Source of the DNA: a virus
Lineage: Duplodnaviria; Heunggongvirae; Uroviricota; Caudoviricetes
Direction: 5' to 3' (one strand)
IMG/VR virus record: IMGVR_UViG_2706794687_000013
Length of the DNA stretch: 9,541 nt
Part shown: positions 1 to 9,541 of the stretch, one piece after another
How positions within the stretch are numbered: the stretch's first letter is position 1
How the letters are laid out: each line of letters begins with the position of its first letter
The notes under the pieces: generated by a model
Seen by the model: only the letters and a program-made list of their open reading frames with translations
The model's database searches: none
What the model was told of the DNA's origin: nothing
Program-made: the position numbers and the translations under genes

Positions 1-116
1 GAACAGGAGGGACAGCTGATAGAAACAGAAGCCACTGGAGCACCTCAAAAACACCATCATACACTAAATCAGTAAGTTGGCAGCATCACCCCGCCACAGA
101 ACAATTATTGCTTTTG

Positions 117-133
117 CCGTTGATGACAATAAA
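117..133 (+). repeat. left copy of a 16/17-bp direct repeat (CCGTTGATGACAATAAA) flanking the R-M cassette
   Basis: Read directly: 117-133 CCGTTgATGACAATAAA matches 3161-3176 CCGTTATGACAATAAA, an 11-bp exact core plus CCGTT with one indel. The copies sit about 110 bp outside the REase stop and about 70 bp outside the MTase start. Confidence 0.6.
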
Positions 134-242
134 GTTTTTATCGCAGGCGTATACCACGGTGGGCAAATCTATGAAACCGATTTTTTATCCAGTGCACCGT
201 AAAACCCCCATCCTTCAGGGCGTGGCGGATATCAAACTTTGG

Positions 243-1325
243 TCATTTTCTCTGGCTGATCTTTACCGGATAACCATCCCGAAGATCAATTAAGTGCTCC
301 GGTTCAGAAGCAAACCATGCATAAGATCCCCACGCCAATTCTGGTATTGCCTTTTTAAAAGGCAGAGCACTTCTGTCCATAAATGCCGTAAGGAATGCAA
401 GATTTTTCTCGCTGAACCCAGCGTCAATAGCCAAATGAGTGAGAGTAACTTTTCGTTCCCTGTTTATAGGCCCATCTGTCGCAACTACTTCAGTGAAAAC
501 TACAAGCATGTCCGAACCCGTTCGGTCCTCTCCCAAATCAATCAAAATAATATCTGGAAGTGCTTTTGAGGCATCAATATTCAGCCCCAATGCTTTTGCC
601 AATACATCATCCTGAGCAACAACTTTATTCCCGGATTCAGACAACCAGAGCACAGTTGGATTCTTAAGAAAATTAGGAGCAAAAACTTCGATGACGGCCT
701 TAGCTATTGTACTTGACGGGCCCGGAGCTAAAGTTCTCTTCTCTCCATTTGGGAAAGTGACGACTACGGCATCAGCAGCAATCACTGCCCCTGATTTCAA
801 TAAACGCAACCTAGCAAGAGCGGCTTTGTTCAAATGATTTTCTTGCCAGGAACTTATTGCACTCAGCAGCGAATCTCCTTCAAGCCCGGCATCAAAGAGT
901 GCTGCAAAAGAGCGATTCAAACTGTAACGAGGACGAGAGGATGTGGTGGGTATACCTTTACGCTCAACAATTGCATTGCAAGGTATTAGGCCATTTTTTA
1001 TAGTTTCATCACGTATTGGCTCACGCGTATTTTCCGCATACCATGCATCAGCAGGCCTTATCTTTTGTTTAGAGAAAGTCATCTTTACCCAGCTTTCTCT
1101 GGACGCATCATCAGTAAGAGCAGCCTGCGAATCTCCCATACTTACAACCTGGCTGGGCCTTATCCATCGCCCCAGCCCCTCAACCGCACCAGCATAAAAC
1201 ATGACAAAAATTGTTTTTGCAGCTATTTCCCGAATTAAATATCCACGATTCTCAGTCCCTTCAGGGAAAATTAATTGTAATCTTTCCCGGATAACATTCA
1301 ATGGGGGAACAACAGGCAGATTCAT
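243..1325 (-). CDS. putative Type II restriction endonuclease, partner of the adjacent methyltransferase (possibly BsuBI/PstI-like; family recalled from memory, unverified)
   Basis: 360-aa ORF. Its ATG (1325-1323) overlaps the MTase stop (ATGA at 1325-1322), implying translational coupling. GGAG lies 10 nt upstream. GC is low (about 40%), like the MTase. No MTase or specificity-subunit motifs; no nuclease motif could be confirmed by eye. Confidence 0.55.
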   Translation of the reverse strand: MNLPVVPPLNVIRERLQLIFPEGTENRGYLIREIAAKTIFVMFYAGAVEGLGRWIRPSQVVSMGDSQAALTDDASRESWVKMTFSKQKIRPADAWYAENTREPIRDETIKNGLIPCNAIVERKGIPTTSSRPRYSLNRSFAALFDAGLEGDSLLSAISSWQENHLNKAALARLRLLKSGAVIAADAVVVTFPNGEKRTLAPGPSSTIAKAVIEVFAPNFLKNPTVLWLSESGNKVVAQDDVLAKALGLNIDASKALPDIILIDLGEDRTGSDMLVVFTEVVATDGPINRERKVTLTHLAIDAGFSEKNLAFLTAFMDRSALPFKKAIPELAWGSYAWFASEPEHLIDLRDGYPVKISQRK

Positions 1326-3094
1326 GCAATCATCACTCCATAGAAACCAGCGATAGTTCTCTCAATAATCCGTCTGTGGACGCCAGCATCAATTAACGAT
1401 TGAATCTCCATCACCTGCTCCAGAGAAGGCAACGGGATTGAATTCAATTCATAGGCCGAAACAGCAACACTTCCGCTTATACACCTGAACGCCCGATCGA
1501 CAACATGCGAATTAAGTAGCATATCAATAACATCAGGGCGAACCGCAGAGAACAATCCGTTTGAATATACAATATTAATATGGTTTTCAACTACTACGCC
1601 ACCAGTTTCATCTATAAATCCCTGAGGTAAAATTGCCGCTAAAATCCTTCTGTCCTGTTCCTTCGATGTTGTCCGCTGAACAAGCACACATTCAGATTTT
1701 GTCACAAGGAAACCCTGTTGTGGGGTTATATCGATATAGGGAACATGATTTTTTCTGTCTGCACTAAAACGAAAACCAGCTGAAGTTATTGATTCCGCCC
1801 AGACTAATGGGTAGCTATTTTTTCCTTTCGTCGTACGCAACTGCGACTTAAATCGATTCCAGACTAACTGACCTGTAGAGACTGAGTATCCCAGATCAGC
1901 TAAACGCGTAGACATCTGTTTTAATACATTAAGAAAACAGGCATCATCTTTAACGCGTGGCAAAAGCCACGTTGCTCCACCTTTTTCTATATCAACATTA
2001 CCTATTTTCTCAATTTTTGCTTTGTTCAACCCCTTAGGGACAAGTGAGGATACCTGGGCCCGAACTTTATGTTCTCCCGCCTTGAATGCTGTCAACATTG
2101 TTTCCTGGAGAACATCGTCAAAGACCCCATCCCTGTCAGTGACGAAATCAAGGGCATACGGAGTAGTTTTTTCGGTCAAAAGNNNNNNNNNNNNNNNNNN
2201 NNNNNNNNNNNNNNNNNNNNNNNNNNNNNNNNNNNNNNNNNNNNNNNNNNNNNNNNNNNNNNNNNNNNNNNNNNNNNNNNNNNNNNNNNNNNNNNNNNNN
2301 NNNNNNNNNNNNNNNNNNNNNNNNNNNNNNNNNNNNNNNNNNNNNNNNNNNNNNNNNNNNNNNNNNNNNNNNNNNNNNNNNNNNNNNNNNNNNNNNNNNN
2401 NNNNNNNNNNNNNNNNNNNNNNNNNNNNNNNNNNNNNNNNNNNNNNNNNNNNNNNNNNNNNNAATGGATCGATCTCTATCCCCTTTAAACGACGACTGAT
2501 TCTCCTCAACATCCATTCAGGGGAAGACCCCTTGTCTTTTTTTAACATTCGAATGGCTACTGGTGCCAAAAATGCACCGCCACCACACGCAGGATCAATA
2601 ACCGATGCATGAGAAAAATCAACACCAGACTTTTCAGCCAGGTCCAAGAGACGCGCTACCAAAGGTGGGGGGGTATAGTAAGCCCCCAATTCCGAACGGT
2701 AAGCGGATGGCAGCATTACCGTATAAATTGACCCAATCAGATATCCAGCGTCCTCCGCCGGAAATTGAGCAATAAGCTCACCTGTTCGTTCAGCGAGCTC
2801 GCGTGCATCACATGGAATGTCTTCTATGTAAACAGTGTGCGGTACTGCCCTCATTTTAATGCTGCTTTTTTGCTTTTTTGCAAGGGTATCCCAATATGCA
2901 GCTACGATGCTGAAGCAGTATGAGCGGGCATGCATCAACCTTGACTGCCCGGTTTTGTAATTGCCCGCATAACCTTTGGCCATGGCTTTACAAGTTTGAT
3001 ATCTTTCCAGATTAGAAAACTCATTATCTGTAAAAAAATCAAAATGTTGCACATTCATAATGTAAAATCCTAATGTATCAAACATGCGGGCCAT
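1322..3094 (-). CDS. N6-adenine DNA methyltransferase (N6_Mtase/HsdM-like catalytic domain with a TaqI-like C-terminal target-recognition region); Type II R-M methylase
   Basis: 590-aa ORF. 'GAYYTPPPLVARLLDL' and 'DPACGGGAFL' match the AdoMet-binding motifs (X and I) of gamma-class amino-MTases. The C-terminal part ('LADLGYSVSTGQLVWNRFKSQLR...') resembles TaqI-like recognition domains. Motif IV (NPPY/F) presumably lies in the masked stretch 2183-2462; frame continuity across the mask is assumed from length. Alternative start ATG 3058 (AGGA 9 nt upstream). Confidence 0.8.
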   Translation of the reverse strand: MARMFDTLGFYIMNVQHFDFFTDNEFSNLERYQTCKAMAKGYAGNYKTGQSRLMHARSYCFSIVAAYWDTLAKKQKSSIKMRAVPHTVYIEDIPCDARELAERTGELIAQFPAEDAGYLIGSIYTVMLPSAYRSELGAYYTPPPLVARLLDLAEKSGVDFSHASVIDPACGGGAFLAPVAIRMLKKDKGSSPEWMLRRISRRLKGIEIDPXXXXXXXXXXXXXXXXXXXXXXXXXXXXXXXXXXXXXXXXXXXXXXXXXXXXXXXXXXXXXXXXXXXXXXXXXXXXXXXXXXXXXXXXXXXXXXLLTEKTTPYALDFVTDRDGVFDDVLQETMLTAFKAGEHKVRAQVSSLVPKGLNKAKIEKIGNVDIEKGGATWLLPRVKDDACFLNVLKQMSTRLADLGYSVSTGQLVWNRFKSQLRTTKGKNSYPLVWAESITSAGFRFSADRKNHVPYIDITPQQGFLVTKSECVLVQRTTSKEQDRRILAAILPQGFIDETGGVVVENHINIVYSNGLFSAVRPDVIDMLLNSHVVDRAFRCISGSVAVSAYELNSIPLPSLEQVMEIQSLIDAGVHRRIIERTIAGFYGVMIA

Positions 3095-3160
3095 AACATC
3101 TCATGGTGGCGCATAGCAAACTGGCCCGAAGAATATCACGCACCAAGTCGATCTCATAAC

Positions 3161-3176
3161 CCGTTATGACAATAAA
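3161..3176 (+). repeat. right copy of the 16/17-bp direct repeat (CCGTTATGACAATAAA) flanking the R-M cassette
   Basis: Read directly; same orientation as the copy at 117-133. Lies in the 214-bp gap between the MTase start and the upstream gene. Confidence 0.6.
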
Positions 3177-3308
3177 TCTTTGTAGCTGAACTCACTTGGT
3201 GATTTGTCAATCATTCCTGGCCTCCAGTTCGTCCTGAATCTCTTTATCGAGTTCACCGTATTTGTTAGTCCTCATCACTCACGACTTGACTTCCAGAAAT
3301 AACCTTGA

Positions 3309-3665
3309 TTATTCGGGGCTATATTTTGTCACCCTGCGTATCCGCGCTTTCGCATTACGCTCAATCTGGATTAGCTTTTCTATATTTTTTCGCCTTTCCC
3401 GCTCCTCCTGGCGCAAGAGCCTTACATCATCTGCCAGTCTGGTTTCTCTTTTCGCCACAGAGAGCATCCAGTCAAATGGCTCCACAACTGCACCGCAAAT
3501 TTTACAGCGGACCTGACGCTCTTTTTCGTCAACCCGGACAGAAGCGTGATGGCAATATGGTCTTTCCGATGGCTCATAAAGAAAATTAACCTGATTACGA
3601 GGGTTATCCTCTTTTACCGGAAATAAAACAATATTGCTTAACTCATCTTCTGGTTTTATTTCCAT
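3309..3665 (-). CDS. hypothetical protein with a Cys-cluster (zinc-ribbon-like) N-terminal half and a basic coiled-coil-like C-terminal half
   Basis: 118 aa from ATG 3665-3663, preceded by a strong RBS (GGAGAGGAGC immediately upstream). Pattern 'YCHHASVRVDEKERQVRCKICGAV' (C-x16-C-x2-C). C-terminus is rich in R/E/K ('RLLRQEERERRKNIEKLIQIERNAKARIRR'). The track's longer form (to 3722) lacks an RBS. Confidence 0.55.
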   Translation of the reverse strand: MEIKPEDELSNIVLFPVKEDNPRNQVNFLYEPSERPYCHHASVRVDEKERQVRCKICGAVVEPFDWMLSVAKRETRLADDVRLLRQEERERRKNIEKLIQIERNAKARIRRVTKYSPE

Positions 3666-3722
3666 GCTCCTCTCCTTTGATGCGAATGCCAGCGGTAATT
3701 GAAGCCTGATAGCTAATTTCAC

Positions 3723-4145
3723 TCACAGTACCGCCTCCTGAAAATCACCCTGATAGAAAGCCGGTACACGCTGCATAACTTCACTCTTCCGGCACTCGCG
3801 ACAGATTATGTTCTGATGTCTGTCGTAGCGGCGTATTTCTCCGTCCGGTAATGACCAGATAAGGTCCGGATCAACCACAGATGGTTTCTTCAGCTTTGCC
3901 CTCGAGAGTTTTTTGCGGGCGTTTTGCCAGTCCTTACGAGCCTGTTCAGACGGGAATAACCCGTAGCCAGAGTTGTATACATCCCCACTGGCAACCAGCT
4001 CTCTGGCGAGAACGCTTATTAAATATCTTGTCGCCCCGGTTTTAGCTTCCAGTTGTCGTAACGTCTCGCGCCCACTCTGGCGTACGAGTTCAACAACCTG
4101 CCCCTTAATTTTTTCCCGCTCTTCCTGTGTAAATACTTTTGCCAT
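3723..4145 (-). CDS. hypothetical prophage protein (possible winged-helix N-terminal region, CxxC near C-terminus)
   Basis: 140 aa from ATG 4145-4143 (the track's 4160 start is TTG). Tightly packed in the leftward operon, 15 bp after the upstream gene's stop, with a G-rich stretch before the ATG. 'VVELVRQSGRETLRQLEAKTGATRYLISVLARELVASGDV' looks HTH/wHTH-like. No family recognised. Confidence 0.5.
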   Translation of the reverse strand: MAKVFTQEEREKIKGQVVELVRQSGRETLRQLEAKTGATRYLISVLARELVASGDVYNSGYGLFPSEQARKDWQNARKKLSRAKLKKPSVVDPDLIWSLPDGEIRRYDRHQNIICRECRKSEVMQRVPAFYQGDFQEAVL

Positions 4146-4160
4146 AAGCGCCCCCGGCAA

Positions 4161-4886
4161 TCACTTTTCCGACACAATACGACCGGAGGAATCGACAATC
4201 TGTCGAACAATATCCCGGTGCTTGTTCAGCTCCCGCAACGCGGCGCAGACACGCTCCCACTTCTGGACATGACTTTTCGCCCGACGCAGTTCGCGGTTTG
4301 CCATATGCAGCGATGGTAAAACCAGGTCATCCGCTTGCGTTTCGGTGAACGATGGCAACGACTGCACAATGTCCGCCACAGTTTCTGTTTTAATTTCTTC
4401 CTGTGTTGCAGCTTCCTGTACCGGTAACGCAACACCTGCTGGCTGAGGAAAGACTTTACCATCCGTTTCCGCTATGGATGCGGCTTTCGGCTCTGCCGGT
4501 AAATCAGCGCCCGGTATGCAGTACCGAAATTTACCGCCCTGATTCACGCGAATCAGACGCCCTTTGCTGATTGCCATGGCCAGCGATGAATTCGCCCGGC
4601 GGGAGGTAATCCCGAACATCAGTGCCAGCTCATCCGCCGTTTGTGGGCCATGTTGTTCAATCGCCTCAGTCAGCATTTGCGCTGTCACTTTCGGTACCGG
4701 TGACACTGGTTCACTTTCACCAGCCTGAATCAGCCACCACATCGAACCCTTGTTATCCGCTTCACCACGGCGCTTCAGTTTCCACAGTTCGTTGACCGCA
4801 TCTTCACGGCTGATTCCAAGGCGGGACGCCACCACATGTGAAGAGGCTCTTTTCAGTGCTTTCAGTGCGTCAAATACAGTTTCCAT
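4161..4886 (-). CDS. hypothetical prophage protein with two putative winged-helix-like repeats (possibly a DUF-type phage protein; unverified)
   Basis: 241 aa from ATG 4886-4884, with GGAGG 8 nt upstream; the track's 4904 start is TTG. Two similar segments ('[40 protein letters not shown]' and '[43 protein letters not shown]'). Starts 21 bp after the DnaC-like stop. Confidence 0.55.
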
Positions 4887-4907
4887 TAAAACATCCTCCA
4901 ACAAAAA

Positions 4908-5420
4908 TTACTTCACAACTCCCGGAAAGCTGACATTTGAACGCCAGCTATCCCAGTTAAACGTCACCCACCGACAACCGTTCATGGTCATGCGGTCCAT
5001 AATCCTCTCACCAAGAAGCGTGCTCATTGCGGCATGATTCAGGTTTGTTAACATCCCGACACTGCACAGTGATGCTGTCCGGCGATCAATTATCTGGTGC
5101 AATACCACCTGCTCGTTTTTCGTCTCCCGCTGAATGCCTATTTCATCCAGGACCAGCAAATCAACCCCGCAAAGCTCCTGTAAAAATTTTTCACCGGATT
5201 TGCCGTTGTCGTAGCTGTCATGCAACACGCTCATGACATCAGACTCGGTGACGATAATCACGCTGCGCCCCTTCGCCATCAGCCGGTTACCCATCGCCGC
5301 TGCAAGGTGATTTTTCCCGGTGCCGGTTTTACCGCTGAACACAAAATTCGTGCACCCGGTCATCAGTTCGTCAGCTATGGATTTGGCCTGGCTCAGCGCG
5401 TATTTTTGCCCGTCGTTCTG
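4908..5420 (-). CDS. DnaC-like AAA+ helicase loader (lambda P-equivalent / YdaV-like replication protein); 5' end lies in masked region
   Basis: Visible 170 aa carry Walker A 'SGKTGTGKNHLAAAMG' and Walker B 'LLVLDEIG', typical of DnaC/IstB-like loaders. The true start (estimated about 75 codons further 5') is hidden in the N-run 5421-5683. The track's N-terminal 'MFSERRRFLGRTG...' (TTG at 5747) is probably not real. Confidence 0.8.
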   Translation of the reverse strand, partial: QNDGQKYALSQAKSIADELMTGCTNFVFSGKTGTGKNHLAAAMGNRLMAKGRSVIIVTESDVMSVLHDSYDNGKSGEKFLQELCGVDLLVLDEIGIQRETKNEQVVLHQIIDRRTASLCSVGMLTNLNHAAMSTLLGERIMDRMTMNGCRWVTFNWDSWRSNVSFPGVVK

Positions 5421-5685
5421 NNNNNNNNNNNNNNNNNNNNNNNNNNNNNNNNNNNNNNNNNNNNNNNNNNNNNNNNNNNNNNNNNNNNNNNNNNNNNNNN
5501 NNNNNNNNNNNNNNNNNNNNNNNNNNNNNNNNNNNNNNNNNNNNNNNNNNNNNNNNNNNNNNNNNNNNNNNNNNNNNNNNNNNNNNNNNNNNNNNNNNNN
5601 NNNNNNNNNNNNNNNNNNNNNNNNNNNNNNNNNNNNNNNNNNNNNNNNNNNNNNNNNNNNNNNNNNNNNNNNNNNNNNNNNNNGG

Positions 5686-6666
5686 GAGCAACCAGGGGTT
5701 TTCAAAATTCCGGTCCGGCCCAAAAAACGTCGTCGCTCGCTGAACAAATTCCGTTCCCGCTTTCCCGGTCGCCGCCAGGTATCTCGCGTAACGCCTCACA
5801 CCATCCAGCATGGTCTCTGGTGGCACCCCCTCGCGCAATCTGGCCTTCCAGGCACTGAATGCGGATTTCTTCGGGTTTGCCCCGGCACGCAACGGGTATT
5901 CCCGCCAGACCTGTTCGAACACATCCGGATAATCCACTCGTCCCACAGGCTGCCCGGTGTTTTCCGGGGCTACCCGATCGGCTTCCCGCTGAATGGCGGA
6001 ATCGGCTTCAGGCTGCTGCAGTTGGAGTGATTGCTCCGGCCTTGCGGTCATCACCTGCTGCACAGCGCCCGAATCGGCTTTCAGCGCATACGCTGAATCG
6101 GCTTCCGGTGTCGAGCCTGCTGGCTGACCAGGATTGACGGTCTGAACATCCCCTGCCTGGTTCGTGGCGTTTTTTACGCCATGGACCATAGTGTTTTGAT
6201 CTTCTTTATCTGTATCTTTATCTGTATCTGTCGTGACTCGTCGTGACATGTGCGTGACATTTCGTGACGCGCCGTGACAATCGCCATTTTGTTCCCGCTT
6301 TCTTTCCCTCTCTCGCTGCGCCCTCTTGCGCTCTGCAGGAGATTTTGCGGTTTGCGAAATATTGCCGTTGTCCTCTTTAAGCACCTGGCGTTTTTCCCAT
6401 CCAGTGATTAAATCACCATCAAGTACCCGCCCCTGCATCGTCTGCAAAATTGAATCAATTACCTCTTCTGTCACGTCGAGCGCACTTGCCAAATCTTCTG
6501 TCGTGACATCAATGTGACCTCGCGTGACATTTCGTGACGCGCTCACCAGGAGGTGGATATACACTGCCATCACTGTTGCAATTGGCTGCCCTGACACCCT
6601 GGCAATTGTTCGCCACTTAGGGTCATTTGGCATGTCATGCCATAATCTGAGCCAGGCGTTAGCCAT
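5686..6666 (-). CDS. phage replication initiator (lambda O-like / YdaU-like replisome organizer); 3' end lies in masked region
   Basis: ATG 6666-6664 with AAGAGG upstream (track start 6672 is GTG). C-terminal half has the 'FEQVWREYPLRAGANPKKSAFSAWKARL...' motif recalled from phage replication-initiation proteins. The gene contains the iteron arrays and an acidic/basic linker. The stop is inside the N-run; the track's tail 5371-5420 ('ERRAKIRAEPGQIHS') is an artefact of reading through the mask. Confidence 0.65.
6231..6278. repeat. iteron-like array: five CGTGAC copies at 10-11-bp spacing, adjacent to an AT-rich tract and a 12-bp tandem repeat (putative ori core)
   Basis: CGTGAC at 6232, 6242, 6253, 6263 and 6273. 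Immediately preceded by 6191-6230 (about 30% GC), which contains TTTATCTGTATC x2 (6205-6228). Lies inside the O-like gene. Confidence 0.55.
6470..6542. repeat. second iteron-like array (CGTGAC x3 plus TGTGAC and one inverted GTCACG) including a 21-bp perfect copy of part of array 1
   Basis: GTCACG 6470-6475; CGTGAC at 6502, 6523, 6533; TGTGAC at 6513. GCGTGACATTTCGTGACGCGC is identical at 6522-6542 and 6252-6272. Confidence 0.55.
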
Positions 6667-6737
6667 ACTCACCTCTTCTGATACCGAATCTTTTTACTCA
6701 CGAGTTGCCGGGAGCGATTCGATATGGCTATTGTCAG

Positions 6738-7163
6738 TCAATGTACTGCCACAGCATTTCCTGCCGGGCCACCACGGTTCATCTGATTGAAACCGGCGAT
6801 TGCCACTGCGACAAAATCATCAGCGTCTCTCACCAGTCGTTCATGCGTCTCCACCAGTTCCCGAAAATAAGCTGAACTGTGGCTGCGCATTCGAGCCACC
6901 AGCGGAGGTGGCATTGCCCTTTCGATCGCAGGTAACAACGCCTGAATTTTTTCAACAGCGTCAGGGGTGTCTTTATCCAGCCAACGGAAAATCTTTTGGG
7001 TGTTGAGATAAAGCGTGTTGTGCTTGCTGTCGTTATGCAGAACCGGAAACGTCATTCCCAGTTCGAAATAAACCCTGGTTATTTCAGCTGCCGGAACTTT
7101 TTCACCGTCCGGATGCGCCCAGGCTTTCATCGCCATGCGGATGTGTTCATGCTTGATTTTCAT
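6738..7163 (-). CDS. ydaT: YdaT-like prophage regulatory protein (possible CII-like role in the switch)
   Basis: 141-aa ORF beginning 'MKIKHEH...'. Its ATG (7163-7161) overlaps the upstream gene's stop (ATGA). Size and position (second gene after the Cro-like gene, before the O-like and DnaC-like genes) match Rac ydaT as recalled; sequence identity not verifiable here. Confidence 0.6.
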   Translation of the reverse strand: MKIKHEHIRMAMKAWAHPDGEKVPAAEITRVYFELGMTFPVLHNDSKHNTLYLNTQKIFRWLDKDTPDAVEKIQALLPAIERAMPPPLVARMRSHSSAYFRELVETHERLVRDADDFVAVAIAGFNQMNRGGPAGNAVAVH

Positions 7164-7423
7164 GAATCAACCCCCGCCGATGGTTGTGTGTTAGCCTGAA
7201 ACTCAGCAGGCAAGCCGTCAGTTGGGTTGGGGTAGGTTTTACTGTCAATCTCATGTGGGGTCACCACCCATCCCGTTGCTTCACACCAACGTAATATTTT
7301 TTCTCCTGTAAGTTTTGCACGCCCCGTTATAACGTGGCTGACCATCCCTTGGGATGCGCCAACAATCTCAGCAAATGAACTCTGGGTTATATGAAAATGA
7401 TGCAAATATTCTCCAAGATTCAT
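7160..7423 (-). CDS. ydaS: YdaS-like Cro-type HTH DNA-binding protein (first gene of the leftward early operon)
   Basis: 87 aa from ATG 7423-7421 (the track's 7450 start is TTG and would run into the operator region). HTH-like 'ITQSSFAEIVGASQGMVSHVITGRAKLTGEKILRW'. Divergent from the repressor gene. Confidence 0.6.
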   Translation of the reverse strand: MNLGEYLHHFHITQSSFAEIVGASQGMVSHVITGRAKLTGEKILRWCEATGWVVTPHEIDSKTYPNPTDGLPAEFQANTQPSAGVDS

Positions 7424-7534
7424 AATCCGCCCTATGTGATGTGTTACCAATGCATAATTAATAGCACTGTTATTTTTAAAAGTAAATAGTGATACTATTT
7501 CAAAGTGATTAGCAATCTTATTAGAATTGGATGT
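7424..7534. promoter_or_regulatory. divergent promoter/operator region with two 15-bp palindromic operator-like sites (O1 7460-7474 AATAGCACTGTTATT; O2 7485-7499 AATAGTGATACTATT)
   Basis: 111-bp AT-rich gap between divergent starts. O2 is a perfect 6-3-6 palindrome. Candidate rightward promoter TTCAAA(7499-7504)-17-TAGAAT(7522-7527), ending 7 nt before the repressor ATG. Candidate leftward promoter overlapping O1/O2 on the minus strand. Confidence 0.5.
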
Positions 7535-8035
7535 ATGAAAAGAAAATCATTGTCAGACACCGACCTCAACGCCGCCAGAAGACTGAAAGAAATCTGGATG
7601 GCAAAGAAATCTCAGTTGGGATTGACTCAGGAACGTGCGGCGGAAATTATGGGGTTTTCAACACAAGGGGCGGTAAGTCACTACCTAAATGGTCAAACCC
7701 CACTAAACCTTGAGGCTGTTCTAAAGTTTGCTGGCTTACTGAAAGTTCCCCCTGAGTCAATCAGGCCAGACATGGTAGATTTGCTGCAAATTGCAAGGAT
7801 GTATTGTCGAGAACCACAGCAAGATAACATAGTCGCATTACCAGCAGACACAGAACAAACAGAGGATGAACTACCGTTTGCCGTAGAGCCGATGGAACGA
7901 GATTTAATCCATACGTTCAGAGCTTTTCCGAAAGAAGATCAAGAACACATGCTTCAGGAGATGAAAGATAAAAAAGAATCAATGGATCGTACGGTTGCGC
8001 GGTGGTTAGCTGCACAAAAAGGCCGTCGCGCCTAA
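7535..8035 (+). CDS. paaR: XRE-family HTH transcriptional repressor (PaaR/RacR-like prophage repressor)
   Basis: 166 aa from ATG 7535 (the track's 7505 start is GTG). Canonical HTH_XRE 'LGLTQERAAEIMGFSTQGAVSHYLNGQTPLNLEAVLKFAGLLKV'. Divergent from the Cro-like gene; followed 19 bp later by the antitoxin-toxin pair. Symbol inferred from operon architecture, not sequence identity. Confidence 0.75.
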   Translation: MKRKSLSDTDLNAARRLKEIWMAKKSQLGLTQERAAEIMGFSTQGAVSHYLNGQTPLNLEAVLKFAGLLKVPPESIRPDMVDLLQIARMYCREPQQDNIVALPADTEQTEDELPFAVEPMERDLIHTFRAFPKEDQEHMLQEMKDKKESMDRTVARWLAAQKGRRA

Positions 8036-8054
8036 ATCAGAGGAGATATGTAAA

Positions 8055-8249
8055 ATGAGTACAGTCCTTTCCCCAATGGTTTCAGAATTTGAGACAGTTG
8101 AGCAAGAAAATAGTTACAACGAATGGCTGCGGGCCAAAGTAGCAGCAAGCCTCGCGGATCCCCGCCCGGCGATTCCGCATGATGAGGTAATGGCGGAAAT
8201 GGAACAAATTATTGCCCAAATTGCTGCTGCAACTCACAGAGGTGAATAA
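8055..8249 (+). CDS. paaA: small antitoxin of a ParE-type toxin-antitoxin module (PaaA-like)
   Basis: 64 aa; AGGAG 9 nt upstream of ATG 8055. Stop TAA 8247-8249 overlaps the toxin ATG (TAATG). Acidic, low-complexity C-terminus. Size and position match the recalled PaaA2 antitoxin; symbol assigned by context. Confidence 0.65.
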   Translation: MSTVLSPMVSEFETVEQENSYNEWLRAKVAASLADPRPAIPHDEVMAEMEQIIAQIAAATHRGE

Positions 8250-8539
8250 TGTTACCCGTTTTATGGCTACCATCTGCTCGTGATGATTTGCGCCAGATCG
8301 TAGCCTACATAGCTAAAGAAAATCCCGCGGCAGCACGCAGAATGAAAATTCGAATTGAAACATCCGTTTTGCCGCTCACAGAGCATCCTTACCTGTATCC
8401 TCCAAGCGAGCGAGTTCTTGGTCTTCGTGAAATTGTAACTCATCCTAACTACATCATCCTTTACCGAGTAACAGCATCAAGCATAGAAGTAGTAAATATT
8501 GTGCATTCTCGAAGACAGTATCCAGGCAAAAACAGTTAA
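8249..8539 (+). CDS. parE: ParE/RelE-superfamily toxin (ParE-like)
   Basis: 96 aa. 'LPVLWLPSARDDLRQIVAYIAKENPAAARR...GLREIVTHPNYIILYRVTASSIEVVNIVHSRRQYP' fits the ParE/RelE pattern. Translationally coupled to the upstream antitoxin; GAGG upstream. Confidence 0.8.
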   Translation: MLPVLWLPSARDDLRQIVAYIAKENPAAARRMKIRIETSVLPLTEHPYLYPPSERVLGLREIVTHPNYIILYRVTASSIEVVNIVHSRRQYPGKNS

Positions 8540-8555
8540 TTATTCCCGCCGACAG

Positions 8556-8577
8556 AACCACCTTAGGGTGGTTTTTT
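8556..8577 (+). terminator. Rho-independent terminator after parE
   Basis: AACCACC-TTAG-GGTGGTT perfect 7-bp stem with 4-nt loop followed by TTTTTT, 17 bp after the parE stop. Confidence 0.8.
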
Positions 8578-8595
8578 CTTGCCCCAACAAAAAAC

Positions 8596-8638
8596 AATAG
8601 CGATGCTATTTACATCAAAAAAAAATAATGATGCTATT
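8596..8638. promoter_or_regulatory. second operator-like pair (O3 8596-8610 AATAGCGATGCTATT; O4 8624-8638 AATAATGATGCTATT) related to O1/O2
   Basis: O3 is a perfect 6-3-6 palindrome with the same half-site AATAG(C/T) and GAT spacer as O2. O4 shares 13/15 positions with O3. Sits between the terminator and the next rightward gene. Confidence 0.5.
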
Positions 8639-8819
8639 GTTTCAGGCGTCAACCCACCCCGCCCCACAGAATGCAGGGCAATACTTCGAGTTACCAGACA
8701 GTGGTCAGGGGTTAAGTAGCCAGCCCGAGGCGTAAGAACATGACGGCAGGGTTCAATCTTTAACTATGCAGCAGGTTTTTTGTTCCGCCACCCCGGCGTT
8801 AAGGGGAAATGAGGTCAGC

Positions 8820-8972
8820 ATGGATACTATCGATCTTGGCAACAACGAATCTCTGGTGTGCGGCGTGTTCCCTAACCAGGATGGAACGTTTACCGCCATG
8901 ACGTATACCAAAAGCAAAACGTTTAAAACCGAATCTGGCGCGCGTTGCTGGTTAGCCAGAAACACTGACTGA
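8820..8972 (+). CDS. small hypothetical prophage protein (possibly YdaF-like; unverified)
   Basis: 50 aa from ATG 8820 with GAGG 5 nt upstream. The track's longer form from ATG 8766 lacks an RBS. Confidence 0.5.
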   Translation: MDTIDLGNNESLVCGVFPNQDGTFTAMTYTKSKTFKTESGARCWLARNTD

Positions 8973-8983
8973 TGAGGCTGACG

Positions 8984-9349
8984 ATGGAATTTAAAGATTT
9001 ACCGTCTGATGTACAGAAAACAGCAGCTCATACATTGCATTCTGTGCTGCGAGAAATCGGGAAAGATATTGCAAGCGAGCCAGCAAAAGATCTGGCCCGG
9101 AAAATCAAGACCGCTTTCGTTGAGCTTTATAATGTTGGCACTGACTCTGAAACTGTCGAGACCAAGACCGTAAGTTCACCAATATTCTCACTTGAGCCAA
9201 GCGTATTATCAGGTGAAATATGCACCGAGATTTCCAGCGAACTGCTTCCGGTAATACGAGAAGCAATTCGCCGTCGCGGTTTGGATGGAAGTTATGATCA
9301 TGACGTTCTGCAAGTTCTCAGGACAATGGTGACTTCACTGGGGATTTGA
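8984..9349 (+). CDS. hypothetical prophage protein
   Basis: 121 aa from ATG 8984 (GAGG 6 nt upstream). Alternative ATG 8972 overlaps the upstream stop (TGATG). No family recognised. Confidence 0.45.
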   Translation: MEFKDLPSDVQKTAAHTLHSVLREIGKDIASEPAKDLARKIKTAFVELYNVGTDSETVETKTVSSPIFSLEPSVLSGEICTEISSELLPVIREAIRRRGLDGSYDHDVLQVLRTMVTSLGI

Positions 9350-9541
9350 TCCCTGCGTCCTCTAAGCTTTTGATATAGCGGTCCTCCAAGAAGCGGTAAA
9401 TTTTGTCGAAATCATCTTTTCCCTCTGGTTTATTCAGAGGATTACAGGACCCGTAAGTAGCGGCATACATTTCAACCGTTTGGTAATGACTCCAACTTAT
9501 TGATAGTGTTTTATGTTCAGATAATGCCCGATGACTTTGTC
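9318..9541 (-). CDS. possible 3' end of a leftward gene entering from beyond the window (partial, hypothetical)
   Basis: Minus-strand frame is open from the window edge to TGA at 9320-9318 ('...FDKIYRFLEDRYIKSLEDAGIKSPVKSPLS*'). Overlaps the 3' end of the 8984-9349 gene by about 30 bp, so only one of the two may be real over the overlap. No start visible. Confidence 0.3.
   Translation of the reverse strand, partial: QSHRALSEHKTLSISWSHYQTVEMYAATYGSCNPLNKPEGKDDFDKIYRFLEDRYIKSLEDAGIKSPVKSPLS

Follow-up and report, generated by a model that had tools for sequence, protein, structure and literature searches.

A pair of restriction-modification (R-M) genes in a Shigella sonnei prophage stands between the two copies of a short direct repeat, and the question that this locus raises is whether the repeat records how the genes arrived. 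The window, that is, the whole 9,541-nt stretch of DNA that was analysed, is a decayed 9.4-kb lambdoid prophage remnant in S. sonnei bounded by two direct copies of IS1. Both IS1 ends and the identities of the genes between them are directly observed, and the main features are the following.

1 to 90: 3' part of IS1 (IS1 nt 679-768), which truncates parE; 100% identical to the IS1 of phage P1.
91 to 202, plus strand: 3' fragment of parE, encoding a ParE-family toxin (last 36 codons and stop); matches the intact 103-aa ParE of L001, L003 and L094, which adjoins ParD.
243 to 1325, minus strand: Type II restriction endonuclease of the BsuBI/PstI family, 360 aa (Pfam, PADLOC).
1322 to 3094, minus strand: N6-adenine DNA methyltransferase, 610 aa in unmasked relatives, with an alternative 598-aa start at 3058.
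3309 to 3722, minus strand: conserved small nin-region ORF, the right flank of the slot that holds the R-M genes; annotated as 118 aa in relatives and 91-93% identical, from 3305, in five of the six alleles with alternative cargo.
9482 to 9541: start of the second IS1 (IS1 nt 1-60), in the orientation of the first copy; 98% identical to IS1.

RefSeq already lists the two R-M genes as encoding a BsuBI/PstI-family endonuclease and a methyltransferase. The endonuclease matches two Pfam families above the cut-off, BsuBI_PstI_RE (PF06616; 9.3e-45) and BsuBI_PstI_RE_N (PF17728, an N-terminal HTH; 1.2e-30), as well as REase_II of PADLOC (2.8e-128, residues 3-351), and its closest solved relative is SdaI (2ixs). 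The methylase is partly masked by N at 2183-2462, and its domains were read on the unmasked L001 sequence, which contains Eco57I and N6_Mtase (Pfam) with NPPY at residue 260; the PADLOC match is MTase_II (6.7e-300). The methylase stop overlaps the endonuclease start (ATGA). The presence of both endonuclease domains and of an adjacent N6-adenine methylase with NPPY places the pair in the Type II BsuBI/PstI family, and the two enzymes are presumably active. CTGCAG, the specificity of PstI, BsuBI and EcoGIII, occurs at two sites in the window; on the specificity of the S. sonnei enzyme nothing was found in the literature, nor any methylome paper for this system.

The repeat lies on either side of these genes, its two copies having the same orientation, and the right copy overlaps a conserved element.

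117 to 133, plus strand: left repeat copy, CCGTTGATGACAATAAA; parE coding sequence, GCC GTT GAT GAC AAT AAA, which reads AVDDNK.
3161 to 3176, plus strand: right repeat copy, CCGTTATGACAATAAA; within the cassette's own conserved upstream region.
3131 to 3169, minus strand: conserved non-coding element with the palindrome CATAAC-CC-GTTATG at 3155-3168; shares 9 nt with the start of the right copy.

The direct repeat with an 11-bp exact core that the first-pass annotation had noticed is confirmed: the copies share 16 matches with one 1-nt indel and the core ATGACAATAAA, and the similarity extends at best to 23 matches in 28 alignment columns, fading after about 28 nt. To place it "just outside" the cassette at either end is only loosely right, as the left copy lies inside parE and ends 109 nt from the endonuclease stop (243), while the right copy begins 66 nt ahead of the methylase start codon at 3094. 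For pre-specified flanks, the observed local alignment score was reached in 3-13 of 2000 shuffles and an exact 11-mer in 13-19 of 2000, and the flank similarity is thus nominally rarer than chance (about 0.2-1% of shuffles). To this extent the core is improbable, as had been claimed; the pair was, however, picked post hoc from a window that holds 33 exact 11-mer direct pairs and 49 direct-repeat families. A second, weak collinear match pairs 184-203 with 3243-3262 (16/20); on a statistic that chains it to the repeat, 5 of 1500 shuffles and 9 of 1089 control pairs of real sequence score as high. No inverted repeats were found at the cassette ends, the sole nearby pair (228-239 and 2992-3003, 12 nt) having one arm within the methylase gene.

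Comparative genomics gave separate origins for the two copies and placed the true junctions elsewhere. The left copy is in the frame of parE, whose intact homologue matches ParE_toxin (Pfam, E=1.9e-9), and it is unchanged in a cassette-free E. coli prophage (L002); it is therefore older than the cassette. Among other alleles its residues differ, reading DDNK, DGNK or DSRK. Small ORFs do exist at both copies, as had been noted, but they were wrongly read as a disrupted ancestral sequence, the ORF that starts at ATG 123 being out of frame with parE.

The right copy is part of the cassette, since the sequence around it is conserved in the cassettes of Kluyvera, Citrobacter and a third host, and since the Kluyvera prophage (L100) has a 15/16 match, CCGTTATGACAATCAAT, at the homologous site upstream of the methylase, with parE absent nearby. 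It was not found in any of the six alternative-cargo alleles, and each copy is therefore directly seen to occur independently of the other. The element that the right copy overlaps is 90-95% identical in the three foreign prophage contexts, versus 74-85% for coding DNA, with 35-37 of its 39 positions kept in L100, L103 and L104 only. Conservation stronger than that of coding DNA points to function rather than decay at the 9 nt shared with the right copy; the element is thus probably functional, and the cassette may be expressed from it. A scan for consensus promoters and terminators gave none on the coding strand upstream of the methylase. A universal operator at this place was also considered and ruled out, as the 39-nt element is missing in distant homologues.

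The edges of the exchanged segment were located by comparison with six E. coli prophage alleles that retain both flanks and carry other genes in the slot, among them an HNH endonuclease, DUF551, DUF7167 and another methyltransferase. Against L002, L085, L086, L088 and L089, the mosaic junctions are directly read at 188/189 and 3304/3305; in L087 the right break is at 3720, so that 3304/3305 holds for five of the six alternative alleles. As all six share one junction of the cassette-allele lineage (188/189), they are not six independent events. The copies of the repeat lie 55 nt (left) and 128 nt (right) from the junctions, and the expectation that cassette-free alleles would show a single copy at the joint failed, the joints being unrelated to the repeat. 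A composite query of the two flanks (188|3305) is covered to 80% or more in 54 E. coli genomes, of which six were studied closely; among the matches listed there was no true empty site, as each is broken into two or more pieces by intervening cargo. The ORF on the right flank has a weak Pfam match to Zn_Ribbon_TF, under the cut-off. Between the junctions and the cassette proper lie two fillers.

189 to 242, no strand assigned: allele-specific filler of four extra ParE codons (SSAP) with the stop, then 40 nt of spacer; the alternative-cargo alleles are homologous up to 188 and the foreign cassettes from 238-283 onward.
3218 to 3304, no strand assigned: allele-specific filler from the cassette to the 118-aa ORF; unlike both the foreign cassettes and the alternative alleles, and found only with the cassette.

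Neither filler was found without the cassette: exact-pattern scans of viral contigs returned only cassette-bearing loci, and both metagenome scans were empty. In turn, Kluyvera, Citrobacter and a third enterobacterium have the same methylase-endonuclease pair in differing lambdoid prophages (L100, L103 and L104), its neighbours there being P/DUF977/Ea22-like genes on one side and DinI or RecA, RusA and DUF968 on the other. These loci match the window at 75-81% nucleotide identity over about 238-3217 only; parE and the left copy are both absent from them. The expectation that the repeat would accompany the cassette in its relatives failed, as all three carry the cassette without the pair. The slot has conserved flanks with alternative content and the same cargo stands beside other neighbours elsewhere, as is found for nin-region cargo. 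The idea of a mobile unit therefore stands, in general terms, as regards horizontally exchanged cargo (six alleles, three other hosts), but not as regards the repeat as its mark or mediator.

Composition had also been taken as a sign of foreign origin. The variable segment 189-3304 has 44.1% GC, which is indeed below the 51-55% of the replication genes (DUF977 to ydaT, 3723-7163). Nonetheless, the adjoining conserved genes are equally low (42.0% in the parE fragment and 44.9% in the ORF at 3309-3722), so that there is no GC step at the cassette edges, the step being near 3723; single 60-nt lines overlap widely (25-58% in the cassette versus 32-67% in 3301-7200). The immunity and toxin-antitoxin region at 7201-9481 has 45.0% GC. 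In all four hosts the cassette has 42-44% GC, and its flanks mostly have about 50%.

The best explanation, to which we give a probability of roughly 85%, is that the Type II R-M pair is exchangeable nin-region cargo acquired by lambdoid modular exchange, that the repeat is coincidental, and that IS1 later cut parE in the prophage now seen as a remnant in S. sonnei. The slot has the conserved 118-aa ORF on one side and a convergent parDE toxin-antitoxin pair on the other, with the methylase first and then the endonuclease, and the cassette probably entered it through modular exchange of the kind usual among lambdoid phages. The block that varies is 189-3304, with its edges at the stop codons of both flanking genes. 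A later IS1 insertion in S. sonnei would have cut parE, and the late half of the prophage would have been lost, so that 9.4 kb remained between the two direct copies of IS1. The left IS1 has chromosomal DNA on its other side in complete S. sonnei genomes, with no target duplication at that IS1; the right IS1 has a 9-bp duplication, CAACCGTTT, in L107, and its empty site is present in L109. Since the segment is IS1-bounded in S. sonnei, the cassette is found on contigs of about 9.3 kb in thousands of draft assemblies.

The first-pass annotation had instead read the repeat as a target duplication or a recombination substrate, so that the cassette came in as a unit and could excise again. We regard this as extremely improbable, even though the repeat exists, is direct and would nominally be rare in flanks chosen beforehand, and direct-repeat-flanked R-M units are known (PMC2853133). 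Neither copy touches the variable block, the left one alone aligns with cassette-free alleles, the right one occurs in a parE-free context, and the cassette is found elsewhere without the pair. Moreover, at 16-17 bp with an indel, the repeat is under the >30 bp cut-off for long duplications and over the <10 bp of transposons (PMC2853133), and the cassette ends have no terminal inverted repeats. Loss through the repeat would join parE up to GATGACAATAAA to TCTTTGTAGCTGAAC or TCTTTGTAGC, with a single copy left and the block 134-3176 gone; none of 5426 E. coli genomes showed such a deletion or excision product, and the two that contain the segment 3095-3310 have the full cassette.

Two further readings turn on parE itself. 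In one of them, 3161-3260 would be what is left, after decay, of the 3' end of a second parE, the copies being anciently homologous because the cassette had at one time stood within or next to a parE gene and taken a piece of it along. The two collinear weak matches (117-133/3161-3176 and 184-203/3243-3262) fit this reading, as does our own observation that, once two 1-nt gaps are restored, the right copy reads AVDDNKVF(V)A, near the AVDDNKVFIA of ParE. However, a profile built from seven parE alleles and run in nhmmer at maximum sensitivity matched nothing at 3161-3260, even at E<=100, on which the relic was rejected; in addition, the similarity is gone after about 28 nt, the right copy begins with 9 nt of an element conserved above coding DNA, and the second match crosses the left junction at 188/189 and is hence partly non-parE. 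A relic is therefore very unlikely. In the other reading, the cassette came with a diverged parE 3' end through recombination between parE alleles, with the left crossover in the identical stretch 104-135 and no role for the right copy. Identity of parE to other alleles is 90-100% up to about 130 and falls to 72-82% in 131-170, where the differences are mostly at synonymous third positions, yet divergence is patchy elsewhere along parE as well, with 88-92% identity in certain 5' bins, and the counts are low. Such a crossover is possible, if doubtful, and it refines the modular-exchange explanation more than it competes with it. All in all, the 16/17-bp repeat is a coincidental likeness of two unrelated sequences that had no part in the insertion.

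The cassette is thus an ordinary swappable gene cassette in a decayed S. sonnei prophage, and the repeat is no insertion scar. The useful outcome is negative and methodological, since a bracketing repeat that seemed an insertion scar even passed a naive chance test. Two direct IS1 copies of 768 bp are expected to delete the segment between them readily, and the remnant holds two modules able to kill cells from which they are lost, the R-M pair and the HTH-PaaA2-ParE module next to it. It is a rather unlikely, speculative idea that these two systems may keep the remnant fixed across S. sonnei, or that the 39-nt palindromic element upstream of the methylase may be a control site that replaces a C protein in this phage-borne clade.

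Among known systems, the locus resembles lambdoid morons and nin-region cargo in being a low-GC (42-44%) block between conserved genes of the early-right operon that is present or absent among related prophages. No difference from them is material; morons are often credited with their own promoter and terminator, which a simple scan did not detect here. EcoGIII is a BsuBI/PstI-type R-M cassette of Stx2a lambdoid prophages in E. coli O104:H4, O145:H28 and O103 (PMC3893438), and the present locus likewise joins an endonuclease of the BsuBI/PstI family to an N6-adenine methylase in a Type II pair that a lambdoid prophage carries as an accessory, with presence varying between strains. The prophage and the slot differ, and the endonuclease is about 27% identical over 75% of its length, which rules out that it is EcoGIII. 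Given this identity, and since SdaI, the best solved relative, cuts a different site, CCTGCAGG, CTGCAG specificity is not to be assumed. Prophage-borne cassettes of this fold family being already published (PMC3893438), the pair has little significance beyond housekeeping.

R-M units flanked by direct repeats have been described (PMC2853133), and in the long target duplication class the copies align to one empty-site copy, abut the insert and exceed 30 bp, transposon target duplications being typically <10 bp (PMC2853133). The locus shares with that class a direct repeat on either side of an R-M pair without a transposase or integrase of its own, but its copies stand off the junctions by 55 and 128 nt, only the left one aligns (in L002), and they measure 16/17 nt with an indel. 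Nor is it a transposon-like R-M unit, as neither terminal inverted repeats nor a short abutting duplication were found. It comes closer to the allelic "substitution" class of R-M loci of Furuta, Abe and Kobayashi 2010 (PMC2853133): the flanks align, the R-M region stands opposite more than 1 kb of unrelated genes, and a single repeat copy aligns. Unlike that class, it is located within the nin region of a prophage, so that the exchange is most simply ordinary lambdoid mosaicism, with no mobility mechanism specific to R-M systems.

The 16/17-bp direct repeat that the first-pass annotation had reported around the R-M cassette is real. Indeed, the left copy (CCGTTGATGACAATAAA, 117-133) and the right copy (CCGTTATGACAATAAA, 3161-3176) lie in one orientation with a single 1-nt indel and an 11-nt exact core, and the two small ORFs quoted with them are also present. 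Its interpretation as an insertion scar is refuted on comparative sequence grounds, under the criteria that the first-pass annotation had itself set, as the junctions with other alleles lie elsewhere and relatives of the cassette occur without parE. The features of the locus are the following:

1-90, end of IS1 (100% identity to IS1)
91-202, 3'-terminal 36 codons of a gene for a ParE-family toxin, matching intact parE loci
243-1325, minus strand, BsuBI/PstI-family Type II endonuclease (Pfam 9e-45 and 1e-30; PADLOC REase_II 3e-128)
1322-3094, minus strand, N6-adenine methyltransferase (Eco57I and N6_Mtase domains, NPPY at residue 260; PADLOC MTase_II 7e-300)
3131-3169, 39-nt non-coding element upstream of the methylase (90-95% conserved vs 74-85% for coding DNA, in four prophage contexts)
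Right of the cassette, early lambdoid genes: small Zn-ribbon-like ORF, DUF977, DUF1627, DnaC/IstB-like ATPase
Further rightward, early genes: O-like gene with iteron-like repeats, ydaT, cro, divergent HTH regulator
9482-9541, first part of another IS1, oriented like the left one

The left flank is not what had been assumed earlier, as it consists of the IS1 end followed by the parE 3' fragment. Intact parD and parE, convergent with the endonuclease and followed by DUF968, RusA and Q, occupy the same locus in E. coli FDAARGOS_943 (L001), in VL7S7 (L003) and in L094. The left copy represents the parE codons GCC GTT GAT GAC AAT AAA, translating to AVDDNK, and it is found letter for letter in the cassette-free allele L002. 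The ORF from ATG 123 is spurious, its frame differing from that of parE.

In six E. coli prophage alleles, both flanks are retained with other genes in between, including hypothetical proteins with DUF7167, an HNH endonuclease with DUF4014, DUF551, and another SAM methyltransferase. On the left, homology to the window ends at 188 in all six, a single event on the cassette-allele lineage that shows up in each of the six comparisons and does not count as six independent ones; 188 is the last parE codon in common before the stop, with the six alleles ending in ...DFL* and the cassette allele in ...DFLSSAP*. On the right, homology restarts at 3305 in five of the six, at the stop codon of a conserved 118-aa ORF. 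Relative to these junctions, the end of the left copy is 55 nt within conserved sequence and that of the right copy 128 nt within the variable block, and the right copy was found in none of the six alleles. A search of E. coli genomes, viral contigs and metagenomes yielded no clean empty site for the cassette.

The cassette is also present in other prophages. Endonuclease relatives with 81-89% amino-acid identity are encoded in Kluyvera huaxiensis (L100), Citrobacter sedlakii (L103) and another enterobacterium (L104), in three different lambdoid prophages and each time within the nin region, with differing upstream neighbours and a DinI or RecA-like gene downstream instead of parDE; ParE is encoded at none of these three loci. 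Their DNA homology to the window spans 238-283 through 3167-3217, and the best-conserved stretch of the whole comparison is the element at 3131-3169, a candidate promoter or operator of the phage-borne clade, which includes the palindrome CATAAC-CC-GTTATG (3155-3168) and has no counterpart in distant chromosomal homologues. The right copy overlaps this element by its first 9 nt, and the Kluyvera locus holds CCGTTATGACAATCAAT at the same position, which matches the right copy at 15/16. Since this match occurs without any parE, the right copy is, by this comparison, a piece of the cassette's own upstream region. Each copy is thus found without the other (left in L002, right in L100), which fits an independent origin and not a duplication at insertion. 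On the minus strand, the interval from the 118-aa ORF to the methylase holds two tiny ORFs with an ATGA overlap, MRTNKYGELDKEIQDELEARND (3283-3215) and MIDKSPSEFSYKDLLS (3218-3168); the stop of the second tiny ORF falls in the right copy, and DNA-level conservation with Kluyvera is confined to this second one.

By chance tests, the resemblance of the flanks is nominally unusual and not dismissible on statistics. Between pre-specified flanks (91-242 vs 3095-3308), the observed local score was equalled in 3 of 2000 dinucleotide shuffles and an exact 11-mer arose in 13, the figures for wider flanks being 9-13 and 18-19 of 2000; a chaining statistic including a second weak collinear match (184-203 vs 3243-3262, 16/20) was reached in 5/1500 shuffles and 9/1089 random real-sequence pairs from the window, all of these figures being post hoc since the repeat pair was picked after the whole window had been read. 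The window holds 33 exact 11-mer direct pairs and 49 direct-repeat families. The right copy runs on as ...AAATCTTTGTAGC, resembling the parE continuation ...AAAGTCTTTATCGC, as would be expected if 3161-3260 were a decayed parE 3' end; however, a nucleotide profile search with seven parE alleles at maximum sensitivity (E up to 100) returned nothing at 3161-3260, the sole match in the window being the true fragment at 90-188, and the probability of such a relic is low. The main explanation, in which the two copies are of independent origin, can be refined. In particular, parE identity to cassette-free alleles drops to 72-82% at 131-170, vs 90-100% in most other bins, with nearly all changes at synonymous third positions. 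The drop hints at a separate ancestry for the parE 3' end of the cassette allele, and it suggests that the cassette may have entered with a diverged parE 3' end via ordinary homologous exchange within parE, in which the right copy would have no role.

The foreign composition previously ascribed to the cassette holds in part. Its GC content is indeed below that of most of the prophage, in keeping with acquired cargo: the cassette has 42-44% GC in four of four hosts, where the 3 kb around it mostly have 49-53%; in the window, the variable block has 44.1% GC (GC3 0.36-0.39) and the replication genes 51-55%. However, GC is equally low in the conserved flanks (parE fragment 42.0%, ORF 3309-3722 44.9%), so that the GC step falls near 3723 and none is seen at the cassette edges. 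The immunity/toxin-antitoxin region is also low (45.0%), and 60-nt lines overlap widely (25-58% inside the cassette vs 32-67% in 3301-7200).

The cassette itself is an ordinary prophage-borne R-M pair of Type II, annotated before and with predicted enzyme activity, in which the methylase stop and the endonuclease start overlap as ATGA. The exact endonuclease is extremely common and belongs to Shigella sonnei per its source records. The methylase is partly N-masked, with 590 aa as read from the window vs 610 aa in unmasked relatives. The N runs at 2183-2462 (280 nt) and 5421-5683 (263 nt) correspond to stretches of 340 and 322 nt in L090, an S. sonnei sequence otherwise identical to the window; each mask is ~60 nt too short, and positions further right are compressed. 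In S. sonnei GCA_040189005.1 (L092), the methylase is called as two pieces (133 + 428 aa) beside an intact endonuclease, which is due either to a sequencing error or to disruption of the methylase gene in that strain.

Masked runs aside, the window matches the S. sonnei chromosome of L090 at 100% identity. No target duplication accompanies the left IS1, which borders on chromosomal mannitol dehydrogenase, ydfZ, GntR regulator and dcp genes, from which it follows that parD, the parE 5' part and the prophage late genes have been lost. The right IS1 is a simple insertion in L107 with a 9-bp duplication (CAACCGTTT), L109 representing the empty site. Positions 91-9481 are a 9.39-kb prophage remnant between two direct IS1 copies; many S. 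sonnei draft contigs with the endonuclease are ~9.3 kb, matching this segment. As both window ends are IS1 in one orientation, the real long direct repeats around the R-M genes are the two 768-bp IS1 copies, which are separated by 9.39 kb and are much better suited than the 16-mer as a substrate for loss. Within the remnant, the O-like replication gene contains GTGAC-rich direct repeats at 6190-6280 and 6500-6540 (e.g. 6240-6278 vs 6500-6538) and a tandem TCTTTATCTGTA at 6203-6226, which look like origin iterons. Adjoining cro, a three-gene module at 7505-8539 encodes a 176-aa HTH regulator, a 64-aa PaaA2-family antitoxin and a 96-aa ParE toxin, an arrangement resembling that of paaR2-paaA2-parE2; it would be the second ParE-type module of the prophage, beside the IS1-truncated parDE.

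BsuBI/PstI-type R-M cassettes in lambdoid Stx2a prophages have already been published, as for EcoGIII (CTGCAG; PMC3893438). The window endonuclease has the fold family in common with this enzyme but only ~27% identity, so that its site need not be CTGCAG; the nearest solved relative of the window endonuclease is SdaI. The window repeat scan found no terminal inverted repeats at the cassette ends. In the classification of R-M loci by Furuta, Abe and Kobayashi (PMC2853133), the class of insertion with long target duplication calls for abutting copies of >30 bp that both align to one target, and the window locus lies outside this class. It fits instead the class of allelic substitution, as just one of the repeat copies can be aligned with the other genome.

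Follow-up and report, generated by a model that had tools for sequence, protein, structure and literature searches.

Gene Organization of the Locus

The window, meaning the whole analysed stretch of 9,541 nucleotides, is a Qin-like cryptic lambda-like prophage of Shigella sonnei truncated by IS1. Near its truncated end it carries a two-gene cassette, in which a DNA methyltransferase gene (M) is followed by a restriction endonuclease gene (R). The features of the locus are as follows:

1..90: terminal part of an IS1 element (100% identity to the IS1 ends of many records), which takes the place of the remaining prophage; boundary
91..202, plus strand: 3' remnant (last 112 nt) of a parE toxin gene, convergent with the cassette, from alignment to E. 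coli FDAARGOS_943; boundary
243..1325, minus strand: R gene, encoding a 360-aa BsuBI/PstI-family Type II restriction endonuclease (Pfam, PADLOC and SdaI matches)
1322..1325, minus strand: ATGA, in which the M stop TGA overlaps the R start ATG (read directly)
1322..3094, minus strand: M gene, encoding a gamma-type N6-adenine DNA methyltransferase, a 590-codon ORF in the window (motifs, Pfam, PADLOC)
2183..2462: run of 280 N inside the M gene, over methyltransferase motif IV and neighbouring motifs
3095..3171, minus strand: upstream leader conserved with the cassette and candidate promoter of its own (comparison across prophages)

M and R are separate, adjacent genes on one strand with a 4-nt overlap, which is the gene layout of a Type II system. 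A preliminary description of the locus had reported that the ATG of the 360-aa ORF overlaps the methylase stop as ATGA, and the overlap can indeed be read at 1322-1325, with GGAG placed 10 nt upstream of the R ATG; it had also placed both genes on the strand of the replication genes, where they lie. The ATGA overlap suggests that translation of R is coupled to that of M.

Restriction Endonuclease

R belongs to the BsuBI/PstI family, as the preliminary description had supposed. Residues 10-172 match the Pfam domain BsuBI_PstI_RE_N (PF17728) with an E-value of 1.2e-30 (106.6 bits, cut-off 27), while residues 188-349 match BsuBI_PstI_RE (PF06616), the nuclease family against which a check had been proposed, with an E-value of 9.3e-45 (152.2 bits, cut-off 27), and the domain order is that of the family, an N-terminal HTH domain followed by a C-terminal PD-(D/E)XK domain. 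In addition, R matches the PADLOC model REase_II PDLC03589 over its full length (2.8e-128), its protein sequence is identical to RefSeq WP_001053102.1, and the only solved structure that it matches is that of SdaI (2IXS; E = 1.8e-16, query residues 96-349); no NCBIfam model matches R. Residues P257, D258, E279, V281, G285, P286 and K234 are invariant in comparison with the EcoGIII-type R and SdaI, and among 77 members of the subfamily P257-D258 and E279-x-V281 are near-invariant, which is the core of a PD-(D/E)XK nuclease.

Ala282 of R aligns with K251 of SdaI, which is reportedly catalytic, and the biochemically active EcoGIII type has Thr at this position. The Ala could be taken to favour a reading of the S. 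sonnei cassette as a relic, silent or decayed, either because its operon is repressed or because R is inactive, with M at most an orphan-like epigenetic methylase. This reading is unlikely, and it is countered here by the retention of the invariant PD...E core and by an active enzyme type that also does without Lys at the K251 position; on the same grounds, the proposal that Ala282 renders R catalytically dead was dropped.

Methyltransferase and the Masked Stretch

The two motifs named in the preliminary description are directly legible in the window, with motif X GAYYTPP at residues 137-143 of M and motif I DPACGGGAFL at residues 167-176. Because the N run at 2183..2462 covers the catalytic motif IV, this motif is illegible in the window; it is seen as GNPPYGR at about residue 260 in unmasked, near-identical S. 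sonnei and E. coli copies. The order of motifs X, I and IV (NPPY), followed by a C-terminal target-recognition domain, is that of the gamma class. The assignment as a gamma-class N6-adenine methyltransferase, which had been made from the motifs, is borne out by the Pfam matches of a full-length copy to Eco57I (1.8e-13, 51.4 bits, cut-off 25.3) and N6_Mtase (1.9e-9, 37.7 bits, cut-off 20.4) and by a match to M.TaqI in the PDB. Of the two Pfam families that had been suggested, N6_Mtase was thus recovered, while TaqI_C was undetected in the Pfam search with the full-length copy; NCBIfam gave sub-threshold matches only. M also matches PADLOC MTase_II PDLC03338 over its full length (6.7e-300), and the Type II methylase model PDLC03227, which has 494 positions and is of BsuBI size, at 2e-50; judging by its length, the latter model might represent the PstI/BsuBI methylases. 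Chance is not a serious alternative for either gene, because the values reach 9e-45 and 1e-30 in Pfam and 2.8e-128 and 6.7e-300 in PADLOC.

Nine S. sonnei contigs share the flanks with the window at 99.9-100% identity; in them, 340 nt stand in place of the 280 N and encode ...VVGNPPYGR... within an intact M of 610 aa. Similarly, a second N run in the window (5421..5683) is 59 nt shorter than the corresponding stretch in the same contigs. The masks therefore appear not to be length-preserving, since both runs are 59-60 nt shorter than the matching contigs, and as these contigs are otherwise 100% identical, a real 60-nt in-frame deletion in M is unlikely. In a tenth assembly with the same flanks, L085, M is frameshifted and R is intact. 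The frameshift may be real or a sequencing error; if it is real, an active R would be lethal, a point in favour of the silent relic. The start of M is ambiguous: ATG 3094, used by RefSeq, gives 610 aa in unmasked copies, and ATG 3058, favoured by other gene calls and by alignment with a diverged Serratia copy, gives 598 aa, against 590 codons including the N run for the ORF in the window.

Assignment to Type II

The RefSeq product name of M, "HsdM family", points to another interpretation, namely that M is an HsdM-like subunit of Type I that needs an S subunit encoded elsewhere, and that the pair is not a simple Type II system. M also has weak matches in the PDB, at E = 2e-5 and 4e-5, among M subunits of Type I, and it matches PADLOC MTase_I models at about 1e-9; both go in the same direction. 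Type II methylase models score far higher, the best matches being the MTase_II and PDLC03227 models given above, and the C-terminal 270 residues of M can be aligned to that part of the EcoGIII-type Type II methylase which recognizes the target. In Type I systems HsdS and HsdR are encoded with HsdM; here, neither HsdS nor HsdR is present in the window, nor does either recur in 78 related loci, which makes the Type I interpretation highly improbable. The preliminary description had likewise seen neither a specificity-subunit gene nor a controller gene, and this holds, with HsdR absent as well. For the controller (C) protein, no ORF of controller size lies in 3095-3308, the upstream genes differ between the contexts in which relatives of the cassette are found, and the one HTH gene that recurs nearby, in 11 loci, looks HigA-like, which is not the arrangement of a C-regulated system. 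Very probably, M and R form a Type IIP restriction-modification system that is complete in itself and belongs to the PstI/BsuBI/SdaI lineage. It is accessory ("moron") cargo of a lambdoid prophage, decayed in S. sonnei, and occupies the stretch that separates the replication genes of the prophage from its Q antiterminator.

Both genes are already named in RefSeq and by PADLOC, and the cassette is a standard, known kind of Type II module.

Comparison with Known Systems and Target Site

PstI and BsuBI, which recognize CTGCAG, are the founders of PF06616 and PF17728, and R matches both family domains well above threshold; the present R and M are both larger than theirs, and the likeness was assessed here through family profiles. 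SdaI, the site of which is CCTGCAGG, shares with R the PD...E-x-V...GP core and a C-terminal ELAW...W motif, but the two proteins are only about 26% identical, Ala282 stands in R where SdaI has K251, and in the alignment the first ~75 N-terminal residues of the present R have no counterpart in SdaI.

A prophage-borne PstI-like system has already been characterized experimentally. According to published work on EcoGIII, a PstI-like system of Stx2a-converting phages of E. coli (O104:H4 C227-11, O145, O111 and O103), CTGCAG is the site of both its methylation and its cleavage, and the system confers protection from lambda-like phages (PMC6602927, PMC3893438). The present cassette has in common with EcoGIII its location in a lambdoid prophage, the order M then R with a 4-nt overlap, the absence of a C protein, and the combination of an m6A methylase with a BsuBI/PstI nuclease. 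The differences are that the R proteins are ~25-27% identical, with 317 aa in EcoGIII and 360 aa here; that the M proteins are 25% identical (E = 7e-27) over residues 240-584, the C-terminal two-thirds, the EcoGIII M having 489 aa and the present M 598-610 aa with an extra N-terminal region; and that EcoGIII lies directly downstream of cI on the cI strand, whereas the present cassette lies in the replication-to-Q region, in the other operon. The possibility that the cassette is EcoGIII itself was rejected in view of this identity of about 25-27% and the other prophage slot. EcoGIII is the nearest characterized analogue, and the cassette, which probably works like EcoGIII, stands outside the EcoGIII cassette lineage.

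CTGCAG as the target is an extrapolation, because R is only ~25-27% identical to the EcoGIII-type R and SdaI. When the over- and under-representation of palindromes was calculated for 0.89 Mb flanking related cassettes, with no control set, the observed-to-expected ratio of CTGCAG was 0.97, and the most depleted palindromes were the usual ones, CTCGAG and GGATCC. A literature search on the recognition site, methylome, activity and expression of this cassette, covering S. sonnei, the RefSeq accessions and methylome papers on Burkholderia and Xanthomonas, returned nothing relevant. A bolder and rather doubtful proposal is that this diverged PstI-family subfamily might recognize a site other than CTGCAG and form a species-wide barrier and epigenetic mark of S. 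sonnei against E. coli, under dual control by its own promoter in the lysogen and an early-operon boost on induction, and that it might be kept by post-segregational killing. Knowledge of the target site would aid the genetic manipulation of S. sonnei and the reading of gene flow into that pathogen.

Conservation and Distribution

Of 80 related loci found in other bacteria, among them many Proteobacteria, 78 have R directly behind M in the same orientation, and across these loci the identities of M and R fall together. Comparison of the S. sonnei, Kluyvera and Citrobacter copies gives a dN/dS of 0.05-0.07 for both genes, and both are under strong purifying selection; this value, about 0.06 in the lineage, argues against the silent relic. 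The same applies to the comparison with an apparently complete prophage of E. coli, whose copy has an R identical to that of S. sonnei and an M that is the same except at a single residue (A339T). Because S. sonnei is a young clone, intactness of the genes within it says little about selection there.

No further gene belongs to the conserved unit: besides the M-R pair, no flanking ORF family recurs at more than about 40% of the related loci and no conserved third gene is found, the resolvase (31 loci) and the HigA-like HTH gene (11 loci) being lineage-specific. In 50,697 phage records, a nucleotide search found no copy of the cassette, only matches to IS1 and short flanks, and a protein search found no member of the present subfamily, only the distant EcoGIII type.

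The exact R protein occurs in 4192 blocks of an assembly collection, where the names are those of S. sonnei, and complete E. coli genomes rarely have the cassette (2 of 5,426). A PADLOC survey has reported 982 Type II systems in 994 S. sonnei genomes, its supplement giving counts only (PMC13293514). Almost all S. sonnei genomes appear to have this cassette as their single Type II system.

Prophage Setting

Upstream of the cassette lie cro-like, YdaT, replication organizer, DnaC-like, DUF1627 and DUF977 genes. Relatives that are intact have the cassette in a mid-operon position, with the replication genes on one side and NinG/RusA/Q on the other. The preliminary description had placed it at the distal end of the early leftward operon; it is distal in this remnant, but not in origin, because an IS1-associated deletion took away the rest of the prophage, and the operon is leftward in the orientation of the window only, being in lambda terms the PR (rightward) operon. 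On the chromosomes of S. sonnei, a mannitol-dehydrogenase gene comes directly after IS1, and beyond it lie YdfZ, GntR-type, short-chain dehydrogenase and peptidase M3 genes. That the prophage is cryptic and IS1-truncated is a further point for the silent relic.

Accessory defence cassettes occupy variable slots of temperate phages, for instance the nin region of lambdoid phages and, in P2, the slot that follows gene A. Every one of the closest homologues of the present cassette belongs to a prophage: two occupy the same lambdoid slot and one follows gpA of a P2-like prophage, with toxin-antitoxin genes at their flanks. The present cassette has parDE to one side, and PaaA2-ParE lies close to the repressor; the boundary remnant at 91..202 corresponds to the final part of the annotated RelE/ParE toxin gene of E. 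coli FDAARGOS_943. There is thus no difference in kind, and the cassette is one more cargo of that type.

The same setting bears on whether the cassette is mainly a selfish addiction module that stabilizes the prophage fragment by post-segregational killing rather than a means of defence. The IS1-associated deletion spared both genes, coming to an end ~150 nt past the stop of R, the cassette sits among the toxin-antitoxin modules just named, and in other bacteria it is mobile, with resolvase genes as neighbours in 31 loci and one occurrence on a plasmid. Addiction is compatible with defence, as the same biochemistry yields both effects, and the EcoGIII precedent is one of phage protection (PMC6602927); a mainly selfish role is possible, but less likely than not.

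Expression of the Cassette

About 75-130 nt upstream of M travels with the cassette in three lambdoid prophages (S. sonnei, Kluyvera and Citrobacter), and further upstream the sequences diverge. This conservation across prophage contexts argues against the silent relic, in favour of which it can be said that a consensus scan of the coding strand upstream of M found no sigma-70 promoter. In our reading of the leader, a candidate promoter may be formed by a TG-extended -10 element, TGaTATTCT (3138-3130), and a weak -35 element, TTATGA (3159-3154). It had been suggested that the cassette is expressed by read-through from the early promoter. The shared strand is consistent with this, and no terminator-like site was found on the coding strand between the replication genes and the cassette, but the conserved leader indicates that read-through is probably not the sole source. 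In the repressed prophage, expression would probably start from a promoter within this conserved leader of ~75-130 nt, and on induction read-through from the early (PR-type) operon may be added.

Proposed Function

If the cassette acts as a Type IIP module, M would methylate the N6 of adenine in a short palindrome on both strands of the host DNA, the palindrome most likely being CTGCAG or a relative that contains CTGCAG. R would use its N-terminal HTH domain to bind that palindrome, and its C-terminal PD-(D/E)XK domain would cut unmethylated DNA, so that incoming phage and plasmid DNA would be restricted. The order with M first and the ATGA overlap, by coupling translation, may make it easier for protection to precede cleavage in a system that has no controller protein. 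A role in defence and addiction is a reasonable inference, for which EcoGIII provides the precedent (PMC6602927). Cells that lose the cassette would probably suffer post-segregational cutting, and this may be part of the reason why the prophage fragment has been retained. The locus offers a clear example of a defence cassette that has outlasted the deletion of the surrounding prophage.

Gene Organization and Family Assignment

The preliminary description placed the methylase (M) and endonuclease (R) genes of the cassette as overlapping ORFs on one strand, and this layout is confirmed with its coordinates:

1322..3094, minus strand, M ORF, upstream gene, 590 codons as listed
243..1325, minus strand, R ORF, downstream gene, 360 aa

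At 1322–1325, the M stop TGA overlaps the R start ATG (the end of M reads ...GCATGA in the window), and GGAG lies 10 nt 5' of this ATG; the motifs GAYYTPP (residues 137–143) and DPACGGGAFL (residues 167–176) are both read in the window ORF of M. The pair appears to be a normal Type II restriction-modification (R-M) module carried as prophage cargo and annotated already, as RefSeq names R "BsuBI/PstI family type II restriction endonuclease" and M "HsdM family class I SAM-dependent methyltransferase". The earlier interpretation is supported overall, including the BsuBI/PstI assignment, rated its weakest part: R matches both Pfam domains of this endonuclease family, PF17728 (HTH domain, residues 10–172, 1.2e-30) and PF06616 (catalytic domain, residues 188–349, 9.3e-45). 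SdaI (2IXS; E = 1.8e-16) is the sole relative of R with a solved structure. In an alignment of R with SdaI, the EcoGIII-type endonuclease of Stx2a phage and four subfamily members, the invariant residues of R are K234, P257-D258, E279, V281, G285-P286 and the C-terminal E329-x-A-W...W337. The position of SdaI K251 is occupied by Ala in R and by Thr in the EcoGIII-type endonuclease; a reading of R as a dead enzyme on account of this Ala was set aside, because the EcoGIII-type endonuclease gene, with its Thr, has been reported to be biochemically active (PMC3893438).

The M fragments in the window, interrupted by Ns, give weak Pfam and NCBIfam matches, while full-length unmasked M matches the Eco57I methylase (1.8e-13) and N6_Mtase (1.9e-9) families in Pfam and M.TaqI in the PDB (3e-8). 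Together with the gamma-type motif order, in which X, I and IV are followed by a C-terminal recognition domain, these matches bear out the proposed gamma-class N6-adenine methyltransferase. The EcoGIII-type methylase, too, aligns with full-length M (25% identity, E = 7e-27), over a stretch that starts at NPPY and extends across the C-terminal target-recognition region. The N-terminal ~100–125 residues of M (1–~125, window ~2720–3094) are without a Pfam match; many alphaproteobacterial homologues, like the EcoGIII-type methylase, lack this region or cannot be aligned with it. The PADLOC models MTase_II PDLC03338 (6.7e-300) and REase_II PDLC03589 (2.8e-128) fit M and R end to end, respectively; therefore, standard defence-system tools already represent the exact subfamily.

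Copies in Shigella sonnei

The window contains two N runs, 2183..2462 (280 nt, within M, covering the expected site of catalytic motif IV) and 5421..5683 (263 nt, in the replication genes). Nine S. sonnei contigs are 99.9–100% identical to the window on both flanks of each run, and in the shorter tenth contig (L092), 100% identity begins just inside the IS1 junction and ends at the second N run, beyond which the sequence diverges. In the S. sonnei contigs, the equivalents of the runs measure 340 and 322 nt, that is, 60 and 59 nt longer, and the first unmasked stretch encodes FAAWMS...VVGNPPYGRVTL... inside an intact 610-aa M. Since both runs are too short by the same amount, the shortfall probably stems from the masking, in this particular strain as well, rather than from a deletion; ORF lengths through the runs, such as the 590-aa M, are thus understated. 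The diverged Serratia copy can be aligned only from the equivalent of ATG 3058, which is preceded by TAGGAT, so a 598-aa form starting there may be the true M product.

R is identical in all ten S. sonnei contigs, and M is intact in nine of them, one residue (A339T) apart from the E. coli copy. In the remaining contig, L085 (GCA_040189005.1, ~8209–10004), R is intact and M is frameshifted into pieces of 133 and 428 aa; if real, this split would point to an inactive or silent R in that strain, but it may instead be an assembly error. The public assembly collection lists the exact R protein in 4192 blocks, and its cluster members are named Shigella sonnei. A PADLOC survey of 994 S. sonnei genomes counted 982 Type II systems and remarked on the uniformity of the species (PMC13293514); as the cassette is near-ubiquitous, these systems are likely to be the same M-R pair.

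Relatives and Selection

The nearest homologues are all in prophages: in Kluyvera huaxiensis (89%) and Citrobacter sedlakii (86%), the pair occupies the slot between the replication genes and RusA/DUF968 of lambdoid prophages, and in Serratia marcescens (75%) the gene A/portal gene interval of a P2-like prophage. Both genes show dN/dS values of 0.05–0.07 in comparisons between the copies from S. sonnei, Kluyvera and Citrobacter. A scan of one genome per species gave 80 loci with R homologues (47–70% identity) in Burkholderia, Paraburkholderia, Erwinia, Pseudomonas, Sphingomonas, Caulobacter and many other hosts; in 78 of these, an M homologue (40–67% identity) ends right at the R start on the same strand, and the identities of M and R drop together. 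No third flanking ORF family recurs in more than ~40% of the related loci; therefore, M and R form a mobile module of two genes that is self-contained. Searching 5.8 billion proteins returned more than 3,700 relatives, each carrying a generic family name.

Upstream neighbours in the related loci include a resolvase gene in 31 and a HigA-like HTH gene in 11, and one related locus is plasmid-borne; spread by transposon or plasmid is suggested for the module outside enterobacterial prophages. The resolvase is of the serine type (Pfam Resolvase, 1.3e-43), encoded just upstream of M-R on the same strand (31 of ~78 loci), and the loci with this neighbour fall within the compared loci L016–L081, mostly alphaproteobacterial.

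Comparison with EcoGIII and Target Site

Lambdoid prophages are already known to carry a PstI-like R-M system, EcoGIII. In the O104:H4 Stx2 phage, it is reported to methylate and to cleave CTGCAG, to confer protection against other lambda-like phages and to influence the expression of ~1,900 genes (PMC6602927); EcoGIII is also found in Stx2a prophages of O145, O103 and O111 strains (PMC3893438). In the phage records, the EcoGIII type shares with the S. sonnei cassette the M-then-R order with a 4-nt overlap, but it lies directly downstream of cI on the cI strand, whereas the S. sonnei cassette sits in another prophage slot, and the two differ in sequence (R ~25–27% identical; M ~25% over two-thirds of its length). 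Judged by these comparisons, the S. sonnei cassette is a distant relative outside that cassette lineage and would work like EcoGIII.

Literature searches turned up no account of the cassette's recognition sequence, methylation, restriction phenotype or expression. Palindrome avoidance in 0.89 Mb of flanking DNA gave no lead to the target, with CTGCAG at an observed/expected ratio of 0.97. PstI, BsuBI and EcoGIII recognise CTGCAG, and the SdaI site contains it; because the characterised relatives share this sequence, CTGCAG is the best guess for the target, about as likely to be right as wrong, and at ~25% identity the specificity may have changed.

Prophage Context and Regulation

The window ends beside the cassette as follows, and three further genes separate the cassette from the replication genes:

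1–90, IS1 end (identity to IS1)
91–202, convergent to the cassette, remnant of a second parE toxin gene, last 112 nt (alignment to annotated gene)
within 3309–4904, minus strand, DUF1627 gene, 247 aa, 3.9e-93
within 3309–4904, minus strand, DUF977 gene, 145 aa, 2.6e-30
within 3309–4904, minus strand, gene for a 118–137-aa protein, weak zinc-ribbon match

Compared with the intact E. coli prophage, the window is missing parD, the partner of this parE, as well as the entire set of Q, lysis and late genes. In S. sonnei chromosomes, IS1 is directly followed by genes for mannitol dehydrogenase, YdfZ, a GntR-type regulator, a short-chain dehydrogenase and peptidase M3; on the opposite side lies DUF1391, with DicB and DUF1482 genes in some contigs, and the E. 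coli counterpart carries the RefSeq gene names ydfB, ydfC and dicB. We take this site to be the Qin prophage neighbourhood of E. coli K-12. The cassette occurs in only 2 of 5,426 complete E. coli genomes, and one of these, FDAARGOS_943, has a complete-looking prophage around it, as does contig L087. The order there is repressor/cro/YdaT, replication organizer/DnaC-like, DUF977 and a small gene, M and R, convergent parDE, DUF968 (NinG-like)/RusA/Q, and then lysis genes, terminase and portal. The cassette had been placed at the distal end of an early leftward operon; the early operon stands, but in the complete-looking prophages the position is in the middle of a PR-type operon, and "leftward" holds in the window orientation only. 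In the window, the cassette is distal because all beyond it was lost next to IS1. The trio at 3309–4904 is not kept beside the cassette in the Kluyvera prophage or the Serratia P2-like prophage, and in the Citrobacter prophage a DUF977 gene lies two genes upstream of M.

The stated absence of a controller gene agrees with the present results: the interval between M and the upstream gene (3309..3722) contains no ORF of the size of a controller protein, and the genes upstream of M differ between prophage contexts. On the coding strand of this 214-nt gap, neither a terminator-like site nor a consensus sigma-70 promoter was found. Upstream of ATG 3094, ~75 nt (Citrobacter) to ~130 nt (Kluyvera) are conserved with the cassette, and the sequence farther upstream is diverged; the conserved leader contains a TG-extended -10-like element, TGaTATTCT (3138–3130), a candidate drawn from three closely related sequences.

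The early operon opens (6738–7450, minus strand) with a cro-like HTH gene (96 aa) and, after it, a YdaT_toxin-family gene (141 aa), a pair of the YdaS/YdaT type that is common in cryptic lambdoid prophages. A three-gene module beside the immunity region (7505–8539, plus strand) resembles the three-component paaR2-paaA2-parE2 system of O157 prophages. It encodes an HTH_3 regulator (176-aa ORF), which may also serve as the prophage repressor, an antitoxin of the PaaA2 family (64 aa, 3e-23) and a ParE toxin (96 aa, 1.8e-17).

Follow-up and report, generated by a model that had tools for sequence, protein, structure and literature searches.

Three accessory genes ahead of a restriction-modification cassette very likely belong to the backbone of Rac-type lambdoid prophages

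A tightly packed three-gene block lies directly upstream of a restriction-modification (R-M) cassette in a 9,541-nucleotide stretch of tailed-phage DNA (IMG/VR record IMGVR_UViG_2706794687_000013), here called the window. The block is very likely a conserved part of the backbone of Rac-type lambdoid prophages, in this case from Shigella sonnei, and consists of three non-structural accessory genes that are not functionally tied to R-M. The initial annotation had been unable to name a family for any of the three proteins. They match PF07789, PF06163/phrog_142, and phrog_1621 at E values from 1e-30 to 1e-121. What it called the least explained coding part of the window is a common prophage backbone, catalogued as DUF1627, DUF977/Ren-like, and phrog_1621. 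These families are already catalogued and are experimentally uncharacterised. The value of the result is mainly clarifying, in that the block is ordinary backbone and not a novel R-M accessory.

The locus and its place in Rac-type prophages

The order on the minus strand is a Cro/YdaS-like gene, a YdaT/CII-like gene, a YdaU-like gene, a DnaC/YdaV-like gene, genes 1 to 3, a 214-bp spacer, and the methyltransferase (MTase) and restriction endonuclease (REase) genes. The features of the window are as follows.

7505-8035, plus strand: cI-like repressor, divergent from the Cro/YdaS-like gene
7450-7160, minus strand: Cro/YdaS-like helix-turn-helix (HTH) gene
7163-6738, minus strand: YdaT/CII-like gene
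6672-5371, minus strand: YdaU-like replication initiator
4908..5747, minus strand: DnaC/YdaV-like helicase loader (PF01695, E 2.2e-17; phrog_50, E 9.6e-62)
4161..4886, minus strand: gene 1, 241 aa (ATG 4886, stop 4161), DUF1627/YdaW family
3723..4145, minus strand: gene 2, 140 aa (ATG 4145, stop 3723), DUF977 or "LygF", lambda Ren family
3309..3665, minus strand: gene 3, 118 aa (ATG 3665, stop 3309), phrog_1621, predicted CHCC zinc ribbon and long basic helix
3305..3320, minus strand: left junction of the proposed R-M replacement (nucleotide alignment of loci and BLASTN end-points)
243..3094, minus strand: BsuBI/PstI-type R-M cassette (PF06616, PF17728, and PADLOC profiles)
3094-1322, minus strand: MTase (PADLOC MTase_II, E 2.2e-230)
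1325-243, minus strand: REase (PADLOC REase_II, E 2.8e-128)
91-~202: truncated RelE/ParE toxin gene, right flank of the proposed R-M replacement
1-90: terminal end of IS1, which cuts short the RelE/ParE toxin gene

The DnaC/YdaV-like loader gene is the last of the replication module and ends 21 nt ahead of gene 1. The coordinates, lengths, and spacings given in the initial annotation are exact (241, 140, and 118 aa, with gaps of 15 nt between genes 1 and 2 and 57 nt between genes 2 and 3), and the Shine-Dalgarno sequences are good at all three starts, as it had also noted. That of gene 1 is GGAGG, 8 nt 5' of the ATG, and gene 3 has AAAGGAGAGGAGC immediately 5' of its ATG. Profile alignments start at the ATG codons at 4886, 4145, and 3665 rather than at the longer TTG or GTG open reading frame starts. 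All three genes are real, each with hundreds to thousands of homologs, and their products are 99-100% identical to database entries. Sequence searches of the PDB with the three proteins gave no matches, and an NCBIfam scan of them yielded nothing useful.

A scan of positions 2900-5000, which include the 214-bp spacer 5' of the MTase gene, detected no promoter-like sites and no terminator-like sites on the coding strand. DUF1627 has been reported as a frequent neighbour of PasA/PasC; an Rfam scan of the whole window detected no RNA families, Pas-type small RNA included. The block would be read through from the Cro/YdaS-YdaT-YdaU-YdaV transcript, with the replication genes on one side of it and the Q antiterminator on the other.

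Parts of the block are present in 4278 of the 5426 complete E. coli genomes surveyed, and the full block in 233 of the 5426. In typical Rac-like prophages and phage Rac the gene order is ydaS-ydaT-ydaU-ydaV (or a P-like loader), an optional DUF1627 gene, DUF977, gene 3, and DUF7167; these are followed by small open reading frames, Ea22-like genes, hok, DUF968, RusA, and Q. In lambda, ren and the nin region occupy the corresponding position. The proposal that the genes serve phage early accessory functions is borne out: they form part of the backbone of the early-right operon in Rac-type lambdoid prophages, where they follow the replication genes in the ren/nin position.

Neighbourhoods were compared in the closest 80 of 512 IMG/VR loci seeded with gene 3 (at least 96% identity; 68 distinct neighbourhoods), with all fractions taken from Escherichia/Shigella prophages only. 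Within this closest set, DUF977 is upstream of gene 3 in 66 of 74 loci, with a fixed 61-bp gap in 45, and DUF1627 is upstream in 33 of 66. DUF7167 is directly downstream of gene 3 in 59 of 78, and an R-M cassette is downstream in 3 of 59. The loader in the same closest set is DnaC-like in 27 loci, P-like in 10, and not detected as either in 29, of 66, and three replication-module types were recognised in all. Beyond these prophages, the gene 3 homologs of Erwinia, Pantoea, Photorhabdus, and Kluyvera have no DUF977 neighbour and stand directly ahead of Q, translationally coupled to NinG, RusA, YbcO-like, or HNH genes.

These arrangements bear on a possible role in replication, in which the proteins would bind the YdaU/YdaV-like initiator or loader, host DnaB, or the origin and modulate initiation or directionality. 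The block shares an operon with the loader gene and follows it immediately, and among those of the closest 80 of 512 loci that have enough upstream sequence, gene 1 occurs only where a DnaC-like or P-like loader is detected. Moreover, a part in DNA replication is described as likely for lambda Ren, a relative of gene 2 (see below), which groups with O in two-hybrid data (bioRxiv 10.1101/2021.04.19.439022). However, genes 2 and 3 accompany no fewer than three types of replication module, and in other genera gene 3 is far from the replication genes and beside Q, which argues against a module-specific partner. Such a role is unlikely on this evidence, and it would not conflict with the assignment of the block to the prophage backbone.

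The junction with the R-M cassette

The initial annotation also suggested that the three genes regulate the adjacent R-M genes. In its strongest form this would make them C-protein-like regulators, co-acquired with the cassette to time methylase and endonuclease expression. Adjacency, shared orientation, and DNA-binding folds are what such regulators would display. The distribution of the two elements is quite different, because the block mostly occurs without R-M and the R-M family mostly occurs without the block. The cassette was detected in 2 of the 5426 E. coli genomes, while parts of the block were matched in 4278, and only 3 of 59 gene-3-seeded loci (again among the closest 80 of 512) have it after gene 3. 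Phage loci seeded with the REase (n=25) have genes 2 and 3 nearby only in five near-identical copies, and the other 20 of the 25 lack all three genes at distances up to 6 kb. In FDAARGOS_943, the R-M-bearing E. coli genome that was examined, the prophage lacks DUF1627 and so has no gene 1. REase homologs are also carried on 182 plasmids from unrelated genera. Finally, none of the three proteins has an Xre-type HTH_3 match of the kind expected for C proteins; their predicted folds are winged helix and zinc ribbon.

The junction itself was aligned at the nucleotide level in four R-M-bearing and four R-M-free loci. In BLASTN comparisons with R-M-free prophages, homology stops four bases past the gene 3 stop codon and resumes in the RelE/ParE gene. 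R-M-bearing and R-M-free sequences already part inside the final four codons of gene 3 (KYSPE* versus KSRTE*), and the four R-M-bearing sequences in the comparison have one and the same junction. The slot in empty-site prophages holds DUF7167 and two small open reading frames. Loci L001 and L005 provided the clean empty-site comparisons; L014 had been considered as a clean R-M-free twin and was rejected, as it has an IS3-family element after gene 3. The identical breakpoint and the DUF7167/small-ORF content of the empty slot indicate that the R-M cassette is a single, recently acquired cargo of ~3.1 kb that replaced the DUF7167/small-ORF segment after gene 3.

The breakpoint falls within the 3' end of gene 3, and therefore the genes of the block pre-date the R-M insertion. 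Every R-M-bearing locus found has the same gene 3 allele (99-100% identical), an observation that might seem to favour regulation of the cassette by the block. A single allele is expected because the cassette spreads with its flanks, and the shared allele is most simply explained by physical linkage to the breakpoint, although a functional link would also be compatible with it. Taken together, a junction that is a mosaic breakpoint and the independent distributions of block and cassette make dedicated R-M regulators highly improbable. The initial annotation had named lambdoid nin-region or replication-accessory homology, conserved independently of R-M, as what would count against its reading, and that is the pattern found. 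In the preferred reading, a prophage backbone block, the R-M cassette would be separately acquired cargo just after gene 3 with no functional tie to the block, and it illustrates cleanly how cargo is swapped in at a mosaic junction at the end of a gene, here in the nin region.

Predicted functions of the three proteins

Family, fold, place in the operon, and independence of the R-M cassette are shown for these genes. From folds and synteny we infer that their products are small modulators, made early after induction, that bind DNA or other proteins and would tune replication and host takeover. The roles described below are predicted ones.

Gene 1 aligns to the full PF07789 profile (positions 1-155; E 3.9e-93, 309.8 bits, cutoff 28.1) and to phrog_630 (E 1.8e-121), shares 99% identity with a DUF1627 protein of Shigella sonnei, and matches K-12 Rac YdaW over residues 1-139 (E 2e-56). 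It is directly after ydaV, as in K-12 Rac, phage Rac, and other prophages. The alignment behind the AlphaFold2 (AF2) model was shallow, and confidence in the model is modest (mean pLDDT 62, pTM 0.29). The model has two three-helix units (H4-39 and H69-107), a clear beta-hairpin wing on the second (E112-123), a disordered acidic linker at ~130-184, and a long C-terminal helix at 185-240. Foldseek searches with the model return winged helix-turn-helix (wHTH) proteins of MarR/ArsR type, with rmsd 1.1-1.8 A over ~55-60 residues, as well as the tandem-wHTH protein ScpB. The two winged-helix-like repeats proposed from the initial reading are supported by this modest-confidence model and its wHTH and ScpB matches. 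Gene 1 belongs to the YdaW family and has tandem winged helices; its C-terminal helix probably mediates oligomerisation. The suggestion that the second winged helix is a duplicated Ren-like domain was rejected when the hhalign comparison was not significant (E 0.17).

Gene 2 matches PF06163 over the whole profile (1-134 of 134; E 2.6e-30, 105.7 bits, cutoff 22.1). It also matches phrog_142, annotated as "Ren-like exclusion protein" (E 2.3e-46), to which lambda Ren itself aligns end to end (E 1.6e-41). In a direct hhalign comparison, the DUF977 profile aligns with lambda Ren at 94.8% probability (E 5e-8), covering residues 16-132 of gene 2 and 6-93 of Ren; pairwise BLAST of gene 2 against Ren recovers the C-terminal motif only. 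The protein consists of an N-terminal winged helix, a basic insert of ~45 residues, and the conserved C-terminal motif NIICRECRKSEVMQRV. DUF977 was previously classed as a winged helix (PMC2686095). In the pR operon, gene 2 lies downstream of the genes for the initiator and the loader, as is expected for the Ren family, and in many prophages DUF977 directly follows the loader. Gene 2 is the Rac-type counterpart of lambda Ren, homologous to it over the full length and placed where Ren would be. The HTH-like N terminus and CxxC reported initially are both present. The CxxC lies inside the conserved C-terminal segment. A zinc site at this motif was considered and rejected, as the protein has just two Cys residues, the first of which is absent from Ren.

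In phage records gene 2 is named LygF, which in the literature is just a gene label in two Salmonella genome announcements. Literature searches returned no functional studies of LygF, of DUF1627 or DUF977 proteins, or of "Ren-like" proteins.

Ren is needed for lambda to escape Rex exclusion. Toothman and Herskowitz are said to have found in 1980 that lambda ren mutants are sensitive to this exclusion. Ren has also been described as interacting with Rex proteins, with two-hybrid contacts between the Rex proteins and Ren/O (bioRxiv 10.1101/2021.04.19.439022). By analogy, gene 2 may shield the phage from abortive-infection-type exclusion, as Ren does.

A broader form of this idea, and the one closest to the anti-defence factors proposed initially, is that at least one of the three proteins neutralises an abortive-infection system of the host or of a resident prophage. 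The target could be Rex-like for gene 2 and a retron or toxin-antitoxin toxin for gene 1. Besides the full-length homology of gene 2 to Ren, this idea draws on the one functional lead for gene 1: an overexpression screen (bioRxiv 10.1101/2020.06.22.160242) lists K-12 ydaW with the prophage genes that block RcaT, the toxin of retron-Sen2, in a list that does not specify which hits were individually validated. However, the ydaW entry in that list reflects a shorter, C-terminally divergent K-12 protein under overexpression, and no rexAB-like genes were seen within the window. PADLOC defence-system profiles gave no matches to genes 2 and 3 and one marginal match to gene 1 (E 0.0099), in which no stretch passes alone. 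Counter-defence by one or more of the three proteins is graded as rather unlikely. It concerns function and is compatible with the classification of these genes as backbone. The profile-level link between DUF977 and lambda Ren does provide a testable hypothesis of escape from Rex or abortive infection for a prophage gene that is very widespread in E. coli and Shigella.

Gene 3 belongs to phrog_1621 (E 1.8e-54), with relatives across Enterobacterales that are all labelled "hypothetical protein". A profile search (E<=1e-3) places 1666 cluster representatives in the family, and no Pfam domains were detected on its distant members. Residues C38, H40, C54, and C57 are invariant in close relatives; in distant relatives C38, C54, and C57 remain invariant and H40 is at least 90% conserved. 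The segment LRxEE..RR.NIEKLIQIERNAKARIRR is almost invariant and helix 84-110 is highly conserved, whereas the distant members keep only the C-x-H…C-x-x-C and the L…N-x-K-x-R helix motif. The AF2 model (pLDDT 75) has two strands (E43-46 and E51-54) and a single helix (H63-115). The Cys cluster and basic coiled-coil tail noted at the outset correspond to these four invariant ligand-like positions and to the single long helix at 63-115. Foldseek searches of the PDB and BFVD returned no significant fold matches to gene 3, only a generic zinc-ribbon resemblance. The sequence match to the TFIIB zinc ribbon PF08271 is below its cutoff (21.1 bits against 29), and the best Foldseek match has an E value of 0.44.

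The basic helix of gene 3 is conserved on all faces, which suggests a conserved nucleic-acid or protein target. Gene 3 would be a small CHCC zinc-ribbon protein that most likely dimerises through its long basic helix, as a coiled coil, and so binds nucleic acid or else a conserved protein of the host or the phage. That the coiled coil pairs up and grips its target through a basic C-terminal part is our best guess, at low confidence. More speculatively, the gene 3 family might represent an unrecognised class of dimeric early phage proteins that bind nucleic acid or host factors in the manner of a "reverse bZIP", in which the coiled coil comes first and the basic region second, the long helix ending in a conserved basic L..E.N.K.R motif. 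In Escherichia and Shigella, gene 3 might in addition form with the Ren-like gene 2, at the fixed 61-bp spacing, a two-protein counter-defence unit against abortive infection. We regard this combined proposal as improbable. Nevertheless, a family that is large, very strongly conserved, and without a Pfam model is a reasonable candidate for curation and biochemistry.

Comparison with known systems

Of known systems, K-12 Rac YdaW is among the closest to gene 1. The two share 57% identity over the first ~140 residues of gene 1, and both genes directly follow ydaV. YdaW is a protein of 186 aa that diverges past residue ~139 of gene 1, whereas gene 1 has the full length of 241 aa, complete with acidic linker and long C-terminal helix. 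In fold, the gene 1 model fits individual wHTH domains of MarR/ArsR-type proteins, and its longest alignments are with tandem-wHTH proteins such as ScpB. These likenesses (E only 5e-4 to 2e-2) are not accompanied by a sequence-level relationship, and the orientation of the two domains in the model is unreliable (pTM 0.29). In addition, ScpB partners with ScpA/SMC, and the gene 1 locus has no such partner.

For gene 2 the comparison is with lambda Ren. Like Ren, gene 2 matches phrog_142 end to end, the N-terminal winged helix is common to both proteins, and so is the C-terminal N-I/V-x-x-E-C-R/Q-x-S-x-x-M-Q/K-R-V-L-A-F/V-Y. Both are encoded downstream of a helicase-loader gene, with lambda ren directly after P. 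The differences are in size and immediate context. Ren has 96 aa and gene 2 has 140 aa, the basic insert of ~45 residues being found in gene 2 alone; an extra Cys in gene 2 makes the CxxC; and here gene 1 stands between the loader gene and gene 2.

For the N-terminal knuckle pair of gene 3, the best, sub-threshold, likeness in both sequence and fold is to the TFIIB-type zinc ribbon. That ribbon has C4 ligands rather than the C-H-C-C of gene 3, and it is followed by cyclin folds, whereas the ribbon of gene 3 is followed by a coiled-coil-like helix. Gene 3 is likewise homologous to no named nin-region protein (NinG/Rap, RusA, YbcO, or the small nin ORFs), and its predicted CHCC zinc ribbon and long basic helix have no Pfam model or significant structural neighbour. 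Its genomic setting is nonetheless that of the nin region, as homologs of gene 3 lie among these genes, with ATGA overlaps of start and stop codons, and in several genera Q is the next gene.

Cargo at the R-M locus

The restriction-modification (R-M) genes lie in the window as a single replacement:

Window ~189-3304: R-M cassette of the BsuBI/PstI type, a ~3.1-kb cargo replacement.

The left junction of the cassette, a breakpoint within the last four codons of the gene for the 118-aa zinc-ribbon protein (gene 3), is identical in four independent sequences, and in R-M-free prophages the same slot holds DUF7167 and two small ORFs. The 214-bp spacer that precedes the methyltransferase gene yielded no sigma-70-like promoter. 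The N-masked runs at window 2183-2462 and 5421-5683 fall ~59-60 nt short of the real sequence at L010 and L004, two identical loci, and ORF lengths read across them are therefore underestimates; the methyltransferase is 590 aa as read in the window versus 610 aa as annotated in a 99.9%-identical genome.

IS elements around the locus

Window 1-90 is the terminal end of an IS1 element in reverse complement (GGTGATGCTGCCAACTTACTGATTTAGTG...). This end cuts a RelE/ParE toxin gene, of which window 91 to ~202 is the remnant; in related prophages the toxin at this position is intact and accompanied by its ParD antitoxin partner. Rearrangements mediated by IS elements are found in two related IMG/VR contigs, L014 (6280-11040) and L009. 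An IS3-family element lies directly after gene 3 in L014, and beyond it is a second partial copy of the replication, DUF977 and gene 3 segment, in which the gene 3 fragment is abutted by an IS1 end.

Gene 3 and its neighbours in other prophages

Among prophages of Erwinia, Pantoea, Photorhabdus and Kluyvera, an ATGA overlap joins the gene 3 homolog to the stop of the nin gene before it, and a Q-type antiterminator gene follows directly. The loci concerned are L093 (6001-6387), L095, L097, L098, L094 and L092. In many of these homologs the C-terminus has an additional conserved tail, ...KEPLPLWQNE....

In a subset of prophages, DUF977 and gene 3 are separated by an inserted Ea22-like gene, with gaps of 735-969 bp. 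Database proteins P0006, P0010, P0043 and P0361 join gene 3 sequence to an Ead/Ea22-like domain (PF13935); these fusions may be real, or they may be frameshift or annotation artefacts.

Toxin-like genes near the repressor

Past the cI-like repressor gene is a second antitoxin/RelE-ParE toxin pair, apparently intact:

Window 8055-8539 (+): the pair, with products of 64 aa and 96 aa and genes that overlap at ATGA.
Separate from this pair, window 6738-7163 (-) is the gene after the Cro-like gene.

The latter matches the Pfam family YdaT_toxin (E 5e-9) and also the PHROG family “CII-like transcriptional activator” (E 3e-40). These two matches illustrate the conflict in YdaT annotation between toxin and regulator.

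Follow-up and report, generated by a model that had tools for sequence, protein, structure and literature searches.

A probable replication origin of phased iterons and an AT-rich tract within the initiator gene of a Rac-type lambdoid prophage

We analyzed a stretch of 9,541 nucleotides from a virus of the Caudoviricetes (IMG/VR record IMGVR_UViG_2706794687_000013; hereafter, the window), in which the genes are arranged in the order repressor, Cro-like, YdaT-like, initiator, DnaC-like and DUF977 (Table 1). The product of the initiator gene carries the NCBI name "phage replisome organizer". In this protein, a DnaD-like N-terminal winged helix and the basic helix next to it are connected by a disordered linker to a C-terminal domain. 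The 3' end of the gene lies within a masked stretch (5421–5683), and its position was derived from the homologous protein of phage Tritos (356 aa). Structure models of the initiator were of modest confidence (mean pLDDT 52 and 67) and yielded no significant match when compared to the PDB using Foldseek, and a Pfam scan at E<=10 returned solely HTH_Crp_2, PhyR_sigma2 and Phage_rep_org_N, all below their cut-offs. The designation of this gene as "O-like" in the earlier note is therefore suitable as an analogy, but not as a statement of descent: homology to lambda O was rejected in the absence of a Phage_rep_O match in Pfam, and the family is that of replisome organizers with a DnaD-like N-domain.

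Table 1. Position of genes and sequence features in the window
Feature	Position	Strand	Remarks
DnaC/IstB-like ATPase, presumed helicase loader	4908..5590	-	PF01695, E=1e-9; start in masked stretch
Initiator ("phage replisome organizer") gene	5596..6666 (approximate)	-	ATG at 6664-6666, upstream GAGGTG Shine-Dalgarno
Palindrome, 13-bp stem (TGGTTCGTGGCGT / ACGCCATGGACCA)	6158..6188	.	Abuts the AT-rich tract
Purine-rich, AT-rich tract (GATACA/GATAAA)n, presumed DNA unwinding element	6188..6231	-	Directly downstream of array B (transcription direction)
Array B, five GTCACG iterons (+ strand CGTGAC)	6232..6278	-	Linker-coding part of the initiator gene
Inverted single iteron core	6470..6475	+	27 bp downstream of array A (gene orientation)
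Array A, four iterons (three GTCACG and one GTCACA)	6502..6538	-	Inside the N-terminal-domain coding region
YdaT-like gene	6738-7163	-	Upstream of the initiator gene
Cro-like HTH gene	7160-7450	-	Upstream of the initiator gene
AT-rich divergent promoter region	7451-7504		Upstream of the Cro-like gene

Array B is more than a chance occurrence. The five CGTGAC copies described in the earlier note were recovered with the motif and the 10–11-bp spacing that it had given, starting at positions 6232, 6242, 6253, 6263 and 6273 of the plus strand (spacing of 10/11/10/10 bp; nt 389–435 of the initiator gene), and Tandem Repeats Finder reported a period-10 array of 4.9 copies at 6230–6279. In the whole window, CGTGAC occurs nine times compared to 2.9 expected copies, a number reached in 0/200 shuffles, and all nine copies fall inside 6232–6538. 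Using the number of adjacent GTCACG pairs 9–12 nt apart as array statistic, we observed a value of 5, whereas dinucleotide shuffles reached at most 2 and synonymous-codon shuffles at most 4 (0/5000 reaching 5 in both cases). Similarly, GTCACG was counted 8 times, whereas synonymous shuffles had 1.6 copies on average and never more than 5. The hexamer of the array is read in all three frames (C-H-G, S-R, V-T, S-R, V-T), indicating a repeat of the DNA rather than of the peptide. The conserved iteron unit is restricted to the 6-bp core: the array copies are all direct, the spacers vary and the flanks of the core carry <1 bit.

The AT-rich tract corresponds to nt 436–479 of the initiator gene and encodes DTDKDTDKEDQ. 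Its composition (GC of 0.29 at 6191–6231) confirms the tract of roughly 30% GC that had been noticed next to the iterons; the 12-bp tandem repeat TTTATCTGTATC x2 was likewise found exactly at 6205–6228 (Tandem Repeats Finder: period-12 repeat TCTTTATCTGTA, 2.2 copies at 6203–6229, 100% matches), and the minus-strand frame does read as a low-complexity acidic linker (...RRVTTDTDKDTDKEDQ...). The least stable 40-mer of the gene is located at 6188–6227 (GC of 0.25), with a nearest-neighbour dG of -43.2 compared to a gene median of -58.4 kcal/mol, while that of the whole window (7455–7494) lies in the divergent promoter region. Leftward transcription from the upstream YdaT-like/Cro-like region would cross the putative origin. 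The palindrome next to the tract looks like a terminator on the plus (antisense) strand and is at most a doubtful component of the origin. It travels with the C-terminal module, as it is also present in a locus whose N-domain is unrelated (L169), and neither its sequence nor its position is conserved in other genera. Apart from this hairpin, a promoter and terminator scan remained at background level; a scan of 5900–6750 for DnaA boxes, IHF sites and GATC revealed no convincing sites and a single GATC, and the Rfam scan of the window gave no match.

The origin probably includes a second iteron array, array A, located ~260 bp upstream of array B within the initiator gene. Its copies start at 6502, 6513 (TGTGAC), 6523 and 6533 of the plus strand, with a spacing of 10/10/11 bp in gene orientation, and code for residues ~43–56, a low-confidence (low pLDDT) loop that accepts insertions of 7–20 residues, including extra iterons. 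Arrays A and B can be aligned as a 39-nt duplication with 72% identity and encode similar peptides (ASRNVT...VTT). The inverted core was also encountered in homologues from Aeromonas and Pseudomonas phages. Both array A and this inverted copy fall outside the segment delimited by the earlier note.

To place these features in a wider context, we made use of a comparison set of 75 homologous loci from many genera (35–99% identity) and 605 control segments. At least three phased repeats were present at the linker position (nt 300–560) in 64/75 loci and in 4/605 controls, and array A was present in 48/75 homologues (nt 100–210) compared to 2/605 controls; the 75 loci are phylogenetically related, so that these counts are not independent events. 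The layout that had been proposed from one sequence, that is, phased iterons adjoining an AT-rich unwinding tract within the initiator gene, is thus shared by most of the family. Across loci, the cores are spaced by 10 bp in 92 cases and by 11 bp in 26. The motif is GTCACG, GAACGC, GCAACG, GTGACG or GTAACG depending on the clade; it differs between clades while the layout persists, and both arrays switch motif together. When the two regions were analyzed independently, the same motif ranked top in both in 40/75 loci, compared to 13 loci on average and never more than 24 when the regions were re-paired across loci (1000 permutations). This co-variation could in part be due to gene conversion between the arrays. 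A few homologues (L030, L033 and L046) keep the AT tract and have no array A, with <=2 degenerate copies of the motif; array A is therefore dispensable in some lineages.

The same comparison revealed a constraint acting on the DNA. Third-codon-position entropy was 0.36 bit within the hexamers compared to 1.38 outside (p=3e-5); synonymous sites are frozen within the hexamer cores, while amino acids of the spacers change. Most homologous loci have a purine-rich (GATAAA/GATACA)n tract, composed of AT-rich codons, after the linker array, and the lowest-GC 40-mer of the gene begins 0–60 nt past the last iteron in 50/67 loci. Family-wide, the GC content of the tract is 0.35 compared to a gene mean of 0.57, and its coding strand is 74% purine. 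Its codon choice (GAT for 93% of Asp, AAA for 77% of Lys and ACA for 73% of Thr) departs from that of the N-domain (49%, 42% and 15%, respectively), and AT-rich codons are preferred in the tract even where the gene has >=58% GC. Its length differs by steps of 6/12 nt among E. coli copies. The frozen synonymous sites in the hexamers and the AT-biased tract codons in GC-rich hosts support the previous proposal that the linker peptide is shaped by constraint at the DNA level. Overall, the family displays what is generally expected of an iteron-type origin, namely at least three phased direct repeats at a conserved position, a motif co-varying with the cognate initiator and, in the form of the AT tract, an adjacent unwinding element under DNA-level selection.

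The mosaic organization of these loci suggests which part of the protein is matched to the iterons. C-domains of different kinds (DnaT-like or YdaU-like) and various helicase or loader genes are found together with the same N-domain and iterons; conversely, an unrelated N-domain on the same C-domain has another motif, AGGGGCTT, again in two arrays. The iterons thus follow the N-domain and not the C-domain or the helicase/loader module. We also considered the iteron-encoded loop as the sole determinant of specificity, a candidate which was weakened by the finding that protein positions 100–115 separate the motif classes as well and that the loop takes insertions of 7–20 residues. For the same two reasons, any contribution of the loop itself to the reading of the iteron is unlikely.

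Among characterized systems, the same layout was found in oriL of the Bacillus subtilis phage SPP1, a proven origin in gene 38 which is bound by gp38 and whose AT-rich part is the unwinding element (PMC6316719). Reading gene 38 directly, we observed five repeats with 11-bp spacing at nt 360–410, followed by an AT-rich repeat tract at nt 412–455 which encodes a low-complexity N/D-rich linker. As in the initiator gene analyzed here, the origin is located in the organizer gene just past the N-domain codons, with short direct repeats preceding the AT-rich element, and the helicase-loader and helicase genes of SPP1 follow gene 38. In contrast, the N-domain part of gene 38 is without a second array of the same motif, the motifs and hosts are not the same, and SPP1 has a second origin, oriR, elsewhere. 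Homology of the initiator to SPP1 G38P is not demonstrable: the match to Phage_rep_org_N (Pfam; E=0.12) falls short of the cut-off, and G38P received a probability of 0.2% when compared to the N-domain profile using hhalign.

In ori-lambda of lambdoid and Stx phages, iterons followed by an AT-rich region lie inside O (PMC6022878, PMC7466680), and this arrangement, to which the earlier note had likened the iterons, was found here as well, with a mid-gene origin in which the iterons precede the AT-rich region relative to transcription. Lambda O similarly has an N-terminal origin-binding half and a C-terminal half that binds the helicase loader, the upstream context is cro/cII-like, and the iteron copy number varies among relatives (4 vs 6; PMC6022878, PMC7466680). 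However, lambda iterons are 18–19-bp inverted repeats (PMC6022878), each occupied by an O dimer, whereas the unit here is a 6-bp direct core every 10–11 bp. Moreover, the loader partner is DnaC/IstB-like instead of lambda P, and a second array is present 260 bp upstream.

For the cryptic prophage Rac of E. coli K-12, an active origin named oriJ has been reported (PMC3945230), and the racR-ydaS-ydaT-ydaU-ydaV module of Rac has the same gene order as the one described here. In K-12 ydaU, three exact copies of TGTTCAAACA are located directly upstream of AATAAAGATACAGATAAAGATCTAAAA, a near-identical AT tract, and YdaU ends in the same IPPGFRG tail. On the other hand, the YdaU N-domain is DUF1376, which is unrelated to the initiator N-domain (the initiator has no DUF1376 match in Pfam), and the repeat motif differs. 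In blastp, YdaU matched the initiator family in its last 19 residues only, with the exception of a hybrid (P0047) in which the initiator N-domain is joined to a C-terminal part resembling YdaU (76% over 172 residues). A sequence-level position of oriJ was not found in the accessible literature; we infer from the present comparison that ydaU is its likely location.

In the iteron origins of plasmids such as R6K, RK2 and pPS10, a winged-helix Rep protein binds direct repeats located beside an AT-rich unwinding element, and Rep and iterons are matched in specificity. The direct repeats next to an AT-rich element and the motif matched to the cognate protein are akin to this situation; however, plasmid iterons typically measure 17–22 bp and lie outside rep, whereas the cores described here are 6 bp long, occur once per turn and are embedded in coding sequence.

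Taken together, these results indicate that the segment is very probably the origin from which a Rac-type lambdoid prophage starts its vegetative replication, situated inside its own initiator gene. Judged by these comparisons, it very probably belongs to a known type of origin made of iterons and an unwinding element; while the kind of element is ordinary, this version seems to be previously undescribed, as we found no description in the literature of an origin for this prophage replication module. We propose a model in which arrays A and B would be bound at their 6-bp GTCACG cores by monomers of the N-terminal DnaD-like winged helix, probably helped by the adjacent basic helix; with one core per helical turn, the proteins bound to an array would share the same face of the helix. 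The resulting oligomer, which might bridge or wrap the ~260 bp that separate the two arrays, would then destabilize the neighbouring (GATACA/GATAAA)n tract. Once this tract is open, the host DnaB helicase would be recruited to it by the C-terminal domain together with the DnaC-like protein encoded next to the initiator. Initiator binding, unwinding and replication from this segment are thus predictions of the sequence comparison. More tentatively, and with the odds rather against it, the origin could be bipartite by design, with array A placed within the codons of the DNA-binding domain and array B ~260 bp downstream beside the unwinding tract; an initiator oligomer may in this case bridge the two arrays or wrap them, and thereby put the (GATAAA)n tract under torsional stress.

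Several other explanations were weighed against this origin. Initiators of iteron replicons commonly autoregulate, and both arrays are part of a transcribed gene, with only ~130 nt separating one of them from the start codon, so that the repeats might solely be operators at which the initiator or another phage regulator blocks or tunes transcription of the gene, with the true origin elsewhere. Such a role could coexist with origin function, but as a full explanation it is improbable: operators need no adjacent tract under DNA-level selection for AT-richness, no other candidate combining iterons and an AT-rich region was seen, all nine motif copies lying within the initiator gene, and the layout matches the proven SPP1 oriL (PMC6316719). 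Somewhat less probable still is the possibility that the (GATAAA)n tract is mainly a recombination joint instead of an unwinding element, its shared microhomology serving the exchange of N-terminal (specificity) and C-terminal (helicase-recruiting) modules. The tract indeed joins unrelated N-domains (the initiator family, DUF1376 YdaU and the "MRDYAKV" type) to different C-domains, and hybrids such as P0047 exist; yet mosaic exchange is as easily a consequence as a cause of a shared functional tract, the AT-rich codon bias persists in distant GC-rich hosts with other exchange partners, and in SPP1 the role of DNA unwinding element has been assigned to the analogous tract (PMC6316719). Both readings of the tract could apply together.

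We consider the remaining two explanations very improbable. A by-product of coding, in which a low-complexity or duplicated peptide arises by slippage and gene conversion and the DNA has no function of its own, would agree with the 39-nt duplication and the similar peptides of arrays A and B, and with an AT tract that varies by whole repeat units. It is strongly disfavoured by the hexamer occurring in three reading frames, by synonymous shuffles never reproducing the array, by frozen synonymous sites in the cores next to variable spacer amino acids, by tract codons biased towards AT against host usage, and by the recurrence of the two-array layout with another motif in an unrelated N-domain. 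Two clusters of four to five short direct repeats with one-turn spacing would also be reminiscent of a centromere-like or packaging-recognition site for a different protein, plasmid R1 parC being made of two clusters of five 11-bp repeats. Nevertheless, neither a partition nor a terminase gene is adjacent, the motif class goes with the N-domain of the replication protein in different genomic contexts, and in PLSDB the initiator is rarely part of a plasmid replicon or partition module.

The replication module containing this presumed origin is widespread. We found it in 1717/5426 complete E. coli genomes, where it is annotated merely as CDS, and in prophages of many proteobacterial genera. In PLSDB, the initiator gene was confined to large plasmids, mis-filed chromosomes and phage-sized circles, which is not typical of a plasmid replicon. 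In a scan of viral contigs, all copies were 100% identical to the E. coli type, with polymorphism in copy number and no diversity.

The position of the origin and its specificity classes should be useful for annotating prophage origins and for the reading of induction and "onion-skin" amplification data. They would also help to predict replication incompatibility or cross-activation of co-resident prophages and to design origin-based plasmids or phage-encoded-resistance constructs. Since the two-array layout recurs with an unrelated N-domain and the motif AGGGGCTT, it could represent a general "specificity cassette"; if so, binding sites would be inseparable from the codons of the domain that reads them during mosaic swaps of C-terminal and helicase modules. 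Finally, these loci provide a natural series of matched initiator-iteron pairs for understanding how a DnaD-like winged helix reads 6-bp sites spaced by one helical turn.

The five CGTGAC copies spaced 10-11 bp apart (6232-6278), on which the earlier note had based a replication origin, were recovered both by direct reading and by Tandem Repeats Finder, which reported a period-10 array at 6230-6279 (array B). This array is beyond chance. CGTGAC occurs nine times in the window as compared to 2.9 expected, a count matched in 0/200 shuffles, and all nine copies are confined to 6232-6538. The phasing statistic of the initiator gene was reached by 0/5000 dinucleotide shuffles and 0/5000 shuffles in which only synonymous codons were permuted, and its eight GTCACG copies (the coding-strand reading of the hexamer) exceed the mean of 1.6 and maximum of 5 obtained with the synonymous set. 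Since the coding (minus) strand reads the array B hexamer as C-H-G, S-R, V-T, S-R and V-T, i.e. in all three frames, the repeat is one of DNA and not of peptide. In addition, the gene carries a second array (array A) and an inverted core copy, both overlooked in the earlier note.

Features of the initiator gene and of the P0037 gene (window positions refer to the plus strand)
Feature	Window position	Strand	Position in gene or protein	Remarks
Initiator start codon (ATG)	6664-6666	minus		preceded by GAGGTG
Array A	6502, 6513 (TGTGAC), 6523, 6533		nt 129-165	N-terminal-domain coding part
Inverted iteron-core copy	6470-6475			same gene
Array B (CGTGAC)	6232, 6242, 6253, 6263, 6273	plus	nt 389-435	spacing 10/11/10/10 bp; linker; AT tract next, 3'
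N-domain			residues 1-90	helical, winged-helix topology (structure models)
Loop			residues 46-52	low confidence; exactly the array A-encoded peptide (structure models)
Basic helix			residues 110-127	structure models
Disordered stretch			residues 128-245	structure models
C-domain				helical (structure models)
P0037 gene, first array			nt 172-209	N-domain coding part
P0037 gene, second array			nt 444-466	just 5' of purine-rich tract

The initiator gene, named 'phage replisome organizer' by NCBI (5786 members in a single 90%-identity cluster), is assigned to PHROG 3729 'replication initiation protein' and, more weakly, matches the PHROGs 'replisome organizer' and 'DnaD-like helicase loader'. Its 3' end lies within a masked stretch (N at 5421-5683), and the stop was placed near 5596 by reference to phage Tritos, whose gene (97% identical) codes for a protein of 356 residues. 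A Pfam scan gave no Phage_rep_O match, so that homology to lambda O was rejected and the designation 'O-like' holds in the sense of an analogue only. With a DnaC/IstB-like ATPase gene downstream, YdaT-like and Cro-like genes upstream and a divergent HTH repressor beyond, the locus constitutes a Rac-type module for replication and immunity. Segment 6150-6560 was found in 1717 of 5426 complete E. coli genomes, the features listed at the matches being CDSs only.

The last 24 residues of the initiator (...SEPD.EIPPGFRG; Tritos 333-356, masked in the window) show a match to the C-terminal tail of the primosomal protein DnaT (NCBIfam NF002770, E=0.0015), and may be a peptide on which a replication protein of the host docks. 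IPPGFRG-type tails are common to YdaU and to variants with other C-domains, and some variants contain a full DnaT-like ssDNA-binding domain (PF17948; PDB 6aep, E=1.7e-7, family profile). On the minus strand 3' of the DnaC-like gene lie DUF1627 (4161-4904), DUF977 (3723-4160; the matching position after ydaV is held by YdaW in K-12 Rac) and small zinc-ribbon protein (3309-3722) genes. A restriction-modification pair, carried as prophage cargo past the replication genes (243-3094, minus strand), comprises an N6-adenine methyltransferase, whose gene is partly masked (N at 2183-2462), and a restriction endonuclease of the PstI/BsuBI type (PF06616, PF17728). The place of the repressor, across from the Cro-like and YdaT-like genes, is taken on the plus strand by a three-gene paaR2-paaA2-parE2-like module (7505-8539), in which an HTH regulator (7505-8035) precedes an antitoxin of the PaaA2 type (8055-8249) and the ParE toxin (8249-8539).

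The two-array layout extends well beyond the window. In homologues from Aeromonas and Pseudomonas phages (N-domain 73-74% identity), GTCAC(G) is retained in both arrays at unchanged positions, while spacers and even encoded amino acids differ. A scan with one genome per species provided 80 loci (35-99% identity), of which the 75 with enough sequence downstream of the gene start were analyzed for at least three copies of some 5-mer 9-12 nt apart, using 605 flanking segments as controls. Such phased copies were present at nt 300-560 in 64/75 loci versus 4/605 controls (at least four copies: 34 of the 75 versus 0/605), and at nt 100-210 in 48/75 versus 2/605. The motif itself switches between groups: GTCACG in Escherichia, Shigella, Serratia, Aeromonas, Pseudomonas, Bordetella and others, GAACGC in many beta-proteobacteria and sphingomonads, GCAACG in Cupriavidus, Burkholderia and Ralstonia phage Firinga, GTGACG in Paraburkholderia, and GTAACG in Pantoea and Enterobacter. 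When each region was analyzed independently, both yielded the identical top motif in 40/75 loci; cross-locus pairing gave 13 on average and never more than 24 (1000 permutations). Within the GTCACG class, conservation is limited to the 6-bp core, spaced by 10 bp in 92 cases and 11 bp in 26. Moreover, third-codon-position entropy is 0.36 bit in array A hexamers versus 1.38 elsewhere (20 homologues, 60-78% identity; Mann-Whitney p=3e-5). Gene conversion between the arrays could contribute to the concerted motif change, but cannot explain invariant cores next to variable spacers.

Array A is missing from about a third of the homologues and a few possess only degenerate iterons, so that it is probably auxiliary, not essential, acting as enhancer, copy-control or autoregulatory site. 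Three loci from Ventosimonas/Entomomonas MAGs (L030, L033 and L046; N-domain 61-65% identity) carry a strong (GATAAA)n tract, with eight tandem units in L046; here array A was absent, and at most two degenerate AACG-type motifs were found upstream of the tract. Some E. coli/E. albertii variants (locus L007; proteins P0007, P0022, P0084, P0114) carry two additional array A iterons encoding a seven-residue N-domain loop insertion, TCHGVS[LR], along with added array B copies, indicating that iteron copy number shifts via in-frame expansion within a folded domain.

The tract of roughly 30% GC with a 12-bp tandem repeat described in the earlier note was likewise confirmed, with GC 0.29 over 6191-6231, a perfect 12-bp repeat at 6203-6229 (Tandem Repeats Finder) and two exact copies of TTTATCTGTATC at 6205-6228. 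No 40-mer of the gene is less stable than 6188-6227 (nearest-neighbour dG -43.2 versus a median of -58.4 kcal/mol), which also ranks among the window's five least stable non-overlapping 40-mers. Across 67 loci, the 40 nt 3' of array B average GC 0.35, below both the gene as a whole (0.57) and the sequence 5' of the array (0.53), with 74% purine on the coding strand; in 50/67 the 40-mer with the lowest GC within the first 900 nt begins 0-60 nt past the last iteron. Tract units are nearly always GATAAA, GATACA or GAGAAG, and among E. coli copies tract length changes by 6/12-nt steps. Codon choice is AT-biased relative to the N-domain (GAT, 93% versus 49% of Asp; AAA, 77% versus 42% of Lys; ACA, 73% versus 15% of Thr), even in loci with gene GC of at least 58%, which supports the earlier suggestion that the acidic, Lys-rich linker is dictated by the DNA. 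A 13-bp-stem palindrome (6158-6188) adjoins the tract, followed on the plus strand, antisense to the gene, by a T-rich run with terminator-like score; it is retained with a better stem in L169, an E. coli locus with a different N-domain and the same C-domain, and was not conserved in other genera.

The N-domain and its GTCACG arrays pair with the C-domain of the window, a DnaT-like C-domain (PF17948) or a YdaU-like C-part, and adjoin DnaC-like, DnaB-like or 'P'-annotated genes. Judging from these combinations, N-domain and iterons remain together when modules are exchanged. Protein P0037 (L169 1501-2610, E. coli) fuses an unrelated N-domain ('MRDYAKVSPRFW...') to the window's C-domain, and its gene carries two arrays of another motif, AGGGGCTT, with 11-bp spacing; the two-array layout thus recurs independently of N-domain family. 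The repeats would be bound by the initiator N-domain. Outside the iteron-encoded loop, the GTCACG class is best told apart from the GAACGC class by protein columns 100-115, where the basic helix begins; this is only a lead, as the comparison is confounded by phylogeny.

Among known origins, SPP1 oriL is the closest in anatomy. Gene 38 of SPP1, read directly, contains five AGAAACGAC-like repeats with 11-bp spacing (nt 360-410) followed by an AT-rich (AACAATGAT)n tract (nt 412-455, GC 0.20) encoding NNNDNNENNDN. This region (L168 538-633) is oriL, in which gp38 binds the repeats and the AT-rich part serves as unwinding element; oriL replication was reconstituted in vitro (PMC6316719). Position in the gene also matches array B and its tract, with a nearly equal distance from the start codon; homology of the initiator to SPP1 G38P was not demonstrable. 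In lambda, the origin inside O comprises four iterons with a 39-bp AT-rich region on their right-hand side (PMC6022878, PMC7466680). The lambda-like layout previously proposed stands as to iterons followed by an AT-rich region within the initiator gene; the unit needs correction, as the window has direct 6-bp cores recurring once per helical turn. The K-12 Rac prophage is reported to have an active origin, oriJ (PMC3945230). Its ydaU gene, at the initiator position, encodes another N-domain (DUF1376) and the same IPPGFRG tail, and contains three exact TGTTCAAACA copies in 66 nt, directly 5' of AATAAAGATACAGATAAAGATCTAAAA and a C7/G5 hairpin (L166 3012-3125), likely the sequence position of oriJ. 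The reading of array and tract as an origin embedded in its own initiator gene is supported and very probable, with three corrections to the earlier note: an analogue of O instead of a homologue, short direct cores as iterons, and a second array.

Anatomy, conservation, DNA-level constraint and motif switching are shown by these data; beyond them, we propose a model in which winged-helix N-domains, together with the basic helix, would bind the iteron cores, the mean spacing of ~10.25 bp placing successive proteins on one DNA face, where they could touch. Assembled at array B, and possibly linked to array A across 260 bp, the complex would destabilise the (GATACA/GATAAA)n tract, to which the C-domain and the DnaC-like protein would bring DnaB. 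Leftward transcription from the cro-side promoter would cross the origin and may help, as transcription through the lambda origin assists replication.

It is unlikely that the arrays are autoregulatory operators only, and somewhat less likely still that the tract is mainly a recombination joint, a role compatible with an origin. That a different protein binds the arrays as a centromere or packaging site appears very improbable. Just as improbable are repeats arising as a by-product of coding or slippage, a view contradicted by the hexamer's presence in three reading frames, by constraint on synonymous sites and by biased codon choice.

Overall, an embedded origin is of a known type and unsurprising to the specialist; no publication on the origin of this replication module was found in the literature searched, and the origin is widespread and apparently undescribed. 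The recurrent two-array design, with one array within the coding sequence of the DNA-binding domain, is the most interesting loose end.

Follow-up and report, generated by a model that had tools for sequence, protein, structure and literature searches.

The closest described systems come from prophages of Escherichia coli. In the cryptic prophage CP-933P of E. coli O157:H7, the paaR2-paaA2-parE2/ydaS-ydaT region was described by Jurenas et al. 2021 (PMC8630535) and Prolic-Kalinsek et al. 2023 (PMC9986795). PaaR2 and YdaS leave footprints at OR of CP-933P, the promoter PL933P adjoining parE2 is repressed, the paaR2 transcript is leaderless like that of lambda cI, and PaaR2 is reported to form octamers (PMC8630535); the motif TTGATT-N6-AATCAA is the operator of YdaT (PMC9986795). 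In the Qin prophage of E. coli K-12, DicA controls the promoter dicBp upstream of ydfA, and repressors of the DicA type are relieved by antirepressors such as Rem rather than by RecA cleavage (PMC10448788, PMC3441716).

The DNA considered here, a stretch of 9,541 nucleotides (henceforth the window, to which all coordinates refer), represents by its gene context the immunity region of a lambdoid prophage. The 15-bp sites that lie on either side of its repressor-toxin-antitoxin (TA) operon very probably serve a lambdoid E. coli/Shigella prophage as the operators of a bistable, lambda-type immunity switch. Since this layout has already been worked out in related E. coli prophages, the locus is to be seen as an uncharacterised immunity type rather than as a new mechanism.

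Genes and elements of the immunity region

The repressor (7535–8035, plus strand; 166 aa; HTH_3) joins a lambda-CI-like N-terminal domain to a C-terminal domain of the PaaR/DicA type. In a phmmer search of the PDB, the N-terminal domain aligned with residues 3–81 of lambda CI (E 2.9e-9), the N-terminal arm included, with query residues 2–81 matching 1lmb, 3bdn, 7jvt and others at E-values from 2.9e-9 to 1.6e-8; acidic residues of the repressor stand opposite E34 and D38, the positive-control residues of lambda, in this alignment. The C-terminal domain found no solved homologue in the PDB sequence search, in which only the N-terminal domain was matched (to lambda CI), and it shows 56% identity over 64 aa to the PaaR-type repressor of an O157 relative (locus L002). 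Pfam gives only HTH_3/HTH_31 for the repressor, with no S24 peptidase domain found; as it has no RecA-cleavable C-terminal domain, induction cannot proceed by autocleavage.

Divergent from the repressor, across a gap of 111 bp, is the gene for an 87-aa Cro-like HTH protein (7160–7423, minus strand) in the YdaS/DicC position. Beside it lies ydaT (PF06254), and the junction of the cro stop and the ydaT start holds a YdaT operator (7153–7170, TTGATT-N6-AATCAA with 0 mismatches), which marks a PRE-type establishment promoter and is part of the same switch, not an operator of the repressor. Directly downstream of the repressor and co-oriented with it are paaA (8055–8249, plus strand; PF21217, 3e-23; PaaA2 structure 3zbe in the PDB, 1.4e-23) and parE (8249–8539, plus strand; PF05016, 1.8e-17), a toxin-antitoxin pair that is carried as cargo on the repressor transcript, where lambda has rexAB. 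The operon closes with an intrinsic terminator (8554–8577, plus strand), a hairpin followed by a U-run with a dG of −15.1 kcal/mol and a z of −2.8; it was not called by the promoter/terminator scan, was confirmed by folding and is conserved in alignment A3. The paaR-paaA-parE type identity of this immunity region had been overlooked in the first-pass annotation.

Beyond the terminator, a ydfA-type gene (DUF1391; 8820–8972, plus strand; PF07151, 1.3e-28) is the first of what would be a PL-controlled early-left operon. In relatives the order after ydfA is ydfB, ydfC, dicB and an exonuclease gene (L001, L003–L006), and ydfB, ydfC and dicB likewise follow ydfA in L001 and L078; dicB lies past the end of the window. 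Folding of the conserved 176-nt ydfA leader gave no excess structure (z +0.8), and an Rfam scan of the whole window returned no matches.

Candidate operators and the OR promoters

The sites share the 15-bp pattern AATAG(Y)-N3-(R)CTATT, with outer arms AATAG-N5-CTATT. Two of them lie in the repressor-cro gap: O1 (7460–7474, AATAGCACTGTTATT), the PR-proximal equivalent of OR1, and O2 (7485–7499, AATAGTGATACTATT), the equivalent of OR2. The other two are O3 (8596–8610, AATAGCGATGCTATT) and O4 (8624–8638, AATAATGATGCTATT), equivalents of the distal OL2 and the proximal OL1, respectively. The sequences and positions of all four had been given exactly in the first-pass annotation, and its further description is largely borne out: where it had put the sites of a pair 25–28 bp apart and the pairs about 1.1 kb apart, the centre-to-centre distances are 25 bp (O1–O2) and 28 bp (O3–O4), with 1137 bp between the midpoints of the pairs, and O3, placed just past the parE terminator, begins 18 bp after it. 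The claim that O2 and O3 are perfect palindromes is true of their 6-bp arms and fails at the asymmetric 3-bp centre; counted over the whole site, 6/7 base pairs are symmetric in O1, O2 and O3, and 4/7 in O4. The four are not random. A weaker fifth site at 7508–7522 (ATTAGCAATCTTATT) had been missed. This candidate OR3 lies 23 bp from O2, giving a lambda-like OR spacing of 25/23 bp, where that of lambda is 24/23 bp. Its PWM score of 11.6 bits is the next-best after O1–O4 in the whole window, being followed by 7.9 bits for a match that merely overlaps O1 and by an unrelated background of about 5; its arms have 2 mismatches in the window and 3 in most relatives. At OL only two sites are recognisable.

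It might be supposed that such matches arise by chance in AT-rich DNA between genes or represent generic promoter elements: the A+T content of the two intergenic regions together is about 57%, above that of the whole window, and a looser pattern, allowing as many as 2 mismatches, matched at least 4 times in 5/200 shuffles. When only the outer arms AATAG/CTATT are scored and at most 1 mismatch is allowed, however, the window contains exactly O1–O4 against an expectation of 0.22 per 9 kb; a site pair within 30 bp arose in 1/5000 Markov simulations, and four sites in 0/20,000 simulations with the composition of the two intergenic regions. Moreover, position, spacing and arms are conserved over dozens of loci while spacers and central bases diverge, and the probability left to chance is practically nil.

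The sites at OR sit on predicted promoters. PRM (7499–7527, plus strand; TTCAAA, 17-nt spacer, TAGAAT) was called by the promoter scan both here and in the 98%-identical L001, and its geometry is conserved in the alignment of relatives (A2). Its −10 element ends 7 nt 5' of the repressor ATG (7535) and there is no Shine-Dalgarno sequence, a configuration that predicts a leaderless repressor mRNA. O2 and the PRM −35 share a single base, which ends the former and begins the latter; transcription is predicted to start at the repressor ATG, which puts the centre of O2 at about −43; and the candidate OR3 lies between the PRM −35 and −10. For the Cro-like gene, a PR can be read by eye on the minus strand (7458–7486), with −35 TTTACT (7481–7486), a 17-nt spacer and −10 TATTAA (7458–7463), the hexamers being reverse complements. 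The promoter scan did not call it, and because its score of 8/12 against the consensus falls below the threshold, we infer PR from this reading and from the parallel with PL. O1 spans the spacer of this predicted PR and overlaps its −10, and O2 overlaps its −35 by 2 nt.

PL and the A-run at OL

O3 and O4 overlap, respectively, the −35 and the −10 of a PL-like promoter equivalent to dicBp and PL933P (8609–8640, plus strand; TTTACA...TG-n-TATTGT). Thus, the earlier proposal that O3/O4 control the downstream small-gene operon gains from sites that overlie a predicted promoter of the PL type. The spacer of this promoter is 20 nt in the window and 17 nt in relatives because the A-run between O3 and O4 counts nine residues here (A9) and six in most relatives (A6); a Shigella sonnei contig has A8. 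The corresponding spacing of the two sites is 25 bp in 31/36 viral contigs and also in the directly examined relatives, except for the S. sonnei locus L077 (27 bp) and the dual-HTH loci L011 and L012 (26 bp). Judged against these relatives, the 28-bp spacing of the window is a derived expansion of the A-run, not the family norm, a point that had escaped the first-pass annotation, and it probably weakens PL. With a 20-nt spacer, O3/O4 may therefore sit on a crippled promoter.

Hence it has to be considered that OR is functional and OL/PL is decaying in this prophage, A9 having largely silenced PL so that O3/O4 no longer control the downstream operon, although they may still bind the repressor and could still help looping. 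The gap between O3 and O4, with 13 nt in the window and 12 nt in L077 as against 10 nt in L001, L078, L003–L008 and 31/36 viral contigs, speaks for such decay, as does the promoter scan, which calls PL in L001 (17-nt spacer, extended −10 TG) and not in the window. On the other hand, promoters with 19–20-nt spacers keep some activity, the extended −10 TG could compensate, and a homopolymer sequencing error is possible in a single window, though 27- and 28-bp OL variants recur across independent contigs. We regard decay of OL/PL as quite possible, if short of probable.

A bolder proposal, and an unlikely one, is that the A-run is a slippage-prone contingency tract that tunes or shuts PL and alters OL-OR communication. 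Were this so, tract length would shift the PL spacer from 17 to 19/20 nt and the phasing of OL dimers from 25 to 27/28 bp, the toxic early-left operon of the dicB/kil type would be subject to heritable tuning or shut-off, and cryptic prophages could retain the repressor-TA module and yet avoid the danger of a derepressed PL.

Distribution of the sites and their association with the repressor

In every locus that encodes this N-terminal domain, the equivalents of O1, O2 and the OR3-like site are found at identical offsets together with an OL pair (forward comparison of L001, L003–L012, L077 and L078, with repressors 47–99% identical). An ATTAG/ATTAA variant occupies the same +23 offset in 41/41 enterobacterial viral contigs and in the Herbaspirillum locus L067. 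The arms of the sites are conserved across relatives and the central 3 bp vary. The sites persist where the cargo is HigBA (L009) or HipA-like (L011) and where the repressor has a second HTH. The heteroimmune O157 locus L002 offers the reverse combination: it shares the ydaT, the PaaA/ParE-type cargo, the ydfA and the C-terminal domain of the repressor, has a different HTH and, in place of the AATAG/CTATT motif, which it lacks, carries an inverted repeat of its own at OR as well as at OL. This L002-type repeat (AACTGT-N9/10-ACAGTT) was sought in loci whose repressor has both HTH types and none was found; there is therefore no sign of dual operator sets in cis.

These cargo exchanges bear on whether the sites are autoregulatory operators of the PaaA-ParE complex rather than targets of the HTH protein encoded upstream. 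Autoregulation via the antitoxin does occur in most type II TA systems, and the sites flank the TA operon. Yet they are kept beside HigBA (L009) and HipA-like cargo (L011, L051) and in the TA-less Collimonas, and are absent from L002 despite its closely related PaaA/ParE pair; furthermore, the only family matched by the PaaA of the window is the ParE-neutralising PaaA2 family, PaaA2 itself lacking a DNA-binding domain (PMC8630535). TA autoregulation is accordingly extremely improbable and near refuted and, like chance, which is refuted, it was rejected on the grounds of cargo swaps, conservation and simulations.

A scan of viral contigs for the site pair yielded 78 loci, of which 59 encode a homologue of the N-terminal domain (E<1e-5), mostly directly beside the sites. 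The same scan of genomes recovered 12 loci in distant Proteobacteria, including Collimonas, Marinobacter, Herbaspirillum, Psychrobacter and Acidithiobacillus, with a divergent repressor/cro arrangement, the 25-bp spacing and a second site pair 1–3.8 kb away; the Collimonas repressor (L040) has an S24-peptidase-like motif, GNSMDG, read by eye. Many other matches of the genome scan (Clostridia, Bacteroidales, giant viruses) were set aside as AT-rich or hairpin false positives with no homologue of the N-terminal domain. None of the sequenced phage genomes searched carries this immunity region, the best identities of the N-terminal domain in phages being 52–57%, to CI of Stx2 phages and to 'DicA' of Rac-SA53; in both cases the gap between cI and cro contains related TAG...CTA sites. 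One repressor variant of 78% identity has nearly 5000 blocks indexed in the assembly collection.

Thus, the sites exist, are non-random, coincide with predicted promoters and, across many genomes, vary together with the HTH domain. The first-pass view of them as OR- and OL-like repressor operators agrees with their co-travelling with the N-terminal HTH of the repressor and their absence from the heteroimmune relative, and its suggestion that the Cro-like protein may share them is likewise favoured by their co-travelling with a Cro of similar recognition helix (SQGMVSHVITG, as compared with TQGAVSHYLNG in the repressor, both co-varying with the motif). As repressor and Cro co-vary together, the comparative data cannot separate their roles, and this joint co-variation with the motif is what could be cited for a reading in which the 166-aa repressor has another target and the sites are bound exclusively by the Cro-like protein or some other factor, such as YdaT or a host protein. 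However, the motif accompanies the lambda-CI-like N-terminal domain even in distant genomes, the 111-bp region between repressor and cro shows no other repeated motif, YdaT has a different operator of its own at 7153–7170, and a host factor could not be expected to follow a phage HTH domain all the way from E. coli to Collimonas. Such exclusive binding by a protein other than the repressor is very unlikely.

Less speculative than a contingency tract is a suggestion drawn from this distribution. The N-terminal domain and its operator set appear to have been joined to at least 4 C-terminal or induction modules (PaaR/DicA-type, dual-HTH, S24-peptidase-like and other), and they seem to be conserved from Enterobacteriaceae to Burkholderiales and Marinobacter, which would make for an unusually stable immunity specificity.

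A proposed immunity switch

In the switch that we favour, dimers of the repressor would recognise AATAG(Y)-N3-(R)CTATT via the lambda-CI-like N-terminal HTH domain and, when on O1 and O2, would block PR, the promoter of the Cro-like gene, ydaT and the replication genes. The O2 dimer, centred at about −43 and abutting the PRM −35, would probably activate the repressor-paaA-parE transcript, predicted to be leaderless, while the weak site inside PRM could bring about negative autoregulation at high repressor levels. The Cro-like protein, which is expected on the same set of sites with the preference order reversed, would probably bind best to this weak site. Past the operon terminator, O3 and O4 would cover the −35 and −10 of PL, from which the early-left operon from ydfA to dicB would be driven. 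From the precedents of lambda, PaaR2 and DicA we infer binding, the order in which the sites are occupied, activation of PRM, cooperativity and a loop of about 1.14 kb between OR and OL.

No new regulatory principle is revealed by this arrangement. What it provides is a predicted operator map (OR1–3, OL1–2, PRM, PR, PL and the YdaT/PRE site) for an immunity type widespread in E. coli/Shigella prophages, and an indication that a lambda-CI-like DNA-binding domain with its operators can be coupled to a peptidase-less C-terminal domain of the PaaR/DicA type. This should be useful for the annotation of prophages and the prediction of superinfection immunity groups, as well as for interpreting the control of the paaA-parE pair and of cell-division inhibitors of the dicB type.

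Comparison with Qin, lambda and CP-933P

The locus may be seen as sharing a different part of its organization with each of the known systems. With DicA of Qin it has in common a short CI-like repressor without a peptidase domain, and repressor-controlled promoters both in the repressor-cro (dicA-dicC) intergenic region and directly upstream of ydfA; in Qin this gene heads the ydfABC-dicF-dicB operon, and in the window its homologue comes right after O3/O4. The two differ in that the DicA operator Oc is TTGTTAGTCATAACTAACAA, as opposed to AATAG-N5-CTATT here, and in that no TA cargo separates the repressor from dicBp in Qin.

With lambda it shares a homologous N-terminal domain, divergent cI/cro genes, a tripartite OR, an OR2-like site that abuts the PRM −35 at about −43, a repressor mRNA that is leaderless in lambda and predicted to be so here, a kilobase-scale separation of OR and OL and, between the repressor gene and OL/PL, a terminator and cargo genes, which are rexAB in lambda and paaA-parE in the window. 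Unlike lambda, it is missing the S24 peptidase/RecA-cleavable C-terminal domain, its operators are of 15 bp and not 17 bp with another half-site and two visible OL sites, and YdaT replaces CII; an N/nut system was not identified here.

The parallel with CP-933P extends to the gene order (PL, parE-paaA-repressor, PRM/PR, ydaS, ydaT), the cargo of a PaaA2-family antitoxin and a ParE toxin, the predicted leaderless repressor mRNA, the clustering of operators both at OR and at PL beside parE, and the identical YdaT operator TTGATT-N6-AATCAA at the ydaS/ydaT junction. Both repressors are short, lack a peptidase domain and have in common the C-terminal motifs AFPxEDQE...ARW(L/I)AAQK.RRA; PaaR2 was compared via the primer table of PMC8630535, its primers encoding AFPEDEQ, ARWIAA and QKCRRA. 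Against this, the N-terminus is MKRKSL here and the primer-encoded MQKKEIRRL in PaaR2, the HTH does not align with the PaaR-type HTH of the O157 relative L002, and the 15-bp sites 25 bp apart contrast with the 18-bp repeats of the GTTTAGTAA type reported for PaaR2. With an HTH and operators unlike those of PaaR2, the locus would therefore have a different immunity specificity, making it a probable heteroimmune member of the CP-933P type.

Immunity region and operator sites

The window represents the immunity/replication region of an E. coli/Shigella lambdoid prophage. On the plus strand, the 166-aa HTH repressor (7535–8035) is followed by a PaaA2-family antitoxin (8055–8249; PF21217, 3e-23; PDB PaaA2, 1.4e-23), a ParE toxin (8249–8539), an intrinsic terminator after parE and ahead of O3/O4 (8554–8577; dG -15.1) and, 3' of O3/O4, a ydfA-type gene (8820–8972; DUF1391). 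The minus strand carries a Cro-like HTH gene (7160–7423), ydaT (6738–7163), an O-like gene and a DnaC/IstB-like gene. In L001, a 98%-identical E. coli locus, the downstream operon runs on as ydfB, ydfC, a Rha-family regulator gene, dicB, an exonuclease and an integrase. The layout is the mirror image of that of lambda, i.e., cI and cargo, a terminator, and then OL/PL and the early-left genes. A BsuBI/PstI-type restriction endonuclease (243–1325, minus strand), located at the distal end of the early-right region, pairs with a partly N-masked N6-adenine methyltransferase (1322–3094, minus strand); the N runs of the window fall in the latter gene (2183–2462, 280 bases) and in the overlapping O-like/DnaC-like genes (5421–5683, 263 bases). 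In the Stx phage Lyz12581Vzw, a restriction-modification pair of this type immediately follows cI; the N-terminal domain of its CI shares 52% identity with that of the window repressor.

The first-pass annotation had described four 15-bp palindromic sites around the repressor-toxin–antitoxin operon, and on re-reading the window their coordinates matched exactly: O1 (7460–7474, AATAGCACTGTTATT, one arm mismatch), O2 (7485–7499, AATAGTGATACTATT), O3 (8596–8610, AATAGCGATGCTATT) and O4 (8624–8638, AATAATGATGCTATT, two arm mismatches). Its description of O2 and O3 as perfect palindromes holds for their 6-bp arms, which are perfectly complementary, and fails for the 3-bp centre, which is non-symmetric. 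Centre to centre, O1 and O2 are 25 bp apart and O3 and O4 28 bp, with 1137 bp between the midpoints of the two pairs. The sites are non-random: when scored on the outer arms alone (AATAG/CTATT, at most one mismatch), so as to guard against circularity, the window holds O1–O4 and no further site against an expectation of 0.22; two sites at most 30 bp apart arose in 1/5000 first-order Markov simulations, and four in 0/20,000 simulations with the composition of both intergenic regions.

Overlap with predicted promoters

The sites overlap predicted promoters. A consensus scan places PRM on the plus strand at 7499–7527 (TTCAAA-17-TAGAAT), the end of its -10 lying 7 nt from the repressor ATG, ahead of which there is no Shine-Dalgarno sequence; a leaderless repressor transcript is therefore predicted, lambda cI being likewise leaderless and the paaR2 transcript demonstrably so (PMC8630535). 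As the first base of the PRM -35 is the last base of O2, the O2 centre would lie at about -43, which is where lambda CI, bound at OR2, acts as activator of PRM. With a PWM built from O1–O4, the next-best match in the whole window is 7508–7522 (ATTAGCAATCTTATT; 11.6 bits), followed by one of 7.9 bits that merely overlaps O1 and then by unrelated background at about 5; given its distance of 23 bp from O2 and its place between the PRM hexamers, it can be read as the OR3 equivalent. A candidate PR for the Cro-like gene (minus strand, 7486 to 7458; TTTACT-17-TATTAA, 8/12) would have its spacer and -10 under O1 and its -35 touched by O2.

O3/O4 show a parallel PL-type arrangement (TTTACA...TG-n-TATTGT), which the scan calls in L001, where the spacer is 17 nt long and the -10 is extended, and does not call in the window, with a spacer of 20 nt. 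The A-run between O3 and O4 (8615–8623) is A9 in the window, A6 in L001, L078 and most relatives, and A8 in the Shigella sonnei contig L077; the longer runs widen the O3–O4 spacing, which is 25 bp with A6, to 27 or 28 bp, and likewise bring the PL spacer of 17 nt to 19 or 20 nt, and the 28 bp of the window are thus a consequence of A9. Among viral contigs, this spacing is 25 bp in 31/36, 27 in three, 28 in one and 24 in one, the 27/28-bp variants recurring in a few independent contigs. Since A9 lengthens the spacer from 17 to 20 nt, PL is probably weakened in the window, where O3/O4 may still bind the repressor while controlling a crippled promoter; the A-run may represent either promoter decay or a slippage-prone tuning tract. 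A promoter-like match on the minus strand (8625–8652; TTGACG-16-CATTAT, 9/12), also found in L001, overlaps O4 and faces parE, and may be either a chance match or an operator-controlled antisense promoter. The leader of about 170 nt between O4 and ydfA (8640–8820) is mostly 90–95% identical in more than 4000 E. coli records of any immunity type. It matches nothing in Rfam, and its predicted folding shows no excess structure (z +0.8).

Specificity follows the repressor N-terminal domain

The N-terminal 80 residues of the repressor match the lambda CI N-terminal domain (E 2.9e-9; 1lmb, 3bdn, 7jvt), including its basic N-terminal arm, and by this measure are its direct homologue; in the printed alignment, E34 and D38, the positive-control residues of lambda, appear to be matched by acidic residues. 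Over its C-terminal 64 residues, the repressor shares 56% identity with a PaaR-type repressor of an O157:H7 prophage (L002), and this part also contains the motifs AFPxEDQE and ARW(L/I)AAQK.RRA, which are encoded by the published primers for PaaR2. The repressor has no S24 peptidase domain, so that, as with DicA and PaaR2, its induction would be expected to depend on an antirepressor, or on the switch flipping spontaneously, rather than on RecA-mediated cleavage.

Repressor homologues form three groups, namely proteins of 166 aa (75–99% identical), dual-HTH proteins of 240–255 aa, with the same N-terminal domain ahead of both a second HTH of the PaaR type and the shared C-terminal domain, and a Salmonella protein with 47% identity. 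In all three, the recognition-helix region (TQGAVSHYLN) hardly varies. In all loci chosen by repressor (L001, L003–L012, L077, L078), O1, O2 and the OR3-like site lie upstream of the repressor at the same offsets (25 and 23–24 bp), and the OL pair is recognisable downstream in all except the Salmonella loci L009/L010, which encode the 47%-identical relative and have degenerate OR sites and a single weak downstream site. Having HigBA (L009) or a HipA-like gene and DUF3037 (L011) in place of PaaA-ParE as cargo does not remove the sites, and the OR–OL distance varies from 1.1 to 3.0 kb; the arms stay conserved, and drift is confined to the three central bases and the inter-site spacers, a pattern expected of a dimeric HTH protein. 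The negative control, the heteroimmune locus L002, has ydaT, ydfA, a PaaA/ParE pair and the C-terminal domain of the repressor in common with the window and has a different HTH; the AATAG-type motif is absent at the corresponding positions, and a repeat of its own, AACTGT-N9/10-ACAGTT, occurs at both OR and OL. The sites co-vary with the HTH domain. In the dual-HTH loci (L011 3001–3735, L012 1512–2246; proteins P0013–P0023), only operators of the first, lambda-CI-like type are visible in cis, and the second HTH might possibly bind the operators of another prophage.

In the reverse direction, public collections were scanned for the site pair (AATAGYNNNRYTATT-N9-14-AATARYNNNRCTATT). Among viral contigs, 59/78 loci contain a gene for a homologue of the N-terminal domain (hmmsearch E<1e-5), mostly directly beside the sites, and the OR spacing is 25 bp in 41/41 enterobacterial-type loci. 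Together with the simulation counts, these homologues exclude a chance origin of O1–O4. Representatives of 185,579 species yielded 64 loci, mostly AT-rich genomes or long hairpins, with a strong homologue (E 1e-9 to 1e-37) in 12, including Marinobacter, a Legionellales MAG, Collimonas, Herbaspirillum, Psychrobacter, Acidithiobacillus, Pandoraea and Gallionellaceae. In most of these 12, the gap next to the repressor (OR) holds two or three sites spaced by 25 bp, in several cases beside a divergent Cro homologue; a second cluster of sites, 0.9–3.8 kb off, is likewise present in most. The AATAG-N5-CTATT sites, 25-bp spacing and OR-plus-OL layout recur in beta-/gammaproteobacterial prophages whose N-terminal domains are roughly 40% identical: the Collimonas locus L040, whose repressor C-terminal domain has an S24-peptidase-like motif (GNSMDG), a Marinobacter-type element (L051/L049/L039/L015) with yet another C-terminal domain and HipA-like cargo, and the Herbaspirillum locus L067. 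The two tests together indicate that operator specificity follows the N-terminal domain, whatever the C-terminal domain or cargo; the immunity specificity is conserved over an unusually wide range, and the OR-plus-OL arrangement is ancestral. Two more distant homologues have related sites in the cI-cro gap, namely the CI of Lyz12581Vzw (AATAGTCTAGCTATT; L157 2442–2456) and the 'DicA' of Rac-SA53 (ATTAGCCTCACTAAT and AATAGTCAGACTATC, 25 bp apart; L158 2390–2429), which suggests that a TAG...CTA core specificity is common to a wider clade.

A probable CI/Cro-type switch and its relation to known systems

The best explanation of the sites is the reading of the first-pass annotation, OR/OL-like operators, here assigned to a CI/Cro-type switch with O1/O2 and the added site 7508–7522 as OR and O3/O4 as OL. 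Repressor at O1/O2 would shut PR and, from O2, probably stimulate the leaderless PRM transcript with paaA-parE aboard; the weak OR3 would serve autoregulation and be the likely primary target of Cro; and repressor at O3/O4 would shut the PL-type promoter of the ydfA...dicB operon. The Cro-like protein has a similar recognition helix (SQGMVSHVITG), and Cro-like proteins co-vary with the sites as the repressors do, that of L002 being different; binding by this protein alone, and not by both, is nevertheless unlikely, as the repressor has a lambda-CI-like domain. Autoregulation by the toxin–antitoxin complex is excluded in practice, PaaA2-type antitoxins having no DNA-binding domain and the sites persisting with other cargo and being gone in L002. 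Binding order, activation, cooperativity and looping are proposed for the switch by analogy with lambda, with PaaR2/YdaS of CP-933P, where footprints lie at OR, the repressed PL933P adjoins parE2 and PaaR2 is octameric (PMC8630535), and with DicA/dicBp of Qin (PMC10448788, PMC3441716).

What makes the region of interest is chiefly its clean operator map, the combination of a lambda-CI N-terminal domain with a C-terminal domain of the PaaR type, the broad phylogenetic range of the operator half-site and the polymorphic A-tract in PL.

The module is a member of the paaR-paaA-parE/ydaS-ydaT type of immunity region, which it matches in gene order, toxin–antitoxin cargo, C-terminal domain, YdaT with its operator, and PL beside parE. 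At 7153–7170, TTGATTTTCATGAATCAA perfectly matches the published YdaT operator TTGATT-N6-AATCAA (PMC9986795) and spans the stop codon of the cro-like gene together with the start codon of ydaT; CP-933P has an OM site beside PRE933P at the equivalent place, and this position implies a candidate YdaT-controlled establishment promoter directed at the repressor. In contrast, both operators and DNA-binding domain differ from those of PaaR2, which uses GTTTAGTAA-type repeats, and of DicA, with operator TTGTTAGTCATAACTAACAA, and no sequenced phage in the collection searched carries the immunity region of the window. Thus, the module can be seen as a new immunity specificity within a known architecture.
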